A program made the position numbers and the translations under genes. A stretch of DNA of 64,000 nucleotides from Escherichia phage warpig. Under the pieces are notes generated by a model. That model was not told the DNA's origin. It was given only the letters and a program-made list of their open reading frames with translations, and did no database searches. The stretch lies in the sequence record MN850637.1; one strand, 5' to 3'. How positions within the stretch are numbered: position 1 is the first letter of the stretch; each line of letters starts with the position of its first letter. This document shows, one piece after another, positions 1 to 64,000 of the stretch.

Positions 1-147
1 CAAACCACACCAAACCGAGCCACACCCTACCAAACCCGACCAAACCCGACAGAGCATCACTTAAAAATCCTCTTAGAAGACTCTTAAGTGATGCTGGTGA
101 GTACCCGTTGGTTTATGCTGCTCAGTATACTCACCAAATTTTCTATG

Positions 148-336
148 TCAACAACTTTCTAATAAAGTTTTATGAAGATTTTGCTTAACGACCCGCCTCA
201 CATGCCTATGCTCTTTCTTAATAAAGAGTGGCCTCTTCTTGACAGAGCGCCTATTCTTGTAAGTGCTACTAGGGTACTTATCATGAACCGGACAACAGCT
301 ACCCGGATTGGTAAACTTGATAATCTCTCTTTTCAC
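148..336 (-). CDS. hypothetical protein (62 aa)
   Basis: ORF co-directional with ligase block; no recognisable motif. Confidence 0.3.
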   Translation of the reverse strand: MKREIIKFTNPGSCCPVHDKYPSSTYKNRRSVKKRPLFIKKEHRHVRRVVKQNLHKTLLESC

Positions 337-1436
337 TATTCATAATCCCTAATAACTAGCCCGACAGGGAACTGTAAAGAACCCTTACGGGTCATCTTCT
401 GGAACTGTACCGTTAAAGGCTTCCCGATAAACTCTTCAGGATGCTCAGCAAGATACTTCTTCTTCTCATGGGTAGTTTTCCATGAAACATCTACAAAGAC
501 ATTAGGAAGAGTCTCTACAACGAACTTGCCATGACCACGCTTATCGGTCTTTACACCAGTCACTTTAAACTCTTCAGTGTGCATCTTCTTGTGCTTAATC
601 AAGAAGTATGAACGGTGACAACACTCATAGAATGAGTCTTCAGAGATTGAACGGTACATTGCACCTTCAAACTTAGCTTCAACCCACTTATCATGAGCTT
701 CATCAAACTCTTCCCAAGAATTTACACGGATAGTCTGTACAGGAACAACTCTACAGGCATCCCCAAGCTCAACAATAGGTGAGTTATCAATAACTTCACG
801 ACGCTCAGGCCAAGATTTTGAATTGTCACAGATATCATACCAGTAGAATTTAAGAAGGTGACGGTCTGGATTGTCAGCATTCTTAATCATAGATACAATA
901 TCTTCTAAGTCCCAACCATGAGCATAAATCTCGCCATCAAAGTCTTCAACTTGCGGGTGTAATTTAAGCAGCAAAAGCAAATCTGGGATTAGTTCTGCTG
1001 GAACGTTGTAAACAGTATTCTCACGAGAATAAGCCGTGAAACTAACTGAATCAGCATCTCTTGAAATTCTGCAACGTACACCATCAAGTTTTGGTTGAGC
1101 ATCAGCAGGGAACTTCAGATACTTTGCATGACTAACCTTTGCAGCATCATGAGCAAGCTGTACACCTACTTTCTCAGTATTCTTTGCAGACTCTTTTGTG
1201 TAAGCGTAGCCTTTACGGTCAACTTGCTTTTTATACTTAGCAGCAACTTCAAAGAGAGCTTGCTGTTCAGCGTTACGCTCATTCTTTTTACCGATGTTTT
1301 TCGGTTCTGCTGTGTACTCTTCAAACATCATCTTGCCATTTTCTTTACCATAGGTTGTAATAACTTTGTCACCTACAGCAACGCATGACCAGACGTTGAA
1401 AGAGCCATCTTTATTTTGTTTGTATAGGATTGTCAT
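336..1436 (-). CDS. ATP-dependent DNA ligase
   Basis: KLDGVRC adenylation (KxDG) motif; about 366 aa; RBS GAGGAA before internal ATG at 1436 (ORF track extends to 1469). Confidence 0.8.
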   Translation of the reverse strand: MTILYKQNKDGSFNVWSCVAVGDKVITTYGKENGKMMFEEYTAEPKNIGKKNERNAEQQALFEVAAKYKKQVDRKGYAYTKESAKNTEKVGVQLAHDAAKVSHAKYLKFPADAQPKLDGVRCRISRDADSVSFTAYSRENTVYNVPAELIPDLLLLLKLHPQVEDFDGEIYAHGWDLEDIVSMIKNADNPDRHLLKFYWYDICDNSKSWPERREVIDNSPIVELGDACRVVPVQTIRVNSWEEFDEAHDKWVEAKFEGAMYRSISEDSFYECCHRSYFLIKHKKMHTEEFKVTGVKTDKRGHGKFVVETLPNVFVDVSWKTTHEKKKYLAEHPEEFIGKPLTVQFQKMTRKGSLQFPVGLVIRDYE

Positions 1437-1438
1437 TT

Positions 1439-1630
1439 TTATTCCTCTGAGTGATACCAAGTATTGCAAGCATTACATGCGTAAAGCTCTAAGTCATTTT
1501 TATCTGGTTTATGAAAACAGTTTGCTCCGCAGTGGCAACGAAATGGCTTTCCACCAACTGTCAGGACGAAGGGCTGAATCTTTCCATCAGGAGTCCGTAC
1601 AGCATTTTTATGCTTATCTTCTTTGTTCAT
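1439..1630 (-). CDS. small Cys-rich zinc-ribbon-like protein
   Basis: 63 aa with CHCGANC...CNAC cysteine pattern. Confidence 0.4.
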   Translation of the reverse strand: MNKEDKHKNAVRTPDGKIQPFVLTVGGKPFRCHCGANCFHKPDKNDLELYACNACNTWYHSEE

Positions 1631-1932
1631 TTCCTCTTGCCACCAATTTCTACGTCAATAACTTGAACATCACCAGCAACATCAAACTTATGAATGATGC
1701 TTTCCACAGTGTAAGTCCAACCATCAATGCGAACCAACTCACCTTCTCGTGGGACGATTGGGTTACGTTGAGCTACCGTTGTAGTAGAGTGAACAACATC
1801 ATAACAATAGATATAGTTTACTAGGACTTCCATCGTGAAACCCTCACTCAATAACCGTAGTGTGTGATTGACCATTTTTGCCATAGCTATAAGATGTTGT
1901 TGTTTGGGAGTTTGGACATCTGACAACAACAA
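1627..1932 (-). CDS. hypothetical protein
   Basis: 101-aa ORF in minus-strand block; partly overlaps next ORF, start uncertain. Confidence 0.35.
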   Translation of the reverse strand: MLLSDVQTPKQQHLIAMAKMVNHTLRLLSEGFTMEVLVNYIYCYDVVHSTTTVAQRNPIVPREGELVRIDGWTYTVESIIHKFDVAGDVQVIDVEIGGKRK

Positions 1933-2080
1933 TATCTCTGCTTATAGCATCACCATGTAACTTGTATACTCTGCAATCTTGCATCTCTGGTGGGAGGCTG
2001 TAAGAAGCATTTTTATCTTCATAAGAAGGGTTGCAGCCAGATAGAAAAATAACACCAAGCGCAATTACTGATTTCCACAT
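1844..2080 (-). CDS. putative lipoprotein
   Basis: N-terminal hydrophobic signal with lipobox-like FLSGC; RBS AGGGG before internal ATG. Confidence 0.45.
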   Translation of the reverse strand: MWKSVIALGVIFLSGCNPSYEDKNASYSLPPEMQDCRVYKLHGDAISRDIVVVRCPNSQTTTSYSYGKNGQSHTTVIE

Positions 2081-2267
2081 AATACACCCCTGTTTACTGT
2101 TCACGATGCTCTACTTCTCTGTATGTACGTCGATAATGAATGATAAGTGGTGCTAATTCATTGCTTTTAACATTTGAGCGTAACAGTTGCCAGTCAAAAC
2201 CTTTACCAACTCTTCCATATAAATTAAAAAACTTAACTTTGCGTTTCATTTTCGGTATCTCCAATAT

Positions 2268-2495
2268 TCAGAGGTTAATATTAATACGTTCGCCCTTAAG
2301 GACTCCAGTACGGTCCCTTGCAATCTTACCATCAACAATAAGGATATGCGCAGACCTTAAAGAGTCATTATTAAAACCTTTTACGAACTTACTAGGCATC
2401 ACTACAATAAGCATCTCCTGAATCAACTCTGGAGTATAGCAGTTATCATGAAGTTGTTGGATAACGTCTGCAAGTGTCATTTTTGATGTCTCCAA
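2268..2495 (-). CDS. hypothetical protein
   Basis: 75-aa ORF in minus-strand block. Confidence 0.35.
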   Translation of the reverse strand: METSKMTLADVIQQLHDNCYTPELIQEMLIVVMPSKFVKGFNNDSLRSAHILIVDGKIARDRTGVLKGERININL

Positions 2496-2686
2496 TACTC
2501 AATGTCAATAAGTTCTTGTGCAATGCTTTTCAGATTACCTTTCAAGAAAACCTTCTCAGAACCTGAAAGAGATGAATTGTCAATTAACCTGTTCATTCTC
2601 TCAAACAACTTCTGCTTACGGTTCTTGATAGTTTCCTTTGAAGCGCCTTTCATCATCGCTGCATGGGTTCTTCCACGATGGCTCAT
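2477..2686 (-). CDS. hypothetical protein
   Basis: 69-aa ORF in minus-strand block. Confidence 0.35.
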   Translation of the reverse strand: MSHRGRTHAAMMKGASKETIKNRKQKLFERMNRLIDNSSLSGSEKVFLKGNLKSIAQELIDIEYWRHQK

Positions 2687-2737
2687 AAGTCCTCCTATAC
2701 AAGATATTGTATAAGGTACTCTTCCCTGAGCACCTTG

Positions 2738-3289
2738 TCAACTTAGTTTTGCAAACTCTCCGTGGAGTTTAATAGCAGCTTCACAGTAAGCTTTATGGGC
2801 TTCTTCAGGGGTGTCAAACATACCAAGATGATAGTTTTTACCTTGTAAACGTATCATTGCTCGAAACCTTTTACTTATCTTCTGTACACCTTTTGGCAAC
2901 CCAGATGGGGACTCTCTTGACCGATTGCAAGAGTTTTGTGAAGCTGTACAAACCCTTAAATTCAAGTACCTATTGTCCCAACCGTCCCCATTCTTATGGT
3001 CAACCTGTAAGGTTTTATCAGGTAGATATCCATCCATATACAAGACAACTAAACGATTTGCTTGGTAACCCCTTCCATCAATCAGCAACTGAACTGACTT
3101 GTGTCCATCAGTATTTGTTCTGTAGTTTCCAGCCCTCTTACCTCCAAATCTAGAGTTAAAGTTTGCATTACCTTCTCTAAACTTCCAAGTAAAGACCCCT
3201 GTTTCGGGGTCGTAGTCCAATAGCTCCTTAAGACGAATTTCTGTAATCATTTCAACACCATCAATGTACCTCATACCAGCTCTTACCAA
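2738..3289 (-). CDS. HNH homing endonuclease with AP2-type DNA-binding domain
   Basis: VDHKNGDGWDNRYLNLRV HNH core plus C-terminal AP2-like segment; sits directly 3' of the intron-containing polymerase gene and overlaps its last codons. Confidence 0.7.
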   Translation of the reverse strand: MVRAGMRYIDGVEMITEIRLKELLDYDPETGVFTWKFREGNANFNSRFGGKRAGNYRTNTDGHKSVQLLIDGRGYQANRLVVLYMDGYLPDKTLQVDHKNGDGWDNRYLNLRVCTASQNSCNRSRESPSGLPKGVQKISKRFRAMIRLQGKNYHLGMFDTPEEAHKAYCEAAIKLHGEFAKLS

Positions 3290-3817
3290 CCTTACCTGTG
3301 CCAGTTACAAGCGTCTCACTCTTCAAACCTAAATTCTTAGATGCCTGACCATACATCCAGTCAGTTATGGCTTTAACTTCTTGAGTCATACTTTCTGGGC
3401 ATTCCCAACTGTTTTCATCGTGGTATGCCAGCAAAAGCCTAGCACCGATTGCTGGTTTTCGTCCATTTAATTTTGTCAATCCTTCTTCACATGCTCTTCT
3501 ACAAGCAAGGTTAATTGCCTCGTTCTGAATCTGGCTTTCCGAACCCATGAGCAAATAATTCAATAACTTATGTGGAGATTTACACCACAACCATGCACCT
3601 GCTACCTTTACAAAACCCCCTTTAGAGATTGCAGCAGTCTTACCAAACACCTCTTCAAGTGCCTTTTTAGTTGCTTTGTAGTCAGCTTCCAAGTCATCTA
3701 GCAGCTTCTTAATTTTAGGCAAACGAATAAAGTAAGTCTGTTTAGTCAGCGCACCTTCCTGAGTAGTTGCAGCCTTAATCGTCTTAGCAAACTTCTCATC
3801 ACCTGCACCGAACAATA
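3261..3817 (-). CDS. DNA polymerase (family A, T7-like), exon 2
   Basis: Begins inside motif B (LFGAGDEK) and contains SPHK and YHDE (motif C) regions that align with my recollection of T7 DNA polymerase C-terminus. Confidence 0.85.
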
Positions 3818-4128
3818 CATCTGGTCAATACACTCGCAAGGTGTACCAGTTCTCTTATGAACTTCTCCGCATTTCTACGGAGTGTCGGACTATATCACGT
3901 AGTAATAATACTACCGTTGCACTTGGGAATGGTCATTAGCTTACCACCCTACTCTACTCAGTTCATACATTAAGTATGCTTTTCGATAGTCTCTGAACGT
4001 TTCTCTGTTAGGAATCTCTATAGTTATGTTATTTGCTTTAGGAGTCCTAACAGAGACTTCGCTGCTGATTACCATATCTTTACAGACTTAGGCTTCCAGC
4101 AATTCACAACGTTTTACATGCGCCACTG
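3818..4128 (-). mobile_element. group I intron, ORF-less, inserted in polymerase motif B
   Basis: About 310-nt gap between pol exons; minus strand carries R-like GTTCAGAGACTA (3987-3998) and S-like GATATAGTCC (3887-3896) in the expected order; boundaries inferred from frame restoration (IYALLFGAG), within a few nt. Confidence 0.75.
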
Positions 4129-6271
4129 ACGCATAGATACCATTCTTAGCCTTCTTACGTCCTTTGCTAATCTCATGAAGAAGATTCTCATCCTGAGTAG
4201 CTCGACAAGTCAAGATGTCCTGCTCATCATTCAAGTTAAAGTAAATACTATTCAGTGTATGTGCATCAGTCCCTGAATAGACAACGTACAGGTCATTCTC
4301 AGAGTCATAGTGAAGGTACTTATCAATCTCTGGGTTGAGATACTCATCGAAGTGTTTGCAGTAATAGCGTCCATCTTCTTGACGAGTAAACTCAATCTCT
4401 TCTTTACCTTGCGTTACCGCTTTGGTGAACTCTTTATCACCCATAAAGTTACAAAGGAGAACTAGCTGGGCTGAGTTCATATCAACGGAGACTACGTTGG
4501 TTCCCTCTTCGCAAATCCACACCTCCCTCATAGGCGCTCCATAGACAGCAGCACCAGACGGTACGTTTACAATACCATATTGTGTCATACGTCCAGTTGA
4601 AGTGCCAAACACCATTGCACCAGCACTAAGGCGACCATCAGGACGAATCTGGTTCAACCAACCTTTTTCATCATCCTTTGAGTTCTCAATAGTTCTGCGT
4701 CGGTGCATCAAAGTATAGTACTTAGCAATCTTCTGTCCAAGCTCACCTTCAATCGTATCATAAGATGATTCAGTAAGTTTTGGTGAAGTACGGATTAAGC
4801 AAGGTTCAAGCAAATCTGTGTATTTCTTCACAGACCAGTTATGCTCGATGTACTGTACACCTTCATGTTCAACATAACTCAAACCACACCGCTCAACCAT
4901 TTCCTGCCACTTAGGATGCTTTGTAATCATCTTTTTATTGTCTTTGAAACGACAAACTTTGATAGGGCGACCATCTGAGTCTTTCTTGTAATTCCAGTCA
5001 TCTGGAATCCAACCAACTGATTTCAAGTAGTCTTTAACAACTGCTACCTGAGTCATACGAGAAACTTCAAACTCAATTGGTGTATATGGTGCATCAATCA
5101 AACCTGTGTAGCGACTTGACTCAAGTTCAAAGTGATTGACAACGTGACTGTTATAGTACTTCACAGTCTTGACTGTTTTTACTGGTTTCCAGTCTTTGCA
5201 TTTTTTGCCAATCTTTGCATTCAACTCGTTGCAGATTGCACGAGCATCCTTCATCGCTACAAAACCCTCTTTGTACTCTTCACCAGTTACAGAGTTGGTT
5301 GGTGTATAGCAATTCCTTTTTTCAATGTTAAAAATCTTTGTAGTTGGCTTACCAAATGGCTTGATTTCGTATGTCTGCATCTCACCGTTACGCACCTGTT
5401 GACGATACTTTGTCTTAGGATACTTGGTAATTCTCTTCAGTCCATCTGCATGACCAAATGTTTCAACATACTCATTCCAAGCTTTTGCAAACTCTTCTCC
5501 AGTGACTTTACCTTTGGTCTTAATAGTTGGAGGTAGATGTGGTTCAACCTCTGAAGCAAGCTCATTAGTCAACTTGTCAAGCTCCTTTACATGGAACTCC
5601 ATAAGCTCTTTATCAGCTTTCCAACCATTGATAGCTTGTTGACTCATCCAGAAAGATGTTTCTTTAGCTCGCATGTAAGTTTCATAAGTGTCTATACCAC
5701 ACTTCTTAAGCTTGAGATACTCGTTATCAAGTGCCCGTTTAGTTTTGGCATTAATACGGATATCTTCTACAACACGAGTGAAGATTTCTGCATTCCACAC
5801 ACCCCAATGTTCAATCTCTGGTTTACGGACACCAACACGAGCACCCCATGCAGCCAAACCATGAGCACCTTTATAGCCCTTTGGAGTTGGTCTATCCATC
5901 CACTGAACACGGGACTGGATAAGAGAATCCTGAAAGAAATTACTCCACGGTTTACACTTTGGATTATCAAAGTTCCATAAATCAGGTGCAATGTGATTAA
6001 AAACCCACCAGTCATAACCGAGACCGTTATGGATGCAAAGACGTTTTGCCTTTAACGCAAACTCAATACCTTCTCGTAAGCCACCCTTAATGTACTTAGT
6101 GTACTTGTGACCGAGGATAGGCTCATCTGTAAAGACCCATACAGGTGGCTCTTCATCGTCAGATTTATAGTCTGCAAAGGCCATTACGTGAACTTTAGTG
6201 AACTCAAGGAGTAAACCATCAGTTTCTGTATCACCAACCAAATGTAAGTTTTTAAAATCTACGTTTTCCAT
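4129..6271 (-). CDS. DNA polymerase (family A, T7-like), exon 1
   Basis: Exo I motif VGDTETDGL, T7-pol-like blocks (GLAAWG, YTPIEFEV, motif A VDMNSAQL), ends within motif B (RKKAKNGIYA); RBS GAGGGAG before ATG at 6271. Confidence 0.9.
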
Positions 6272-6528
6272 TTTTACTCCCTCTAAAATCATTAACCTCA
6301 TACATTACTGCAAAAAATTATAAAAAGCAAGTTGACAATGTACTTGACAAGGTGTTAATCTTTGCGAAGTGGGTTTTTACTTAAAAGGTTACTTAACAGT
6401 TTAACTATACAGATACTTTAAAACTCTTAAAAGATTATTTAATAGCTTTTAAAAAGCTTTAAAGTATAACGTATAGAATACGTTAAGATAAAAGATTAAA
6501 ACTTAATAGTTACTTAAAAGAGGCTTAC

Positions 6529-6951
6529 ATGCAGAAAATGTTTGTTCACCCAGACATAGCTGACTTTGTTAGAGCTTTGCAGAAGTTGGAAGAACTTGAC
6601 ATTGCTGCTCAGCGGGAATATGCTCACCATCACAGGAGAATGGTTGATATACAACATGAAATAGAGTTGTCTGAAAACTATGAAGATGACTTAAAATGCT
6701 CTGTATTTGAGCATATGAAAGATGTTGCTACAGCGAGACGTAAAGCTAAAGACACAGTTGCTTTACTAGATTCTCTTAAAAAGAGGTTGCAAAGTGGTAC
6801 AGACCTGTGTAATCTAGCGTCACTGATTAACGATGTTGAAACTTCTTGGGATAGGCACTATTATCCACGTTCTGAAAAGACACTTGACTTTTCTTCATCC
6901 GAAAACTTAAAATGTTCTAGAAAGAAACTTAACCAACTGAGAGAGAAATAA
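6529..6951 (+). CDS. hypothetical protein
   Basis: 140-aa ORF, first gene of plus-strand block. Confidence 0.45.
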   Translation: MQKMFVHPDIADFVRALQKLEELDIAAQREYAHHHRRMVDIQHEIELSENYEDDLKCSVFEHMKDVATARRKAKDTVALLDSLKKRLQSGTDLCNLASLINDVETSWDRHYYPRSEKTLDFSSSENLKCSRKKLNQLREK

Positions 6952-6952
6952 T

Positions 6953-7753
6953 ATGAATATCGATGTAGAAAAGATGCTTGAAGAAAAAGGTATTGACGAA
7001 GCATTTTTAATCAATGCCGTAGAAAGCATGGCTATGATTCTTCGTGGGAACAACTACACAGAACAGTTTATGCCTTCAAGCTATAACTTGCCTGAAGACA
7101 AGTCTGATAACGGTGCTTTTGCAGAACAGGTTAACATGATGTTGACAGACACTACACTTGCTTTAGCATCTATAGTCGTAGGTGTTGATGCTCTTGCAGA
7201 GTTCATTTTTAAGGAGATGCAGAAAAATGACTATATCTCCCTTAACTCTGAAGAAAAGGACTTATTACTGTTATTAGGTAATAATGAGTTAATTTCCATG
7301 ATAATTTCATCAACAAGTGCTGTTATGGCTGCTCTTGAGAAGCGAATGGAAGAGAAGCTTTCACGATATGAAAAACTTGATTGGGGGGTAGAAGAACTAA
7401 ACCCACGAATCCAAGAAATTATCCAGCAAACCAAAGATTCTTTGGAAGAAGCTGTTGAAAATGACTCTGTAGCTGATATAGAACCACTTCAGGTGAAAGT
7501 TGCACTGATGATTCCAGCTATCTCTACGATGATGAATATCGTTGCACTAATCCAACTTTCACAGATGATGGGTGTAAGTATTGAGTTCATTGAGGAGATG
7601 ACTGGTGGCGTTAGTATGCAAGCCATCAATGATGTTTTGGTGAACATTTGTGCTTCAATCATTGAAGAAAAACTACGCATTAACTTCGGTGATGATTTTG
7701 TGAAGCAAATCTCAGCTATGGCTGAAAAAGAGTCTGCTGAGCAACTGCACTAA
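6953..7753 (+). CDS. hypothetical acidic protein
   Basis: 266-aa ORF, tightly coupled to upstream ORF. Confidence 0.45.
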   Translation: MNIDVEKMLEEKGIDEAFLINAVESMAMILRGNNYTEQFMPSSYNLPEDKSDNGAFAEQVNMMLTDTTLALASIVVGVDALAEFIFKEMQKNDYISLNSEEKDLLLLLGNNELISMIISSTSAVMAALEKRMEEKLSRYEKLDWGVEELNPRIQEIIQQTKDSLEEAVENDSVADIEPLQVKVALMIPAISTMMNIVALIQLSQMMGVSIEFIEEMTGGVSMQAINDVLVNICASIIEEKLRINFGDDFVKQISAMAEKESAEQLH

Positions 7754-7770
7754 GTCTTTATAAATCTTAC

Positions 7771-7795
7771 AAGCCTCCTTAGTTGGGGGCTTTTT
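7771..7795 (+). terminator. rho-independent terminator
   Basis: AAGCCTCC-TTAGTT-GGGGGCTT hairpin followed by TTT. Confidence 0.5.
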
Positions 7796-7814
7796 AGTAA
7801 TTAAGGGAGATAAA

Positions 7815-8558
7815 ATGAGTAATATTATCGCATTTACTGGAAAGGCACGTTCTGGAAAAGACACCTCATGTTCTATTGTGAAGAACATCTTAGAGGATGA
7901 GTATGGCTACAATGTTGCTGTAATGGCCTTTGCAGACAACCTTAAACTATCTGCATCAAAGATATTTGACTTGACTTGGAATGACCTGTGCGGTGAAACT
8001 AAAGAGACTCCACAGGTTTTTGACTTATCATACTCTGAACTGATGTTTAAAGTTACGGAAGCTATGGAGTTCACCTTCAGAGATGAACGTTACCATATGG
8101 ACTTCAAGCTTATGTCAGAGTTAACCGGACGATTAATCATGGAGCTTAAGAAGGTTGCTAAACCGACTCTATTGACACGTCTGGGGTTTAGTAAAAAGTA
8201 TAAATTCTCATCAAGACAAATTCAACAGATTTGGGGTACTGAAGTTGTCCGTAAAGTAATGGGCGACAAGTTCTGGTCTAAAGACCTTGAAAAAAGAATG
8301 GTTAGATTCCATGAAATGTGCTCACTTAGAAACCAATATGGTTTTGTCTTAATCAGTGATTTAAGATTTGACTCTGAAGCTGAATGGCTGAGTAGATTTG
8401 CACACCAAACTATTGAAGTAAAAAGAGACAATGTGGACAAAGTTTCATCACATGTTTCAGAAAATGGGATTTCTACAAAATATGAGCGTGACATTATTCA
8501 TAATAATGGTACTCTTGCAGACCTTGAGAACAAGCTAAGAGCCATCATTAAAGTTTAA
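7815..8558 (+). CDS. deoxynucleoside monophosphate kinase
   Basis: N-terminal P-loop AFTGKARSGKDT closely resembles T4 gp1 dNMP kinase N-terminus as I recall it. Confidence 0.65.
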   Translation: MSNIIAFTGKARSGKDTSCSIVKNILEDEYGYNVAVMAFADNLKLSASKIFDLTWNDLCGETKETPQVFDLSYSELMFKVTEAMEFTFRDERYHMDFKLMSELTGRLIMELKKVAKPTLLTRLGFSKKYKFSSRQIQQIWGTEVVRKVMGDKFWSKDLEKRMVRFHEMCSLRNQYGFVLISDLRFDSEAEWLSRFAHQTIEVKRDNVDKVSSHVSENGISTKYERDIIHNNGTLADLENKLRAIIKV

Positions 8559-8566
8559 AAGAGAGA

Positions 8567-8767
8567 ATGAAGATGAGAGTAAAAGACAATTTTAAAGTTA
8601 TTGACCACCGTTTAGTGGAACTCTCATCTCTTTCCAATGAGGTAATGATTGAACGTCTTAAGAGAGTTGAATCACGAAGGAAAGAGATTGCAGATGAAAT
8701 TCATGAACTGGACAAGATTGAAAATGGATTGAAGGCAGAACTACAACGAAGAGGTGCTAATGTCTAA
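8567..8767 (+). CDS. hypothetical protein
   Basis: 66-aa coiled-coil-like ORF. Confidence 0.4.
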   Translation: MKMRVKDNFKVIDHRLVELSSLSNEVMIERLKRVESRRKEIADEIHELDKIENGLKAELQRRGANV

Positions 8768-10745
8768 AGGTCGTAAATTGAAAGAGGCTGGTCAGTTTGT
8801 TGGTCATTGCGCATGTCCACGTTGTGGTTCATCAGATGCTGGTTCAATCTATCATCATGACGATGATTCTTATTCAATGACTTGCTTTAGTTGTAACAAA
8901 GGTTTCCCAGAGTGGGATTTTGATAAAGGACAAATCGTGAGCACTTATTCTACTGGTTCAGACAATAAAAACCGTACTTTCCGTGGAATGGATTTAGACG
9001 ATGTAAAAGAAAACCTTGAAGCAATGGACTTAAAGGATAGGAAGATTCCTGCAAAAGTCCTTGAACGCTTAGGTATCAAGGTTGACATTGACAGTGACGG
9101 TGAAATTGATGCGCACTTCTATCCAACTTACAAACGTAATGAAGATGGTAAGCTAGAACATGTTGGCTACCGTGTTCGTCACCGTTACCCAGAAGACCAT
9201 CCAAAAGAGCACCTACGTGGTAAGCTAAAAGACTTTTCTGGTGGTGTTGGAGACATTAAAGGTGAACTAGCAATGTTCGGTTCATGGATTGCTCCAGAAG
9301 GTGGTAACCGTCTATTCATCTGGGAAGGTGAGATGGAATGTGCGACAGCAATCTATATGACTTCTCTTGCGATTAAGGACAAGTCTCGTCGTAAGAATTA
9401 CTGTCACGTATCTGTTCCATCAGGTGCAAACATTAAGTCTATCAAAGACAACTATCAGTACATCACATCATTTGATGAGATTTACTTGTGCTTTGATAAC
9501 GATGAAGCAGGTGCTAAAGCTACCAAAGAGGCTGCTGGTATCCTACCTATTGAGAAGGTTCGCTTATTCCAGTATCCAGAAGGCGTAAAAGACCTTAACG
9601 AGTGGTGGACAAAGTTCTATAAAGAGAAAGATACAGTTCTGGAAGGATTTAAGCAGCGTATCTACAATGCACCTCGTTACTGTCCTGCTGGTATCAAGAA
9701 CTTTGCAGATGGTTTTGAGGCAATGAAGAATCGTGGTCAGATTCCATTGATTCCTTTCCCAGAATCTTTCGGAGATTTGAACAGGCTGACTTATGGTGGT
9801 TATGGTCTAGGTGAGATTACAACTATTGCAGCACCATCTTCAGTAGGTAAGTCAGCTTACACTCGTGAGATGATTTACTCAGCTTGGAAAGAAACTGATT
9901 ATAATATCGGTGTAATTCCTGTAGAAGATACCTATGAAGAGTTGATGGAGATGCTCTGTGCAATCCACCTGAGCAAGCAGATTTCTGAGATTCCTTATGA
10001 TGAACGGGATTGGGATGAATTAAAAGGAGCACACGCAGAACTATCTAAAGGCCGTCGTATCCATATCGTTGACCATCAAGGGGCAATTGACCAAGATAAC
10101 CTGCTAGAGTTTGTTGACTATCTTGTTAACAGTTTAGACTGTAAGATTATCATTCTTGACCCTATCACGTTAGCCCTGTCACGTTCTGATACGGATGAAG
10201 AAGAAGTTTTGTCTGAGCTATTGCGTCGTTGCAAACGCTACCAGTATGCGCAGGTAAACGTATGTCACGTTCGTAAGAGTGCAGGTGGTCAGAAAGCTAA
10301 CTCTGAAGGTGGAGATATCTCTGAAGAGGATATCAAAGGTTCTGGTGCGTATTTTCAGATTTCTATGAATAACATTCTGTTAATGCGTAACAAGGTTGAC
10401 CCAGACCCAGTTAAGAAAAACTTGACAAAAATCAAGTTAACTAAGTGTCGTCGTCATGGTAAGTCAACAGGTATTGCTGGCCATACTTGGTATAATCCAG
10501 ATACAGGACGTCTTATTAAAGCTTCTGGATGTGGAGTTGACATTGATGGCGCAGCAGAAAATATTCGCCAACAGTTTGGTATTGGTGAAGCTGAAGACTA
10601 TTACGATGACTCTTTGCCACATTATGAGGATGAAGTGTTTGACCGTGAGACTGGTGAAGTCTATACTGAAGAACAGCGTCAAAGCTCAACGATTCCACCT
10701 GTATTAAGTGAGGATGCAGATGACTGCCCATTCGAAACTGAGTGA
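8760..10745 (+). CDS. DNA primase-helicase (T7 gp4-like)
   Basis: N-terminal Cys4 zinc ribbon (CPRCGSS...CFSCNKG), central TOPRIM-like region, C-terminal DnaB-type helicase with Walker A APSSVGKSAYT. Confidence 0.85.
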   Translation: MSKGRKLKEAGQFVGHCACPRCGSSDAGSIYHHDDDSYSMTCFSCNKGFPEWDFDKGQIVSTYSTGSDNKNRTFRGMDLDDVKENLEAMDLKDRKIPAKVLERLGIKVDIDSDGEIDAHFYPTYKRNEDGKLEHVGYRVRHRYPEDHPKEHLRGKLKDFSGGVGDIKGELAMFGSWIAPEGGNRLFIWEGEMECATAIYMTSLAIKDKSRRKNYCHVSVPSGANIKSIKDNYQYITSFDEIYLCFDNDEAGAKATKEAAGILPIEKVRLFQYPEGVKDLNEWWTKFYKEKDTVLEGFKQRIYNAPRYCPAGIKNFADGFEAMKNRGQIPLIPFPESFGDLNRLTYGGYGLGEITTIAAPSSVGKSAYTREMIYSAWKETDYNIGVIPVEDTYEELMEMLCAIHLSKQISEIPYDERDWDELKGAHAELSKGRRIHIVDHQGAIDQDNLLEFVDYLVNSLDCKIIILDPITLALSRSDTDEEEVLSELLRRCKRYQYAQVNVCHVRKSAGGQKANSEGGDISEEDIKGSGAYFQISMNNILLMRNKVDPDPVKKNLTKIKLTKCRRHGKSTGIAGHTWYNPDTGRLIKASGCGVDIDGAAENIRQQFGIGEAEDYYDDSLPHYEDEVFDRETGEVYTEEQRQSSTIPPVLSEDADDCPFETE

Positions 10746-11001
10746 TAGTTATAAAAGAGAGGGGCTCACACCCTTCTTTGAAGAAAAAAGTTTAAATAAA
10801 TTTCAGGAAGAGTGTTTGACAAAGATTGATAGGTTCTATAGAATGCTCTACATGAAATGTGATGGAGGTGTTGAGGTAGAAGAAAAGTTCCATCATAGTA
10901 TTATCACAGTCACTATTACTATACCTGAACATAATATTGGTTGGCTGTTTATAATGAAAGAAAATGTGTTTGGATATCAAGTATATCGGAGAATATCATG
11001 A
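10708..11001 (+). CDS. hypothetical protein
   Basis: ORF overlapping end of primase-helicase; start uncertain. Confidence 0.3.
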   Translation: MRMQMTAHSKLSDSYKREGLTPFFEEKSLNKFQEECLTKIDRFYRMLYMKCDGGVEVEEKFHHSIITVTITIPEHNIGWLFIMKENVFGYQVYRRIS

Positions 11002-11147
11002 AACACTCTAAAGCATTTGAAAAAGTTTTTGGGGATTCCTTAAAAGCCACTGCTGGAAAACCAGCAAAATACTATGAAGAGAAGCGTGTAAGAACTGGAA
11101 AAACTGCACGTAAAGCAGCTTCTAAAGATAAGCACAACTTCCAGTAA
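10998..11147 (+). CDS. small basic protein
   Basis: 49-aa Lys/Arg-rich ORF with RBS GGAGAAT before ATG. Confidence 0.35.
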   Translation: MKHSKAFEKVFGDSLKATAGKPAKYYEEKRVRTGKTARKAASKDKHNFQ

Positions 11148-11154
11148 TTAATGT

Positions 11155-11183
11155 TTGACAATAGAGTATCAACAAACTAGAAT
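11155..11183 (+). promoter_or_regulatory. sigma70-like promoter
   Basis: TTGACA - 17 bp - TAGAAT upstream of SSB-like gene. Confidence 0.5.
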
Positions 11184-11219
11184 TGGTACTCTTCATAAAT
11201 TGAGATAGAGGTTTAAATA

Positions 11220-12077
11220 ATGTCTAAAGTTGTTAAAATGAAAGCTCCGGTAGAGAAGTACAACGGTACTGAACGCCAAACTCTGCGTTACCTGCTGAAA
11301 GATGTCTGGTTTTATTACCTGAACACTTCACCACGTCCGGGAAAAGGTAAGTCTATTGATAAGAAATTCCCAGGCAAAGACTGTAACTACAGCGTATCAA
11401 TTCTGGCAGAAGACGGTAACAAACTGTTTAAAGAGTTTACTAAGTCTAAGAAGAACCCAGAAGGTTGGGATAAAGTTACTACTGAAGCAGTTGATGCAGA
11501 TGACTTCGAAGAGAAGTTTGGTTGTAAACCACCTTTTGAAGCAGACACTTACTACATCTTGAAAGTAAGTCGTGCAGCAGCTTATAAAGATGGTGCTGTA
11601 TGGACAGCTAAACAGTCATTCCCTGTTATGCTTATTGAAGAAGTAAATGGTAAGCGTGTAGCTGTTAAACAGCCGATGAAGAAAATCAAAGCTCAAGCAT
11701 CTGATAAACATGAAGATGACAAGAACTATGATGTAATTCATCCAGATATTGCAGTTGGTAACGGTTCTTTTGGTAGTGTGATTCTTTCTACTCACTTCTA
11801 CACTTTTGAGAACAATGTTCTGACAAAACCTATTCAGGAACAGTTTATCATTGATACTCTTGTACCTTACACTGGTGGTAACGGTGCTAACGGTGAACCT
11901 GAACTGGATGAAGACGAACTGGCTATGCTTGGTCTTGATGGTGTCGAAGATAACGGTGAAATCACTGAAGAAGATGCAACAGACCATAAATCTTCGAATG
12001 AGTCTGATGATGGTGATGATGAAGATTTGCCAGACCCAGATGACGAAGAAGATGAAGACTTCGATACAGAAGACTAA
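11220..12077 (+). CDS. single-stranded DNA-binding protein (T7 gp2.5-like)
   Basis: About 285 aa with strongly acidic C-terminal tail (DDEEDEDFDTED); position between helicase and exonuclease. Confidence 0.45.
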   Translation: MSKVVKMKAPVEKYNGTERQTLRYLLKDVWFYYLNTSPRPGKGKSIDKKFPGKDCNYSVSILAEDGNKLFKEFTKSKKNPEGWDKVTTEAVDADDFEEKFGCKPPFEADTYYILKVSRAAAYKDGAVWTAKQSFPVMLIEEVNGKRVAVKQPMKKIKAQASDKHEDDKNYDVIHPDIAVGNGSFGSVILSTHFYTFENNVLTKPIQEQFIIDTLVPYTGGNGANGEPELDEDELAMLGLDGVEDNGEITEEDATDHKSSNESDDGDDEDLPDPDDEEDEDFDTED

Positions 12078-12095
12078 TCTCTAAAAGTTACTTTA

Positions 12096-12123
12096 AAGCC
12101 CTGTACTTAGTATGGGGCTTTTT
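12096..12123 (+). terminator. rho-independent terminator
   Basis: AAGCCC-loop-GGGCTT hairpin followed by TTT. Confidence 0.45.
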
Positions 12124-12139
12124 CATATGGAGAGCCATA

Positions 12140-13180
12140 ATGGAGAAGTACACATTAACAAAGCTTCCCGATTCAGTTACACATGTTTTTATTGACTCTG
12201 ACAGTATTGCCTATAAAGGTGCTTGTGTAGTTGAGAAAGCAAAGTATAAATATGTCAATAAACTCACAGCAGAAGAGTCTGAGCCATTTGATAATGCGAA
12301 AGATGCTGCAAGATGGTTAGCAGACCAGAGAATCCTTGTGGAAGAGCTTGGCCTGACATTTAATGAGGATGAATGGGAAAGGCAGACTTGGAAAGAAGCT
12401 AAGAGTGAAAAAGAAGCTATCATGGCTACTCAACAGGTTCTTCAGGAATGGCTTAAGGTTGTTGGTAAAGAGAGAATTTGGGTAGGTTATCTAACAGAGA
12501 AAGGTGTGCATAAGCATAAAGACATTAAAGGTCTTGAGCACCAATATCAAGGTAACCGTAAAGATGCTGTCACACCAACACACTTAGTTGCTTGTCGTGA
12601 GTATCTTCTGTCAAGACCAGAGTTCAAACTAATTCTTGATGGATTTGAAGCCGATTCTATCGTTATTGCTAAAGCTGAAAAGATGGGTAAAAAGGCTGCC
12701 TTGATGAGTATTGATAAAGACCTTCGTCAAGCTGAAGGGACTTACTGCATTGATATGACCTATGAAAAGTCACCTTTGATTTTCATTGCTGACAACAACG
12801 TAGGTGAAATTTGGGATTGCCCAATAAAATCGACACCAAAAGCTAAGAAGACAGTTGGGGTAGGTTTTAAATTTCTTTGTTACCAAGCTGTGGCTGGTGA
12901 TAATGCTGATAATTATTTTGGTTTAAAGGGCGTTGGTAAGGCTACTGTAATGAAAGCACTTGAAGGTAAAACCACCTACAAAGAGTGTCTTGATGCAATT
13001 TATGAGCTTTATGCTAAGAAAGAGTCATACACTTATGTCTCGTGGGATGGTCAAACAATTACCAGAACACCTTTAGAGTTAATGCAGCAACACTTTTTCT
13101 TAGCTTATCAGGAAAGAAACAAGAAAGACGATTTCACTTTTAAGAAATATAATTGGGAGCCGTGTATGAATGAAGATTAA
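12140..13180 (+). CDS. 5'-3' exonuclease / flap endonuclease
   Basis: N-terminal acidic motif FIDSDSIAYKG and H3TH-like GDNADNYFGLKGVGKATVMKAL. Confidence 0.8.
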   Translation: MEKYTLTKLPDSVTHVFIDSDSIAYKGACVVEKAKYKYVNKLTAEESEPFDNAKDAARWLADQRILVEELGLTFNEDEWERQTWKEAKSEKEAIMATQQVLQEWLKVVGKERIWVGYLTEKGVHKHKDIKGLEHQYQGNRKDAVTPTHLVACREYLLSRPEFKLILDGFEADSIVIAKAEKMGKKAALMSIDKDLRQAEGTYCIDMTYEKSPLIFIADNNVGEIWDCPIKSTPKAKKTVGVGFKFLCYQAVAGDNADNYFGLKGVGKATVMKALEGKTTYKECLDAIYELYAKKESYTYVSWDGQTITRTPLELMQQHFFLAYQERNKKDDFTFKKYNWEPCMNED

Positions 13181-13667
13181 AGGATTTGGCAATTGCCCTA
13201 CCTATGGTCATTGGGTATCTTTATGTGGGGAAGTTGACCCCACTAAACATTTTGGTTTTGTCTATTTAGTGTACTGCAAAAAGACTGGACAGTATTATTT
13301 GGGTAAGAAACAGTTTAATAGCGTGACCAAAAGAAAAGTTGCTGGTAAGACTCGGAAGAAGATAGTCACTAAGGAAAGTGATTGGCTGACTTACGAGACT
13401 TCTTCTGAGTATATCAAAAAAGATATTGAGAGCTTTGGAAAAGAATCTTTTGACTTTTACATTATTCAGACCTACTACACAAAAGGTGGCCTAGTCTATG
13501 GTGAAGCAAACCTTCAACATAAATTTGATGTAATGACAAAAAGGATTGACTCGAAGCTCAGACTCTTCTACAATGCCAATATTGCAGCAATTAAGTTTAT
13601 TACTAAAGAAACTTATGAAGATGCTGAAAAAAGAATCCATAAGGTAATGAAAGCAAACTGTGCTTGA
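13170..13667 (+). CDS. hypothetical protein, possible GIY-YIG-like nuclease
   Basis: FVYLVYCKKTGQYYLGKK resembles GIY...YIG spacing; weak. Confidence 0.3.
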   Translation: MKIKGFGNCPTYGHWVSLCGEVDPTKHFGFVYLVYCKKTGQYYLGKKQFNSVTKRKVAGKTRKKIVTKESDWLTYETSSEYIKKDIESFGKESFDFYIIQTYYTKGGLVYGEANLQHKFDVMTKRIDSKLRLFYNANIAAIKFITKETYEDAEKRIHKVMKANCA

Positions 13668-13688
13668 TAACTATTGAGAGAGAATAAA

Positions 13689-13919
13689 ATGTTTAACAAA
13701 AGTAAAGCTGTGAGTCATGTAGCAAAGGTTGACAGCAAGATTGAAGAACTTGAGCGCATTCTTGCAAATGCCAGAGAGTCAATAATTAAAGAAGTTGAAG
13801 CTGTTGAATCTCAAATGCAACACCTAATGCTTAAACGTCAAGAGTTACGTGAGCATCTGGAATATATTGAAACACGAGAGCTAAAGGTTAACAGATTTTT
13901 AAGGAGTCCAAATGTTTAA
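13689..13919 (+). CDS. hypothetical coiled-coil protein
   Basis: 76-aa ORF. Confidence 0.4.
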   Translation: MFNKSKAVSHVAKVDSKIEELERILANARESIIKEVEAVESQMQHLMLKRQELREHLEYIETRELKVNRFLRSPNV

Positions 13920-14667
13920 CTCAAGAGAAGCAGTAAAAAACTGGAATCTTCGTTGTGGAAACACTCAAAAGCAACCTTACAGTGATGAGTATTGGGAATC
14001 TTTAAAATCCCAGTCTCTGTGTATGCTTGAAGAAGCAAAAGAGCTTGTAAAAGCAATTGAAGAGAAAGACCCCATTGAGACACTGGATGCTCAGGCAGAT
14101 TTGCAATATGTTCTTGATGGTCTGATTTATCTGTCACAACATGACCATAACGGTGCTATGAAAGCTGTTTGCCATAATAATGACCTGAAATACACAGATA
14201 ACTATGAAGAAGCTTTAAAACGTCTTGCAGATATTGAAAAGCGTACTGGTCAAGAGTGTATTATCAGAATGTCAGTAGTTGATGGTAAAGAGTGGTATGC
14301 AATTGTTCGTGCAGCAGATGGGAAGATTATGAAGCAATCAAATCTCCCTAAAGTACAGCTTGGTGAATACATTGTAGAACTTGAAAGCCAAGAACTTTTT
14401 GTGGTAGTATCTGAGACATGCGTTATCTGCAAAGGTATTGTATGTAGCTTAAAGGATTTGGGTGTAGATGGTTTTGTAGAAGTTAATCCAATTACCTCTA
14501 AAGCAGATAAAGATTTCTGTAAAGAGAATGGACTATGGATTGCAGATATTGTCTACTATGATGGTGAGCAGTTCCATGTAACCTCATACCCGAAACTGAA
14601 TTATGATGCTAATAACCTGAAGTGCTGGTTAAAAGGGGTTGGTTATAATGGATTCACAGAACATTAA
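13912..14667 (+). CDS. hypothetical protein
   Basis: 251-aa ORF. Confidence 0.45.
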   Translation: MFNSREAVKNWNLRCGNTQKQPYSDEYWESLKSQSLCMLEEAKELVKAIEEKDPIETLDAQADLQYVLDGLIYLSQHDHNGAMKAVCHNNDLKYTDNYEEALKRLADIEKRTGQECIIRMSVVDGKEWYAIVRAADGKIMKQSNLPKVQLGEYIVELESQELFVVVSETCVICKGIVCSLKDLGVDGFVEVNPITSKADKDFCKENGLWIADIVYYDGEQFHVTSYPKLNYDANNLKCWLKGVGYNGFTEH

Positions 14668-14971
14668 TAAAGAGGGTGTGGCTCAGAAGAGCCACTTCTC
14701 AAACTACAATATTTCTATGACGGTGTTTATGAATGACCCGTTACTAGAAAAATATGGTGAGACTCCAGATACACTTCTGGACAATGAACAAGTTTTAAAA
14801 GCAGTCCTGTACAAATATGGGATTGATATTGAGAAAGAGTATTCTTTTGAAATCTGCCAACACAGAAATACTTTTGGGAAAGTTGTAATGGCTCCACTCT
14901 TCATGGGTGTAGAAAGGACTGACTATGGTTGGTTATATCTAAAAAGAAACTTGGAGAAATACCGTGTCTAA
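14639..14971 (+). CDS. hypothetical protein
   Basis: 110-aa ORF. Confidence 0.4.
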   Translation: MVIMDSQNINKEGVAQKSHFSNYNISMTVFMNDPLLEKYGETPDTLLDNEQVLKAVLYKYGIDIEKEYSFEICQHRNTFGKVVMAPLFMGVERTDYGWLYLKRNLEKYRV

Positions 14972-15299
14972 AACAAAAAAGCTATCTTATGATGACATTA
15001 TCTCAGGTGCTAAGTTAGGTGTTGACAGTATCGGACAAGATATCAAGCACGGAGACACAGTCATGTACTGTGATGACCGAAGAGGAAGAAGTGCAATCTT
15101 GTTTGGAAGGATTGTTTGCAAGATGCGAGGTAATTACGTTGTTGCAGACATGGATGTGAACGTTACACAAAAACTTGAAACAATTATGGATGATAATACA
15201 TCATCATGGCTCCTGAATTGTATGCACACTTCTTCAGTCACAAAAGTAAGTGATAAGTTTTACGATATGTGGCAGAATGAGCAAATTTTCAAGATTTAA
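14964..15299 (+). CDS. hypothetical protein
   Basis: 111-aa ORF. Confidence 0.4.
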   Translation: MSKTKKLSYDDIISGAKLGVDSIGQDIKHGDTVMYCDDRRGRSAILFGRIVCKMRGNYVVADMDVNVTQKLETIMDDNTSSWLLNCMHTSSVTKVSDKFYDMWQNEQIFKI

Positions 15300-15305
15300 A
15301 CTAGG

Positions 15306-15327
15306 GAGCCTCTTCGGAGGCTCTTTT
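15306..15327 (+). terminator. rho-independent terminator
   Basis: GAGCCTC-TTCG-GAGGCTC hairpin followed by TTTT. Confidence 0.55.
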
Positions 15328-15345
15328 CATCTGTAGGATTCGAAA

Positions 15346-17580
15346 ATGATTAAGACAATTAAAAAATCAAATGGTACAGTAGTAAGCTTTGACCCAGAAA
15401 GACTGAATAAGTGGGCATCATGGGCAGATAAACGTGGAATTATCTGGTCAGAAGTCACTATGGAAGCTATGAAACGTGTCTATGAAGGTTGCACTACAAA
15501 AGAGATGCACCAAGCCATGATTGATGTTTGTGTTGATAAACAAACTCAAGAGTACTCAGATATGGCTGGACGACTGCTTTTGGGTATTATCTACAAAGAA
15601 GCCTTTGGAGGCTTTACTAAGGTTCCTACGCTGGTTACCTTCGTTAAAAATATGGAGAGAGCAGGACTTTGGGAGAAGATGGACTATTCTCAGGAAGAGC
15701 TTGAATACCTGCAAGGGTACATTGTGCACTCAAAAGATATCTCTTATGGTTATGCAGTCCTGAAACAGTTCAGAGACAAGTATGGTATCCGTGATATTAA
15801 AACGGGAAGACTTTTTGAGTCACCACAGTTTATGTTTATGGGTATGGCTATGAAAGCCTTTGAGAAGCAACCAAAGCACCGTAGACTGCAAGATGTTATC
15901 AAGCTGTACACTTACCTATCTGACCTGAAGATTAACGCTCCTACGCCTTATCTGAATGGTTTAAGAGCCACTAAATCAGGTTATGCGTCATGCTGTTTGA
16001 TTAAGGCAAATGATACTGCTGAATCACTTGGTATTGCTGCAAAGGTTGCTTATGATATGACTACAAAGCAAGCTGGTATTGGGATGCTGATGGAGACTCG
16101 CACTATTGGTGATGGTATCCGTCAAAACACGATTGAACACATGGGTAAGCTACCTTATTACAAGCTTGTACGTTCATCTGTAGAAGCAAACAAACAGAAG
16201 AGTCGTGGTGGTTCAGCTAATAACTTCTACACTGCTCTAGACCCGCAGATTGAAGATTTACTGCGTTTGAAGCACCCTACAACGGTTCCTTCGAAACGTA
16301 TTAATGAGATGGACTACTCATTTGGTACAAATGATTATTTCTGGCAGTGTGTTCAATATGATACAGACTGGTTGCTATTCTCTTACAAGGATGCGCCAAA
16401 ACTCTATGACATGTTTTACACAGCATCTGCTGATGAGTTTGCTATGGCAGTTGGTCATGCAGTGCATTCAGGTGTTAAGCACAGACGGGTGAAGGCTCGT
16501 GAAATTGCTAAACTATTTATCCAGCAGCGTTATGCAACAGGACGTGTGTATCCATTCTTCACTAACAATGCGAACACACATACACCATTTAAAGAACCAT
16601 TGAAGATGTCAAATCTTTGTATGGAAATTGTGTTGCCAGTGTATGGTTTTGAGAAAGAGACAGACCTTTACAGAGACGATGCTGTGAAAGAGGATGGTGA
16701 GGTGGCTCTTTGCTTCCTAGCTAGTTTGGTTGCAGGGAGAATTTCAGAAGATGAATACGCTGACGTTGCTTATTATGCTCTTGCAATGGTTGACTCCGTT
16801 ATTGACCTTATGGATTATCCGTATCCGTCGATGCGTAACCATGTTCAGAAGCGTCGTTCTGTTGGGATTGGCCTTACAAATGTGGCTCATTACCTTGCGA
16901 AGAACTACGTGAACTACTCTTCACGAGCAGGTAAAACGAAACTTCATGAACTGGCAGAGATGCACTCTTACTATCTGCATGAAGCCTCTCTGAGACTTGC
17001 TAAAGAGCGTGGCGTTCCAGAGTACATGAAGTTCACTAAGTATCCTGAAGGCTGGGTTCCTCCAAAGACAGCTAACAAGAAGATTGATGAAAAGCATGAT
17101 GCAAAACTACGATATGATTGGGATGACTTAGCACAACGTATCAAAGAAAATGGTGGAATCCGAAACTCTGTATTAGAAGCTTACATGCCTAATGAGAGTT
17201 CTTCACTGGCAACTAATACGACAAATGGCTTGTACCCAATTCGTGACTTTATTTTAACTAAAAAGTCTGCAACTGGTAACGTGCTGTTTATTGTTCCAGA
17301 TTATGAAGAGTTGAAGTATGTATATGAAATTGCTTGGGGTATTGACACCTTTGACCTGATTGATTGTTATGCAATTGTTCAAAAGTTCACTGGTCAAGCT
17401 ATCTCTTCAGATTTCTATGTTGACTACGCAAAAGCTAAGAAGGTATCATTGGCTCAAGCTTTGAAGTACATGATTTATGCCAACTCGGTAGGTATGAAAA
17501 CCATGTACTACCTTAACAGTCGCATTGGTGTAGGTAAATCTGCACTGCAAGATGCTTATTGCGAGGGTTGTGGTGTTTAG
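15346..17580 (+). CDS. nrdA: ribonucleotide reductase class I alpha subunit
   Basis: 744 aa; N-terminal ATP-cone-like region; active-site NLCMEI; C-terminal CEGCG cysteine pair. Confidence 0.9.
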   Translation: MIKTIKKSNGTVVSFDPERLNKWASWADKRGIIWSEVTMEAMKRVYEGCTTKEMHQAMIDVCVDKQTQEYSDMAGRLLLGIIYKEAFGGFTKVPTLVTFVKNMERAGLWEKMDYSQEELEYLQGYIVHSKDISYGYAVLKQFRDKYGIRDIKTGRLFESPQFMFMGMAMKAFEKQPKHRRLQDVIKLYTYLSDLKINAPTPYLNGLRATKSGYASCCLIKANDTAESLGIAAKVAYDMTTKQAGIGMLMETRTIGDGIRQNTIEHMGKLPYYKLVRSSVEANKQKSRGGSANNFYTALDPQIEDLLRLKHPTTVPSKRINEMDYSFGTNDYFWQCVQYDTDWLLFSYKDAPKLYDMFYTASADEFAMAVGHAVHSGVKHRRVKAREIAKLFIQQRYATGRVYPFFTNNANTHTPFKEPLKMSNLCMEIVLPVYGFEKETDLYRDDAVKEDGEVALCFLASLVAGRISEDEYADVAYYALAMVDSVIDLMDYPYPSMRNHVQKRRSVGIGLTNVAHYLAKNYVNYSSRAGKTKLHELAEMHSYYLHEASLRLAKERGVPEYMKFTKYPEGWVPPKTANKKIDEKHDAKLRYDWDDLAQRIKENGGIRNSVLEAYMPNESSSLATNTTNGLYPIRDFILTKKSATGNVLFIVPDYEELKYVYEIAWGIDTFDLIDCYAIVQKFTGQAISSDFYVDYAKAKKVSLAQALKYMIYANSVGMKTMYYLNSRIGVGKSALQDAYCEGCGV

Positions 17581-17635
17581 TTTTAATAACTATGAGGGTC
17601 GTAAAAGACCCTCTAAAAATAACTTTGGAGAGACC

Positions 17636-17893
17636 ATGAAAGATTTAATAGAAAAACATGAGCGACCAATATACTTGCTCTACAAACCCCGCAAAACATT
17701 GTACTATGTGAGCAGCACAGGTATCATGATAAAGCAGAATGATGACTTATGGGTCACTGGAGCCTCTTACATCTCTACAGCAGATGGTAAAATCTACGCA
17801 AGACCTTATGAGATGTTTAACAAAGAGAATTGGGAAGTTTTAGACAGAAAACAAGCCTTAGAAATGATAAAGAAAGGAGAAATCACGCTATGA
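17636..17893 (+). CDS. hypothetical protein
   Basis: 85-aa ORF between nrdA and nrdB. Confidence 0.4.
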   Translation: MKDLIEKHERPIYLLYKPRKTLYYVSSTGIMIKQNDDLWVTGASYISTADGKIYARPYEMFNKENWEVLDRKQALEMIKKGEITL

Positions 17894-18963
17894 TTAACCA
17901 GCACCCAATCTTTTTAGGTGGTGAGAGAAAAACTTTTGACTCACTCAATAAGCACTACCCAAAAATCTTTGAACTTTATAAACAACAAAAAGCACAAGAC
18001 TGGTCAGAAGATGAGTTCCCTTTTGAACAATCACGTCTTGATTTTGAGAGTGTCCCAGCATCAATGTCAGGTGTAATGCTTGAGATTCTTAAGTGGCAAT
18101 GGGAAGCAGACACTCAAGTTGCTAAGAGCTTGGCATTTGCCTTTGCACCTTTTATCTCTGATGACATTTATGCAACTGCAATTATGAAGCAGTCTGAGAT
18201 TGAAAACCTACATGCTCTTACTTACTCAGAGATTGTAAGACAATGTATTAAAAACCCTGAAACAATCTTAGATGAGATTAACCAGAATGTTGCTGTGCAA
18301 GACCGATTAAAAACTGTGAATCGTGTTCTTGAAGAATTACTGGATGAAGGTATAAACTATCGTCTGAGTTATGTGCGTGACTCACTTCTGGACAAAGACC
18401 CTTTACACTTCCATAAAGTGATTCTGAAAGGTCTATTTGCAGTGACTGCACTGGAAGGTATATCTTTTATGGCATCCTTTGCATGTACTTTTGCACTTGA
18501 TGCTCAAGATAAATTTCAGGGTATTGCTCAAGCTGTGCAGAAGATTATGCTTGATGAAATCCTTCACACTAAAATTGATATTGAAGTTTTAAAAGAAACT
18601 TTAAGAGATGATGAGTGGCAGAAAGCTTTTCAACAAATTCTTCCAGAGATTAAAGTAATCTTAGATGAAGTAGTTGAAAGTGAAGAGAAATGGTCGTATT
18701 ATATCTTCTCCGAAGGACGTGCTGTAGTTGGCTTAAATACAAAGCTTCTTCATGAGTGGGTTTACTATAATGCTGCCCCACTGTATGATATGTTTGGCAT
18801 TCCCAGAGATTTTGTAGCTCCTAAAGAACCACCTTTGAAGTACATGATTAAGAAGATGGAAATTGATAAAGAGCAGAATGCTAATCAGGAGCAACAGAAC
18901 GGTGCGTACCTGTTGAATACTGTTGTAGATGATTTGAATAGTGGATTTTTAGAGGTTCCTTAA
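17890..18963 (+). CDS. nrdB: ribonucleotide reductase class I beta subunit
   Basis: About 357 aa after internal start with RBS AAAGGAG; ferritin-like R2 segments (EGISFMASFACTFAL); immediately downstream of nrdA. Confidence 0.85.
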   Translation: MINQHPIFLGGERKTFDSLNKHYPKIFELYKQQKAQDWSEDEFPFEQSRLDFESVPASMSGVMLEILKWQWEADTQVAKSLAFAFAPFISDDIYATAIMKQSEIENLHALTYSEIVRQCIKNPETILDEINQNVAVQDRLKTVNRVLEELLDEGINYRLSYVRDSLLDKDPLHFHKVILKGLFAVTALEGISFMASFACTFALDAQDKFQGIAQAVQKIMLDEILHTKIDIEVLKETLRDDEWQKAFQQILPEIKVILDEVVESEEKWSYYIFSEGRAVVGLNTKLLHEWVYYNAAPLYDMFGIPRDFVAPKEPPLKYMIKKMEIDKEQNANQEQQNGAYLLNTVVDDLNSGFLEVP

Positions 18964-19205
18964 TGACTTATGTAATTTACTCCAAAACTGGATGCCCTCA
19001 GTGTGAGACTGCAAAGAATTTTGCAAAAGCTCGTGGTATTGACCATGTTGTGAGAATGTTAGGGCAGGACTATGAACTATCAGACCTGATGAATATTGCA
19101 CAGATGCCAGTGCGTCAGATGCCATTCATCATGAAAACTGATGGGCAAAACCTAAAGCCTGTTGGAACGCTACAGAATTTTATGGCAGAGGTGAATAATG
19201 CTTAA
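18963..19205 (+). CDS. glutaredoxin / NrdH-like redoxin
   Basis: 80 aa with CPQC active site near N-terminus; adjacent to nrdB. Confidence 0.7.
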   Translation: MTYVIYSKTGCPQCETAKNFAKARGIDHVVRMLGQDYELSDLMNIAQMPVRQMPFIMKTDGQNLKPVGTLQNFMAEVNNA

Positions 19206-19404
19206 ACGCCTTTGGGAAGGTTTGGTTGTTGATGCACCAGCTATTGTGATTGGTATGCTTATTGTTAACCTATTTACTGACTTTGAACAAAGTTCATTGT
19301 TTGGAGCTATGTTACTATGGGTTATCTTCGAAATATTAGAGATACAGTTAGGTATCACTGAAAAACTAAGAGAACTCTTTTCGAAGTTTTCTAAAAAGAT
19401 TTAA
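19198..19404 (+). CDS. small membrane protein
   Basis: 68 aa, two hydrophobic segments. Confidence 0.35.
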   Translation: MLKRLWEGLVVDAPAIVIGMLIVNLFTDFEQSSLFGAMLLWVIFEILEIQLGITEKLRELFSKFSKKI

Positions 19405-19410
19405 AATGAA

Positions 19411-19433
19411 AGGGTCTCTTCGGAGACCTTTTT
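19411..19433 (+). terminator. rho-independent terminator
   Basis: GGTCTC-TTCG-GAGACC hairpin followed by TTTTT. Confidence 0.55.
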
Positions 19434-19452
19434 AGCATGTAAAGGGGCAATA

Positions 19453-21597
19453 ATGAACAAAGTACAGATTATTAAAAAGAACGGCTCACTTGAAGAACCT
19501 GATATCAAAAAAGTTTTAGCAGCAGTCACAAAGTCAGCTAACAGAGTTGGTTATAAAGAGCTTCCACCAGATGTTACTCAAGCTCTTGAGTCAGCATTTA
19601 TGAGGATTCTGGTAAAGTCCACTAAGCAGAATAATTTGCTAATTTCTGTAAATGATATTCACAGTATTGTTGAGGGTGCTTTGGCAGAAGTCAATCACGA
19701 GATTTATGAGTCTTACTCAACATATAGAAATTACCGTAAAGAAGTTGCTCAAAATTGGGATGAGCTTTACCAGAAGACCAAAGATACACTCTTCTTAGGT
19801 GACCGAGAAAACGCTAATTTTGACAGCAGTTTAATTTCTACAAAAGGTTCAATTATTCGTGGTTATCTGACTAAAGAAATCTTTAAACAGTACCACTTAA
19901 CACCAGAGGAACTTGAAGCCATTGAAAAAGGGTTTATCTATATCCATGATTTAAGAGACCTAATTTTTGGTGGTATCAACTGTTGCCTGTTTGACATTGG
20001 TAAAGTCCTGAAAGGTGGCTTTGAAATGTCTGGCATTGAATACTGTGAACCGAAGTCTGTGCTGTCAGCCTTACAGGTTATTGGTGATGTAGTTCTTTCA
20101 GCAACTGCACAGCAATTTGGTGGCTTTACTTTAGCAGAGATTGATAAGGTACTTGTACCGTATGCTAAGAAGTCTTTAGTGTACCACTCAGAGAAAGCTG
20201 AAGAGTACGGAATCCCTAAAGAGCAACACTATAATTACGTAATGGAGCAATTGCAGAATGAGTTAACACAAGGTTTCCAATCTCTTGAAATGAAACTTAA
20301 CACTGTTCCTTGCAGTCGCGGTGATTTTGCATTTACTACTCTGACATTTGGTCTGTTGGAACCAGATATGCACAATGAAGATAACCGTCTTCAGTTTATG
20401 ATTGCCAATACAATCCTTAACGTAAGGATGAACGGGCAAGGAAAAAGCAAAAAACCTGTTGTGTTCCCTAAACTTGTGTATATCTATGAAGAAACGAGAC
20501 ATAAGCTTGATGTATGCCAAGCAAGGTTGTTTGAAAAAGCTATTGAGTGTTGCTCTAAAGCTATGTATCCAGATTTCTTAAGTGTAACTGGACATGGTGC
20601 TGTAGCAGAGGCTTTTGAGCGTTCTGGTAAGGTAATTTCACCGATGGGTTGCAGAGCCTTCTTATCTCCATATTTTAACGAGAATGGGGAAGAGTTCTAC
20701 GTTGGTCGTGCTAACATTGGTGCTGTATCTTTGAACTTACCAATGATTTACCAGTATTCTAAAGAGAATGGTTTAGATTTCTGGAAAGAGCTTGATAAGT
20801 ACCTAGAGATGATTCGCAGCTTCCACAAGAAACGCTACGAAATGATTGCTAATATGCCAGCAAGTTCTAACCCTCTTGCATTCACACAAGGTGGCCTGTA
20901 CAAAGGGAATAAGAAACCTACTGACAAGGTTGGCTGGGATATCGTGAAGTCCTTCACAGCTTCTTTTGGGGTTACTGCGCTTGATGAGTTATCTGTTCTT
21001 ACTGAGGGTAAACGACTTCATGAAGTTGGAAGCTCTAGTTTTGCATACGATGTTCTGGCATACATTAACATGAAAACTGAAGAGTTTAAGAATGAGGATG
21101 GCTTCTTATATGCAGTCTATGGCACTCCAGCAGAATCACTTTGTGGAACTCAGCTAAAACAGTTCAGAGATATGTTTGGCGTTATTAAAGGCGTTTCTGA
21201 CAAGGAATACTTTACAAACAGTTTCCATATGAATGTTGCAGCAGACATCTCACCATTTGAGAAGCAGGACTTAGAAGAGCCATTCTTCCATATCTGTAGA
21301 GGTGGTAGAATCCAGTATGTAAGGGTAGCTAACCCAGAAAACTTAACAGCACTTAAAAGTTGTATTACCAGAGGGATGTTGAAGGGTTTTTATCAGGGAC
21401 TTAACTTTGACTTAGCAATCTGTGAACATTGTGGTAACAGACCAAAGGCTGATGTTGAAGAATGTGAGGTTTGCCATTCACATGATATCTCTGTGATTAA
21501 CAGGGTGTGCGGGTACTTGTCATTCACAAAAATTAAAGGCCAGTCTCGAATGAATGACGCTAAGATGGCAGAAATTAAGGATAGGGTTTCTATGTAG
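19453..21597 (+). CDS. nrdD: anaerobic ribonucleotide reductase (class III)
   Basis: 714 aa; C-terminal zinc ribbon CEHCGN...CEVCHS and glycyl-radical motif RVCGYL. Confidence 0.9.
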   Translation: MNKVQIIKKNGSLEEPDIKKVLAAVTKSANRVGYKELPPDVTQALESAFMRILVKSTKQNNLLISVNDIHSIVEGALAEVNHEIYESYSTYRNYRKEVAQNWDELYQKTKDTLFLGDRENANFDSSLISTKGSIIRGYLTKEIFKQYHLTPEELEAIEKGFIYIHDLRDLIFGGINCCLFDIGKVLKGGFEMSGIEYCEPKSVLSALQVIGDVVLSATAQQFGGFTLAEIDKVLVPYAKKSLVYHSEKAEEYGIPKEQHYNYVMEQLQNELTQGFQSLEMKLNTVPCSRGDFAFTTLTFGLLEPDMHNEDNRLQFMIANTILNVRMNGQGKSKKPVVFPKLVYIYEETRHKLDVCQARLFEKAIECCSKAMYPDFLSVTGHGAVAEAFERSGKVISPMGCRAFLSPYFNENGEEFYVGRANIGAVSLNLPMIYQYSKENGLDFWKELDKYLEMIRSFHKKRYEMIANMPASSNPLAFTQGGLYKGNKKPTDKVGWDIVKSFTASFGVTALDELSVLTEGKRLHEVGSSSFAYDVLAYINMKTEEFKNEDGFLYAVYGTPAESLCGTQLKQFRDMFGVIKGVSDKEYFTNSFHMNVAADISPFEKQDLEEPFFHICRGGRIQYVRVANPENLTALKSCITRGMLKGFYQGLNFDLAICEHCGNRPKADVEECEVCHSHDISVINRVCGYLSFTKIKGQSRMNDAKMAEIKDRVSM

Positions 21598-21604
21598 CAT
21601 ACAA

Positions 21605-22111
21605 ATGAATTACGAACTAATATATAATGCAATTATTAAGAAGGCACATTCTGAAAGGGGCGTGCCTCTTACATACTACAAGTGTCAAGGTAAGGGTTAT
21701 GAAAGACACCATATCGTACCAGTATGTCTAGGTGGCGATAAAATTAGTGGAGATAATATTGCTTTACTTACACCTAGAGAGCATTATATAGCTCATAAAT
21801 TACTGGTTAAGATGTATCCAAACAATCATAAGTTATGGTTTGCATGGAACAGGTTAGCTCATGACGGTTTAGATAGGAAAATATCATCCAGAGACTATGA
21901 AAAGGTAAGGGCTTTAAACTCGAAAGCTTTATCTATTGTGAATAAAGGTAGGGTTTTCACTGAAGAACATCGAAGGCGATTAGGAGAATCCCAAATAGGC
22001 AATACAAAGTCAAAAGGTTGTAAAAGGTCTATAGAAACAAGGAAGAAGATGTCAGAAGCCAAAGAAAAAGAAAACTTGCCCTCATTGTGGCATGACTGGT
22101 GGTGCTGGTAA
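21605..22111 (+). CDS. HNH homing endonuclease with NUMOD-like repeats
   Basis: ERHHIVPVCLGGDKISGDNIALLTPREH HNH core; repeated EEHRRRLGESQ-type motifs; inserted between nrdD and nrdG. Confidence 0.65.
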   Translation: MNYELIYNAIIKKAHSERGVPLTYYKCQGKGYERHHIVPVCLGGDKISGDNIALLTPREHYIAHKLLVKMYPNNHKLWFAWNRLAHDGLDRKISSRDYEKVRALNSKALSIVNKGRVFTEEHRRRLGESQIGNTKSKGCKRSIETRKKMSEAKEKENLPSLWHDWWCW

Positions 22112-22171
22112 CATGACTCGATATCATTTTGACAATTGTAAGAAAAAATAACCTTATGTAAAACTTGACAA

Positions 22172-22207
22172 GGTGATGTAGGTCTTGATAGGCTTACATC
22201 ACCTTTT
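22172..22207 (+). terminator. rho-independent terminator
   Basis: GGTGATGTA-loop-TACATCACC hairpin followed by TTTTTATTT. Confidence 0.5.
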
Positions 22208-22223
22208 TATTTGGAGTTACATT

Positions 22224-22559
22224 ATGGACTTGTGGCTTTATGTAGCAGTTTGTGGGATTGTATGTCTGATAATCTTATTTATTCTTGGAATAATGCGATT
22301 TAGAGACATCATACAGTCAGATTTTTTGCCTGAGTTTGCCATGATAGTTGGAGTTATTATACTTTGTGTCTTGGCAGTGTTCTATTCGTACAAAACTGTG
22401 ATATGGATGGATGCAAACAATTGTGTAAAAACTCATCAACATCGTGAGGTTACTTATTTTGTAAGTGTACTTAGTGGGAACACCACTATACTTGTCCCAC
22501 AAACTTCTGTAGAGTATCTTTACACATGTGATAATGGTAAAACTATATGGTGGAATTAA
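22224..22559 (+). CDS. membrane protein
   Basis: 111 aa with two hydrophobic helices. Confidence 0.4.
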   Translation: MDLWLYVAVCGIVCLIILFILGIMRFRDIIQSDFLPEFAMIVGVIILCVLAVFYSYKTVIWMDANNCVKTHQHREVTYFVSVLSGNTTILVPQTSVEYLYTCDNGKTIWWN

Positions 22560-22561
22560 CA

Positions 22562-22762
22562 ATGACAACACTCTTGAAAGCATTGATATCCATACTACAT
22601 ATAGCAGTCTTCTTCTTTGGAGTTAGTGTTATGGTATGGGGTTTTTCAGACCCACAATGGAGTTTCTCATATCATGGTCAGATGGATTTATGGTCATGCT
22701 TCAAACCATTTTTAGGGTTAGTCATAGCATTCAGTGCATTACCAACTAAGGTGAAATTATGA
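22562..22762 (+). CDS. small membrane protein
   Basis: 66 aa, hydrophobic. Confidence 0.35.
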   Translation: MTTLLKALISILHIAVFFFGVSVMVWGFSDPQWSFSYHGQMDLWSCFKPFLGLVIAFSALPTKVKL

Positions 22763-23154
22763 TTAAGTTGAGCCAAAAACAGTTAGAGTGGATTAAAGAT
22801 TATGCCTCAGAGTGTGGCTCTTGTGAAAAGAATCACGTAAGATACTCAACATTCCACACGGTCTTCACATTGTATATCGGCGACAATGTTCTAAGTGATT
22901 CTGTAGAAGATGGTGTAGCATTGCCTAATGAATTGCTTGACAAATTAGCTGTAGTCACTGGAACTTGGTCTGAAGAAGATGGTCACGAACTATCTGATGA
23001 TGTTGTCTTCTACAGTCTTGAAAACATTATGAATCCAGAGTACATTATGCTAATGACTTGCGCACAAGATTGTGTACCATTACAAAACTTCATTAAAGAG
23101 CACTGTGAAGAATTTATTACTAAACAGGTTCCTTGTCAGGTGGTGTTTGAATGA
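22759..23154 (+). CDS. hypothetical protein
   Basis: 131-aa ORF. Confidence 0.4.
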   Translation: MIKLSQKQLEWIKDYASECGSCEKNHVRYSTFHTVFTLYIGDNVLSDSVEDGVALPNELLDKLAVVTGTWSEEDGHELSDDVVFYSLENIMNPEYIMLMTCAQDCVPLQNFIKEHCEEFITKQVPCQVVFE

Positions 23155-23450
23155 GTAAAACAATTCGAAGAAAAGGTTTAAAGAACGTTCATGGACTCTA
23201 TGAGTGGAGAAATGAGGTACGTAACAGAGAAAATGCTTCAGATGTCTACTTCCATTCTGATATGATGTCCAGAAAAGGTGGCTCTTACGACTTCACAAGC
23301 CAGCCTTGTAGAGAGATTAAGAAGGCCACTAAACGTCTTACAAGAACACAAATAAGGCAGCTTTCTAAGACATCCTTCTTAGATGAAGACTTTGACATTG
23401 ATAGCAAGTCTCCAAAGAAAGCTGCTCAGAACACTTATATGTATTGGTGA
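23151..23450 (+). CDS. hypothetical protein
   Basis: 99-aa ORF. Confidence 0.4.
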   Translation: MSKTIRRKGLKNVHGLYEWRNEVRNRENASDVYFHSDMMSRKGGSYDFTSQPCREIKKATKRLTRTQIRQLSKTSFLDEDFDIDSKSPKKAAQNTYMYW

Positions 23451-23459
23451 GGTAACTAG

Positions 23460-23945
23460 ATGAATTACATGGATATTCGACCATTTGATACAGCTAATGG
23501 TGAAGGGGTTCGTGTAAGCCTCTTCGTAGCTGGTTGTAAGCATCACTGCGAAGGCTGCTTTAACAGGGAGTCTTGGAAGTTTAATGCTGGTAAAGTGTTC
23601 ACTTATGCAAACCTATATGGAATCATCCAGTTAATGTGTGACGATGCTGTCAGTGGGTTGTCAATACTTGGTGGAGAACCTCTGGATGATAGAAATATTC
23701 AAGAGGTTACCAATATATGTAAACGTATTAAAACTGTTTACCCAGAGAAGTCTATCTGGCTCTGGACAGGTTTTCAGTTACACGAAAAAATTCACCTAGA
23801 TGTAATGAAATATGTTGACGTGGTGATTGATGGTAAGTATGATTCATCTAAACCAACAGTTAAACCGTATCGTGGTTCTGATAACCAAAACCTCTGGAGA
23901 AAAGAGTATGGGTGGCAAGGTGATTGTCAATGGCGAGCCGAGTAA
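23460..23945 (+). CDS. nrdG: anaerobic RNR activating enzyme (radical SAM)
   Basis: 161 aa; CKHHCEGC CxxxCxxC cluster near N-terminus. Confidence 0.8.
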   Translation: MNYMDIRPFDTANGEGVRVSLFVAGCKHHCEGCFNRESWKFNAGKVFTYANLYGIIQLMCDDAVSGLSILGGEPLDDRNIQEVTNICKRIKTVYPEKSIWLWTGFQLHEKIHLDVMKYVDVVIDGKYDSSKPTVKPYRGSDNQNLWRKEYGWQGDCQWRAE

Positions 23946-24070
23946 GTCTCGTCGTAAAGTAGGTTATCGGTAAAGGCCACTTTACAATGTTCTACAGAAC
24001 AAACTTAACCGTTTGGTGTCACTGAAGAAGAACTTAAAACCTTTTGTGAAAAGATTGAGAGAGACATGAA

Positions 24071-24328
24071 ATGGGACTCTGGAATAGTTTTAAATCAAAA
24101 GTAAAAGCAGCACTAGCTTCATTAGGTATGCTCACTGGTGTTGATGTGACTCATCTTATGCAGAACTTTAAGATGGATGAGAAGCTGGCTAATGAGATTA
24201 TGAAAAGTATCTATGTAGGCCGTGGCAAAGGTGGTAAGAAACAAGCCCACCGTCCGTCTGGTGCAGCAGCTATTAAACGAGCAGCTAAGAAAGCTCGTAA
24301 CCGTAAACGTAATAAGAAGGCTAAATAA
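24071..24328 (+). CDS. hypothetical protein with basic C-terminal tail
   Basis: 85 aa, Lys/Arg-rich C-terminus. Confidence 0.4.
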   Translation: MGLWNSFKSKVKAALASLGMLTGVDVTHLMQNFKMDEKLANEIMKSIYVGRGKGGKKQAHRPSGAAAIKRAAKKARNRKRNKKAK

Positions 24329-24330
24329 TC

Positions 24331-24651
24331 ATGAGCAAAGTTTATAACACTCGCAAATTACAGATTTTCGTACTGTGCCAGTTTATGGCTAAAGAGTATA
24401 ACTTCTACTATTGTGGTACAGGTTTTATTAGCGATGATGATGGCTCATACCTCCCATTCAAAGAAGCTGTGAAGCTCTTTAATGAAGAGAAAAGCTCTAA
24501 GAAAGATATTGAAAAGGTTAAGCTAACCTACAGCAAGAAAGATAAGAAGATTATCTGCCTAGATAACTTTGTAAAAGTTACTGGGGAAGCAAAAGAGTTT
24601 ATGGATGAGAGTGAGATTTCATTCACAAGCATCTTGAAAGTAGCTCAGTAA
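24331..24651 (+). CDS. hypothetical protein
   Basis: 106-aa ORF. Confidence 0.4.
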   Translation: MSKVYNTRKLQIFVLCQFMAKEYNFYYCGTGFISDDDGSYLPFKEAVKLFNEEKSSKKDIEKVKLTYSKKDKKIICLDNFVKVTGEAKEFMDESEISFTSILKVAQ

Positions 24652-24664
24652 ACAGATACTATAG

Positions 24665-24694
24665 GGGAACTGTAAAGGTTCCCTTTTTATTTTG
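24665..24694 (+). terminator. rho-independent terminator
   Basis: GGGGAAC-loop-GTTCCC hairpin followed by TTTTTATTTT. Confidence 0.55.
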
Positions 24695-24702
24695 GAGGTA
24701 AA

Positions 24703-25218
24703 ATGTATCTGTCAAACCTGAAACGTTCGGTTGCAATGTCAGTTCTAAGACTCAGCTTTGATGAGCGTCAAGAGTTTATAGACTCCCACAAATATGACCC
24801 TTCAAATTCTAATCACATGGTTCTTTGGAATCGTGACAACTTCCGTGAAAGAGCACTTGTCCGTTATTACCCACACTACACAATAGATAACCTGTATGAA
24901 TGGTGTGTTGTGAAGAACACCATTGCAACACTGAACAATCTTTGCAGGTATACAGGTAAGCAAACATTTACACTAGGCCACCACAAACCTGTTACAAAAG
25001 GTGGTGAACATCACTGTGCGAACTGGTTTATCCAAACTAAAGCTGATAACCAGAAGCAAGGAGATAGCCTCCTAAGTATCCCTAAGATGACCTATGAAGA
25101 GCAAGAGAAATATATCAAAAATAATATGCCAGATGTGCTTGACAACAACTATACAGATTTGGCAATATCTCTCCTGTTGAAGTTCGAGACAGTTTATAGG
25201 GCAACTTATAATGGCTAA
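24703..25218 (+). CDS. putative HNH endonuclease
   Basis: LGHHKPVTKGGEHHCANWFIQTKADNQKQG fits HNH HH...N...N pattern. Confidence 0.45.
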   Translation: MYLSNLKRSVAMSVLRLSFDERQEFIDSHKYDPSNSNHMVLWNRDNFRERALVRYYPHYTIDNLYEWCVVKNTIATLNNLCRYTGKQTFTLGHHKPVTKGGEHHCANWFIQTKADNQKQGDSLLSIPKMTYEEQEKYIKNNMPDVLDNNYTDLAISLLLKFETVYRATYNG

Positions 25219-25489
25219 AGAAAAGTGGGGGATTTTACCATTAGTCAGTGAAGGAGGTAATGGTTGTGAGATGTACATGATACGTGGTCATGTTCCAGAA
25301 CCAATTGCACTTGAGATGGTAAACAACTTTACAGATGGTTCTTACAAAGACTTAGGAGAGCCAACTATAAAGCAGCAATGGGTAAAGCCTGTCCCAGACA
25401 GCACAGGTAACTGTAGTGTACTTTACCACGTTGTAGACCCTGTAAAATGCAAATCTGCAATGGCAGTAACAAACGTAACTTTTGATTGA
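25211..25489 (+). CDS. hypothetical protein
   Basis: 92-aa ORF. Confidence 0.35.
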   Translation: MAKEKWGILPLVSEGGNGCEMYMIRGHVPEPIALEMVNNFTDGSYKDLGEPTIKQQWVKPVPDSTGNCSVLYHVVDPVKCKSAMAVTNVTFD

Positions 25490-25500
25490 GAGAGAAAACT

Positions 25501-26382
25501 ATGAAAACATCTATCCGTGTCACAATTCATTCACCGACTAAAGGAACTCATGAAGAAGAGTTTAACATCATCCAATTCCCTTCTGGTGAGATTGGTGGCC
25601 ACTTTTCACAAGAGCTTGTTGATTTTACTGCTTATGCAGCATCATCTATTAACAATGTGGTTATGATTGTAAAGGGTTATGACAAAGACACACTGTTTGC
25701 TGTGGCACTGGCTAAAGAAGCAATTGACGATTTAGTTCCTCATGATTATGCCCTGAAGACTGTCATTTTTTACTACTTGCCAAATGCACGATACGACCGT
25801 CACATGTTTAAAGGCGACGCAGCAGCTTTAAAGGTTTTTGCTAAACAGGTAAATGCAATGGGATTTGGTGCAGTCTGTGCAGTTGACCCTCACAGTTATG
25901 TACCAGATAACCTGTTTAACTGCTTCCAAAGTATTCCTCAAAAGGAGATTGCAGTCCACTATGCAAATGACCCTCTAATTGATTACTTAGTAGCCCCAGA
26001 TGCAGGTGCTTCTAAGAAGATTGCAGAGACTGCTAAAGAGGCGGATAAACCATATATCACAATGTCTAAGGTGCGAAATCTTAAGACTGGAGAAATCACT
26101 GGTATGCGAATCCTTGACGATGTTGATTTGACCGATAAAACCGTCATGATTCTTGATGATATCTGTGATGGTGGTCGAACCTTCGTAGAGGCAGCTAAAC
26201 ACCTACGTGAAGCAGGTGCAAAACGTGTTGAGCTTTATGTAACACATGGTATCTTCTCTAAAGGTGTTGAAAACCTTCTTGACAACGGTATCGACCATAT
26301 TTACACTACAAACTCTTTAGGCGAAGCTAAAGACCGTGGCTTAACACATTATGGTCAAGTTACTGTAGCAAACCTTGATTGA
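25501..26382 (+). CDS. ribose-phosphate pyrophosphokinase homologue (Prs-like; candidate NARP1 Adps)
   Basis: About 293 aa; PRPP-binding-type motif VMILDDICDGGRTF; adjacent to NAMPT homologue. Confidence 0.75.
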   Translation: MKTSIRVTIHSPTKGTHEEEFNIIQFPSGEIGGHFSQELVDFTAYAASSINNVVMIVKGYDKDTLFAVALAKEAIDDLVPHDYALKTVIFYYLPNARYDRHMFKGDAAALKVFAKQVNAMGFGAVCAVDPHSYVPDNLFNCFQSIPQKEIAVHYANDPLIDYLVAPDAGASKKIAETAKEADKPYITMSKVRNLKTGEITGMRILDDVDLTDKTVMILDDICDGGRTFVEAAKHLREAGAKRVELYVTHGIFSKGVENLLDNGIDHIYTTNSLGEAKDRGLTHYGQVTVANLD

Positions 26383-26391
26383 AACTTTATA

Positions 26392-26412
26392 GGGGCTTGA
26401 AAGCCCCATTTT
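26392..26412 (+). terminator. hairpin / possible terminator
   Basis: GGGGCT-TGAA-AGCCCC followed by ATTTTG. Confidence 0.4.
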
Positions 26413-26427
26413 GAGAGAGATTAAAAG

Positions 26428-28209
26428 ATGACTAAATCACTTTATGCAGTACCAGCAGGTTTAAACGCAGATGCTTACAAGTCTGGTCATGTTTACCAGT
26501 ATCCTAGTGCAACAGAGTACTTGATGTTCAACCTGACACCACGTAGTGACAAATGGTTTAACAGCCCCTTAGCAATTGATGGTGTAGTGGCTTTTGGTAT
26601 TCAACGTTTCGTTAAAGATTACTTGATAGACCACTGGAACGCCACTTTCTTTGAACGTGATAAAAAAGAAGCAATTGACGAAATCTTAGAAGTCATGAAT
26701 GGTGTTTTGGGTAAAGATGCTATCGGTCGAGAGCATTGGGAAGCACTTCACGACTTAGGCTATCTACCAGTTGAAGTATACGCTGTAGAAGAAGGTACAG
26801 TTGTTCCGATGCGTGTCCCAATGATTGTCTTTCAGAACACTGTTTCAGGTTTCCATTGGGTAGCAGGGTATCTGGAAGATGCTTTCTCTGCTGAGATTTG
26901 GAAGGCTTGTACCATTGCAACTATTGCATTGCACTACAAACGTATCTGTAAGAAGTGGGCTGACCTTACTTGTGACAATGACTTACATTTACCTTACCAG
27001 TGCCATGACTTTGCTATGCGTGGTATGTCAGGCTTTACTGATGACGCATTTAACGCTGTAGGCCACTTAACCAGCTTTAAAGGGACTGATAGCTTCCCTG
27101 CTGTATATACAGCTAAACGCATCTACGGACAGTCTTACCCAGTCTCTGATATTGGTGGTTCTGTACCAGCCACTGAACACTCTGTAATGTGTGCAAACAT
27201 TGCTTGGGAAGGTGGTAATGAATTGATTGAAGAGGAAAGACGCTTTAAAGGTGAATTACAAACCTTCCGTCGCTTCTTAACAGAAACTTACCCAACTGGT
27301 ATTGCAAGTATTGTTTCAGATACTTATAACTTCTGGAGAACTGTGTCAGAAATCTTACCAGCACTTCGTAAAGAGATTATGGAACGTGACGGTAAACTGG
27401 TAATTCGTCCTGACTCTGGAGACCCTGTACATATTGTCACAGGTTATAAAGCAATCCACTTAGAGTGTGCTAAAAAGGCTTATTACGAGCACCTAAGCAA
27501 GCTGGAAGCCAGTGACACAATGCTGAATGCTGTTCTGAACATGAAGCTTGAAAACATCAGCTATGGTATTGCTGGATGGCTACTGTCAGAAGGCTACGAA
27601 ATGGTTGTTGACCGAGAAGACTTTGAAGTTGCTGATACAGTGATGTTGAAAAATACTTATATGGTTGGCTCTGCAAACGTTGTAACACGTCCTGTAGCAG
27701 AGATTGATGGAGCTATTAAGACCCTGTACAACATCTTCGGAGGGACTATTAACTCTAAAGGGTTTAAGGTACTGGATGAGCACATCGGCCTTATCTATGG
27801 TGACTCTATCACACTGGAACGTGCAAACGAAATCCTGAAGCGTCTGTATGAAATGGGTTTTGCAAGCTCTAACGTAGTGTTTGGCGTAGGCTCTTACACT
27901 TACCAGTACATGACTCGTGACACCTTTGCATTTGCTGTTAAAGCAACTCTTGCAAGCATTGGTGGTAAAGAGATTATGCTTGCAAAAGACCCTAAAACAG
28001 ATAGTGGTGTTAAGAAGTCTGCTTTTGGTGGTGTAGCACCTATGTGGGATGGTGATAAGTTGAAAGCTGTAGATGGCTATGGATTCCAGAGCTTTGCAGA
28101 TGCACTTGAACATCCAGCTTGTGCTTTACGTTTAGTCTTTAGTGACTCTGAGCAGTACGGTTACACATCTCTTGGTGATATTCGAAATAATATTGACAAG
28201 CAGCTTTAA
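26428..28209 (+). CDS. nicotinamide phosphoribosyltransferase homologue (NAMPT-like; candidate NARP1 Namat)
   Basis: 593 aa; overall pattern consistent with NAPRTase/NAMPT-family enzyme; gene adjacency with Prs-like. Confidence 0.7.
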   Translation: MTKSLYAVPAGLNADAYKSGHVYQYPSATEYLMFNLTPRSDKWFNSPLAIDGVVAFGIQRFVKDYLIDHWNATFFERDKKEAIDEILEVMNGVLGKDAIGREHWEALHDLGYLPVEVYAVEEGTVVPMRVPMIVFQNTVSGFHWVAGYLEDAFSAEIWKACTIATIALHYKRICKKWADLTCDNDLHLPYQCHDFAMRGMSGFTDDAFNAVGHLTSFKGTDSFPAVYTAKRIYGQSYPVSDIGGSVPATEHSVMCANIAWEGGNELIEEERRFKGELQTFRRFLTETYPTGIASIVSDTYNFWRTVSEILPALRKEIMERDGKLVIRPDSGDPVHIVTGYKAIHLECAKKAYYEHLSKLEASDTMLNAVLNMKLENISYGIAGWLLSEGYEMVVDREDFEVADTVMLKNTYMVGSANVVTRPVAEIDGAIKTLYNIFGGTINSKGFKVLDEHIGLIYGDSITLERANEILKRLYEMGFASSNVVFGVGSYTYQYMTRDTFAFAVKATLASIGGKEIMLAKDPKTDSGVKKSAFGGVAPMWDGDKLKAVDGYGFQSFADALEHPACALRLVFSDSEQYGYTSLGDIRNNIDKQL

Positions 28210-28222
28210 AAGTATATGATAA

Positions 28223-28246
28223 GAGGCTCCTACGGGAGCCTTTTTA
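28223..28246 (+). terminator. rho-independent terminator
   Basis: GGCTCC-TACG-GGAGCC hairpin followed by TTTTT. Confidence 0.55.
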
Positions 28247-28262
28247 ATTTCTGGAGAAGACT

Positions 28263-28598
28263 ATGAAAATCAAAGAAATGAACATCAATATTGTCTTAGA
28301 AGAACGTTGGGAGAACATCAAGAAGCCTGAAGATGGTAAGAAGTTCCTTAACAAAATTTTAGTAGCAGCTAAAGAAGAACTGACTGGCAAGATTGCAGCA
28401 GCAATCACAATAAAAGTCTGTGTAAAAGGTCTTCCAGACAACCACCAATTTGCGCTTGACGAGTTTAAAGAAAGCTTCTACAATCCAAACAAACAGATGC
28501 TTGAAAGTAACTTTGCAGTATCTACAAGTATCGTCCATGACAGAAGCTTTATCCTTTACAAAAATATGAGAGGTGAGTCATGCAAGCATATTGGATAG
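28263..28598 (+). CDS. hypothetical protein
   Basis: 111-aa ORF. Confidence 0.4.
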   Translation: MKIKEMNINIVLEERWENIKKPEDGKKFLNKILVAAKEELTGKIAAAITIKVCVKGLPDNHQFALDEFKESFYNPNKQMLESNFAVSTSIVHDRSFILYKNMRGESCKHIG

Positions 28599-28756
28599 AA
28601 ATTTTACTGTCACTTGGTAGTGTAGCAGTTTTTGTTTACCTTCTTTGCAAGTACTATGCAGAGTACAAGAAGTGTGATTACTGCAACGGGGAAGGGTACA
28701 CAAGAGCAGGTTGTTGCCCTATTTGTGGTGGTTCTGGTAAAATGTTTAATAAGTAA
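28580..28756 (+). CDS. small membrane protein with DnaJ-type zinc finger
   Basis: 58-aa ORF not in track (below 60 aa): N-terminal TM helix then CDYCNGEGY...CPICGGSG repeats. Confidence 0.35.
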   Translation: MQAYWIEILLSLGSVAVFVYLLCKYYAEYKKCDYCNGEGYTRAGCCPICGGSGKMFNK

Positions 28757-28784
28757 TTTAACAGTAAACTAAGAGGAAAGTATT

Positions 28785-31151
28785 ATGCGCATGGTAAACG
28801 ACCACGCAGAAGTGATTAAGAGTTCAACTTCTTTGGAGACATCTCAAGCACAGATTACAATGACACCTGAAATGTTCAGCCTTTTGAGTTCAGGTGTATA
28901 CACATTCAAAGAAAGGGCAGTGATTCGTGAACTGTCATGTAACGCAGTAGATGCTCAAAAAGAAGCTGGAAAAGAGAACATCCCATTCCATGTGCATTTA
29001 CCTACTCGATTTGAGCCTTACTTTGAAGTCCGTGACTTTGGAACTGGTTTAACCCATGACAAAGTAATGAGTTTGTATCTGAACTATGGGGCTTCTACGA
29101 AGAATGACTCCAATGATTACATTGGTGCAATGGGTATCGGCTCAAAATCACCATTTGCAATTGCTCAGTCATTCACAGTATCTAGCTATGTTGATGGTGT
29201 TGTTAATAAGTACTCTGTTTACCTTGAGAATGGTATCCCTCAAGTAACTAAGCTTACTACCAACCCAACAAATGAACCCAATGGTTTAGCTGTACGTGTA
29301 GCAGTTGCTGACCATCGTATTTCAAAGTTCTTTGAAGAGGCTGGTCACGTATACTCATACTTTGCTGTAAAACCAGAAAGTAACATTGTATATGATGATG
29401 TATTAGCAGATATGAATGTCATTGCCCGTGAAGATGGTGTTTATGATGCTATGATTCATAAGCAAAGCTGGCGTTCTAGTGGTAACAGGACAGAGTTTAA
29501 TGTGGTGATGGGTAATATTGCCTATCCAGTGAACATGGAAGCATTACTTGGTGATGATTTCTTCAAAGTCTTGCCAGAGTTTTTCCGTAGGAGCGTAGAC
29601 CTTGTAAACATCTACATGCCTATTGGTTCAGTTGCTATAGCAGCTTCTCGTGAAGCCTTGCAGATGAATGATACGACAAAAAATGTTATCATTGAGGCAA
29701 CTAAAAAGATAACTGAAGCAATTACAAAGGATGTTATCAAGAAAGTTAATAGCCAACCTACACTCATGGATGCTGCACAGGCTTATGCTGAGTTACGTTT
29801 GAACTCACGAGAGATGTTTAATGCTGTGTGTCCAAAGCTAGAGTGGGGAGGCGTTAAGCTTGATTCTCTGGAAGAAGAATTACTAAACATTCGTCGTGGG
29901 ATTATCTACGCAGAAGACGGCTCAGTCATTTATGAACGTGACGGTAAAGGTAATATCAAGGTTGATAGGAACGGGAACAATATCCCTAAAGTGGATTATC
30001 TTTATAATCCAGTTGCTTATGTCAAGTTCAACTCTTTAGAGAGTAAGATTCGTGCAGCAGCACTTTCCTACACTCAAGAGGCAAGTATGTTCAATATCTT
30101 TGGTGCAATGCGTAAAAGCCAAATTGAACAGTTTTTGTTCGTGATTAATGACCGTCGTAATAAAAATGGCACTGAGAAGACTGTAGGCCGCAATCAGATT
30201 CTGCGTGGTGCATGTCGAGACTACGCTAGCGAGTCAAGCCTGTTCCACAGATACAATGGTATTGTGTTTGTATTCTCGACTGAAAAAGAGTTAGATGATT
30301 TAATCAATCTACACAAGCTTGATAAAAGTTTGTTAAAGATTGTGAAGATGTCTGATAAGGAACACCATTATCAGCGTAAAGAAGCTGTGAGGGGTGTTGT
30401 AAAACTCTGGAAAGCTGTTCCATCAGAAACTAAAGCTTCATACACAGAGGTGTCAGAAGACCTAGATACAATTGAAGAACCCCAGCTTTATATCAAGGCA
30501 GTAGGCGACACAGTTGATGGTGAATGTTTTTGCTCATCCCCAGAAGATGTAGCTAAAACAATTGCTAATGTTATAGGAAAAACAGTCTATGTTTTCCGAA
30601 AAGCAAATTGGAAAAAGATACCAGAAGACTGGATTGAAGTAGATGAGAAGCTATTGAATGACAGCTTAACTGATGTTCACTGGATTAATCATAACAGGTA
30701 TATGACACGTATCTATATGAATGGTGTCCTTGACCTTACAAGTAGTTGGATTATTGCCAGAAACTTTACGTTTAATAACAAGAAGATTTCTCGCGGGTAT
30801 TGCTATTCACGAGATACAAACAAAACCATCTTCTTAGAAGGTAATGAGAATGCTGTTGAGGCAATGTTTGGTAAGATTCAGTATGTGGCTGCACCGTTTG
30901 CATACACTTACACTATCAGTGTTCTTCAGGATTTGAAGTCATGCCTTGACAATGATACAAGACTGTACAAAAAGATTAAGAAAGCGGGTGACCGCATGGT
31001 TATCAAACTGACAAACTATCTTTCAAAAAGAAAACAAGAAAACTTCTTGCTTTCTCATTTAGATTGGAATAAAGTGTCACCCATCGAAGTGAGTAAGTTC
31101 TTAGGTTTTGATGTGAAGTGTGTTCCAGAAGGAACTACAATTTACGATTAA
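28785..31151 (+). CDS. rIIA: rIIA protein
   Basis: 788 aa; N-terminal region (FSLLSSGVYTFKERAVIRELSCNAVDAQ, GIGSKSPFAI) matches the T4 rIIA GHKL-ATPase-like N-terminus as I recall it. Confidence 0.85.
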   Translation: MRMVNDHAEVIKSSTSLETSQAQITMTPEMFSLLSSGVYTFKERAVIRELSCNAVDAQKEAGKENIPFHVHLPTRFEPYFEVRDFGTGLTHDKVMSLYLNYGASTKNDSNDYIGAMGIGSKSPFAIAQSFTVSSYVDGVVNKYSVYLENGIPQVTKLTTNPTNEPNGLAVRVAVADHRISKFFEEAGHVYSYFAVKPESNIVYDDVLADMNVIAREDGVYDAMIHKQSWRSSGNRTEFNVVMGNIAYPVNMEALLGDDFFKVLPEFFRRSVDLVNIYMPIGSVAIAASREALQMNDTTKNVIIEATKKITEAITKDVIKKVNSQPTLMDAAQAYAELRLNSREMFNAVCPKLEWGGVKLDSLEEELLNIRRGIIYAEDGSVIYERDGKGNIKVDRNGNNIPKVDYLYNPVAYVKFNSLESKIRAAALSYTQEASMFNIFGAMRKSQIEQFLFVINDRRNKNGTEKTVGRNQILRGACRDYASESSLFHRYNGIVFVFSTEKELDDLINLHKLDKSLLKIVKMSDKEHHYQRKEAVRGVVKLWKAVPSETKASYTEVSEDLDTIEEPQLYIKAVGDTVDGECFCSSPEDVAKTIANVIGKTVYVFRKANWKKIPEDWIEVDEKLLNDSLTDVHWINHNRYMTRIYMNGVLDLTSSWIIARNFTFNNKKISRGYCYSRDTNKTIFLEGNENAVEAMFGKIQYVAAPFAYTYTISVLQDLKSCLDNDTRLYKKIKKAGDRMVIKLTNYLSKRKQENFLLSHLDWNKVSPIEVSKFLGFDVKCVPEGTTIYD

Positions 31152-31156
31152 AGTGT

Positions 31157-31186
31157 TTGACAAGGGGCTTCGAAGCCCCTTAGAAT
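31157..31186 (+). promoter_or_regulatory. promoter with GC palindrome in spacer
   Basis: TTGACA - 18 bp spacer containing GGGGCTTCGAAGCCCC - TAGAAT, between rIIA and rIIB. Confidence 0.45.
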
Positions 31187-31230
31187 AGCCTTACAAAATG
31201 ATTTATTAACTAACAAGAGAGAGTAATAAG

Positions 31231-32340
31231 ATGACTACTAAAACTAAAGCACAGATTGACGCAGAAATTTACGAACTGGTTAAAGAAGGTAAGCTGACTA
31301 AAACAGCTATTGCACAGAAGTTCAATACTTCAACCCGTTCAGTTGGTCGTGCTGTAGAGCGTCATGAAGCAACCTTAAAAGGTAAGAAAAAGGTAGCTTC
31401 TAAACCAGCTACGAAGACTTTGAAGCAAGTTGCTAAATCAGTTAAAAAGAAAGCTGACAAACCAGTTGAAAAGGTTGTTAAAGAGCCTGTACAGAAAGCT
31501 CCGGTAAATAAACTGCATGAAGCTATGCAGAATGGCAACCAGATTGAGTACATGATTACTGGCGACTCTGTTATCATGACTTTCGGTGCAGATTCTGAAA
31601 TCGTTGAATCTACCCATCCGAACTACAAAGAAATCGTGATGGCTGTTGTATCCGGTGAGTATAAGAAAGCTTTCGAACTGATGAACATTCGTAAGTCTAT
31701 CGAAAACTTCACTCAGGGTACTATCACCATCAAAGGTGACAAGTTATTCTACGGTGCTGTTGAGATGCGTTCTACTCTGGTTGACCGTATTCTTCACATG
31801 ATGAAGACTGGAGATAAGGGTTTTGAACGCCTTGTGATGTTCTTCGAAAAACTGATGGAAAACCCATCTAAAGACTCTGTAGAACAACTTTGGGGATTCG
31901 TATCTCACCTTGATGTTGAAATTGATGAAGAAGGCTACATCATTGGTTGGAAGAAAGTCTCTACTCATGAAGGCAAGCTGGTTGACTCCCACACCTACAG
32001 AGTACCTAATGATTTGGGTAACATTGTAGAAATGCCACGTTGGATGGTTGATAATAACCGTAACGTGACTTGCTCTCAGGGTCTTCACGTTGGTGCTTGG
32101 GATTATGTTCGTTGCTTCTCAGGTGATACAATCCTGAAGGTTCGTGTCCATCCACGAGATGTTGTATCTGTTCCAACTGATTACAACGATATGAAGATGC
32201 GTTCGTCTCGTTATGAAGTTGCAGCAATCGTTGATAATCAACGTAAAGTGCTGAAAGAATGGGATGGCAAGACTGAAGCTTTGCATGTCATCGTTGGCAC
32301 TGCTGGTGAACTAATCTCCCAACGTAAACGTGAAATCTAA
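31231..32340 (+). CDS. rIIB: rIIB protein
   Basis: 369 aa immediately downstream of rIIA; blocks (LVDRIL, VHPRDVVSVPTDYNDMKMR) fit recalled T4 rIIB conservation. Confidence 0.75.
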   Translation: MTTKTKAQIDAEIYELVKEGKLTKTAIAQKFNTSTRSVGRAVERHEATLKGKKKVASKPATKTLKQVAKSVKKKADKPVEKVVKEPVQKAPVNKLHEAMQNGNQIEYMITGDSVIMTFGADSEIVESTHPNYKEIVMAVVSGEYKKAFELMNIRKSIENFTQGTITIKGDKLFYGAVEMRSTLVDRILHMMKTGDKGFERLVMFFEKLMENPSKDSVEQLWGFVSHLDVEIDEEGYIIGWKKVSTHEGKLVDSHTYRVPNDLGNIVEMPRWMVDNNRNVTCSQGLHVGAWDYVRCFSGDTILKVRVHPRDVVSVPTDYNDMKMRSSRYEVAAIVDNQRKVLKEWDGKTEALHVIVGTAGELISQRKREI

Positions 32341-32356
32341 TAAGTAATTTCTTAAA

Positions 32357-32380
32357 AGGCTGCTTCGGCGGCCTTTTTTA
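32357..32380 (+). terminator. rho-independent terminator
   Basis: GGCTGC-TTCG-GCGGCC hairpin followed by TTTTTT. Confidence 0.55.
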
Positions 32381-32440
32381 TTTGTATTTTGTGCAGAGTG
32401 CTGTATAATTGTTGTCACGATAAACTAAACAGGAGAACCA

Positions 32441-32989
32441 ATGAAGAAATTGATTCTAGGTTTGTGCTTAATGTTTACAGCACACTTATCTTATGCAGTT
32501 GACTGCCCAGAGCTATCAATTAGCCAAAAAGTAAACATGTTAAAAGCTTACCAGTATGGTGAGAATAACATGGGTAAAGGTTGGGGTATCACTCTAGCTG
32601 CTATAGCCTTACAAGAGTCAGAGTTAGGTCTGAAGGTAGAGAATAAAAAGACACATGATTATGGTATCTTCCAGAATCACTTGAAGACTGTTGTAAAGCG
32701 TAACAAAATTAGTCCTAATGTGGCTAAAAAGAAACTCTTAAAAGACTTTGACTATGCTGCGAAGGAAACTCACAAAGAGCTTGAGTTTTGGACAAAGGTG
32801 CATGGTCAGCCAAAGTCAAAGAAGACTTTACAAAAAGTTTTAGCATCATATAATGCTGGGTATTCGTACAAAATCCCTAAAGCTAAGAAATATTCTCAAG
32901 ATGTCTATAACAACATGAAAGTCATTGCTCAATGTGAATTTGCAATAAACATTTCTAAGGTAAACCATGAAAAAATTAAAAAAGTCTGA
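32441..32989 (+). CDS. secreted protein, possible lytic transglycosylase-like
   Basis: Signal peptide MKKLILGLCLMFTAHLSYA; AIALQESELG...YGIFQ loosely resembles SLT catalytic region. Confidence 0.4.
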   Translation: MKKLILGLCLMFTAHLSYAVDCPELSISQKVNMLKAYQYGENNMGKGWGITLAAIALQESELGLKVENKKTHDYGIFQNHLKTVVKRNKISPNVAKKKLLKDFDYAAKETHKELEFWTKVHGQPKSKKTLQKVLASYNAGYSYKIPKAKKYSQDVYNNMKVIAQCEFAINISKVNHEKIKKV

Positions 32990-33662
32990 TGAAGTACTGT
33001 GTCATGCTTACGACTTACATCCTCATGAGTTAGGTCTTGATTCCTGTGTATGGACTCCAGAACAGTGTAGGGATTTTGAAGACACTGCAAGAGAAGTTGT
33101 ATGTTCACTCGAAGAGTTCCACACATCAGAGCCAATTGTGAATGTTGTAGATAAAGAGACTGGACAAACTATAGGTGTAAGTCGTGATAGCTTAGTCATA
33201 GTCAATAAAGACCTTGTAGAAAAAGGTAACCTCATCTTAGCAGATATTGATGGTGTTCTTACAAATTTTAATCACGAAGATTGCTCAACGGAATTGACTG
33301 ATGGGTCATTCTCACAGTACACTAATCTTCTTGACTCTGTAAGAGCAAAACCAACGTATGTCTTTAGTATTATTGATGCAATTGCTAATCATGCTGCCGT
33401 TGGACTCTTGACAGCGAGAGGCGAATCTCAGAGAATACCTACTGAGATGTTTTTAAGGCATAACACAGAGCATGATTATATGCTTTTTATGCGTGGTTTT
33501 GGAACTAACTCTATAAGTGCAGAAAGTTTGAAAGTGAGAATGATTCAGTCTTGCATTCTGCCTTACTTTAATATAGTATGTTTTATAGAAGATACAGAGA
33601 AGAACGTGCAGAAGGTGAACAGAATCCTTCCACACATCAAAACCATGTTAGTTAAACATTGA
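32967..33662 (+). CDS. hypothetical protein
   Basis: 231-aa ORF. Confidence 0.4.
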   Translation: MKKLKKSDEVLCHAYDLHPHELGLDSCVWTPEQCRDFEDTAREVVCSLEEFHTSEPIVNVVDKETGQTIGVSRDSLVIVNKDLVEKGNLILADIDGVLTNFNHEDCSTELTDGSFSQYTNLLDSVRAKPTYVFSIIDAIANHAAVGLLTARGESQRIPTEMFLRHNTEHDYMLFMRGFGTNSISAESLKVRMIQSCILPYFNIVCFIEDTEKNVQKVNRILPHIKTMLVKH

Positions 33663-33672
33663 GAGAAAACTT

Positions 33673-34137
33673 ATGAACAATATCATTACGGTAGCACTGG
33701 ACGTTACGGCAAACAAATCTGAAGTAGTTCGTAACATTATCAAGAGCAACTTTGAGGGTAAAATCTTCCGTGCTGTCAATGTAAAAGCAGACGGCAACAT
33801 CCGAGAGTATCGTGCTCTTTTGAATGTTAAGAAACACGTCAAAGGTTCTGGTTCAACGACTGCACACAAAGAAAACCTGATGACTATCTATGATATGGGT
33901 ATGGCTTCAGAGTTAGGTGCTGAAGGTATCGTTAAAGAAGGTGCTCCGTATCGCTCTTTCAATCTGGAAACTGCTCTCATGCTTTCCTTTACAAGTGGTT
34001 CTAAAACAACTACTTATCTCTTTACTGATGCTGCAACGGTATCTGCTATCAAGGATAACGCTATCAAAGCTGGGGTAGCTGCTGCTGCAAAAGCTTCTTC
34101 GATGGCTGCAAATGTCCTTGCTAAAGTCCTCGGTTAA
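33673..34137 (+). CDS. hypothetical protein
   Basis: 154-aa ORF. Confidence 0.4.
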   Translation: MNNIITVALDVTANKSEVVRNIIKSNFEGKIFRAVNVKADGNIREYRALLNVKKHVKGSGSTTAHKENLMTIYDMGMASELGAEGIVKEGAPYRSFNLETALMLSFTSGSKTTTYLFTDAATVSAIKDNAIKAGVAAAAKASSMAANVLAKVLG

Positions 34138-34148
34138 GGTTAAGATAC

Positions 34149-34171
34149 AGGCTCCTTCGGGAGCCTTTTTC
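34149..34171 (+). terminator. rho-independent terminator
   Basis: GGCTCC-TTCG-GGAGCC hairpin followed by TTTTT. Confidence 0.55.
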
Positions 34172-34189
34172 ATTTCAGGAGATTGTTAA

Positions 34190-34537
34190 ATGACATTTAA
34201 AGAGTTCTGTCAAGCTACTTTTATAATTGTTTTCTTAGTTGGGGCAGGTGTCTGGGGAGGATACTCTTACAGAGACTATCAAGTTGCTGAAGCTGAGCTA
34301 AACAATGAGAAACTAATAAGTGTTGCTAAAGATGCTTATCAGGAAGGTTTAGCCACACTCAGCACCAATTACAAAAATGATTTGAAAGATGTGCTTGCTA
34401 AGAATAAGCATACAAAAGAGGTACTAACATATGAAAAAACTAAGCCAGAGTTTTATAATGTTTGTGTTACTGATAACTATGTCAGGGTGTTCAACGAACA
34501 AAGTGAACAGTACATTCAAAAACTCCCAAGTAAGTGA
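34190..34537 (+). CDS. putative i-spanin (inner-membrane spanin)
   Basis: N-terminal TM helix then coiled-coil-like periplasmic region; downstream lipoprotein ORF starts inside it in another frame. Confidence 0.4.
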   Translation: MTFKEFCQATFIIVFLVGAGVWGGYSYRDYQVAEAELNNEKLISVAKDAYQEGLATLSTNYKNDLKDVLAKNKHTKEVLTYEKTKPEFYNVCVTDNYVRVFNEQSEQYIQKLPSK

Positions 34538-34700
34538 GAGTGACAAGTACACTCAAGAGGAGTCAAGATTCACTGTCAAAGGCAATACCGGTAGTGATGT
34601 GGCAGCAGCCCTTGAGTTTTATCGTGATGGTTTTTACCAGTGCACAATCAAAGCTAATAACCTTATTGATATGATTTTATTAGGAAACAAACAGCAATGA
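34431..34700 (+). CDS. putative o-spanin (outer-membrane lipoprotein)
   Basis: Signal peptide with lipobox-like TMSGC; overlaps 3' end of preceding TM-protein gene out of frame. Confidence 0.4.
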   Translation: MKKLSQSFIMFVLLITMSGCSTNKVNSTFKNSQVSESDKYTQEESRFTVKGNTGSDVAAALEFYRDGFYQCTIKANNLIDMILLGNKQQ

Positions 34701-34966
34701 CAGAGAATGAAGATACTTTCTATGTAGAAGGGTACTTACTGCTACCACGACCAAAAGAAACTTATATGCGGGTTGATTTTTCACCAACCATTATGGATAA
34801 CGTGATGTGCCATATCTTTATGCAAGGTGTCACAGCACAACTTAAGCATGTTGGTAAAGAGTGCAAAATAAAGGTTGACACTCATCCAGAAATCAAAGAG
34901 AATCACTACACATGGTTCTTACCAGACTCTAAAGAAATCTTAGCAGTTCTTAAAACGAGGAAGTAA
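34697..34966 (+). CDS. hypothetical protein
   Basis: 89-aa ORF. Confidence 0.35.
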   Translation: MTENEDTFYVEGYLLLPRPKETYMRVDFSPTIMDNVMCHIFMQGVTAQLKHVGKECKIKVDTHPEIKENHYTWFLPDSKEILAVLKTRK

Positions 34967-34968
34967 CT

Positions 34969-35295
34969 ATGCAGATTAATGGAAGAGACTTTGTAGCCGT
35001 TTACTACGAGAAAGATAAAGAAGTTGGAGTAGCACAAGTATCTTATGGTAATGGTAAGTGGCTATATGGAACAATCGCAGTAGTCGGAACAAGAAGTGAT
35101 ACAAAAACTTTTAAAGATTGTGTTGACCTTCTTGAAGAATCCATCCACAATCATTGGTGTCTGATATGGATGACTGACAACGAAGTGATAGAACGCTTCA
35201 AAAAGATTGACATCAACATTGATAGCATTGAGCATGTTGATTTGTATGAGCTAACTGAGAAGGTAAACTATGAAAGTAATACTAGCCAGAGATAA
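34969..35295 (+). CDS. hypothetical protein
   Basis: 108-aa ORF. Confidence 0.35.
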   Translation: MQINGRDFVAVYYEKDKEVGVAQVSYGNGKWLYGTIAVVGTRSDTKTFKDCVDLLEESIHNHWCLIWMTDNEVIERFKKIDINIDSIEHVDLYELTEKVNYESNTSQR

Positions 35296-35497
35296 AAAGA
35301 CACGGAAACTTATCAGGTCAGCAGTGTTCATTGGACGAAATGAAGTCATACCATTTACAGCAAATGATGTGATAGCTTACCGGAAGAACTTAGTATTCGC
35401 TGACTGTTTACGTGGATTCATCTCTGAACCATTGGAAGACTTTAAAAGTCGTTGTGGTAAAGGCATCATCATTCAAGAGGCAATTATTCATGGCTGA
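35270..35497 (+). CDS. hypothetical protein
   Basis: 75-aa ORF. Confidence 0.3.
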   Translation: MKVILARDKKTRKLIRSAVFIGRNEVIPFTANDVIAYRKNLVFADCLRGFISEPLEDFKSRCGKGIIIQEAIIHG

Positions 35498-35690
35498 CTT
35501 CTGCAAAGATTGTGCTATCGAAATGTTCGGACGTGATACAGGTGACTTAAAAGGTCTTATCACTGAAGATGACTTTAAGGCTGGCTATGCAATGCCAGTA
35601 ATCTGTGAAGGTTGTGGATGTATCTGGGTAGACCACGAAGGACAGCGTGTAAAACCTTCAGAAGATAAAGAATCTTGGGAGAGATGCTAA
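35490..35690 (+). CDS. small Cys-rich protein
   Basis: 66 aa with CKDC...CEGCGC pattern; start at internal Met overlapping upstream stop. Confidence 0.3.
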   Translation: MADFCKDCAIEMFGRDTGDLKGLITEDDFKAGYAMPVICEGCGCIWVDHEGQRVKPSEDKESWERC

Positions 35691-36476
35691 ATGGGTATTG
35701 TAAAAATCATCAATGGGGATATCTTCTCCGCATTTGATAAAGGTAAGTTTGATATTATTGGTCACGGTTGCAACTGTATGAACTTAATGGGTGCAGGTAT
35801 CGCTGACAAGATTTCTAAACTTTACCCAAAAGCATATGAGACCGATACAGAAGTTTATTTGTATGCAGGTGGCATAGGCCACAAACCCTGTGAAAATTTA
35901 CTAGGTAATTTCTCTGTAGCACGTTTAAAACAAGGCCGTATAGCTAACCTTTACACTCAGCTTAAGACTGGTAAAGATGCCCGATACAGTGCTTTAGAGT
36001 CATCTTTGAAACAGCTTAACAGATACTGTGAAGTCAATCAGTTGAAGAAAGTCGGGTTACCTATGATTGGTGCAGGTATCGGTGGGCTAGACGCTCAAGC
36101 CGTCACAGTTATCATTAATCAGGTGATGAAGAGTGTAGATGTGTATCTGTATGTCTATGAAGGAGAGATGTACCACAAGTTACGCTCAGGTTGGAAGAAC
36201 TACTGTGAACCAGAATACTTTGCAGGTGTAGTAACGTTCACAGACAATACAGTTACCCTCTTCAGACGAAGAAAAGGTAAGATACATCAAAGTAACCCTC
36301 CGGTTGAAAAGATGTCTCTAAGTAACGCTCTAGTTACCCACCTGTCGAAGAGCAATCACAGGATTGCAGTAACATTTGGTAGTGATGCAGACACTTATAT
36401 CTATGCAAGAACTGATGAGGGTATCGAGACAGTTTTCTCTTCGCCAGAAGTTACCTTCTTAGACGCAAAGAACTAA
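35691..36476 (+). CDS. macro-domain protein (ADP-ribose binding/processing)
   Basis: IIGHGCNCMNLMGAGIADKI and GLPMIGAGIGGLD resemble macrodomain Gly-rich ADP-ribose-binding loops. Confidence 0.5.
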   Translation: MGIVKIINGDIFSAFDKGKFDIIGHGCNCMNLMGAGIADKISKLYPKAYETDTEVYLYAGGIGHKPCENLLGNFSVARLKQGRIANLYTQLKTGKDARYSALESSLKQLNRYCEVNQLKKVGLPMIGAGIGGLDAQAVTVIINQVMKSVDVYLYVYEGEMYHKLRSGWKNYCEPEYFAGVVTFTDNTVTLFRRRKGKIHQSNPPVEKMSLSNALVTHLSKSNHRIAVTFGSDADTYIYARTDEGIETVFSSPEVTFLDAKN

Positions 36477-36544
36477 GAAACTCTGTAGAGTATTCACAAT
36501 AAACTAAGCCTTTCTTATCTGGTAAATTTTTCAGGTAAGGAGGG

Positions 36545-36745
36545 CTTTTTCATTTCAGAATTGTGCAGGTATATTTCTATAGAGAAATCTGTAGAGGAAA
36601 TTTTGAACTCCAAAGAGAAAATTCATTTTCAAACTGTGCAGGTAATCTCCAAAGGGTTTTTTCATTTTCAAAACGTGCAGAGAAAAATCAGGTCGGGCAA
36701 GAAAAATCATTTTAGAATTGTGCAGGTAGGTGGGTGCAGGTGGGG
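36545..36745. repeat. four direct copies of TTTTCATTTTCARAAYTGTGCAGGT
   Basis: Copies near 36545, 36617, 36656, 36703; terminal GTGCAGGT doubled in the last copy. Confidence 0.7.
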
Positions 36746-36906
36746 ATGTCGCCATTTCTCACAAGGCTACCACATCTGGAAATAAAAGTCAACAGAAAAA
36801 TTTGTAGCGGATTGAAAAATAATTCTTGATTGTAGTTCTGTTTTGTGGTATTCGCGCGCACCCGTTTCATTACAATTTTTGCAAAAAAATATTTTTAAAA
36901 TTCCTA

Positions 36907-36935
36907 TTGACTCTTTGAGTATGGTTATCTAATAT
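36907..36935 (+). promoter_or_regulatory. sigma70-like promoter
   Basis: TTGACT - 17 bp - TAATAT upstream of first small-gene cassette. Confidence 0.55.
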
Positions 36936-36985
36936 TTGCATCAGACGGGCAAGCAAGCCCACTTCCTAAACTGGAGAATCTAAAA

Positions 36986-37192
36986 ATGCTTTACAGTCGT
37001 GAATTGATGGTTACAACTAACGTTAACACAAAGGTAAAACGTTTTTACATGCAAATTTGTGGCGTATGGTCTAGAATATCAGAAGCTGACTATTGCAACT
37101 ATGTAGAAACGGCTATAAACTCTAATTGCTACCTTACAAGAAATACAAGAAAGTACATAAGACAGACAGCAATTTACTACTACGATAAATAA
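36986..37192 (+). CDS. small early protein
   Basis: 68-aa ORF with conserved RBS AAACTGGAGAATCTAAAAATG. Confidence 0.5.
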   Translation: MLYSRELMVTTNVNTKVKRFYMQICGVWSRISEADYCNYVETAINSNCYLTRNTRKYIRQTAIYYYDK

Positions 37193-37279
37193 AGTACTTT
37201 ACAAGGGGCTTATAGTTCGATAGAGTAAGCCCCAGATAAAGAGCTTTGCTAACTAACCTTAAACTAGGAGAATCTGAAA
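37193..37279 (+). promoter_or_regulatory. leader cassette type A
   Basis: AAGTACTTTACAAGGGGCTTATAGTTCGATAGAGTAAGCCCC: -35-like TTTACA, 17 bp, -10-like TAGAGT inside GGGGCTTA/TAAGCCCC hairpin, then RBS AAACTAGGAGA. Confidence 0.6.
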
Positions 37280-37660
37280 ATGGCATATCGTGCACCTAAA
37301 TTCATCAACAAAGACAACTTTCGCAACGCACTGGAGAAGTCACTTGATGAAAAATTTAACGGTAAATTGATTATTGTTCACGCATTCAATTTTAAGTATG
37401 ATATTAATGGGAATAAAATCAACCATTACACGGCAACCATGATAGATGGTACACTTTCAAGTGAAAAAGCCGTACTGAATGCACTTGCTGGACGCGGTAA
37501 AAACCTGATAAAATGTGATAAGCGACGTTATCAGGGTGGCGCATATGGTTACGATGATGCTGTTTACCATCTTGAAAACATGGGCTATCAAGTAGAAAAA
37601 GCTGGAGTATCACAAATTATCGGGAGTGATGGTTATGTGACAATTTTCAAAATTAACTAA
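37280..37660 (+). CDS. small early protein
   Basis: 126-aa ORF after type A cassette. Confidence 0.5.
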   Translation: MAYRAPKFINKDNFRNALEKSLDEKFNGKLIIVHAFNFKYDINGNKINHYTATMIDGTLSSEKAVLNALAGRGKNLIKCDKRRYQGGAYGYDDAVYHLENMGYQVEKAGVSQIIGSDGYVTIFKIN

Positions 37661-37749
37661 TAAAGTACTTTACAAGGGGCTTATAGTTCGATAGAGTAAG
37701 CCCCAGATAAAGAGCTTTACCACTAAATCCTAAATTGGAGAACTTAAAA
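37661..37749 (+). promoter_or_regulatory. leader cassette type A
   Basis: Near-identical copy of the 37193 element. Confidence 0.6.
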
Positions 37750-38007
37750 ATGGCTATTATCAAAAACGTTGTAATTACTGCAAAGACTCGTGATGACGCT
37801 CGCGTTATGGCTAAAAAGTTATGCGGAAAAGTGGTTGACAACGGAAAACAAACTGCTGTAAGGTGGGGCGTGAAAGCTGATAAGCAACTAACCTTAAAAC
37901 ATAATTCAAACAACCTTTTTAAAGGTGTAAAATCACTCGGTAAAGTGAACGTTTTTACCAAAAAAGGCTATAAAATGCACTTATCACTAACTGGCAATTT
38001 AATCTGA
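37750..38007 (+). CDS. small early protein
   Basis: 85-aa ORF from ATG after RBS GGAGAACTTAAAA (track ORF starts upstream inside cassette). Confidence 0.5.
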   Translation: MAIIKNVVITAKTRDDARVMAKKLCGKVVDNGKQTAVRWGVKADKQLTLKHNSNNLFKGVKSLGKVNVFTKKGYKMHLSLTGNLI

Positions 38008-38102
38008 TAAAGTACTTTACAAGGGGCTTAAAAGTTGATATCTTAAGCCCCAGATAAAGAGCTTTACCACTAAATCAAGTCCTTAAACTAGGAGATTCAA
38101 AA
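38008..38102 (+). promoter_or_regulatory. leader cassette type A (variant hairpin)
   Basis: AAGTACTTTACAAGGGGCTTAAAAGTTGATATCTTAAGCCCC then RBS. Confidence 0.6.
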
Positions 38103-47328: not shown

Positions 47329-47672
47329 TACAGTTTCCTCATTAAATACTTTTTAAGTTGTGTGTTAGGTTTCTCAAAAACTTCTATAGAAGATATCTTG
47401 ACAGATTCACCACGCATACCAGTATGTTTGAATATGTAGTACTCTAGCATCCCTATGTACTTTGCTGGTAAGTCATGCTTGACATATACCGTCACAGAAT
47501 CTTCAAACTCAACAACCTTTGTACCATCTTTGTAGTTAAACTCTTTAGGATGGTTGTAGTTGTCTATATCGTACATTAAAAAGAGTCTTTTACGTTGTAA
47601 GTCAAGCTTATTTGTTAAAGACTCTTTAATATCTGAGAAGTTTTTGTACACTGTGACATGGAGCTTACTCAT
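47328..47672 (-). CDS. hypothetical protein
   Basis: 114-aa ORF, translationally coupled. Confidence 0.45.
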   Translation of the reverse strand: MSKLHVTVYKNFSDIKESLTNKLDLQRKRLFLMYDIDNYNHPKEFNYKDGTKVVEFEDSVTVYVKHDLPAKYIGMLEYYIFKHTGMRGESVKISSIEVFEKPNTQLKKYLMRKL

Positions 47673-47958
47673 CGTTAAACTCTCTGACGAAGAAATAGTT
47701 GACTTTGTTATTACCTACCATAAGGTCAAAGCAGGTATTTTCAAAAGGTTTGTTGTAGGCATCGTATGAAATATATGGGTCAGCTACTTGCTTAGTGCTT
47801 AACTTCTTACTTGATGGATTTAAGAGGCCACCATACAGCTTCTTGATAGCCTCTTCTACAACAGACCAGATGATTTCGTCAGTAATTTCTTCGTACAGGT
47901 CAAGTTCACGCTCTAGTGAGAAGTCACAAATAGGGAAAATAACCTGTACTTTACTCAT
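47665..47958 (-). CDS. hypothetical protein
   Basis: 97-aa ORF. Confidence 0.4.
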   Translation of the reverse strand: MSKVQVIFPICDFSLERELDLYEEITDEIIWSVVEEAIKKLYGGLLNPSSKKLSTKQVADPYISYDAYNKPFENTCFDLMVGNNKVNYFFVREFNDE

Positions 47959-48362
47959 TAACGAATCACCTGTGAGACTTGAATTGCTTCAGTTACTGAC
48001 AAGTCACCTACTTTCTCTTCTTTGATAAAAGTGAAGGTGAGTTCAACAGGTTCTTGCTCTTCTTGCTCTTCTTGCTCAACTGGAATACCGTTAAGCTCAT
48101 CAAAGATTGATTGAGTTGTCCAGTCTTCTCCACCATCTGGGTAGTGGATTGCGTAAAGAGGGAACTCTAAATTATACCAAGCAAAAACAGGACAACCATC
48201 TGCATCATCTCGACATCTGTGGAGATATGTGTTTGTACCTTCAAAATGCAAATGAAGATTACCATTCTTCTCAAAGAGAAGAGCATCTTTCAGGTCTAAT
48301 TCTTCATTTTCACTGTAACGACTGACATCAACTTTAACGTGGATATGACTGCTATTATTCAT
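47958..48362 (-). CDS. hypothetical protein
   Basis: 134-aa ORF. Confidence 0.45.
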   Translation of the reverse strand: MNNSSHIHVKVDVSRYSENEELDLKDALLFEKNGNLHLHFEGTNTYLHRCRDDADGCPVFAWYNLEFPLYAIHYPDGGEDWTTQSIFDELNGIPVEQEEQEEQEPVELTFTFIKEEKVGDLSVTEAIQVSQVIR

Positions 48363-48753
48363 AAAAACCTCTCTCTGCTTGTTCGATTTTTGCTCTTAAA
48401 GCTTCACAATGTTGTAAATGATAGTTAGCTTCTTGTTCATGTGTTGCTAACTGCCTTTCAAGAACAGTTTTATAATAACTTGCGAGTTGCTCTTTTGTCA
48501 ATGGGTGTTCTGAAATAATATCAAGTCCACTTTCACCAAGAGGGTTGAATTGTCCATGTTCGTTGACATTGTAAGTCTCAAACTTGAACAGACCATTGTT
48601 CACAGACTCAATAGGCGACAGCTCAACAAGCTCTACAGTAAACCGTGTATATACCTTGTCACCTCTTGAAACCACATTGTTTCCGACAATGCGTACAAGC
48701 GAGCCATTACGAGTGTACTTAAAAGTTCCAAAGTCACTAGCCCAAAGTTTCAT
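48355..48753 (-). CDS. hypothetical protein
   Basis: 132-aa ORF. Confidence 0.45.
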   Translation of the reverse strand: MKLWASDFGTFKYTRNGSLVRIVGNNVVSRGDKVYTRFTVELVELSPIESVNNGLFKFETYNVNEHGQFNPLGESGLDIISEHPLTKEQLASYYKTVLERQLATHEQEANYHLQHCEALRAKIEQAERGFYE

Positions 48754-48771
48754 AGTTTTCTCCTTAGAAAA

Positions 48772-48795
48772 TAAAAAAGGCTCCCGAAGGAGCCT
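48772..48795 (-). terminator. rho-independent terminator (minus strand)
   Basis: On minus strand GGCTCC-TTCG-GGAGCC followed by TTTTTT, just 3' of lysozyme gene. Confidence 0.55.
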
Positions 48796-48804
48796 ATGAA
48801 GATA

Positions 48805-49269
48805 TTACTTTGGGTATACACTGTCAAGATAAATGTCAGCTTCCATTCTACGTCTGTTTTTCAGTCCGTTTGAAGTGACCTTCTGACCTTTGACTGTAAC
48901 CTTGTTCCACCACTGCATAGCTTCTGCACAACCTACCTTATTACCAGCATTGTGTCGCTTGATAAATGTAGAATCCTGCATAGCTGTGATACCGATGTTG
49001 TATGTTTCACTTACAAGTGCATCGAACTCGTTCTGAGAAGTTGGAACCTTGATAGCTTTATTCACTGCTGCAACGAACTTCTCAACATCTGCAAGAAGAT
49101 ACCGTTCAGCTTGTTCAGCAGTAATTTTCATACCCATCTTAACAGGTTTTCCGTCAATACGGATTGTACCATACCCGATTGTTGGGATTCCGGCAGAGTC
49201 TTCGTAAGCCTCTAACTTCAGACCTTCAAAGAACTTAATAGCATCTAAACCTTTTCTTGAGAGTTGCAT
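48805..49269 (-). CDS. lysozyme (T4-type, GH24 endolysin-like)
   Basis: N-terminal FEGLKLEAYEDSAGIPTIGYG matches phage lysozyme catalytic Glu-Asp-Thr region. Confidence 0.8.
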   Translation of the reverse strand: MQLSRKGLDAIKFFEGLKLEAYEDSAGIPTIGYGTIRIDGKPVKMGMKITAEQAERYLLADVEKFVAAVNKAIKVPTSQNEFDALVSETYNIGITAMQDSTFIKRHNAGNKVGCAEAMQWWNKVTVKGQKVTSNGLKNRRRMEADIYLDSVYPK

Positions 49270-50153
49270 TATGCCTCCCCTGCTGGGTTAACTGTAACTG
49301 TTGCCGCATTAGATGTTACAGAGCCACCTGCGCCAGTCACTACACAGGTGTAGCTTCCTGCATCAGCAGCGGTTGCACCTTCTTTGGTGTAAGTTGCAGC
49401 AGTTGCGTCTGGGATGACTTCCTCACCTTTCTTCCACTGGTAACCCGTTGCACCCGTTGCAGTCACTTCCAAGCTGATGTTTCCACCCTCATTGATGGTC
49501 TGGCTAGAAGGTTGTTGTGTAATCACAGGTAGTGCGTTCACAGTCACTGTTGCTGCATCTGAGGTAACACTTGTTCCACCCTCTCCAGATACAACACAAG
49601 TGTATGAACCAGCGTCAGAAGGTGCTACTGACTGTTTTGTGTAAGTTGCAGAATTGGCACTAGGGATGTCCTCACCATCCTTTTTCCATTGATATCCAGT
49701 GACATTAGTTGCAATAACGCTTAGGGTAAGTGTACCCCCTTCATTTACTGTTTGATTGGTTGGTTGCTGAGTGATTGATGGTGGCTTGATAGCATCCTTC
49801 AACTTAGCATTCAACATTGAGAACGGTTTAACTCTTGCCAGCCATTCACAATAAATTGTATCAACATCTTTACCATTGATAATTGCATATTGTAAGTCCA
49901 TGAAGAAGTCAGAAGTTCTCATTTGAGCACCAATGTTGTAAAGCAACTCATCACTAAATGGAACTTTGTAGTCTGGTTTGTAGTCAAACTCCTCAACTTC
50001 TGCAATATCAGCTTCAGGCCAATACGAACTATAGGTAAGCGGTAAAATAGCCTCTTGATATGCTCTAAAATCATATCTCTTACCAGCTTTTACGTTTGCA
50101 ATGAAGCCCTTCACAAACTCTTTGAAGTCTGGGTAAGTCTTTGCTTTAATCAT
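49269..50153 (-). CDS. protein with two tandem Ig-like domains
   Basis: Two about 85-aa repeats (TGYQWKKDGE...SYTCVVSG...ATVTVN) typical of Ig I-set; N-terminal domain paralogous to next gene. Confidence 0.6.
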   Translation of the reverse strand: MIKAKTYPDFKEFVKGFIANVKAGKRYDFRAYQEAILPLTYSSYWPEADIAEVEEFDYKPDYKVPFSDELLYNIGAQMRTSDFFMDLQYAIINGKDVDTIYCEWLARVKPFSMLNAKLKDAIKPPSITQQPTNQTVNEGGTLTLSVIATNVTGYQWKKDGEDIPSANSATYTKQSVAPSDAGSYTCVVSGEGGTSVTSDAATVTVNALPVITQQPSSQTINEGGNISLEVTATGATGYQWKKGEEVIPDATAATYTKEGATAADAGSYTCVVTGAGGSVTSNAATVTVNPAGEA

Positions 50154-50521
50154 TTCTTTTTAGCCTCTAAATGTGCGTTTAGTCTAAAATAACCTTTGTG
50201 ATGTGGAGATACATCACCAACAACAATACCTTTAACCTTATAACCCTTACCAATTACATACTGGATATCCATAAGGAATCTTCCAAGACCAACAATATGG
50301 AACATTGGATATAGTAGATTCTCAGAATCTGGAATATTGATTTCAGGTTTGTAGGTGCGTTGTTCGCTTGTTGGTGTAATATCTTCTTCAGGCCATTTGC
50401 TGAGTCTCCATGTCAAAGGTGTTGGGATAACATCATTAAGGTTGTACCTTTCACCATTTTGCACGGAATTGATATAGGATTGTAGGAAGCAATAAAAGTC
50501 TTTTGCACTCTTAGCTTTCAT
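50150..50521 (-). CDS. hypothetical protein (paralogue of N-terminal domain of Ig-like protein)
   Basis: Shares WPEEDI...YKPE...LLY...FLMDIQYVIGKG blocks with 49269..50153. Confidence 0.5.
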   Translation of the reverse strand: MKAKSAKDFYCFLQSYINSVQNGERYNLNDVIPTPLTWRLSKWPEEDITPTSEQRTYKPEINIPDSENLLYPMFHIVGLGRFLMDIQYVIGKGYKVKGIVVGDVSPHHKGYFRLNAHLEAKKK

Positions 50522-50568
50522 TAAATATCCTTATAAATAGTTAAAGGGGCATCAGCCCCTATTCACAC

Positions 50569-51159
50569 TTAAGCTTTAGTCTTAAGTAGGTTCTTAAGTT
50601 TTTTAAGATTCATACTCTCATCAAACTTAAAACCAAATCCATTGACATAATCAATGAACTCGGATTTCTTACTAAGTGACAATGCGTAACTCATATCAAA
50701 GTTCTTACTTGTTTCTGCGTCTGGACTAGAGTTCACATCAAATGAAATTTCTGTAGGTTCTTGCTTACTTTTTCTCATATTATCAGTCAACAAACATGTA
50801 TAGTTTGCTGGATAGAAGTTTACACTACCATCAACGTAGCTGTGCTTATTATTATGGATAAGGTTGGAAAATACCTTAAGGAATGTTTCTGAGTCGTGGC
50901 AAACAAGTTTGAATTGGCTGGACTCTCCAAGCGCAACTAATGAGTATGGACTTTCACTATCAAAGTCATAGTTTGGATTCGATGCCGTCACTGTTACACG
51001 CATCAAGTTATTAGCAATAGTCTTCTGTTTAAAAGAATTTTGAACATAGTGAAGACCCCGCTCACACTGACTGACTAGCTCTTTAAGTAGGTCATTTGCA
51101 TATGGTGAGTTAATTGATACAGAGCCATCACTATTGTAATTAAAACTTACTGTTAACAT
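50569..51159 (-). CDS. hypothetical protein
   Basis: 196-aa ORF. Confidence 0.45.
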   Translation of the reverse strand: MLTVSFNYNSDGSVSINSPYANDLLKELVSQCERGLHYVQNSFKQKTIANNLMRVTVTASNPNYDFDSESPYSLVALGESSQFKLVCHDSETFLKVFSNLIHNNKHSYVDGSVNFYPANYTCLLTDNMRKSKQEPTEISFDVNSSPDAETSKNFDMSYALSLSKKSEFIDYVNGFGFKFDESMNLKKLKNLLKTKA

Positions 51160-51386
51160 TTTTCAGTTCTCCTGCGATTTATAATTTTGCTGCAATAGAG
51201 AAACGAAGTAAACTCACTGGAAGAAACCACTAAGTGTTGTTCACTAGATTGAGCCATTGCCCTGAAATACATTCCAGTCAAAGCATCATAGTGACTATTC
51301 TTTCCAATTGAGGTTATATAGCCATGACTCTTTGCAGTTTGATATAAGTCTATAATATCTGCGATTTCTAATTGGGAACTACACAT
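51153..51386 (-). CDS. hypothetical protein
   Basis: 77-aa ORF. Confidence 0.35.
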   Translation of the reverse strand: MCSSQLEIADIIDLYQTAKSHGYITSIGKNSHYDALTGMYFRAMAQSSEQHLVVSSSEFTSFLYCSKIINRRRTEKC

Positions 51387-51550
51387 AGATAATCCTCTTG
51401 TCTTCTGTAATTTTGAAAGAACAGGTACAGACCAATTTCAGAGGATGAATAGTAGATTAATTCTACCCTTTTTGATTCCTTACAGTGATTGGTATTCTTA
51501 CCTTTCTTCGGTTTATTTGATTTTCTCATTAAGTCTCCTTTGTAGAACAA
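51368..51550 (-). CDS. hypothetical basic protein
   Basis: 60-aa ORF. Confidence 0.3.
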   Translation of the reverse strand: MFYKGDLMRKSNKPKKGKNTNHCKESKRVELIYYSSSEIGLYLFFQNYRRQEDYLCVVPN

Positions 51551-51778
51551 GGCAGACCTACAGCTTTAAGTAAGATGGTACAGTAATCCATACAACAAGT
51601 CAAGAACTATTGCAAGTTAAAAAAGTTGTTGACAAAGTACTTGACAAGGTGTAGGCTTATAAATACTTAGAAGATAACTTAAAAGGTTCCTCTAAAAAGG
51701 CTATTTAAACAGATATCTTTCTGGATATCTATCTTTTATCTTAAAAGCCTTTTAAGAGGTCTTATAAGAGGCATACCA

Positions 51779-52150
51779 ATGAAAAACAGAACAAACAAAG
51801 GCCAGTTTAAAAAAGGCCAGTCTGGAAACCCATCTGGAAGACCAAAAGGCTCTCGTAACAAAAGTTCACTCGTAAAAGCTCAACTGACCATTGATAATTC
51901 TGCTGAGTTTGCTGCAAAGTTGTTTGAGGCGATTGTTACAAGGGATGCTGCTAAGCTTGCAGAGTTCGGTTTGACGACTGACGATGTAAACCTGAAGTCG
52001 ATGATGGAAGCTGGTAAAACTATCATGACCCACTCAGCAGGTGAGATGAAAGCGATTGCAGCAGACACTAAGAAAACCCCTGATAATGGTGGTCAAACCC
52101 AGACAGATAACAAACCAACGTTTTCTGCTGTAGCGACTCTCAAAAAATAA
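51779..52150 (+). CDS. hypothetical protein with GNPSGRPKG motif
   Basis: 123 aa; N-terminal KGQSGNPSGRPKGSRNK, a motif I associate with some phage small-terminase-like proteins; weak. Confidence 0.4.
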   Translation: MKNRTNKGQFKKGQSGNPSGRPKGSRNKSSLVKAQLTIDNSAEFAAKLFEAIVTRDAAKLAEFGLTTDDVNLKSMMEAGKTIMTHSAGEMKAIAADTKKTPDNGGQTQTDNKPTFSAVATLKK

Positions 52151-52231
52151 TTTTAAAAGGTGTTGACAGACTCTATAAAGTTGCTCTAAAGTCTGTCACA
52201 TCAAACAACAAATGAGAGAAGAGAGTAAAAT

Positions 52232-53647
52232 ATGAGCGAATTATTTAAACATGCGCACCTTCATGCAGGTCGAACTGAAAATGGTGCTGTAAACCATACT
52301 TCATCAATGTCTGCTCTAGTAAACTTTTACAAAGCTGCTGGTTCAAGCCGTAGCAACGTAGAAATCTTACCAGACCTGTTCTACAAAGCTTTGCGTGAGG
52401 ATGTTGATGTTGCAGTTCGTATTTTGCTTCATATGCGAGATGTACGAGAAGGTATGGGTGAGCGTAAAGCCTTCAGAACTGTTTTGCTTCAAGCAATTGA
52501 AGACAAAGTTTTAGAGTCTACGCAGGTTCTTCGCATTATGGATAAGATTGCAGAACTTGGTCGTTTTGATGACTTCAAAATCTTCGTAGGTACTCGTTTC
52601 GAGACAGATGCCTTCAAACATTTAGAAGCAGCATTACTAGACCCTGCAACAGCAGGTTTGGCGGCTAAGTGGTTACCACGAGTCAAACCACGTCATAAGC
52701 AGTTTGTAAAACGTTTCTGCAAGTTTGCCAACTTGAGTGAGAAAGAGTACCGCACACTGTTGTCTGCACTATCTGATACAGTTGAGCAAAAAATCTCTGC
52801 TAATGAGTTTGGTAAGATTGACTACAGTAAGATTCCTTCACTTGCTGCTGCACGTTACCAAAAACTGTTTAACCGTAAAGATGGAGAGCGTTACAAAGCT
52901 TACATCGAGTCCTTATCAAAAGGTGAGACTAAGATTAACGCTGGTGCTGTTTACCCATACGATGTGATTAAATCTGTCAAGTATGGTAATGCAGATGTTG
53001 CTAATGAGCAGTGGAAAGCACTACCAAACTGGATGGCAGAAGGTGAAAACATCTTGTGTATGTCTGATGTATCAAGTTCAATGTCTTGGGTGAATTTTGG
53101 CTCCATTACTGCTCTGGATATTGGTGTATCACTTGCCTTGTATGTAGCAGAACGCAATACAGGTTGCTTTAAGAATGAGTTAATGGTTTATTCAACAAAC
53201 CCTCACTTCATCGAACTGAGTGGTGATTTACGAAACCGTCATCGTCAGGTGATGCGACACGTTGAATATGGCTCAACTAACTTACAAGCAGCTTTTGACC
53301 GCATTCTTGAAACAGGTAAAAGAAACAACTTGACTCAGAAAGATATGCCAAGTAAGCTTATCATCTTCTCCGATATGGAGTTCAATCAGGTTGATGGAGC
53401 TAACGGTCGTACAAACTTTGAAGCAATTCAGAGTAAGTACAAAAAAGCTGGATATGAGATGCCACAACTGGTATTCTGGTACTTAGCAAACCGTAATGGT
53501 ACTTGCGAAGTATCTGTTAAGGATAACGGTGTAGCAATGGTATCAGGGTTCTCTCCAGCCACTTTAAAAGCTCTGCTTGGTGGTGAGAAGTTTGACCCAA
53601 TCAGTGTAATGCTCAAAGCAGTAATGATTGACCGTTATATCTGGTAA
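52232..53647 (+). CDS. vWA-domain protein (possible TROVE/Ro60-like or DUF-type)
   Basis: 471 aa; MIDAS-like DVSSSMS and downstream vWA-like segment; N-terminal helical domain unassigned. Confidence 0.45.
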   Translation: MSELFKHAHLHAGRTENGAVNHTSSMSALVNFYKAAGSSRSNVEILPDLFYKALREDVDVAVRILLHMRDVREGMGERKAFRTVLLQAIEDKVLESTQVLRIMDKIAELGRFDDFKIFVGTRFETDAFKHLEAALLDPATAGLAAKWLPRVKPRHKQFVKRFCKFANLSEKEYRTLLSALSDTVEQKISANEFGKIDYSKIPSLAAARYQKLFNRKDGERYKAYIESLSKGETKINAGAVYPYDVIKSVKYGNADVANEQWKALPNWMAEGENILCMSDVSSSMSWVNFGSITALDIGVSLALYVAERNTGCFKNELMVYSTNPHFIELSGDLRNRHRQVMRHVEYGSTNLQAAFDRILETGKRNNLTQKDMPSKLIIFSDMEFNQVDGANGRTNFEAIQSKYKKAGYEMPQLVFWYLANRNGTCEVSVKDNGVAMVSGFSPATLKALLGGEKFDPISVMLKAVMIDRYIW

Positions 53648-53665
53648 AAAGTTTTAAAAAGGGTA

Positions 53666-53694
53666 TTGACAATGTGTTTAATACCCTTTAATAT
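53666..53694 (+). promoter_or_regulatory. sigma70-like promoter with overlapping palindrome
   Basis: TTGACA - 17 bp - TAATAT; inverted repeat GGGTATT...AATACCC spans the -35/spacer. Confidence 0.55.
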
Positions 53695-53756
53695 GTTCTA
53701 CATAGAAGCGAAATGAGAGCTTTTCTAAGATACTGAAAAATATTTTAAAAAAGTTC

Positions 53757-53786
53757 TTGACAACCACTAAAAAATAATGTTAAAGT
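53757..53786 (+). promoter_or_regulatory. sigma70-like promoter with overlapping palindrome
   Basis: TTGACA - 17/18 bp - TAAAGT; inverted repeat AACCACT...AGTGGTT in spacer; upstream of first tRNA. Confidence 0.45.
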
Positions 53787-53812
53787 GGTTACATAGAGTT
53801 TGAAAAGTTTAT

Positions 53813-53889
53813 CTCTGTTTAGCTCAGCTTGGTAGAGCGTTCCGTTTGGGGCGGTAAGGCCGGAGGTTCAAGTCCTCCAACAGAGACCA
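53813..53889 (+). tRNA. tRNA-Pro (anticodon TGG)
   Basis: Hand-folded: acceptor CTCTGTT/AACAGAG, D-arm GCTC...GAGC, loop TTTGGGG, T-arm GGAGG-TTCAAGT-CCTCC, CCA encoded. Confidence 0.7.
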
Positions 53890-53896
53890 AATTAAT

Positions 53897-53974
53897 GTTC
53901 CAGTAGACAAAATGGTAAAGTCACCACTCTTTCAAAGTGGATATTTGAGGGTTCAAATCCCTTCTGGAACGCCA
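53897..53974 (+). tRNA. tRNA-Glu (anticodon TTC)
   Basis: Acceptor GTTCCAG/CTGGAAC, anticodon stem CCACT/AGTGG, loop CTTTCAA, T-loop TTCAAAT, CCA encoded. Confidence 0.7.
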
Positions 53975-54064
53975 GTTTTGACAGAAGACCAATTACAGCA
54001 AACTTAATCTACTCATCTGACACGAAATCGGACAAAGAAGATATTTGGTCTGGTCATTAAGAAT

Positions 54065-54141
54065 TGCGGGTATAGAGAAAGGGCGTCTCACATGTCTCAT
54101 TAGCATGGTATCGGCAGGTTCGACTCCTGCACCCGCCTCCA
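54065..54141 (+). tRNA. tRNA-Met or Ile2 (anticodon CAT)
   Basis: T-arm GCAGG-TTCGACT-CCTGC, acceptor 3' ACCCGCC, anticodon loop CTCATTA; position 37 is T (atypical). Confidence 0.55.
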
Positions 54142-54182
54142 AATTTACAGAAGACCGTTTACAGCAAAACTTAAACAATCTA

Positions 54183-54255
54183 TTTCTCGGTAAAGAAAAG
54201 GCGAAGGTTCGATTCCTTCACTCGGCAGATGTCGAGTTGGTGTAATGGTAGCACT
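54183..54255 (+). ncRNA. tRNA-like locus with permuted half order (3' half then 5' half)
   Basis: Hairpin (54183-54198) + T-arm GAAGG-TTCGATT-CCTTC + acceptor 3' ACTCGGC-A, 3 nt (GAT), then acceptor 5' GTCGAGT + D-arm GTGT-AATGGTA-GCAC; anticodon arm unresolved. Confidence 0.35.
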
Positions 54256-54426
54256 TAAGATGGTAAACAACGGTCTGGTAATTATCTTTGTAGATAAGTT
54301 ATTAAGCTTACCTGTGAGTATGCGACCACAAAGGGTGAAGGGTAAATTCTAGATTTAAACCCAAAAAGGCACATCGCTACAGACCTTAAGCAAGTCTGGG
54401 TAGCTTATCTACAAAGATAATTTAAT

Positions 54427-54502
54427 GGAAGTGTAGCAGAATGGTGATGCGGCAGACTTTTAATCTGACAGGCGATGGGTTCGAATCCCTCCACTTCTAC
54501 CA
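54427..54502 (+). tRNA. tRNA-Lys (anticodon TTT)
   Basis: Acceptor GGAAGTG/CACTTCT, loop CTTTTAA, T-loop TTCGAAT, CCA encoded. Confidence 0.7.
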
Positions 54503-54506
54503 AAAT

Positions 54507-54583
54507 GGTTCAGTCGCAGATAAGGTAATGCAAGGGTCTCATAAGCCCTATGAATGTGGGTTCGATTCCCATCTGAACCTCCA
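54507..54583 (+). tRNA. tRNA-Met or Ile2 (anticodon CAT)
   Basis: Acceptor GGTTCAG/CTGAACC, anticodon stem AGGGT/GCCCT, loop CTCATAA, T-arm GTGGG-TTCGATT-CCCAT. Confidence 0.7.
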
Positions 54584-54585
54584 AT

Positions 54586-54660
54586 TGTGGGTTAGCATAA
54601 ATGGTAATGCAAACGGCTGATAACCGTTAGAAGAGGGTTCGATACCCTCACCTACAACCA
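54586..54660 (+). tRNA. tRNA-Ile (anticodon GAT)
   Basis: Acceptor TGTGGGT/ACCTACA, D-arm GCAT...ATGC, anticodon stem AACGG/CCGTT, loop CTGATAA, T-arm GAGGG-TTCGATA-CCCTC. Confidence 0.8.
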
Positions 54661-54675
54661 ATTTCAATAAAGTTG

Positions 54676-54704
54676 TTGACATTGAGATGTGACCACTTTA
54701 TAGT
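54676..54704 (+). promoter_or_regulatory. sigma70-like promoter inside tRNA cluster
   Basis: TTGACA - 17 bp - TATAGT. Confidence 0.55.
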
Positions 54705-54908
54705 AACCTTAGTTTTCGTTGCGTAGCGTCTATTTTGCAAATTTAAAATAAATGCAAACGACAATGTTTTTCTGGCAGTAGCTTGATAGGCTAAACACCA
54801 GTGAGGTCTTCCAATCCCTCATCAAAGAATTTGGCGTACTCGCCCACGGTATGATTAATAAGGTGGGCATCTTTAAGGGCTTTCTAAGAGAGTCTTTAAA
54901 GATAATTA

Positions 54909-54990
54909 CGGGGCGTATCTCATCTGTCTTCTAAACAGACGTTAACCGAGTAAGTGGAGTATGCGGGTTCGAGTCCTGCCGCCTCGACCA
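54909..54990 (+). tRNA. atypical tRNA-like gene (anticodon loop TCTAAAC, long extra arm, minimal D region)
   Basis: Acceptor CGGGGCG/CGCCTCG with A73-CCA, T-arm GCGGG-TTCGAGT-CCTGC, hairpin TGTCT-TCTAAAC-AGACG; only about 7 nt where a D-arm should be. Confidence 0.4.
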
Positions 54991-55004
54991 ATTTTGGAGA
55001 AATC

Positions 55005-55352
55005 ATGAAAACTTGTATTAGGTGCAAACTTAGCAAGGATGAAAATGATTTCTACATGAAAGATGGTAGGAGAACTCATTCATACTGTAAAAAGTGTGTT
55101 AATGAGCAAACCATAGAAAGACAAAGAGCACTTAAACTCTCAGCTATTGAGTACAAAGGTGGGGTTTGTCATGATTGTGGTAAGAAATATCATCCAGCAG
55201 TGTATGACTTCCATCATTTGAATCCTTCAGATAAAGATTTTAACATTGGTCATAGGAAAAGCCTTAAGTTCTCTCAAGAACTAAAAGATGAACTTGACAA
55301 ATGTGTTTTGCTATGTTCAAATTGCCATAGGGTAAGACATGCAAAGTATTAG
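55005..55352 (+). CDS. HNH endonuclease
   Basis: 116 aa from ATG with RBS GGAGAAATC; CxxC...YDFHHLNPSDKDFNIG...LLCSNCHR HNH motif; embedded in tRNA cluster. Confidence 0.7.
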   Translation: MKTCIRCKLSKDENDFYMKDGRRTHSYCKKCVNEQTIERQRALKLSAIEYKGGVCHDCGKKYHPAVYDFHHLNPSDKDFNIGHRKSLKFSQELKDELDKCVLLCSNCHRVRHAKY

Positions 55353-55489
55353 TTAGCAGATTACTTAGACGACCTAAGCGGGTCTTCCTGTAGGGAGGTG
55401 GTCTGTATCTCATGTTTTCCAGAACATGTAAATAATCTGAGAAGGGGCTTTACAGTGTTGAGATAATACGGTAAGCTTCGAATTATAGT

Positions 55490-55572
55490 GTGGGACGATG
55501 TTAAGACTCTAAGGCATGAGCAACGGCTTCCAACACCGTTTCAAAGGGGTTCAACTCCTCCGTCCCATGCCA
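55490..55572 (+). tRNA. tRNA, possibly Trp (anticodon CCA), atypical D region
   Basis: T-arm AGGGG-TTCAACT-CCTCC, acceptor GTGGGAC/GTCCCAT, G73-CCA; anticodon stem AACGG/CCGTT with TTCCAAC loop; about 6 extra nt in D region. Confidence 0.4.
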
Positions 55573-55585
55573 AAGTCTTATTAGG

Positions 55586-55673
55586 GGTAGGTAGCGGCTA
55601 ATGGTAGCCAAACAGTCTTGAAAACTGTTGCCACTGTAGAGATACGGTGAGGGTTCGACTCCTTTACTTACCG
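55586..55673 (+). tRNA. tRNA-Ser (anticodon TGA), type II
   Basis: Acceptor GGTAGGT/ACTTACC, anticodon stem ACAGT/ACTGT, loop CTTGAAA, long variable arm, T-loop TTCGACT. Confidence 0.7.
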
Positions 55674-55829
55674 CCTAATAAGATTTAAAGCCAAGCTTCA
55701 TTCGGATGTCGCTTTGGTATCCCTCGTGTATTGTCGTACACACTGATAAAACACCTAGTAGGTGTCACGGAGAAGAGATAATATCAAGCTCTCCAAAGGT
55801 TCTAGTCACCGGATTAAACAAGACTATGC

Positions 55830-55851
55830 AAAGACCTTTTTAGGTCTTTTT
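55830..55851 (+). terminator. rho-independent terminator
   Basis: AAAGACC-TTTTTA-GGTCTTT followed by TT. Confidence 0.5.
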
Positions 55852-55930
55852 AGAGGGCTTCTAAGGTTATTACAGCTTGTTGTGGAACCTTGTTGCTTAG
55901 GTTCTTAGAAGTTCTCTAAAAAGATTTAAT

Positions 55931-56008
55931 GGGAGATTGACGGTAATTGGTAAACCTACCATCCTTAGAAGTTGGTGTTTGAGGGTTCGAATCCCTTGTC
56001 TCCTACCA
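55931..56008 (+). tRNA. tRNA with Leu anticodon TAG, short variable arm
   Basis: Acceptor GGGAGAT/GTCTCCT, A73-CCA, D-loop AATTGGTAAA (Leu-like), loop CTTAGAA, 5-nt variable loop, T-loop TTCGAAT. Confidence 0.5.
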
Positions 56009-56015
56009 AATTAAT

Positions 56016-56091
56016 GCAGGTGTAGCAAAATGGTTATGCGGCTGACTCTTAATCAGTAAGACGATGGGTTCAATTCCCTCCACCTGTACCA
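56016..56091 (+). tRNA. tRNA-Lys (anticodon CTT)
   Basis: Acceptor GCAGGTG/CACCTGT, anticodon stem GCTGA/TCAGT, loop CTCTTAA, T-loop TTCAATT. Confidence 0.7.
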
Positions 56092-56097
56092 GACATT

Positions 56098-56173
56098 GGG
56101 GTCATAGTTTATATGGTTAAAATTCGAGTTTTGCAAACTTGGGAACTGAGTTCAATTCTCAGTGACTCCACCA
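56098..56173 (+). tRNA. tRNA-Ala (anticodon TGC)
   Basis: Acceptor GGGGTCA/TGACTCC with G3-T70 wobble (Ala identity pair), loop TTTGCAA, T-arm CTGAG-TTCAATT-CTCAG. Confidence 0.75.
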
Positions 56174-56179
56174 ATTAGT

Positions 56180-56254
56180 GCATCCATAGTTTAAACGGGA
56201 AAATTACAGTCTTCCAAACTGAGGTTGAGGGTTCGATTCCCTCTGGATGCTCCA
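56180..56254 (+). tRNA. tRNA-Gly (anticodon TCC)
   Basis: Acceptor GCATCCA/TGGATGC, loop CTTCCAA, T-loop TTCGATT. Confidence 0.75.
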
Positions 56255-56261
56255 AATTAAT

Positions 56262-56337
56262 GCTCCTATCGTATAATAGGCTATTACGGTTGCCTTGTAA
56301 GCAACTTATCAGGGTTCGAATCCTTGTGGGAGCACCA
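56262..56337 (+). tRNA. tRNA-Thr (anticodon TGT)
   Basis: Acceptor GCTCCTA/TGGGAGC, anticodon stem GTTGC/GCAAC, loop CTTGTAA, T-loop TTCGAAT. Confidence 0.8.
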
Positions 56338-56443
56338 ATTCAGAGGTCAAGTGAAAGACCGCTGGTGTCAACTGAAGACCGTAACAAATTCCACGGAGTT
56401 GAGTTAGCGGCACAACTTCAGACCTCTTTCACACTCGCTTAGT

Positions 56444-56518
56444 TTATATGGTAAAACACCACCCTTACAAGATGAAGAAAAAGGTTCAAGTCCTTTAGTG
56501 AGTACCATGTTCCAGTAT
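56444..56518 (+). tRNA. tRNA, possibly Val (anticodon TAC), weak anticodon stem
   Basis: Acceptor ACTCGCT/AGTGAGT, D-arm GTTT...AAAC, T-arm AAAGG-TTCAAGT-CCTTT, CCA; anticodon arm has two mismatches. Confidence 0.4.
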
Positions 56519-56519
56519 C

Positions 56520-56597
56520 CCAATTGGCAGAGGATGCAAGCTCAAACCTTGTATTAGTGACGGTTCGAATCCGTCTTGGAACACCAATTTTAAGAGG
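56520..56597 (+). tRNA. tRNA with Leu anticodon CAA, short variable arm
   Basis: Acceptor GTTCCAG/TTGGAAC, A73-CCA, D-arm TCC-CAATTGGCAGA-GGA (Leu-like D-loop), anticodon stem GCAAG/CTTGT, loop CTCAAAC, 6-nt variable loop. Confidence 0.5.
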
Positions 56598-56605
56598 CTA
56601 TTTAG

Positions 56606-57163
56606 ATGAGATATTTGAAGTATGCTTCATGGATTTTCCTAGCTTTACTAGAGCCATTTGCAGCAACCCTAGCAGTCATCTTAGCACCTTTCGTAGTTCC
56701 ATTCTACAGTGAGAAGAAAGGACACCTACCTTTTGGATTCAGATGGATGGAGACCTATGACAACCCAATTGATGGTGATGAAGGTCACGTTAAAAGATGG
56801 GCTAAGATTAGAAAGATTGGTAAGCTGGGTGTCTACATGCAGAGAGTTGGATGGCTCTGGAGAAACAAAGCTTATAACTTCTCTTACCATGTATTAGGAA
56901 GAGATGTAAAAGATGTTACTAAGTGGAAAGGCAATATCAACGTAAGTTCTGACCCTGAAGATAATCAGACTGGTTATCTCCTAATGTGGAATAGCAATGC
57001 TTGGGGATTATTCGCTTTTATCCCATCAATTAAAGTCTTTGGTAAACAGTTTTACTGGAGAATTTATATTGGATGGAAACTAAAAAGCGTTGTCCCAGAA
57101 GAAAGAGCATTCTCAAGGGAAAGAGTTATGTTGGCATTCTTTATTCATCCACTGAGAAAGTAA
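56606..57163 (+). CDS. membrane protein inside tRNA cluster
   Basis: 185-aa ORF with N-terminal hydrophobic helices. Confidence 0.45.
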   Translation: MRYLKYASWIFLALLEPFAATLAVILAPFVVPFYSEKKGHLPFGFRWMETYDNPIDGDEGHVKRWAKIRKIGKLGVYMQRVGWLWRNKAYNFSYHVLGRDVKDVTKWKGNINVSSDPEDNQTGYLLMWNSNAWGLFAFIPSIKVFGKQFYWRIYIGWKLKSVVPEERAFSRERVMLAFFIHPLRK

Positions 57164-57171
57164 AGATTTAA

Positions 57172-57247
57172 AGGGGATTAGTTTACAAGGTTAAAACCTC
57201 GGTCTTTGAAATCGAAGAAGTTGGTTCAATTCCAACATCCCCCGCCA
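57172..57247 (+). tRNA. tRNA-Gln (anticodon TTG)
   Basis: D-arm GTTT...AAAC, anticodon stem TCGGT/ATCGA, loop CTTTGAA, T-arm GTTGG-TTCAATT-CCAAC, G73-CCA. Confidence 0.7.
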
Positions 57248-57249
57248 AT

Positions 57250-57328
57250 GCTCCATTACTCCAATTGGCAGAGAGGCCAGACTTAAAATCTGTGTTATGT
57301 ATCGGTTCGAATCCGATATGGAGTACCA
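57250..57328 (+). tRNA. tRNA with Leu anticodon TAA, short variable arm
   Basis: Acceptor GCTCCAT/ATGGAGT, A73-CCA, D-arm CTC-CAATTGGCA-GAG (same as 56520 tRNA), loop CTTAAAA, 7-nt variable loop, T-arm ATCGG-TTCGAAT-CCGAT. Confidence 0.5.
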
Positions 57329-57333
57329 AATTT

Positions 57334-57409
57334 AGCGGTATAGCATAACTGGCAATGCAACAGTCTCTGAAACTGTCCTATTAAGGTTCAAATCCTTATG
57401 CCGCTGCCA
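57334..57409 (+). tRNA. tRNA-Gln (anticodon CTG)
   Basis: Acceptor AGCGGTA/TGCCGCT, D-arm GCAT...ATGC, anticodon stem ACAGT/ACTGT, loop CTCTGAA, G73-CCA. Confidence 0.75.
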
Positions 57410-57440
57410 CTTCTAAGGGTTCTTACGAGAGTCCTTAAAT

Positions 57441-57516
57441 GTGGCCTTATCATAAATGGTAATGACCCATGCTGTGAACATGGTCTATACGGGTTCAAAT
57501 CCCGTAGGTCACCCCA
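57441..57516 (+). tRNA. tRNA-His (anticodon GTG)
   Basis: Acceptor GTGGCCT/AGGTCAC, anticodon stem CCATG/CATGG, loop CTGTGAA, T-arm ACGGG-TTCAAAT-CCCGT. Confidence 0.75.
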
Positions 57517-57521
57517 ATTTA

Positions 57522-57597
57522 TAGTCCAAGTAGCTTATATGGTGAAGCGCGTGTCTGAAAAACATGAGAAGAGGGTTCAAATCCCACTGGACTACCA
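57522..57597 (+). tRNA. tRNA-Phe (anticodon GAA)
   Basis: Acceptor TAGTCCA/TGGACTA, anticodon stem CGTGT/ACATG, loop CTGAAAA, T-loop TTCAAAT; 3' end register ambiguous. Confidence 0.6.
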
Positions 57598-57613
57598 ATT
57601 TCAAAGGTGCTTA

Positions 57614-58348
57614 ATGAAAGAGATGACAGAACAAGGTAAGGAGATTTTTAATCTCTTAAAAACCGGTAAAGGGTTTTCTAACCCACTTATTACTGGTGCA
57701 GCAGTTCTCGGTGGAACCGTAGCTGCCTCTACATCACTTGTAAGCTCTATTAGCTCTGTAACAGACCCTACAATGAAGGAGAAGCTTGTTGCTGCTGGAC
57801 TTACAACAGTCCTTCTAAACAGCTTTACAACAAGCCTGACAAGCACTACAGCAACCACTAAGACCCTAACAGACTATGGTCAAAAGTCTATTGATGAGTT
57901 TTCATCACGTATGCAGGTAGCAAAGGGATATTCCAATGTTATGGGTGCAGCAGGAGAACAAGTTGGTTGTACACCATTCAGTGGTATTATGGGTGTTGCT
58001 ACAGAGTATGGTCAAAAAGCTATTGACATGATTAACAGCACACTAGACAGTGTTAACGGTGTGTTAAGTGACTTACAAGACGCTATTGATAAGGGTCTTG
58101 ATACTGTTTCTGATTTAGCTAATCAGGCTGTTAGTAAGATTAATGAAGGTATCTCAAAGATTACAGCTTATGCAGATGAAGTTGTGCAGATGATTGAAGA
58201 AGAAGCTGCCCTTATTGCAGAGTACCTTAAAACGAATATCAATGGGTTCTTAGCAGGTATCTTACCAGACTGGTTTGATGATGCTTGTAAAACTGGTGTA
58301 ATCGACACTATTGCAACACCAGAAATGAAGAGCGCATTACAGAAATAA
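57614..58348 (+). CDS. hypothetical Ser/Thr-rich protein inside tRNA cluster
   Basis: 244 aa from internal ATG (track ORF at 57398 reads through three tRNAs). Confidence 0.45.
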   Translation: MKEMTEQGKEIFNLLKTGKGFSNPLITGAAVLGGTVAASTSLVSSISSVTDPTMKEKLVAAGLTTVLLNSFTTSLTSTTATTKTLTDYGQKSIDEFSSRMQVAKGYSNVMGAAGEQVGCTPFSGIMGVATEYGQKAIDMINSTLDSVNGVLSDLQDAIDKGLDTVSDLANQAVSKINEGISKITAYADEVVQMIEEEAALIAEYLKTNINGFLAGILPDWFDDACKTGVIDTIATPEMKSALQK

Positions 58349-58349
58349 T

Positions 58350-58442
58350 GGAAGATTAACCCTAAAAGGTAAGGGAGCAGTTTGCTAAACTGCCAGTAGC
58401 TGAGAAATCGGTGTACCAGTTCAAGTCTGGTATCTTCCTCCA
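58350..58442 (+). tRNA. tRNA-Ser (anticodon GCT), type II
   Basis: Acceptor GGAAGAT/ATCTTCC, anticodon stem GCAGT/ACTGC, loop TTGCTAA, long variable arm, T-arm ACCAG-TTCAAGT-CTGGT, CCA. Confidence 0.75.
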
Positions 58443-58446
58443 ATTT

Positions 58447-58522
58447 GAATCCGTGACAGAAATGGCTATGTGCCTGTCTGCAAAACAGGTTTATAAGGGT
58501 TCAAGTCCCTTCGGATTCTCCA
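58447..58522 (+). tRNA. tRNA-Cys (anticodon GCA)
   Basis: Acceptor GAATCCG/CGGATTC, anticodon stem CCTGT/ACAGG, loop CTGCAAA, T-arm AAGGG-TTCAAGT-CCCTT, CCA. Confidence 0.75.
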
Positions 58523-58558
58523 AGTTATTTTACTCTCTCTCAATTAAAATAATAATAA

Positions 58559-58619
58559 TGCCCTGCTATAAGTATTCTTCCTTTCGCTACCGAAGAGTAT
58601 TTTTAGACAGGGCTTTTTT
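58559..58619 (+). terminator. compound rho-independent terminator
   Basis: Outer stem GCCCTG...CAGGGC enclosing inner hairpin, followed by TTTTTT; ends tRNA operon. Confidence 0.5.
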
Positions 58620-58684
58620 ACAGAGTTATACTTTATAGGAAGACTTATACAGTATGTCTCTGACGTACATTGTGGTTTCTCCTT

Positions 58685-58708
58685 GACGGTCTCTGTGCCG
58701 TCTTTTTT
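58685..58708 (+). terminator. rho-independent terminator
   Basis: GACGG-loop-CCGTC followed by TTTTTT. Confidence 0.55.
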
Positions 58709-58744
58709 AAGGAGAAACATGGTTAATTATTTGGAGAAAACATA

Positions 58745-58945
58745 ATGAGTGAGACCGTTTATAAAGAACTTTATGAAGCTAATAAAAAGCTAGAATTTAT
58801 GCAGAACACTATCATGGCAATTGCAGATAGATTATCTGTAGCAACAGGTATTGATATTAAAGAAGCATCTATAGATGCACTTCTTGATGCTGTTGATGCA
58901 AAGTTCGAAGTTAAGAAAGAAGAGACTGCTACAGACTCTGAATAA
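58745..58945 (+). CDS. hypothetical protein
   Basis: 66-aa ORF with RBS GGAGAAAAC, directly upstream of large terminase. Confidence 0.45.
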   Translation: MSETVYKELYEANKKLEFMQNTIMAIADRLSVATGIDIKEASIDALLDAVDAKFEVKKEETATDSE

Positions 58946-58966
58946 TTCTATTTGCGGAGGTGCTTA

Positions 58967-60568
58967 ATGGACTTAAATGCTGTTAAGCAGAAGCGAGTGG
59001 AAGATGTTAGGAAAGTCCTAGCTGGAGAGTTGGGGCTTTCTGATGAAGTAAAAGAAATTATCAAATCATTCGGTAAAGACCCCTCTAAATTCCTTCCAAC
59101 TCAAATTCTGACTTTATTAAGATACACACCAGACCAAGTTCGCCTTATCTTTAAATTGATGACTGATAAGAACTATGTAGCCCCTCAGCCGGGTTCTCAA
59201 GAGGTCTTTTTAAACACTAATGCTGACTTAGTTCTCTATGGTGGTGCTGCTGGTGCTGGTAAGACTGCTGCATTGTTAATGGACTCTTTAAGATTTATTG
59301 AAGACCCTAACTACAATGCTGTATATTTCCGTCGAAATACAACACAGTTACAAGGTGGTTTATGGCCTGCTGCAAAGAAACTATTTGGTAAGTTTGGTGG
59401 GATTCCTCACGAGCAGAAAATGACTATTACATTCCCTTCTGGGGCGACTATCAAGTTTACCTATCTAGAACTTGAAAAGCACGCTGAAGGTCATCAGGGT
59501 ATTGAATACTCAGCTATTTACTTTGACGAAGGTACACACTTCTCTGCTTCACAGATTTCATACCTACAAACACGTCTTCGTTCTGGTGCTGAAGGTGATT
59601 CATACATGAAGATTTCCATGAACCCAGACAGAGACCACTTTATTTATGATTGGGTAGAACCATTCTTAGATGAAGAAGGTTATCCAGACCCTGAAAAGTG
59701 TGGTCGTATTCGTTGGTATGTAATGAATGATGGTGTGATGGTTTCTGATTGGGAGAGAGACAAGATTCTTGAAATGTTCCCTCTGGAGATTCCTCAAACA
59801 TACACCTTCATCTCTGGTACGATTGATGATAACCCAATTCTTGACTTCTTAGAACCTAAGTACCGTGGTAAGTTGGAAAACAACACCCCTGTAAACGTTG
59901 CAAGACTTCGTTTCGGTAACTGGAAGGCTCGTGCAGAAGGTTCAAACTATTGGCAAAGGCAATGGTGTGAAATTGTTGATTCACTCCCAGAGGATGTATT
60001 TGATGTTAGAGCATGGGACTTAGCAGCAACTTTACCATCTGAGGTTAACCCTAATCCAGACTGGACAGCGGGTGTTAAGATGGGTAAATCTAAAAAAGAC
60101 GGTTGCTATTATATCATTGATGTAGTAAGATTTAGAGATAGACCCTCTGGAGTCGAAACACAAATTAATTTGACTGCTGAAAGTGACGGTAAGCGAACTG
60201 GTATTTTTATCCCTCAAGACCCAGGCGCTGCTGGTAAATCCTACGCAACATCCCTCATCAGGAAACTTGCCGAGAAAGGCTATCGTGCAAGAGCTAAACC
60301 AACAAATAAAGATAAAGTTACCCGATTTGCGGGGTTTTCTGCTGCTTCTGAAGCTGGACTTGTAAAAGTTTTGAGAGGTAGTTGGAACGAAGCTTATTTC
60401 CAAGAGCTTGAAGGCTTTTGTGGTGATGGCAAAACTAAAGATGACCAAGTGGATGCTACCAGTGATGCTTTCAACAGTCTTAACGAAGTTAAATTATTCA
60501 AGCCACCATCAATGGGTGCTCACACAGACTTAGTGAGAGGAAACCCATATGAGGGGCTTAGACGTTGA
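58967..60568 (+). CDS. terminase large subunit
   Basis: Walker A LYGGAAGAGKTAAL, Walker B-like AIYFDEGTH, C-terminal nuclease-like region; about 533 aa. Confidence 0.8.
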   Translation: MDLNAVKQKRVEDVRKVLAGELGLSDEVKEIIKSFGKDPSKFLPTQILTLLRYTPDQVRLIFKLMTDKNYVAPQPGSQEVFLNTNADLVLYGGAAGAGKTAALLMDSLRFIEDPNYNAVYFRRNTTQLQGGLWPAAKKLFGKFGGIPHEQKMTITFPSGATIKFTYLELEKHAEGHQGIEYSAIYFDEGTHFSASQISYLQTRLRSGAEGDSYMKISMNPDRDHFIYDWVEPFLDEEGYPDPEKCGRIRWYVMNDGVMVSDWERDKILEMFPLEIPQTYTFISGTIDDNPILDFLEPKYRGKLENNTPVNVARLRFGNWKARAEGSNYWQRQWCEIVDSLPEDVFDVRAWDLAATLPSEVNPNPDWTAGVKMGKSKKDGCYYIIDVVRFRDRPSGVETQINLTAESDGKRTGIFIPQDPGAAGKSYATSLIRKLAEKGYRARAKPTNKDKVTRFAGFSAASEAGLVKVLRGSWNEAYFQELEGFCGDGKTKDDQVDATSDAFNSLNEVKLFKPPSMGAHTDLVRGNPYEGLRR

Positions 60569-60584
60569 TAGCTAGGTGAGAAGA

Positions 60585-62051
60585 ATGGCAGATATTACAG
60601 AAACACAAGAAAGCTTACCACCATTTAGAATGGGTGAAGTAGGTTCTTTGGGTCTGAAGGTTAAGAATGGAAGAATCTATGAAGAACCTCGTCAGGCACT
60701 AAGGTTCCCTGAAAGTATTAAAACTTTCCAATTAATGATGCGTGACCCTGCTGTAGCAGCATCTGTAAATATTATTAAGATGTTTGTCAGAAAAGTCAAC
60801 TGGAGATTCGTACCTCCAAAGGGAAAAGAGCAAGACCCTAAAATGCTTGAAAGAGCAGACTTCTTTAATTCTTTAATGGATGACATGGAGCATGATTGGG
60901 CAGATTTTATTAACTCTGTAATGTCATTCTGCACTTATGGGTTCTGTGTTAACGAGAAAGTTTATAAGAAGCGTCAGGGTAAAAAAGGAAAGTACCAGTC
61001 AAAATTTGATGATGGTCTAATTGGATGGGCTAAATTACCAATCAGAAACCAATCAACACTTGATAAGTGGTATTTTGACGAAGATTTTAGAAAAGTTACT
61101 GGTGTTAGACAGAATCTGAGAAATGTTTCACATATTGCTGGAGCAATTAATCTTGGAGAAAGACCACTAACAAGAAAACTTCCACGAGCTAAATTCATGC
61201 TGTTTAAGTATGATGATGAATATGGAAACCCAGAAGGTCGTTCACCATTACTTAATGCCTATGTACCGTGGAAGTATAAAGTCCAGATTGAAGAGTATGA
61301 AGCTGTTGGTGTTTCAAGAGACTTGGTAGGTATGCCAAAAATTGGTTTACCACCAGATTATCTGGATGAAAATGCAGAACCTGAAAAGAAAGCTTTCGTA
61401 CAATACTGCAAAACTGTTGTTAACGATATGATTGCTAATGACAGAGCAGGTTTAATCTGGCCTAGATATATCGACCCAGATACTAAAGAGGATATTTTTG
61501 AGTTCTCATTAGTTTCTAGACAGGGTGCTAAAGCATACGATACGGGTTCTATTATTGACAGATATTCCAAGCAGATTATGATGGCATTTATGTCAGATGT
61601 TCTTGCTATGGGTCAGTCAAAATATGGTTCATTCTCTCTTGCAGATTCTAAGACAAGCTTATTAGCAATGTCAGTAGATATCCTGCTGAAGCAAATTAAG
61701 AACGTAATTAACCGTGATTTAGTTGCACAGACTTATGCTCTTAATATGTGGGATGATGAAGAACATGTGCAAATCACATATGATGATATCGAAACTCCAG
61801 ACCTTGAAGCAATTGGTTCTTATATTCAGAAAACTGTTGCAGTAGGTGCTTTGGAAGTTGACAAAGAGCTATCTAACAAGCTTAGAGAGCATATTGGTCT
61901 TCCTCCTGCTGATGAGTCTCAACCAGTATCTGAAAAGCTTTCTCCAAATAGCCAAAGCCGTTCAGGAGATGGTTATAAGACCGCTGGAGAAGGTACTGCA
62001 AAGACACCTTCAGCAAAAGACCCAAGCACAGCAAATAAGGCAAATAAATAA
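60585..62051 (+). CDS. putative portal protein
   Basis: About 488 aa immediately after large terminase and before prohead protease; call by position and size. Confidence 0.5.
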   Translation: MADITETQESLPPFRMGEVGSLGLKVKNGRIYEEPRQALRFPESIKTFQLMMRDPAVAASVNIIKMFVRKVNWRFVPPKGKEQDPKMLERADFFNSLMDDMEHDWADFINSVMSFCTYGFCVNEKVYKKRQGKKGKYQSKFDDGLIGWAKLPIRNQSTLDKWYFDEDFRKVTGVRQNLRNVSHIAGAINLGERPLTRKLPRAKFMLFKYDDEYGNPEGRSPLLNAYVPWKYKVQIEEYEAVGVSRDLVGMPKIGLPPDYLDENAEPEKKAFVQYCKTVVNDMIANDRAGLIWPRYIDPDTKEDIFEFSLVSRQGAKAYDTGSIIDRYSKQIMMAFMSDVLAMGQSKYGSFSLADSKTSLLAMSVDILLKQIKNVINRDLVAQTYALNMWDDEEHVQITYDDIETPDLEAIGSYIQKTVAVGALEVDKELSNKLREHIGLPPADESQPVSEKLSPNSQSRSGDGYKTAGEGTAKTPSAKDPSTANKANK

Positions 62052-62551
62052 TGGCTGAAGTTATCTCTATTTCAAATGCTACACGGGTGCATTCGTATAG
62101 AGGTGTTCTTATCATTACTGACAAGTTATCTGTAGAGGCTGGCTCAAGGGTCAGCCTTTCAGGTTATGTAAGCGATGGTGGAGCCTCTGACGTTTTCACT
62201 ATTTGCAGGTTACTTGATGCTCCAATGAGTGGAAAACCGTTTATTTCAGGAAATTGTAGTGAAATTGTTAAAATTCCATTTGACAGTTCATGCCTTTTGG
62301 GTGTAAAGTTATATAACTGCGAGAATAAACGTATCAATGTTAATAGCATTGAAGCCGCTTTCATTACCCTTGACACTGCATTTCAATCTCCAATGACAGT
62401 TAATAAAGAAACAAACAGACTTGAATACATTTTTTCACAAAATGATTACAAAGTACTTGTCAAAGGCAAAGTATATGATATGATTGTAAATGTGGTAGAT
62501 GAATCTGGTAACCATTCAACAGTCCTTAAACAAAAAGTAAGGTTTAATTAA
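62051..62551 (+). CDS. hypothetical protein (head module)
   Basis: 166-aa ORF between portal and protease. Confidence 0.4.
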   Translation: MAEVISISNATRVHSYRGVLIITDKLSVEAGSRVSLSGYVSDGGASDVFTICRLLDAPMSGKPFISGNCSEIVKIPFDSSCLLGVKLYNCENKRINVNSIEAAFITLDTAFQSPMTVNKETNRLEYIFSQNDYKVLVKGKVYDMIVNVVDESGNHSTVLKQKVRFN

Positions 62552-62883
62552 TGGGAACATTAACTATTGATGGTAAGAATAAAATCCTCGCCACGCTAAC
62601 CCCAACGACTATTATTTTACACAATGTAGACCCAACGGCAGACCCTACAGCAAATAAGGTTACTCAGCCAGTGGCTATTTATTTTTCTGAACCGGATAAT
62701 GGCTTAATTGCCTCAGAAGACACAGTTAATATTACTGTTCCAGCTTCTGCAACGGTCTCACACTATAGCTTGTGGGATGCTAACGATAAATGCGTGGCAA
62801 CTGGTGCTCTTAGCAAACCTCAATTCTTTGCTGAAGAAGGTATCTATGTTATCTCTTCAGTCTCTGTAGATTTAAACAAATAG
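62551..62883 (+). CDS. hypothetical protein (head module)
   Basis: 110-aa ORF. Confidence 0.4.
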   Translation: MGTLTIDGKNKILATLTPTTIILHNVDPTADPTANKVTQPVAIYFSEPDNGLIASEDTVNITVPASATVSHYSLWDANDKCVATGALSKPQFFAEEGIYVISSVSVDLNK

Positions 62884-62894
62884 GGTGAGTAAAA

Positions 62895-64000: not shown

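What the first reader, a model, noticed from the sequence alone, without database searches (positions are those of the whole stretch)
54183..54255. tRNA-like locus whose halves are in permuted order
A tRNA 3' portion (anticodon-arm-like hairpin, T-arm GAAGG-TTCGATT-CCTTC, acceptor 3' strand ACTCGGC, discriminator A) is followed after only 3 nt (GAT) by a tRNA 5' portion (acceptor 5' strand GTCGAGT, which pairs with the upstream ACTCGGC, and a D-arm GTGT-AATGGTA-GCAC). No matching 3' half lies downstream and no matching 5' half lies upstream. This is either a circularly permuted tRNA gene (to my knowledge not reported in phages), a tRNA-derived structural RNA, or the scar of a duplication: the 28-nt spacer ACAGAAGACCNNTTACAGCAAACTTAA recurs at 53977 and 54146.
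Basis: seen in the sequence. Interest (0 to 1): 0.6.

Follow-up and report, generated by a model that had tools for sequence, protein, structure and literature searches.

The report
Phage tRNA-mimic Y RNA beside Ro60-like gene
The "scrambled tRNA" is real, but it is best read as a phage version of a bacterial Y RNA: a small RNA folded like a circularly permuted tRNA, encoded just after a Ro60-like RNA-binding protein gene that in a sister phage is needed to overcome a bacterial defence system.

Summary
At 54183-54255 a hairpin, a T arm and an acceptor 3' strand are followed after 3-4 nt by the matching acceptor 5' strand and a D arm.

It is not a deletion scar. The 285-nt block 54142-54426 is 95-99% identical in about 210 Felixounavirus genomes. 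In other Ounavirinae genera the acceptor stem differs by fully compensatory changes.

The permuted cloverleaf is closed by a stem formed from its own 5' and 3' flanks (54152-54159 with 54269-54276). This is the V-T-acceptor-D topology of bacterial YrlA Y RNAs.

The gene 495 nt upstream (52232-53647, DUF2828+DUF7788) models as a Ro60 ring plus vWA domain. It is the same gene as gp130 of phage Bas63, reported as Ro60-like and anti-Ppl.

A covariance model of the RNA finds full-length, same-strand relatives beside distant DUF2828 genes in 20 of 75 other phage loci, and beside a canonical Ro-like gene.

The repeated "28-nt spacer" is the 5' strand of a second, short Y-like RNA (53976-54060).

The RNA fails Rfam's YrlA model and lacks the YrlA GNCGAA motif, so I call it a new variant of a known kind. 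Protein binding is inferred, not shown.

A tmRNA-like tag RNA lies nearby (54705-54908) and is unexplained.

The parts
52232..53647 (+). Gene for a 471-aa Ro60-like protein (helical ring plus vWA domain with MIDAS motif), the proposed protein partner
   Evidence: Pfam DUF2828+DUF7788. PHROG 850 'RNA-binding protein'. AF2 model pLDDT 84, pTM 0.84. Foldseek top 12 PDB hits are all Ro60/TROVE, full length, E 3e-8 to 5e-6, TM 0.50-0.64. The only PDB profile hits are Ro60, at the DVSxSM motif. Same position and size as bas63_0130.
53757..53786 (+). Sigma-70-like promoter (TTGACA-18-TAAAGT with TG) that would drive the tRNA/Y-RNA operon
   Evidence: Consensus scan, 10 of 12 matches. No + strand terminator-like site before the next promoter at 54676. 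A consensus match only.
53976..54060 (+). Short Y-like RNA (module A). It has the same closing stem and motifs (AGAAGACCAAUUACAGCAA ... UUGGUCUGGUCAUUAA) but no tRNA-like domain
Evidence: R1 34.4 bits, E 8e-5; R2 39.2 bits. Sequence read.
54065..54141 (+). tRNA-Met. Its 3' processing would define the 5' end of the Y-like RNA precursor
   Evidence: ARAGORN.
54142..54285 (+). YrlA-like tRNA-mimic RNA (module B), whole element
   Evidence: R1 157 bits, R2 130 bits. MFE fold. Covariation.
54152..54159 (+). 5' strand of closing stem H1 (AGACCGUU). Pairs with 54269-54276 (AACGGUCU)
   Evidence: MFE. In A6, 7 of its 8 pairs show double changes and 91% of cells are paired.
54160..54167 (+). Conserved single-stranded motif UACAGCAA directly after H1, the candidate protein-recognition motif
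   Evidence: Invariant in Ounavirinae. U(A/U)CAGCAA is kept in distant hits.
54178..54181 (+). AUCU, the 5'-side strand of the short helix that takes the place of the anticodon stem. Pairs with AGAU 54258-54261. The alternative register is CUUA 54170-54173 with UAAG 54256-54259
   Evidence: The manual structure is 79% paired in A6. The MFE chose the alternative register. The register is unresolved.
54183..54198 (+). 5 bp, 6-nt loop
   Evidence: Variable or absent in relatives.
54203..54219 (+). T arm GAAGG-UUCGAUU-CCUUC
   Evidence: Rfam tRNA partial match to model positions 43-63. 100% paired in A6, 4 of 5 pairs with double changes.
54220..54237 (+). Acceptor-like stem closed by loop AGAU. 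7 bp: ACUCGGC with GUCGAGU
   Evidence: Compensatory variants ACACGUU/GGCGUGU and ACCCUUC/GAAGGGU in relatives. 7 of 7 pairs show double changes in A6.
54240..54254 (+). D arm GUGU-AAUGGUA-GCAC with the G18 G19 equivalents, preceded by U8-like U 54238
   Evidence: 99% paired in A6.
54269..54282 (+). 3' strand of H1 plus conserved tail: AACGGUCU-GGUAAU
   Evidence: Invariant in Ounavirinae. ..CUG(R)UAA.. is kept in distant hits.
54280..54422 (+). Second structured domain: a ~29-bp stem (54280-54308 with 54393-54422) enclosing ~85 nt. Either part of the same processed RNA or a separate RNA; role unknown
   Evidence: MFE. RNAalifold finds 37 pairs, 6 of them with compensatory changes between Felixounavirus and Mooglevirus/Suspvirus.
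54427..54502 (+). tRNA-Lys. RNase P cleavage at its 5' end would define the 3' end of the precursor
   Evidence: ARAGORN.

Best explanation
The locus encodes a YrlA-like Y RNA: a non-decoding tRNA mimic with the connectivity of a circularly permuted tRNA. It is the likely RNA partner of the Ro60-like protein encoded 495 nt upstream.

Proposed mechanism, step by step:
1. The RNA is transcribed as part of the tRNA operon from the promoter at 53757.
2. It is released when tRNA-Met (upstream) and tRNA-Lys (downstream) are processed.
3. Its T arm, closed 7-bp acceptor stem and D arm fold into a tRNA-like L shape.
4. Its 5' and 3' flanks pair (AGACCGUU with AACGGUCU). This presents the conserved UACAGCAA and GGUCUGGUAAU motifs as the docking site for the Ro60-like ring.
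5. The shorter sibling RNA at 53976-54060 carries the same docking module without the tRNA domain.
6. The RNP then uses the tRNA-like domain as a handle or decoy for a tRNA-recognising factor. By analogy with Ro60-Y RNA-PNPase complexes and with the Bas63 genetics, this helps the phage against host defence.

Because the acceptor stem has 7 bp, RNase P may cut between 54230 and 54231, as happens in M. smegmatis YrlA.

Shown here: the anatomy, conservation, covariation, gene linkage and the Ro60-like fold of the neighbouring protein. Inferred: transcription and processing, protein binding, and the effector.
For: - Topology. The element has the V-T-acceptor-D order inside a helix made by its 5' and 3' ends. 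[quoted passage not shown]
- Conservation. The block is 95-99% identical in about 210 phage records. It is present regardless of the neighbouring deletion.
- Covariation. Acceptor stems differ compensatorily among genera. Across 30 sequences, 91% of cells are paired and 30 of 33 pairs show double changes.
- Neighbouring protein. It has a Ro60-like fold. It is the counterpart of Bas63 gp130, which a preprint reports as Ro60-like and required against the Ppl defence. The authors guessed that some tRNA genes are Y RNAs (PMC11482910).
- Linkage in distant phages. Models R1 and R2 find full-length hits in 20 of 75 loci whose DUF2828 proteins are only 38-47% identical. All 33 hits lie on the protein's strand, and several directly abut the gene.
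- Cross-detection. In a Streptomyces phage with an annotated canonical Ro-like protein, R2 hits (53 and 45 bits) the same two sites where Rfam's YrlA model gives its sub-threshold matches.
Against: - No expression, processing or binding data were available.
- Rfam RF02553 (YrlA) gives no match in the window even at E<=10.
- The YrlA GNCGAAN0-1G motif is absent from the 5' strand. Its only occurrence, GGCGAAGG at 54200, overlaps the T stem and is not conserved.
- The protein is not TROVE by Pfam.
- The Levitt pair would be A15-C48, which is not canonical.
- The register of the helix replacing the anticodon stem is ambiguous.
- 55 of 75 distant DUF2828 loci gave no hit with the current model.
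Confidence: 0.8

Rival explanations
1. It is a genuine circularly permuted tRNA gene. The transcript would be circularised or ligated and re-cut to give a functional decoding tRNA, for example tRNA-Thr(GGU).
For: The halves are complementary and in 3'-5' order. In some relatives the hairpin loop is CUGGUAA, which fits an anticodon loop with GGU. The linker AGGC looks like a class I variable loop. tRNAscan-SE called a 129-nt 'tRNA-Thr-GGT' here in phage ASO1B.
Against: The loop is 6 nt in this window, and the loop sequence varies among relatives (CGGUAA, CCGGUAA, CUAUAAA, AYUUUCA). The hairpin is absent in several distant family members. The flanks form a conserved closed helix that is shared with sibling RNAs lacking any tRNA part. 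ARAGORN calls no tRNA here in the window or in five relatives. Bacteria lack the splicing endonuclease pathway used for permuted tRNAs in Cyanidioschyzon (established knowledge). No phage permuted tRNA was found in the paper library.
Confidence: 0.03
2. It is a non-functional scar: remnants of two tandem tRNA copies left by deletions or recombination in the tRNA array.
For: The array is recombinogenic. This genome lacks a ~500-bp block (tRNA-Asn, Tyr, Asp and two Y-like modules) that most relatives carry, and the junction lies in the repeated 28-mer. The element plausibly originated from tandem tRNAs, because N-CCA follows the acceptor 3' strand in Moogle/HP1 and in two L083 copies.
Against: The locus is unchanged in genomes with and without the deletion. 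It is conserved across genera with compensatory changes that keep every helix. It recurs next to homologous proteins in unrelated phages.
Confidence: 0.03
3. It is the tRNA-like domain of a split (permuted) tmRNA that works together with the tmRNA-like tag frame 470 nt downstream (54754-54789).
For: ARAGORN calls a permuted tmRNA that starts exactly at this element in Mooglevirus genomes, tag ANDNVFLAVA. The tag frame is conserved. One distant phage has a true permuted tmRNA 3.4 kb from its DUF2828 gene. The topology (T arm, acceptor 3' strand, acceptor 5' strand) matches a permuted tmRNA gene.
Against: There is no G3.U70 in any variant. No CCA is encoded in this window. Three tRNA genes and a promoter separate the two parts. 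The element has a full D arm and closes on itself. The Rfam tmRNA_permuted model does not hit it; its weak 30-bit hit uses tRNA-Ile instead. Predicted RNA-RNA pairing is no better than for shuffled sequences. The tag element occurs in many phage families not known to carry this RNA. Most R2-positive loci examined have no tmRNA call.
Confidence: 0.04
4. It is a structured tRNA-like RNA that acts on its own, without the Ro60-like protein. Examples would be a decoy for tRNA-targeting defence nucleases or modification enzymes, or a processing element for the tRNA operon.
For: It sits inside a tRNA operon. The tRNA-like core is intact. Binding to the neighbouring protein is not demonstrated.
Against: Strand-consistent linkage to DUF2828 genes across distant phages, sometimes directly abutting the gene. 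The closing stem and motifs are shared by sibling RNAs that have no tRNA part, which points to a common docking function.
Confidence: 0.1

Closest known systems
YrlA (Y RNA-like A; Rfam RF02553) of Salmonella Typhimurium, Mycobacterium smegmatis and mycobacteriophages (Chen et al. 2014, PMC4201824; Wang et al. 2018, bioRxiv 10.1101/312249)
   Same: Both have a tRNA-like domain in the order variable region, T arm, loop-closed acceptor stem, D arm, enclosed by a helix of the RNA's 5' and 3' ends. Both are encoded within a few kb of a Ro60-type protein and on its strand. Both are accompanied by a shorter sibling RNA (YrlB-like). The 7-bp acceptor stem matches M. smegmatis YrlA, which is an RNase P substrate. 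My model R2 also detects the YrlA-type sites next to a canonical phage Ro-like gene.
   Different: There is no RF02553 match and no GNCGAAN0-1G motif in the 5' strand. The conserved motifs are instead AGA-stem-U(A/U)CAGCAA and stem-CUG(R)UAA. The partner protein belongs to Pfam DUF2828/DUF7788 rather than TROVE. The RNA is embedded in a phage tRNA operon, with 2-4 modules per genome. It is followed by a further ~145-nt hairpin domain.
Yrl1/Yrl2 with phiRo60 of Thermus phage phiLo (PMC12135203; PDB 9KOP, 9L5Y)
   Same: A phage-encoded Ro60 homologue with two Y-like RNAs encoded beside it. phiRo60 is among the best structural matches to the window's protein.
   Different: The phiLo RNAs are described as stem-bulge-stem RNAs with a CGAA motif, with no tRNA-like domain reported. 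They lie upstream of the gene.
Circularly permuted tRNA genes of Cyanidioschyzon merolae (Soma et al. 2007; from my own knowledge)
   Same: The 3' half is encoded upstream of the 5' half, with complementary acceptor strands separated by a short linker.
   Different: Those genes give mature decoding tRNAs through a circular intermediate made by the eukaryotic/archaeal splicing machinery. Here there is no conserved anticodon loop, and the ends are sealed in a conserved helix.
Two-piece (permuted) tmRNA (Rfam RF04321)
   Same: Permuted order of T arm, acceptor 3' strand and acceptor 5' strand. ARAGORN confuses the two in Mooglevirus genomes.
   Different: No G3.U70, no tag frame in the same RNA, a complete D arm, and no model match.

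Membership tests
YrlA-type Y RNA | Encoded within about 4 kb of a Ro60 orthologue and on the same strand | tested here: met
   The RNA starts 495 nt after the stop of the Ro60-like gene, on the same strand. The same linkage holds in 20 distant loci, with all hits on the gene's strand. Caveat: the protein is Ro60-like by predicted fold, not by Pfam TROVE.
YrlA-type Y RNA | tRNA-like domain ordered V, T arm, closed acceptor stem, D arm, inside a stem formed by the RNA's 5' and 3' ends | tested here: met
   Sequence and MFE fold. Covariation supports all six helices.
YrlA-type Y RNA | Conserved tRNA core nucleotides for D-loop/T-loop tertiary contacts, and the Levitt pair | tested here: inconclusive
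   The equivalents of U8, A14, G18 G19, A21 and the UUCGAUU T loop are present and invariant. The Levitt positions would be A15-C48 in the window and A15-A48 in relatives such as VSe11, neither of which is canonical.
YrlA-type Y RNA | GNCGAAN0-1G motif in the 5' strand of the Ro60-binding module | tested here: not met
   A regex scan of 53960-54430 finds only GGCGAAGG at 54200, which overlaps the T stem. It is not conserved in relatives. The conserved 5' motif is UACAGCAA.
YrlA-type Y RNA | Match to Rfam RF02553 at gathering score (69 bits) | tested here: not met
   No RF02553 match at E<=10. As a control, the model is in the library. It reaches only 30.8 and 27.4 bits next to a canonical phage Ro-like gene, where R2 scores 45 and 53 bits.
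YrlA-type Y RNA | Bound by Ro60/Rsr in vivo; carries tRNA modifications (pseudouridine, dihydrouridine) | not testable with these tools
   Needs immunoprecipitation and modification mapping.
Ro60/TROVE protein (the neighbouring gene) | Ring of helical repeats followed by a vWA domain with a MIDAS motif | tested here: met
   AF2 pLDDT 84. Full-length Foldseek matches to Ro60 structures. D279, S281, S283, T349 and D381 are invariant in 35 homologues.
Ro60/TROVE protein (the neighbouring gene) | Sequence membership in Pfam TROVE | tested here: not met
   Pfam gives only DUF2828 and DUF7788. A tblastn search with a Xenopus Ro60 fragment finds Ro-like genes in actinophages but none in enterobacterial phages.
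Circularly permuted tRNA gene | 3' half upstream of 5' half, with complementary acceptor strands | tested here: met
Circularly permuted tRNA gene | Complete anticodon arm with a 7-nt loop and a conserved anticodon, so that a decoding tRNA results | tested here: not met
   The loop is 6 nt in the window. Loop sequence and presence vary among relatives.
Circularly permuted tRNA gene | Bulge-helix-bulge processing motif at the precursor ends, plus a splicing endonuclease/ligase pathway | not tested
   No formal BHB search was run. The flanks form an 8-bp helix with an internal loop. The enzyme pathway is not known in enterobacteria (established knowledge).
Two-piece tmRNA tRNA-like domain | G3.U70 alanine identity pair, encoded or added CCA, and a tag frame in the adjoining coding piece | tested here: not met
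   The pairs at positions 1-3 are G-C, U.G, C-G in the window, G.U, G.U, C-G in Sf15 and G-C, A-U, A-U in Moogle. There is no tag frame in 54256-54426. RF04321 does not hit the element.

The most novel reading that the evidence does not exclude
RNase P cuts the 7-bp acceptor stem between 54230 and 54231, and the 3' end is trimmed and CCA-tailed, as documented for M. smegmatis YrlA. This would turn the element into a two-piece, potentially chargeable tRNA mimic held on a Ro60-like ring. The RNP would then either bait tRNA-targeting host defences or supply the missing tRNA-like domain for the tmRNA-like tag RNA that lies 470 nt downstream and lacks such a domain. In the second case the result would be a split, phage-run trans-translation-like system.
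Probability: 0.06. Interest if true: 0.85.

Novelty: new variant of a known kind. Interest (0 to 1): 0.55.

Why it matters
Ro60-Y RNA particles are well studied in animals and in a few bacteria, but what the tRNA-like domain of bacterial Y RNAs binds is still unknown.

This finding locates the RNA partner that a 2024 preprint only guessed at for Bas63 gp130, a Ro60-like phage protein needed to overcome the Ppl defence system. Bas63 is a tractable E. coli phage, so deleting or mutating the RNA and the protein side by side is straightforward.

It also shows that a large protein family with no assigned function (DUF2828/DUF7788; 2547 database proteins scored E<=0.001, with phage-named sources among the best hits) comes with its own class of tRNA-mimic RNAs. 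Current Rfam models and genome annotation miss these RNAs, or mis-call them as hypothetical ORFs, tRNA-Thr or tmRNA.

Tried and rejected
- Rfam scans at permissive thresholds over 53000-59000 and 53960-54430 gave no family for the element.
- I first suspected the locus was created by the ~500-bp deletion relative to most relatives. Alignment showed the junction lies upstream, in the repeated 28-mer, and that the locus itself is intact in both genome forms.
- Protein-coding readings were rejected. Small minus-strand ORFs are annotated over the element in VSe11 and Bas63. However, close relatives differ by 1-nt indels inside them, and the substitution pattern is helix-preserving.
- A direct phmmer search of the protein against PDB sequences found nothing relevant. 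Only the profile search and the structure search revealed Ro60.
- RNA-RNA duplex prediction between the tag RNA and the element was indistinguishable from shuffles.
- A search for a complement to the tag RNA's 5' end (CTAAGG) gave nothing meaningful.
- Literature searches for DUF2828, for Felixounavirus with tRNA-like or tmRNA, and for permuted tRNA in phages found no prior description of this RNA.

Full report
**Context.** The window is a FelixO1-like phage (Felixounavirus). The 1-kb region around the finding is 98-99% identical to many Salmonella and Escherichia Felixounavirus genomes. ARAGORN finds 21 tRNA genes between 53813 and 58522, all on the + strand, but none between tRNA-Met (54065-54141) and tRNA-Lys (54427-54502).

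Reading the sequence gives, in order:
- a 5-bp hairpin with a 6-nt loop (54183-54198);
- the linker AGGC;
- a textbook T arm (54203-54219);
- ACTCGGC, then A, then GAT;
- GTCGAGT, which pairs with ACTCGGC over 7 positions (54220-54237);
- TG, then a D arm with the GG dinucleotide (54240-54254).

Rfam recognises only the T arm. The repeated 28-mer is present, starting at about 53981 and 54147.

**It is not a local accident.** Most relatives carry an extra ~500 bp (tRNA-Asn, Tyr and Asp) between tRNA-Met and this locus. Alignment shows the deletion junction lies in the repeated motif CAAATTTACAGAAGACCGTTTACAGCAA. The permuted locus itself is intact and nearly identical in both genome forms. The block 54142-54426 matches 251 phage records, and about 210 of them are at least 95% identical.

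**Other genera keep the structure.** In Mooglevirus and Suspvirus the block is 71-85% identical, and the acceptor stem is rebuilt with different sequences:

| Source | Acceptor 3' strand / 5' strand |
|---|---|
| Window | ACUCGGC / GUCGAGU |
| Sf15, EcSzw_1, ESh21 | ACACGUU / GGCGUGU |
| Moogle, HP1 | ACCCUUC / GAAGGGU |

In Moogle and HP1 the 3' strand is followed by G-CCA. On the 7-sequence alignment this helix is 100% paired, and 3 of its pairs change on both sides.

**The fold.** The 285-nt block folds 5 standard deviations better than shuffles. The permuted cloverleaf is enclosed by an 8-bp helix made from its own flanks: AGACCGUU (54152-54159) with AACGGUCU (54269-54276). A short inner helix stands where a tRNA would have its anticodon stem. 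Its register is ambiguous: either AUCU/AGAU or CUUA/UAAG.

So there is no anticodon loop, and the acceptor end is a closed loop. The order is variable-region hairpin, T arm, acceptor stem-loop, D arm. This is the published architecture of bacterial YrlA Y RNAs (PMC4201824). [quoted passage not shown]

**The neighbouring gene.** YrlA RNAs lie next to Ro60 genes on the same strand, so I examined the ORF that ends 495 nt upstream (52232-53647, 471 aa).
- Pfam gives only DUF2828 and DUF7788. PHROGs calls it 'RNA-binding protein'.
- An AlphaFold2 model built on 35 homologues (pLDDT 84, pTM 0.84) was searched against the PDB. The 12 best matches are all Ro60/TROVE proteins: Xenopus and human Ro60, Deinococcus Rsr and Thermus phage phiLo Ro60. 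They are aligned over the full length, with E 3e-8 to 5e-6 and TM 0.50-0.64.
- A profile search of PDB sequences returns only Ro60, at the DVSxSM MIDAS motif, with weak E-values. The MIDAS residues are invariant in the family.
- The gene is the counterpart of bas63_0130 in phage Bas63/JohannRWettstein. The PhageMaP preprint reports that gp130 resembles Ro60 and is required to counter the Ppl defence system. [quoted passage not shown]

**Is the protein-RNA linkage general?** I fetched 80 viral loci that encode relatives of the protein; 75 of them are only 38-47% identical to it.
- A covariance model built from seven Ounavirinae sequences (R1) found full-length matches in many distant loci.
- These matches share the closing stem, a U(A/U)CAGCAA motif right after it, GGUUCGAnnCC T arms, canonical D arms, 6-7-bp acceptor hairpins of unrelated sequence, and a CUG(R)UAA tail.
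- A second model that included them (R2) gives E<0.01 hits in 20 of the 75 distant loci.
- All 33 hits are on the protein's strand. Several abut the gene directly: L019, L026 and L030 just upstream, L068 just downstream.
- On the 30-sequence alignment, 91% of cells pair and 30 of 33 pairs show changes on both sides. The covariation score is 0.463, against 0.12 for shuffled and at most 0.096 for slid controls. The alignment is fitted to the model, so these figures lean towards it.
- Three of the tRNA-like members encode N-CCA after the acceptor 3' strand. This fits an origin from tandem CCA-encoding tRNA genes, or ongoing tRNA-like processing.

**Sibling RNAs.** The same models hit 53976-54060 in the window (34-39 bits). 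This RNA has the closing stem and both motifs but no tRNA domain, like YrlB beside YrlA. Relatives that keep the Asn/Tyr/Asp block have further such modules.

**Membership versus mechanism.** Rfam does hold a YrlA model (RF02553). It gives nothing in the window even at E<=10. The YrlA GNCGAAN0-1G motif is absent from the 5' strand.

As a control I took a Streptomyces phage with an annotated canonical Ro-like protein. There RF02553 reaches only 30.8 and 27.4 bits, below its threshold of 69. My model R2 hits the same two sites at 45 and 53 bits.

So the element works like a YrlA and shares its architecture with bona fide Ro-linked RNAs. By the family's sequence criteria, however, it is a distinct branch, paired with a distinct protein family.

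**Rivals.**
- A decoding permuted tRNA is unlikely. The hairpin loop is 6 nt here, is not conserved, and is dispensable in some relatives.
- The tRNAscan 'tRNA-Thr-GGT' of 129 nt in phage ASO1B and the ARAGORN 'permuted tmRNA' calls in Moogle and HP1 are mis-readings of this element.
- The tmRNA reading fails on G3.U70, CCA, distance and model score.
- The small annotated ORFs over the element are broken by 1-nt indels among close relatives.

**Expression context.** A promoter-like site at 53757 precedes tRNA-Pro, and another at 54676 follows tRNA-Ile. No + strand terminator-like site lies between them. The element is therefore probably co-transcribed with the tRNAs and released by their processing. 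This is inference.

**What remains open.**
- The ~145-nt hairpin domain at 54280-54422 is also conserved, with compensatory changes. Its role is unknown.
- Binding of the RNAs to the Ro60-like protein has not been tested.
- RNase P cleavage of the 7-bp acceptor stem has not been tested.
- The effector recruited by the tRNA-like domain is unknown.

**Side observation of possibly greater novelty.** After tRNA-Ile and its own promoter lies a 200-nt conserved RNA (about 54705-54908).
- It contains AUAAAU followed by GCA AAC GAC AAU GUU UUU CUG GCA GUA GCU UGA UAG, which encodes ANDNVFLAVA**. The stop codons sit in a hairpin loop, as in tmRNA.
- The element occurs, unannotated in the hits examined, in 611 phage records from several unrelated families.
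- The 10-codon frame has no start codon and is conserved through synonymous changes: ANDAQFLAVA, ANEEMYLAVA, ANDDVVLMAA and ANDNTFLAVA.
- I could not find an alanyl tRNA-like domain for it.

Noticed in passing
window 54705-54908 (tag frame 54754-54783, stops 54784-54789; promoter 54676-54704): A conserved RNA that resembles the mRNA-like domain of tmRNA. AUAAAU is followed by a 10-codon frame with no start codon, encoding ANDNVFLAVA**. The stops lie in a hairpin loop, and covarying hairpins and a pseudoknot-like GGCG/CGCC-CCCAC/GUGGG region follow. No acceptor strand or T arm of its own was found. Rfam tmRNA models score below threshold (30 and 16 bits). The element occurs in 611 phage records from several families (Ounavirinae, Ackermannviridae, Schitoviridae, Klebsiella and Shigella siphoviruses), with no RNA annotation over it in the hits listed. 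The tag frame is kept through synonymous changes. How it could be used is unexplained.
   Followed up: partly
window 54909-54990: The tRNA after the tag RNA is an ordinary tRNA-Arg(UCU) in relatives. In this window it is replaced by an atypical version: acceptor CGGGGCG/CGCCUCG with G3.U70, A73 and CCA, almost no D arm, and about 20 extra nt in the variable region. Rfam tRNA scores it 33.4 bits; ARAGORN does not call it. It is followed directly by an HNH-type ORF.
   Followed up: partly
window 55005-55352: A small ORF with a weak HNH endonuclease match (E 0.007) sits immediately after the atypical tRNA-Arg-like gene. A different HNH homing endonuclease sits between tRNA-Tyr and tRNA-Asp in phage SLAM_phiST56. 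Homing endonucleases therefore appear to remodel this tRNA array.
   Followed up: no
window 54141-54147, compared with L001 943-1440: This genome, like VSe11, VSe102, SPT-1, SBA-1781 and PMBT20, lacks a ~500-bp block that most Felixounaviruses carry. The block holds tRNA-Asn, tRNA-Tyr, tRNA-Asp and two further short Y-like modules. The junction lies in the 28-nt motif shared by the modules, which suggests recombination between them.
   Followed up: yes
window 54280-54422: A long hairpin domain directly after the tRNA mimic: a ~29-bp stem enclosing ~85 nt that includes the invariant motif GAUUCUAGAUU. It is conserved with compensatory changes across Ounavirinae genera. There is no Rfam match and the function is unknown.
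   Followed up: partly
window 55490-55572: Another tRNA-like sequence that neither ARAGORN nor Rfam calls. It has acceptor GUGGGAC/GUCCCAU followed by G-CCA, a GGGG-UUCAACU-CCUC T arm, an oversized D region and an anticodon-arm-like hairpin with a ~9-nt loop. Seen by eye only.
   Followed up: no
L037 293-616 (IMG/VR contig 3300002220_000481): A distant phage encodes a bona fide permuted (two-piece) tmRNA (Rfam 71.7 bits; ARAGORN tag ANTNFALAA) 3.4 kb upstream of its DUF2828 gene. It also has a YrlA-like RNA at 3420-3547.
   Followed up: partly
L092 (Streptomyces phage Jada) 1925-2047 and 3111-3250: A canonical Ro-like protein gene in an actinophage also sits inside a tRNA array, with two YrlA-type RNAs nearby. 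These RNAs score below Rfam's gathering threshold (30.8 and 27.4 bits against 69), so routine annotation would miss them.
   Followed up: partly
L010 259-387 (phage ASO1B); L008 1974-2722 and L009 1485-2233: Public annotation and standard tools mis-call the element. tRNAscan-SE calls it a 129-nt tRNA-Thr(GGT). ARAGORN calls it the start of a 749-nt permuted tmRNA. In Bas63 and VSe11 it is covered by hypothetical minus-strand ORFs.
   Followed up: yes

Follow-up and report, generated by a model that had tools for sequence, protein, structure and literature searches.

Within the 64,000-nucleotide window analysed here, a stretch of Escherichia phage warpig DNA (MN850637.1), ARAGORN called a dense cluster of tRNA genes on the + strand, which holds three tRNA-Leu genes and two tRNA-Ser genes:

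53813..58522, + strand: tRNA cluster holding the three tRNA-Leu genes (21 ARAGORN tRNAs, many just 1–8 nt apart)
55586..55675, + strand: tRNA-Ser (ARAGORN; segmentation)
55931..56008, + strand: tRNA-Leu(UAG), type I (ARAGORN, 78 nt with CCA; Rfam, 40.0 bits; segmentation)
56509..56586, + strand: tRNA-Leu(CAA), type I (ARAGORN, 78 nt; Rfam, 44.0 bits)
57250..57328, + strand: tRNA-Leu(UAA), type I (ARAGORN, 79 nt; Rfam, 47.5 bits)
58350..58442, + strand: tRNA-Ser (ARAGORN; segmentation)

The source phage is a Felixounavirus (Felix O1-like), and the layout of the cluster is annotated identically in Escherichia phage skuden. Sigma-70-like promoter matches (53666–53694 and 53757–53786) and a terminator-like hairpin (58685–58702) are consensus hits that do not exceed shuffle expectation. 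The cluster also contains an aberrant tRNA-like element (54909–54987), and the Felix O1 paper describes two 'pseudo' tRNAs.

tRNA-Leu genes without a long variable arm

The initial annotation, working from folds made by eye, had proposed three Leu tRNAs (TAG, CAA, TAA) with short variable arms. ARAGORN and Rfam both called these genes, with variable loops of 5–7 nt, and the ARAGORN check of the cluster left the anticodons and the Leu isotype unchanged and revealed no misparsed long arm. In the search with Rfam model RF00005, all three genes scored above the curated gathering threshold of 29 bits (E = 4.5e-6 to 3.8e-8), although their scores (40–47.5 bits) were among the lowest within the tRNA cluster. 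The gene starts at 55931 and 57250 agreed with those first assigned, but position 56520 lies inside the second gene, whose real start is 56509. Segmentation gave variable loops of UGUUU (5 nt) in the UAG gene, AUUAGU (6 nt) in the CAA gene and GUUAUGU (7 nt) in the UAA gene. Before the encoded CCA, the cores measure 75, 75 and 76 nt, respectively, and thus leave no sequence for a long arm; the cores of E. coli leuW, leuX and leuZ are 82–84 nt, with arms of 13–15 nt. Both tRNA-Ser genes of the cluster (90–93 nt) are long-armed as initially described, with arms of 21–22 nt. The hallmark of type II tRNAs, a variable stem-loop of more than 10 nt, is absent from all three Leu genes, and gene length together with the two detectors rules out a hidden long arm or a misread anticodon. 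This confirmed that the three genes are real tRNA-Leu genes without a long arm.

The discriminator A73 is present in all three genes, and each anticodon (UAG, CAA, UAA) fits the Leu pattern NAG or YAA and sits in a 7-nt loop with U33. G18G19 is canonical, the T loop reads UUCGAAU, and both the T loops and the anticodon loops are intact. By segmentation, the D-loops are AATTGGTAAA (UAG), AATTGGCAGA (CAA) and AATTGGCAGA (UAA). The CAA and UAA genes have a type II-like D arm (3-bp stem, unpaired 13/22 in the form of C13.A22, 11-nt loop), with stems UCC/GGA and CUC/GAG, respectively, and the loop C13-AAUUGGCAGA in both. The D arm of tRNA-Leu(UAG) is irregular: it spans 18 nt (ACGGTAATTGGTAAACCT) and carries one extra nucleotide, either a bulged C or a mismatch. 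This gene also has G1.U72 and a U30.U40 mismatch, and its anticodon loop (CUUAGAA) has A37 in place of G37, the m1G37 site. In tRNA-Leu(CAA) the anticodon loop is CUCAAAC, with C38 disrupting the A36A37A38 MiaA motif, while tRNA-Leu(UAA) has the loop CUUAAAA along with G1.U72 and a C27.U43 mismatch. Single-sequence thermodynamic folding (RNAfold) recovered the cloverleaf poorly (z = −0.8, −2.2 and −1.7 for the three genes), so the support for the fold comes from the covariance model and from sequence comparison.

The D-loop pattern AATTGG(C/T)A(G/A)A had been noted as a Leu-type feature alongside A73. Both are present in all three genes by segmentation, but the pattern is not specific to Leu, as 88 of 120 motif matches in IMG/VR fell in Thr, Asn, Lys and other tRNAs. 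We accordingly rejected AATTGGYAGA as a Leu signature; in class I viral tRNAs it spans an 8-nt loop and a 4-bp GCTC/GAGC stem. What is Leu-like is instead the register: a 3-bp D stem, unpaired 13/22 and an extra A20a.

Conservation and distribution of the short form

More than 250 relatives carry the three Leu genes in near-identical form, annotated plainly as tRNA-Leu, and this near-identity spans hundreds of Felixounavirus, Mooglevirus and Suspvirus records. REP6, REP9 and REP11 (Felixounavirus), phages of the recoded-E. coli study of Nyerges et al., have the genes too. tRNA-Leu(CAA) reaches at least 95% identity in 248 of 291 matching phage records and tRNA-Leu(UAA) at least 99% in 215 of 263, and an identical copy of tRNA-Leu(UAG) occurs in Salmonella phage FG1m. 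More distant orthologues are found in Erwinia phage phiEa21-4 (Kolesnikvirus; Leu caa, 77 nt; aag, 78 nt; taa, 77 nt). Here the acceptor, anticodon and T stems differ in sequence while pairing is kept, and the CAA fold is preserved through compensatory changes. Near-identity across hundreds of records and compensated stems in Kolesnikvirus both count in favour of purifying selection, which probably acts on these genes. Isotype models run with tRNAscan-SE in the related phage Sf14 ranked Leu top for all three homologues (PMC12482277). A search for tRNA-Leu(UAA) in 5,426 complete E. coli genomes gave no match, so we rejected a host-derived copy as the origin of this gene.

We extended the comparison to 67 distinct short phage tRNA-Leu sequences, in which 97.1% of stem positions pair and most of the 20 pairs show 4–6 pair types. 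A73 and U8 are present in all 67 and U48 in 66, while A14 and A15 were found in 53 of 53 and A20a in 52 of 53; N13.A22 pairs in none. Covariation links position 9 to the 12-23 pair (A9 with C-G, G9 with G-C), as expected of a folded core. This core is the same as that of 52 long-armed phage tRNA-Leu, all of which also carry A73. The variable loop is 5 nt long in 59 of the 67, and at least two structural subtypes can be distinguished among the short forms.

The first reading had described a class-I-shaped Leu set encoded by the phage. Such a set is indeed present, but it is not peculiar to the source phage, being widespread in phages and Actinomycetota. Short tRNA-Leu genes also occur in Erwinia, Aeromonas and Lactobacillus phages, and in an IMG/VR sample they made up about one quarter to one third of phage tRNA-Leu genes (29 short versus 51 long overall, outside the search pattern; 14 versus 42 in a less biased subset). 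The same sample retained the long arm in 54 of 54 tRNA-Ser and 31 of 34 tRNA-Tyr genes; arm loss in this sample is confined to Leu, which we count in favour of the functional reading given below. Many Actinomycetota carry short tRNA-Leu as solitary chromosomal genes. The D arm U8 A9, NCC-C-AAUUGGCAGA-GGN gave at least 120 bacterial matches, with about 85% Actinomycetota among the matches listed. The CAA and UAA genes share this Actinomycetota-type D arm; the UAG gene lacks it, has G9 and is nearer to type II. Short tRNA-Leu is found as well in tRNA arrays of non-actinobacterial genomes, with every Leu gene of the array short. Our literature search for earlier accounts of type I tRNA-Leu in phages returned just a one-line remark on a Mycobacterium tRNA array. 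Short-armed tRNA-Leu is thus real, common in phages and Actinobacteria, under-described, and not unique to the source phage.

Identity elements and predicted charging by LeuRS

The published identity set of E. coli LeuRS consists of A73, A15-U48, G18G19 and A20a and does not include the long arm, and arm-less minimal tRNALeu constructs were still charged according to the same review (PMC9976931). That review further records that E. coli LeuRS charges arm-less RNAs as long as they retain A73 and the D/T-loop tertiary contacts (Asahara, 1993; Asahara, 1998; Larkin, 2002; PMC9976931). Since such engineered variants are charged, the phage tRNAs would be expected to be chargeable as well, with the difference that the variants were laboratory constructs, some of them also without an anticodon arm and charged less efficiently, whereas the phage genes encode complete cloverleaves that occur in nature and are conserved. 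The nucleotides for U8-A14, A15-U48, G18G19, A20a and U54-A58 are present in all three Leu genes, with their pairing predicted from sequence. All elements required by LeuRS appear to be kept, the long arm excepted, and two of the three genes have the 3-bp D stem. The initial suggestion that the short arm could matter for charging found no support here.

A functional precedent comes from Streptomyces coelicolor, whose type I tRNALeu(CAA), with the variable loop ACAGC, is charged and essential (PMC6614811). Like the phage genes, it is a bacterial-type Leu tRNA with a short (5-nt) loop, and in Streptomyces it receives leucine from LeuRS and takes part in translation. In addition, the genome scan found the D arm UA-GCC-C-AAUUGGCAGA-GGC in many Actinomycetota tRNA-Leu, as in the phage CAA and UAA genes, and the commonest variable loops of phage and actinobacterial short tRNA-Leu are ACAGU and CCAGU. 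The two systems also differ. The phage loops are 5, 6 and 7 nt long and end in U48, not C48; all three phage isoacceptors are type I, but only one in Streptomyces; and the phage host is enterobacterial with type II tRNA-Leu only. In Streptomyces, moreover, A73 reportedly does not serve as an identity element, and LeuRS (ScoLeuRS) needs a specialised leucine-specific domain (PMC6614811). Fan et al. (2019) stated that E. coli LeuRS 'only charges type II' and found that the Streptomyces type I tRNALeu(CAA) was not leucylated by it (PMC6614811). We suggest that this failure may reflect C48 in the S. coelicolor tRNA, where the phage Leu genes have U48.

Compared with type II tRNA-Leu (leuW, leuX, leuZ; T5 UAG), the phage genes share the anticodons, A73, U8-A14, A15-U48 and the encoded CCA, together with a 3-bp D stem with N13.A22, the loop AAUUGG-Y-A-G-A with A20a, a TΨC-type loop and, in some members, G1.U72. 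They differ in having 5–7 unpaired nt in place of a 13–15 nt stem-loop arm, and in two of the genes A9, C12-G23 and C13 replace G9, G12-C23 and G13. The anticodon loops also diverge between phage and host (CUUAGAA versus UUUAGGU, CUCAAAC versus UUCAAAA, and CUUAAAA versus UUUAAAA). Animal mitochondrial tRNA-Leu is likewise type I, with A73 and A14 as identity elements, but has degenerate D/T loops and is served by a dedicated mitochondrial LeuRS, whereas the phage genes have canonical G18G19 and TΨC and must use the host bacterial LeuRS. A phage LeuRS has not been reported in Felix O1-type genomes. The situation matches that of a tRNALeu(TAG) with a short variable loop, noted by Behra et al. 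(2019; PMC6582537) in a tRNA gene array of Mycobacterium, although the host there is actinobacterial and the one-sentence remark comes without analysis of identity elements, distribution or charging.

Across 61 ORFs of the window, leucine codons were used at 29% (CUU), 24% (UUA), 15% (UUG), 14.5% (CUG) and 12% (CUA). In an alignment with 70 distant terminase homologues, UUA, UUG, CUA and CUU fell on Leu in 13 of 14 cases at conserved columns, a small test (14 columns) of codons that host tRNAs read too. An anticodon-swapped phage tRNA-Leu was reportedly used by Nyerges et al. in 2023 in recoded E. coli, and we take phage OSYSP to be the source of that tRNA. We rejected the OSYSP tRNA-Leu as evidence for type I charging: OSYSP is a T5-like Tequintavirus and T5 tRNA-Leu is long-armed, so this lead gives no support.

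Probable function of the genes and the missing arm

We consider it probable, at roughly 75%, that the three genes are functional type I Leu tRNAs, charged by host LeuRS and decoding UUA, UUG and CUN. The Leu genes would be transcribed together with the rest of the + strand cluster and processed, and CCA addition would be unnecessary because the CCA ends are encoded. They would most likely be aminoacylated by the LeuRS of the host (E. coli or Salmonella) and, once charged, would serve translation by decoding UUA, UUG and CUN, which the AT-rich phage uses far more often than CUG, the codon favoured by the host. The long arm may be missing from the phage Leu genes because LeuRS, unlike SerRS, does without it, and the tRNA-Ser genes of the same cluster would retain theirs because SerRS requires the arm. 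The Leu genes are probably members of an ancient type I lineage that is spread widely among many phages, mobile tRNA arrays and Actinomycetota chromosomes, and are not a recent oddity of the source phage.

A different account keeps the Leu function and concerns solely why the arm is short, proposing that it was shed to escape a host factor that reads the type II arm (for example, a nuclease or nucleotidyltransferase toxin), or that host SerRS and TyrRS cannot mischarge the short form, which would make it portable between hosts. We regard this as unlikely. The frequency of short tRNA-Leu in phages (14 versus 42 in the less biased subset), the non-actinobacterial arrays in which all Leu genes are short, the existence of at least two structural subtypes and the lack of such a gene in E. 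coli (tRNA-Leu(UAA) search, 5,426 genomes) are consistent with it; so are the proposal that phage tRNAs differ from those of the host so as to evade anticodon nucleases (PMC10264068) and the preference of MenT family toxins for tRNA-Ser, reportedly via the long variable loop. However, that anticodon-loop hypothesis makes no mention of variable arms (PMC10264068), and we found neither evidence for the nuclease escape raised in the first reading nor a defence effector known to target tRNA-Leu through its variable arm. Nor did we find a link to the Salmonella and E. coli tRNA nucleases considered: Gifsy-1 terminase cleaves tRNALeu(CAG) at the anticodon, HepS cleaves the anticodon loops of Thr, Ile and Ser tRNAs, and the bacterial Schlafen studied cleaves the anticodon stem. 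Furthermore, many Actinomycetota carry this short form as a solitary gene with a housekeeping role, for which a phage-defence explanation is unnecessary, and most phage tRNA-Leu genes still have the long arm, that of T5 among them. We hold it similarly doubtful that type I tRNA-Leu is a positively selected hallmark of phages and mobile arrays, giving a complete host-independent Leu set (UAG, CAA, UAA) that would be unseen by long-arm-reading host factors and impossible for SerRS or TyrRS to mischarge.

We judge it very improbable that the genes are relics without function, or that they serve as tRNA-like decoys outside translation, for instance by sequestering a nuclease or binding LeuRS. Their covariance scores do lie below those of their cluster neighbours, tRNA-Leu(UAG) and tRNA-Leu(UAA) have stem mismatches, and degenerate tRNAs do occur in Felix O1-type clusters (the two 'pseudo' tRNAs and the element at 54909–54987). 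Against this stand near-perfect conservation across hundreds of isolates, compensatory changes in distant orthologues, A73, U8, A14, A15 and U48 at or near 100% across 67 distinct sequences, intact T and anticodon loops and an encoded CCA. Least credible of all, with hardly any weight, is charging with an amino acid other than Leu, in which another synthetase would read the class I shape with an NAG or NAA anticodon and Leu codons would be recoded or mistranslated. The absence of the type II hallmark would fit such charging, but by the established identity rules anticodons with A35 are not known to fit the anticodon-reading class I synthetases, G3.U70 is found in none of the three genes, UUA, UUG, CUA and CUU match Leu in the conserved terminase columns, the Leu isotype model was best for the Sf14 homologues, and the LeuRS identity set is complete. 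Precedents do exist in yeast mitochondrial tRNAThr(UAG) and Ashbya tRNAAla(UAG) (reviewed in PMC7609411).

In textbooks, bacterial tRNA-Leu is almost universally long-armed. Streptomyces has been described as the exception, with E. coli LeuRS type II-only (Fan et al., 2019, NAR; PMC6614811). Our survey suggests that arm-less tRNA-Leu is routine in phages, including those of E. coli and Salmonella, and in Actinomycetota, with the LeuRS identity elements kept, and for annotation this means that phage tRNA-Leu genes should not be marked as pseudogenes on account of being short. Should positive selection prove to be the explanation, enterobacterial LeuRS would charge a natural type I tRNA-Leu efficiently, against the published type II-only statement. 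If the phage tRNAs are charged in enterobacteria, they would prove, by a natural example, that leucylation in vivo can proceed without the long arm, would offer a compact and well-conserved scaffold for tRNA engineering, and would make it more pressing to ask why the arm is kept in cells when many phages lack it.

Gene calls and anatomy of the tRNA-Leu genes

ARAGORN, run on the whole window, called 21 tRNA genes between 53813 and 58522, all on the + strand. Three of these are tRNA-Leu genes that score above the gathering score of the Rfam tRNA model (29):

55931-56008, +, tRNA-Leu(tag), called by ARAGORN, Rfam tRNA model 40.0 bits
56509-56586, +, tRNA-Leu(caa), called by ARAGORN, Rfam tRNA model 44.0 bits
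57250-57328, +, tRNA-Leu(taa), called by ARAGORN, Rfam tRNA model 47.5 bits

The initial annotation had read these by eye as short-armed Leu tRNAs with anticodons TAG, CAA and TAA, and the ARAGORN and Rfam calls and our segmentation agree with it. ARAGORN returned the claimed isotypes and anticodons, and none of its three drawn structures contains a long arm. The position proposed for the second gene, 56520, falls within that gene, but the gene begins at 56509. By segmentation, cores of 75 (UAG), 75 (CAA) and 76 nt (UAA) are followed by an encoded CCA, with variable loops UGUUU (UAG), AUUAGU (CAA) and GUUAUGU (UAA), D-loops AATTGGTAAA (UAG) and AATTGGCAGA (CAA and UAA), and the expected discriminator A73 in 3/3 genes. 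The two tRNA-Ser genes (90 and 93 nt) do carry long arms, of 21-22 nt, as had been noted. Single-sequence thermodynamic folding recovered the Leu cloverleafs poorly, as is common for AT-rich tRNA transcripts, and the fold is therefore drawn from the covariance model and comparison with relatives. The short-armed Leu set is a correct and solid observation.

Apart from the arm, these tRNAs are built like bacterial tRNA-Leu; the E. coli genes leuW, leuX and leuZ, with the same three anticodons, have arms of 13, 13 and 15 nt. U8 is present, and U48 as the final variable nucleotide and the T loop UUCGAAU are found in all three. In the CAA and UAA genes the D stem is 3 bp long, position 13 after it is unpaired, and the loop then reads A14 A15 U16 U17 G18 G19 Y20 A20a R21 A22. 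tRNA-Leu(UAG) is the odd one, with an 18-nt D arm containing one extra nucleotide (a bulged C or mismatch), a U30.U40 mismatch, and A37 where the host CUN-reading tRNA-Leu has G37. In tRNA-Leu(CAA), C38 breaks the A36A37A38 motif, and all three anticodon loops differ from those of E. coli tRNA-Leu with the same anticodons.

The description of the D-loops as Leu-type holds for architecture but not as a sequence signature. Scanning IMG/VR for AATTGGYAGA followed by a T loop at class I spacing matched at least 120 loci, and only 32 of the 120 matches listed were tRNA-Leu, the others being Thr, Asn, Lys and other tRNAs. In non-Leu tRNAs the motif fills an 8-nt loop and runs two bases into a 4-bp GCTC/GAGC stem, whereas in tRNA-Leu it lies within a loop of 11 nt on a 3-bp stem, and this difference in register makes the motif Leu-like as architecture only.

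We compared 67 distinct short phage tRNA-Leu with 52 long-armed ones. Across the short set 97.1% of stem cells are paired, with 4-6 Watson-Crick or G-U types at nearly each stem pair; A73 and U8 are found in 67/67, U48 in 66/67, A14 and A15 in 53/53, A20a in 52/53, and N13.A22 pairing in none. The long-armed set has a matching conserved-core profile. Position 9 covaries with the 12-23 pair in the short set: A9 occurs with C12-G23 and C13 in 39/67, including the window CAA and UAA genes, and G9 with G12-C23, as in type II (long-armed) tRNAs, including the UAG gene. This covariation is consistent with a conserved base triple, and it suggests that the short tRNAs form two or more structural subtypes. 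Where Kolesnikvirus and Felixounavirus orthologues differ in the stems of the acceptor, anticodon and T arms, the stems remain paired. These comparisons support the view that the genes encode functional tRNAs.

Other elements of the tRNA cluster

Several further features lie in or beside the cluster:

52232-53647, +, 471-aa protein with DUF2828 and DUF7788 matches
54909-54987, +, tRNA-like element, Rfam tRNA call of 33.4 bits, not called by ARAGORN
56606-57163, +, 185-aa ORF matching Pfam DUF7338 end to end (E = 2e-61)
57398-58348, +, 316-aa ORF, GenBank 'putative membrane protein' (skuden_66)

The 471-aa protein, labeled 'vWFA protein' or 'RNA-binding protein' in different GenBank records, is immediately upstream of the tRNA genes, and this position might carry meaning if, say, the protein binds RNA in the manner of Ro/TROVE proteins. 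The acceptor stem of the tRNA-like element is 7 bp long, includes G3.U70 and is followed by A73 plus CCA; the element also has a good T arm, its anticodon-like loop reads CUUCUAA (UCU), and it differs from the normal tRNA-Arg(UCU) at the equivalent place in skuden and phiEa21-4. It lies directly upstream of an HNH endonuclease ORF (55005-55352), and at least 80% of a 151-nt query spanning this arrangement was covered in 101 phage records, mostly Felixounavirus, one of which annotates 'tRNA'. The DUF7338 ORF, with a hydrophobic N-terminus, sits between tRNA-Leu(caa) and tRNA-Gln and is kept in Felix O1-type phages. As annotated, the 316-aa ORF runs across the 3' end of tRNA-Gln(ctg) and the complete tRNA-His (57441-57516) and tRNA-Phe (57523-57597) genes; translation probably begins at an internal Met past 57597, so the database annotation is likely over-extended.

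Between tRNA-Met and tRNA-Lys (54141-54427) the window lacks the tRNA-Asn/Tyr/Asp block of skuden and Felix O1, and its cluster is thus without tRNA-Tyr, the third type II tRNA. tRNA-Glu(ttc) (53897-53974) and tRNA-Leu(caa) have an identical 5' acceptor strand, GTTCCAG, with 3' strands CTGGAAC and TTGGAAC and discriminators G and A, respectively. In Salmonella phage FG1m (PP068123; locus L004, 3999-4076), the 'tRNA-Leu(caa)' is a chimera of a 5' part from Leu(caa) with the 3' T-stem and acceptor strands of Leu(taa), leaving the acceptor stem partly mismatched. This fits a deletion via the identical T loops, in which the DUF7338 ORF, tRNA-Gln(ttg) and most of Leu(taa) would have been lost.

Short tRNA-Leu in phages and cellular genomes

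Over its tRNA region the window shares 99.5% identity with Escherichia phage skuden and 97-98% with Felix O1 and many further Felixounavirus members, whose records annotate the three genes as plain tRNA-Leu. Of 263 phage records that match tRNA-Leu(taa), 215 reach at least 99% identity; for tRNA-Leu(caa), 248 of 291 reach at least 95%. The tRNAs are listed in the Felix O1 genome paper with nothing said of their shape; for the related phage Sf14, a 2025 analysis using tRNAscan-SE isotype models ranks Leu top for each of the three homologues, again with no mention of the variable arm (PMC12482277).

The short form is widespread. It occurs in Erwinia phage phiEa21-4 (Kolesnikvirus; caa 77 nt, aag 78 nt, taa 77 nt), Aeromonas phage AhP_Mru1 (Demerecviridae; taa, 77 nt) and Lactobacillus phage LpeD (Herelleviridae; tag, taa and caa, 74-77 nt, beside 90-nt tRNA-Ser genes). 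Phage T5 Leu(UAG), unlike that of the window, is long-armed (85 nt). When two short IMG/VR sequences were compared with cultured phages by BLAST, full-length relatives bearing the annotation tRNA-Leu came from Escherichia phage 4MG, Klebsiella KB57, Salmonella SSE121 and Cronobacter phages, and from Lactobacillus, Corynebacterium, Synechococcus and Myxococcus phages; shorter matches came from Vibrio, Providencia and Proteus T5-like phages and from Streptomyces and Mycobacterium phages. In the IMG/VR sample (1.12 Mb, 954 tRNAs), which was motif-selected and gives rough fractions, 80 tRNA-Leu outside the search pattern at the loci listed comprised 29 with cores of 73-77 nt and 51 with cores of at least 80 nt. 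At the 90 listed loci with a non-Leu match, 14 tRNA-Leu were short versus 42 long, and long forms made up 54/54 tRNA-Ser and 31/34 tRNA-Tyr at the loci listed.

A GTDB scan of one genome per species, requiring type I (short variable loop) spacing and a Leu-type anticodon loop, gave at least 120 matches, and all but one of those listed were called tRNA-Leu (74-78 nt). Actinomycetota account for ~85% of the matches listed, including Nocardia, Gordonia, Rhodococcus, Mycobacterium, Corynebacterium, Arthrobacter, Bifidobacterium and others. At 99/120 listed loci the short Leu is the sole tRNA within 8 kb and thus a solitary chromosomal gene; the remaining listed loci are dense arrays (7-26 tRNAs per 8 kb) in Cyanobacteria, Rhodocyclaceae, Planctomycetota and others, with every Leu gene short. 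Five such loci (L188, L192, L137, L214 and L216, from Cylindrospermum, a Rhodocyclaceae MAG, Asanoa and other genomes) hold 17-26 tRNAs in 8 kb, each tRNA-Leu being short, and L188 has five isoacceptors of 74-78 nt. These arrays of 17-26 tRNAs look mobile or phage-derived. No tRNA-Leu(UAA) homologue was found in 5,426 complete E. coli genomes.

The commonest variable loops of phage and actinobacterial short Leu among the matches listed are ACAGU and CCAGU, compared with ACAGC in S. coelicolor type I tRNALeu(CAA) (Fan et al., 2019). The D arm of this actinobacterial and phage lineage, UA-NCC-C-AAUUGGCAGA-GGN, is common to the window CAA and UAA genes.

Probable charging, decoding and possible origin of the short arm

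Close spacing, a shared strand and CCA ends present in the DNA suggest that the three genes are transcribed polycistronically with the cluster and processed in the standard way. Sites resembling promoters and a terminator lie on either side of the cluster, at no more than shuffle expectation. The three anticodons cover UUA, UUG and CUN. Leu codons in window ORFs are CUU 29%, UUA 24%, UUG 15%, CUG 14.5%, CUA 12% and CUC 5%; in E. coli, CUG makes up about half and CUA is rare. Across 70 distant terminase homologues, window UUA/UUG/CUA/CUU codons stand opposite Leu in 13/14 conserved columns, giving no sign of recoding.

E. coli LeuRS recognizes A73 and tertiary elements (A15-U48, G18G19, A20a and D/T-loop contacts); neither the anticodon nor the long arm is needed, and arm-less variants are still charged, whereas the arm is a major identity element for SerRS (PMC9976931). 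This difference accounts for the pattern in the window and in phages generally, since tRNA-Leu can drop the arm and tRNA-Ser cannot. We infer that host LeuRS would charge the phage tRNAs with leucine without need for a long arm. The strongest evidence against this comes from Fan et al. (2019; PMC6614811), who report that E. coli LeuRS 'only charges type II' and that it did not charge the type I tRNA of Streptomyces. That tRNA, however, has C48, whereas the phage tRNAs have the A15-U48 pair needed by E. coli LeuRS, and it is possible from this comparison that C48 accounts for the failure.

The simplest reading of the short arm is an old arm-less lineage, inherited under a synthetase indifferent to the arm. 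An adaptive short arm, evading a factor that recognizes type II arms or insulating the tRNA from SerRS/TyrRS in changing hosts, is conceivable, but we found no support for it; the published tRNA-targeting effectors that we surveyed attack the anticodon loop or stem, or isoacceptors other than these. Type I tRNA-Leu has already been described in mitochondria and S. coelicolor (PMC6614811), and a tRNALeu(TAG) with a short loop, part of a tRNA array in Mycobacterium, received a one-sentence mention (Behra et al., 2019; PMC6582537). In the literature searched, with incomplete coverage and an earlier mention possible, we found no account of arm-less tRNA-Leu as a trait common among phages, or of its presence in enterobacterial phages. 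The three genes themselves have been annotated for years; the short phage tRNA-Leu is under-described, and its explanation is mechanistically ordinary.
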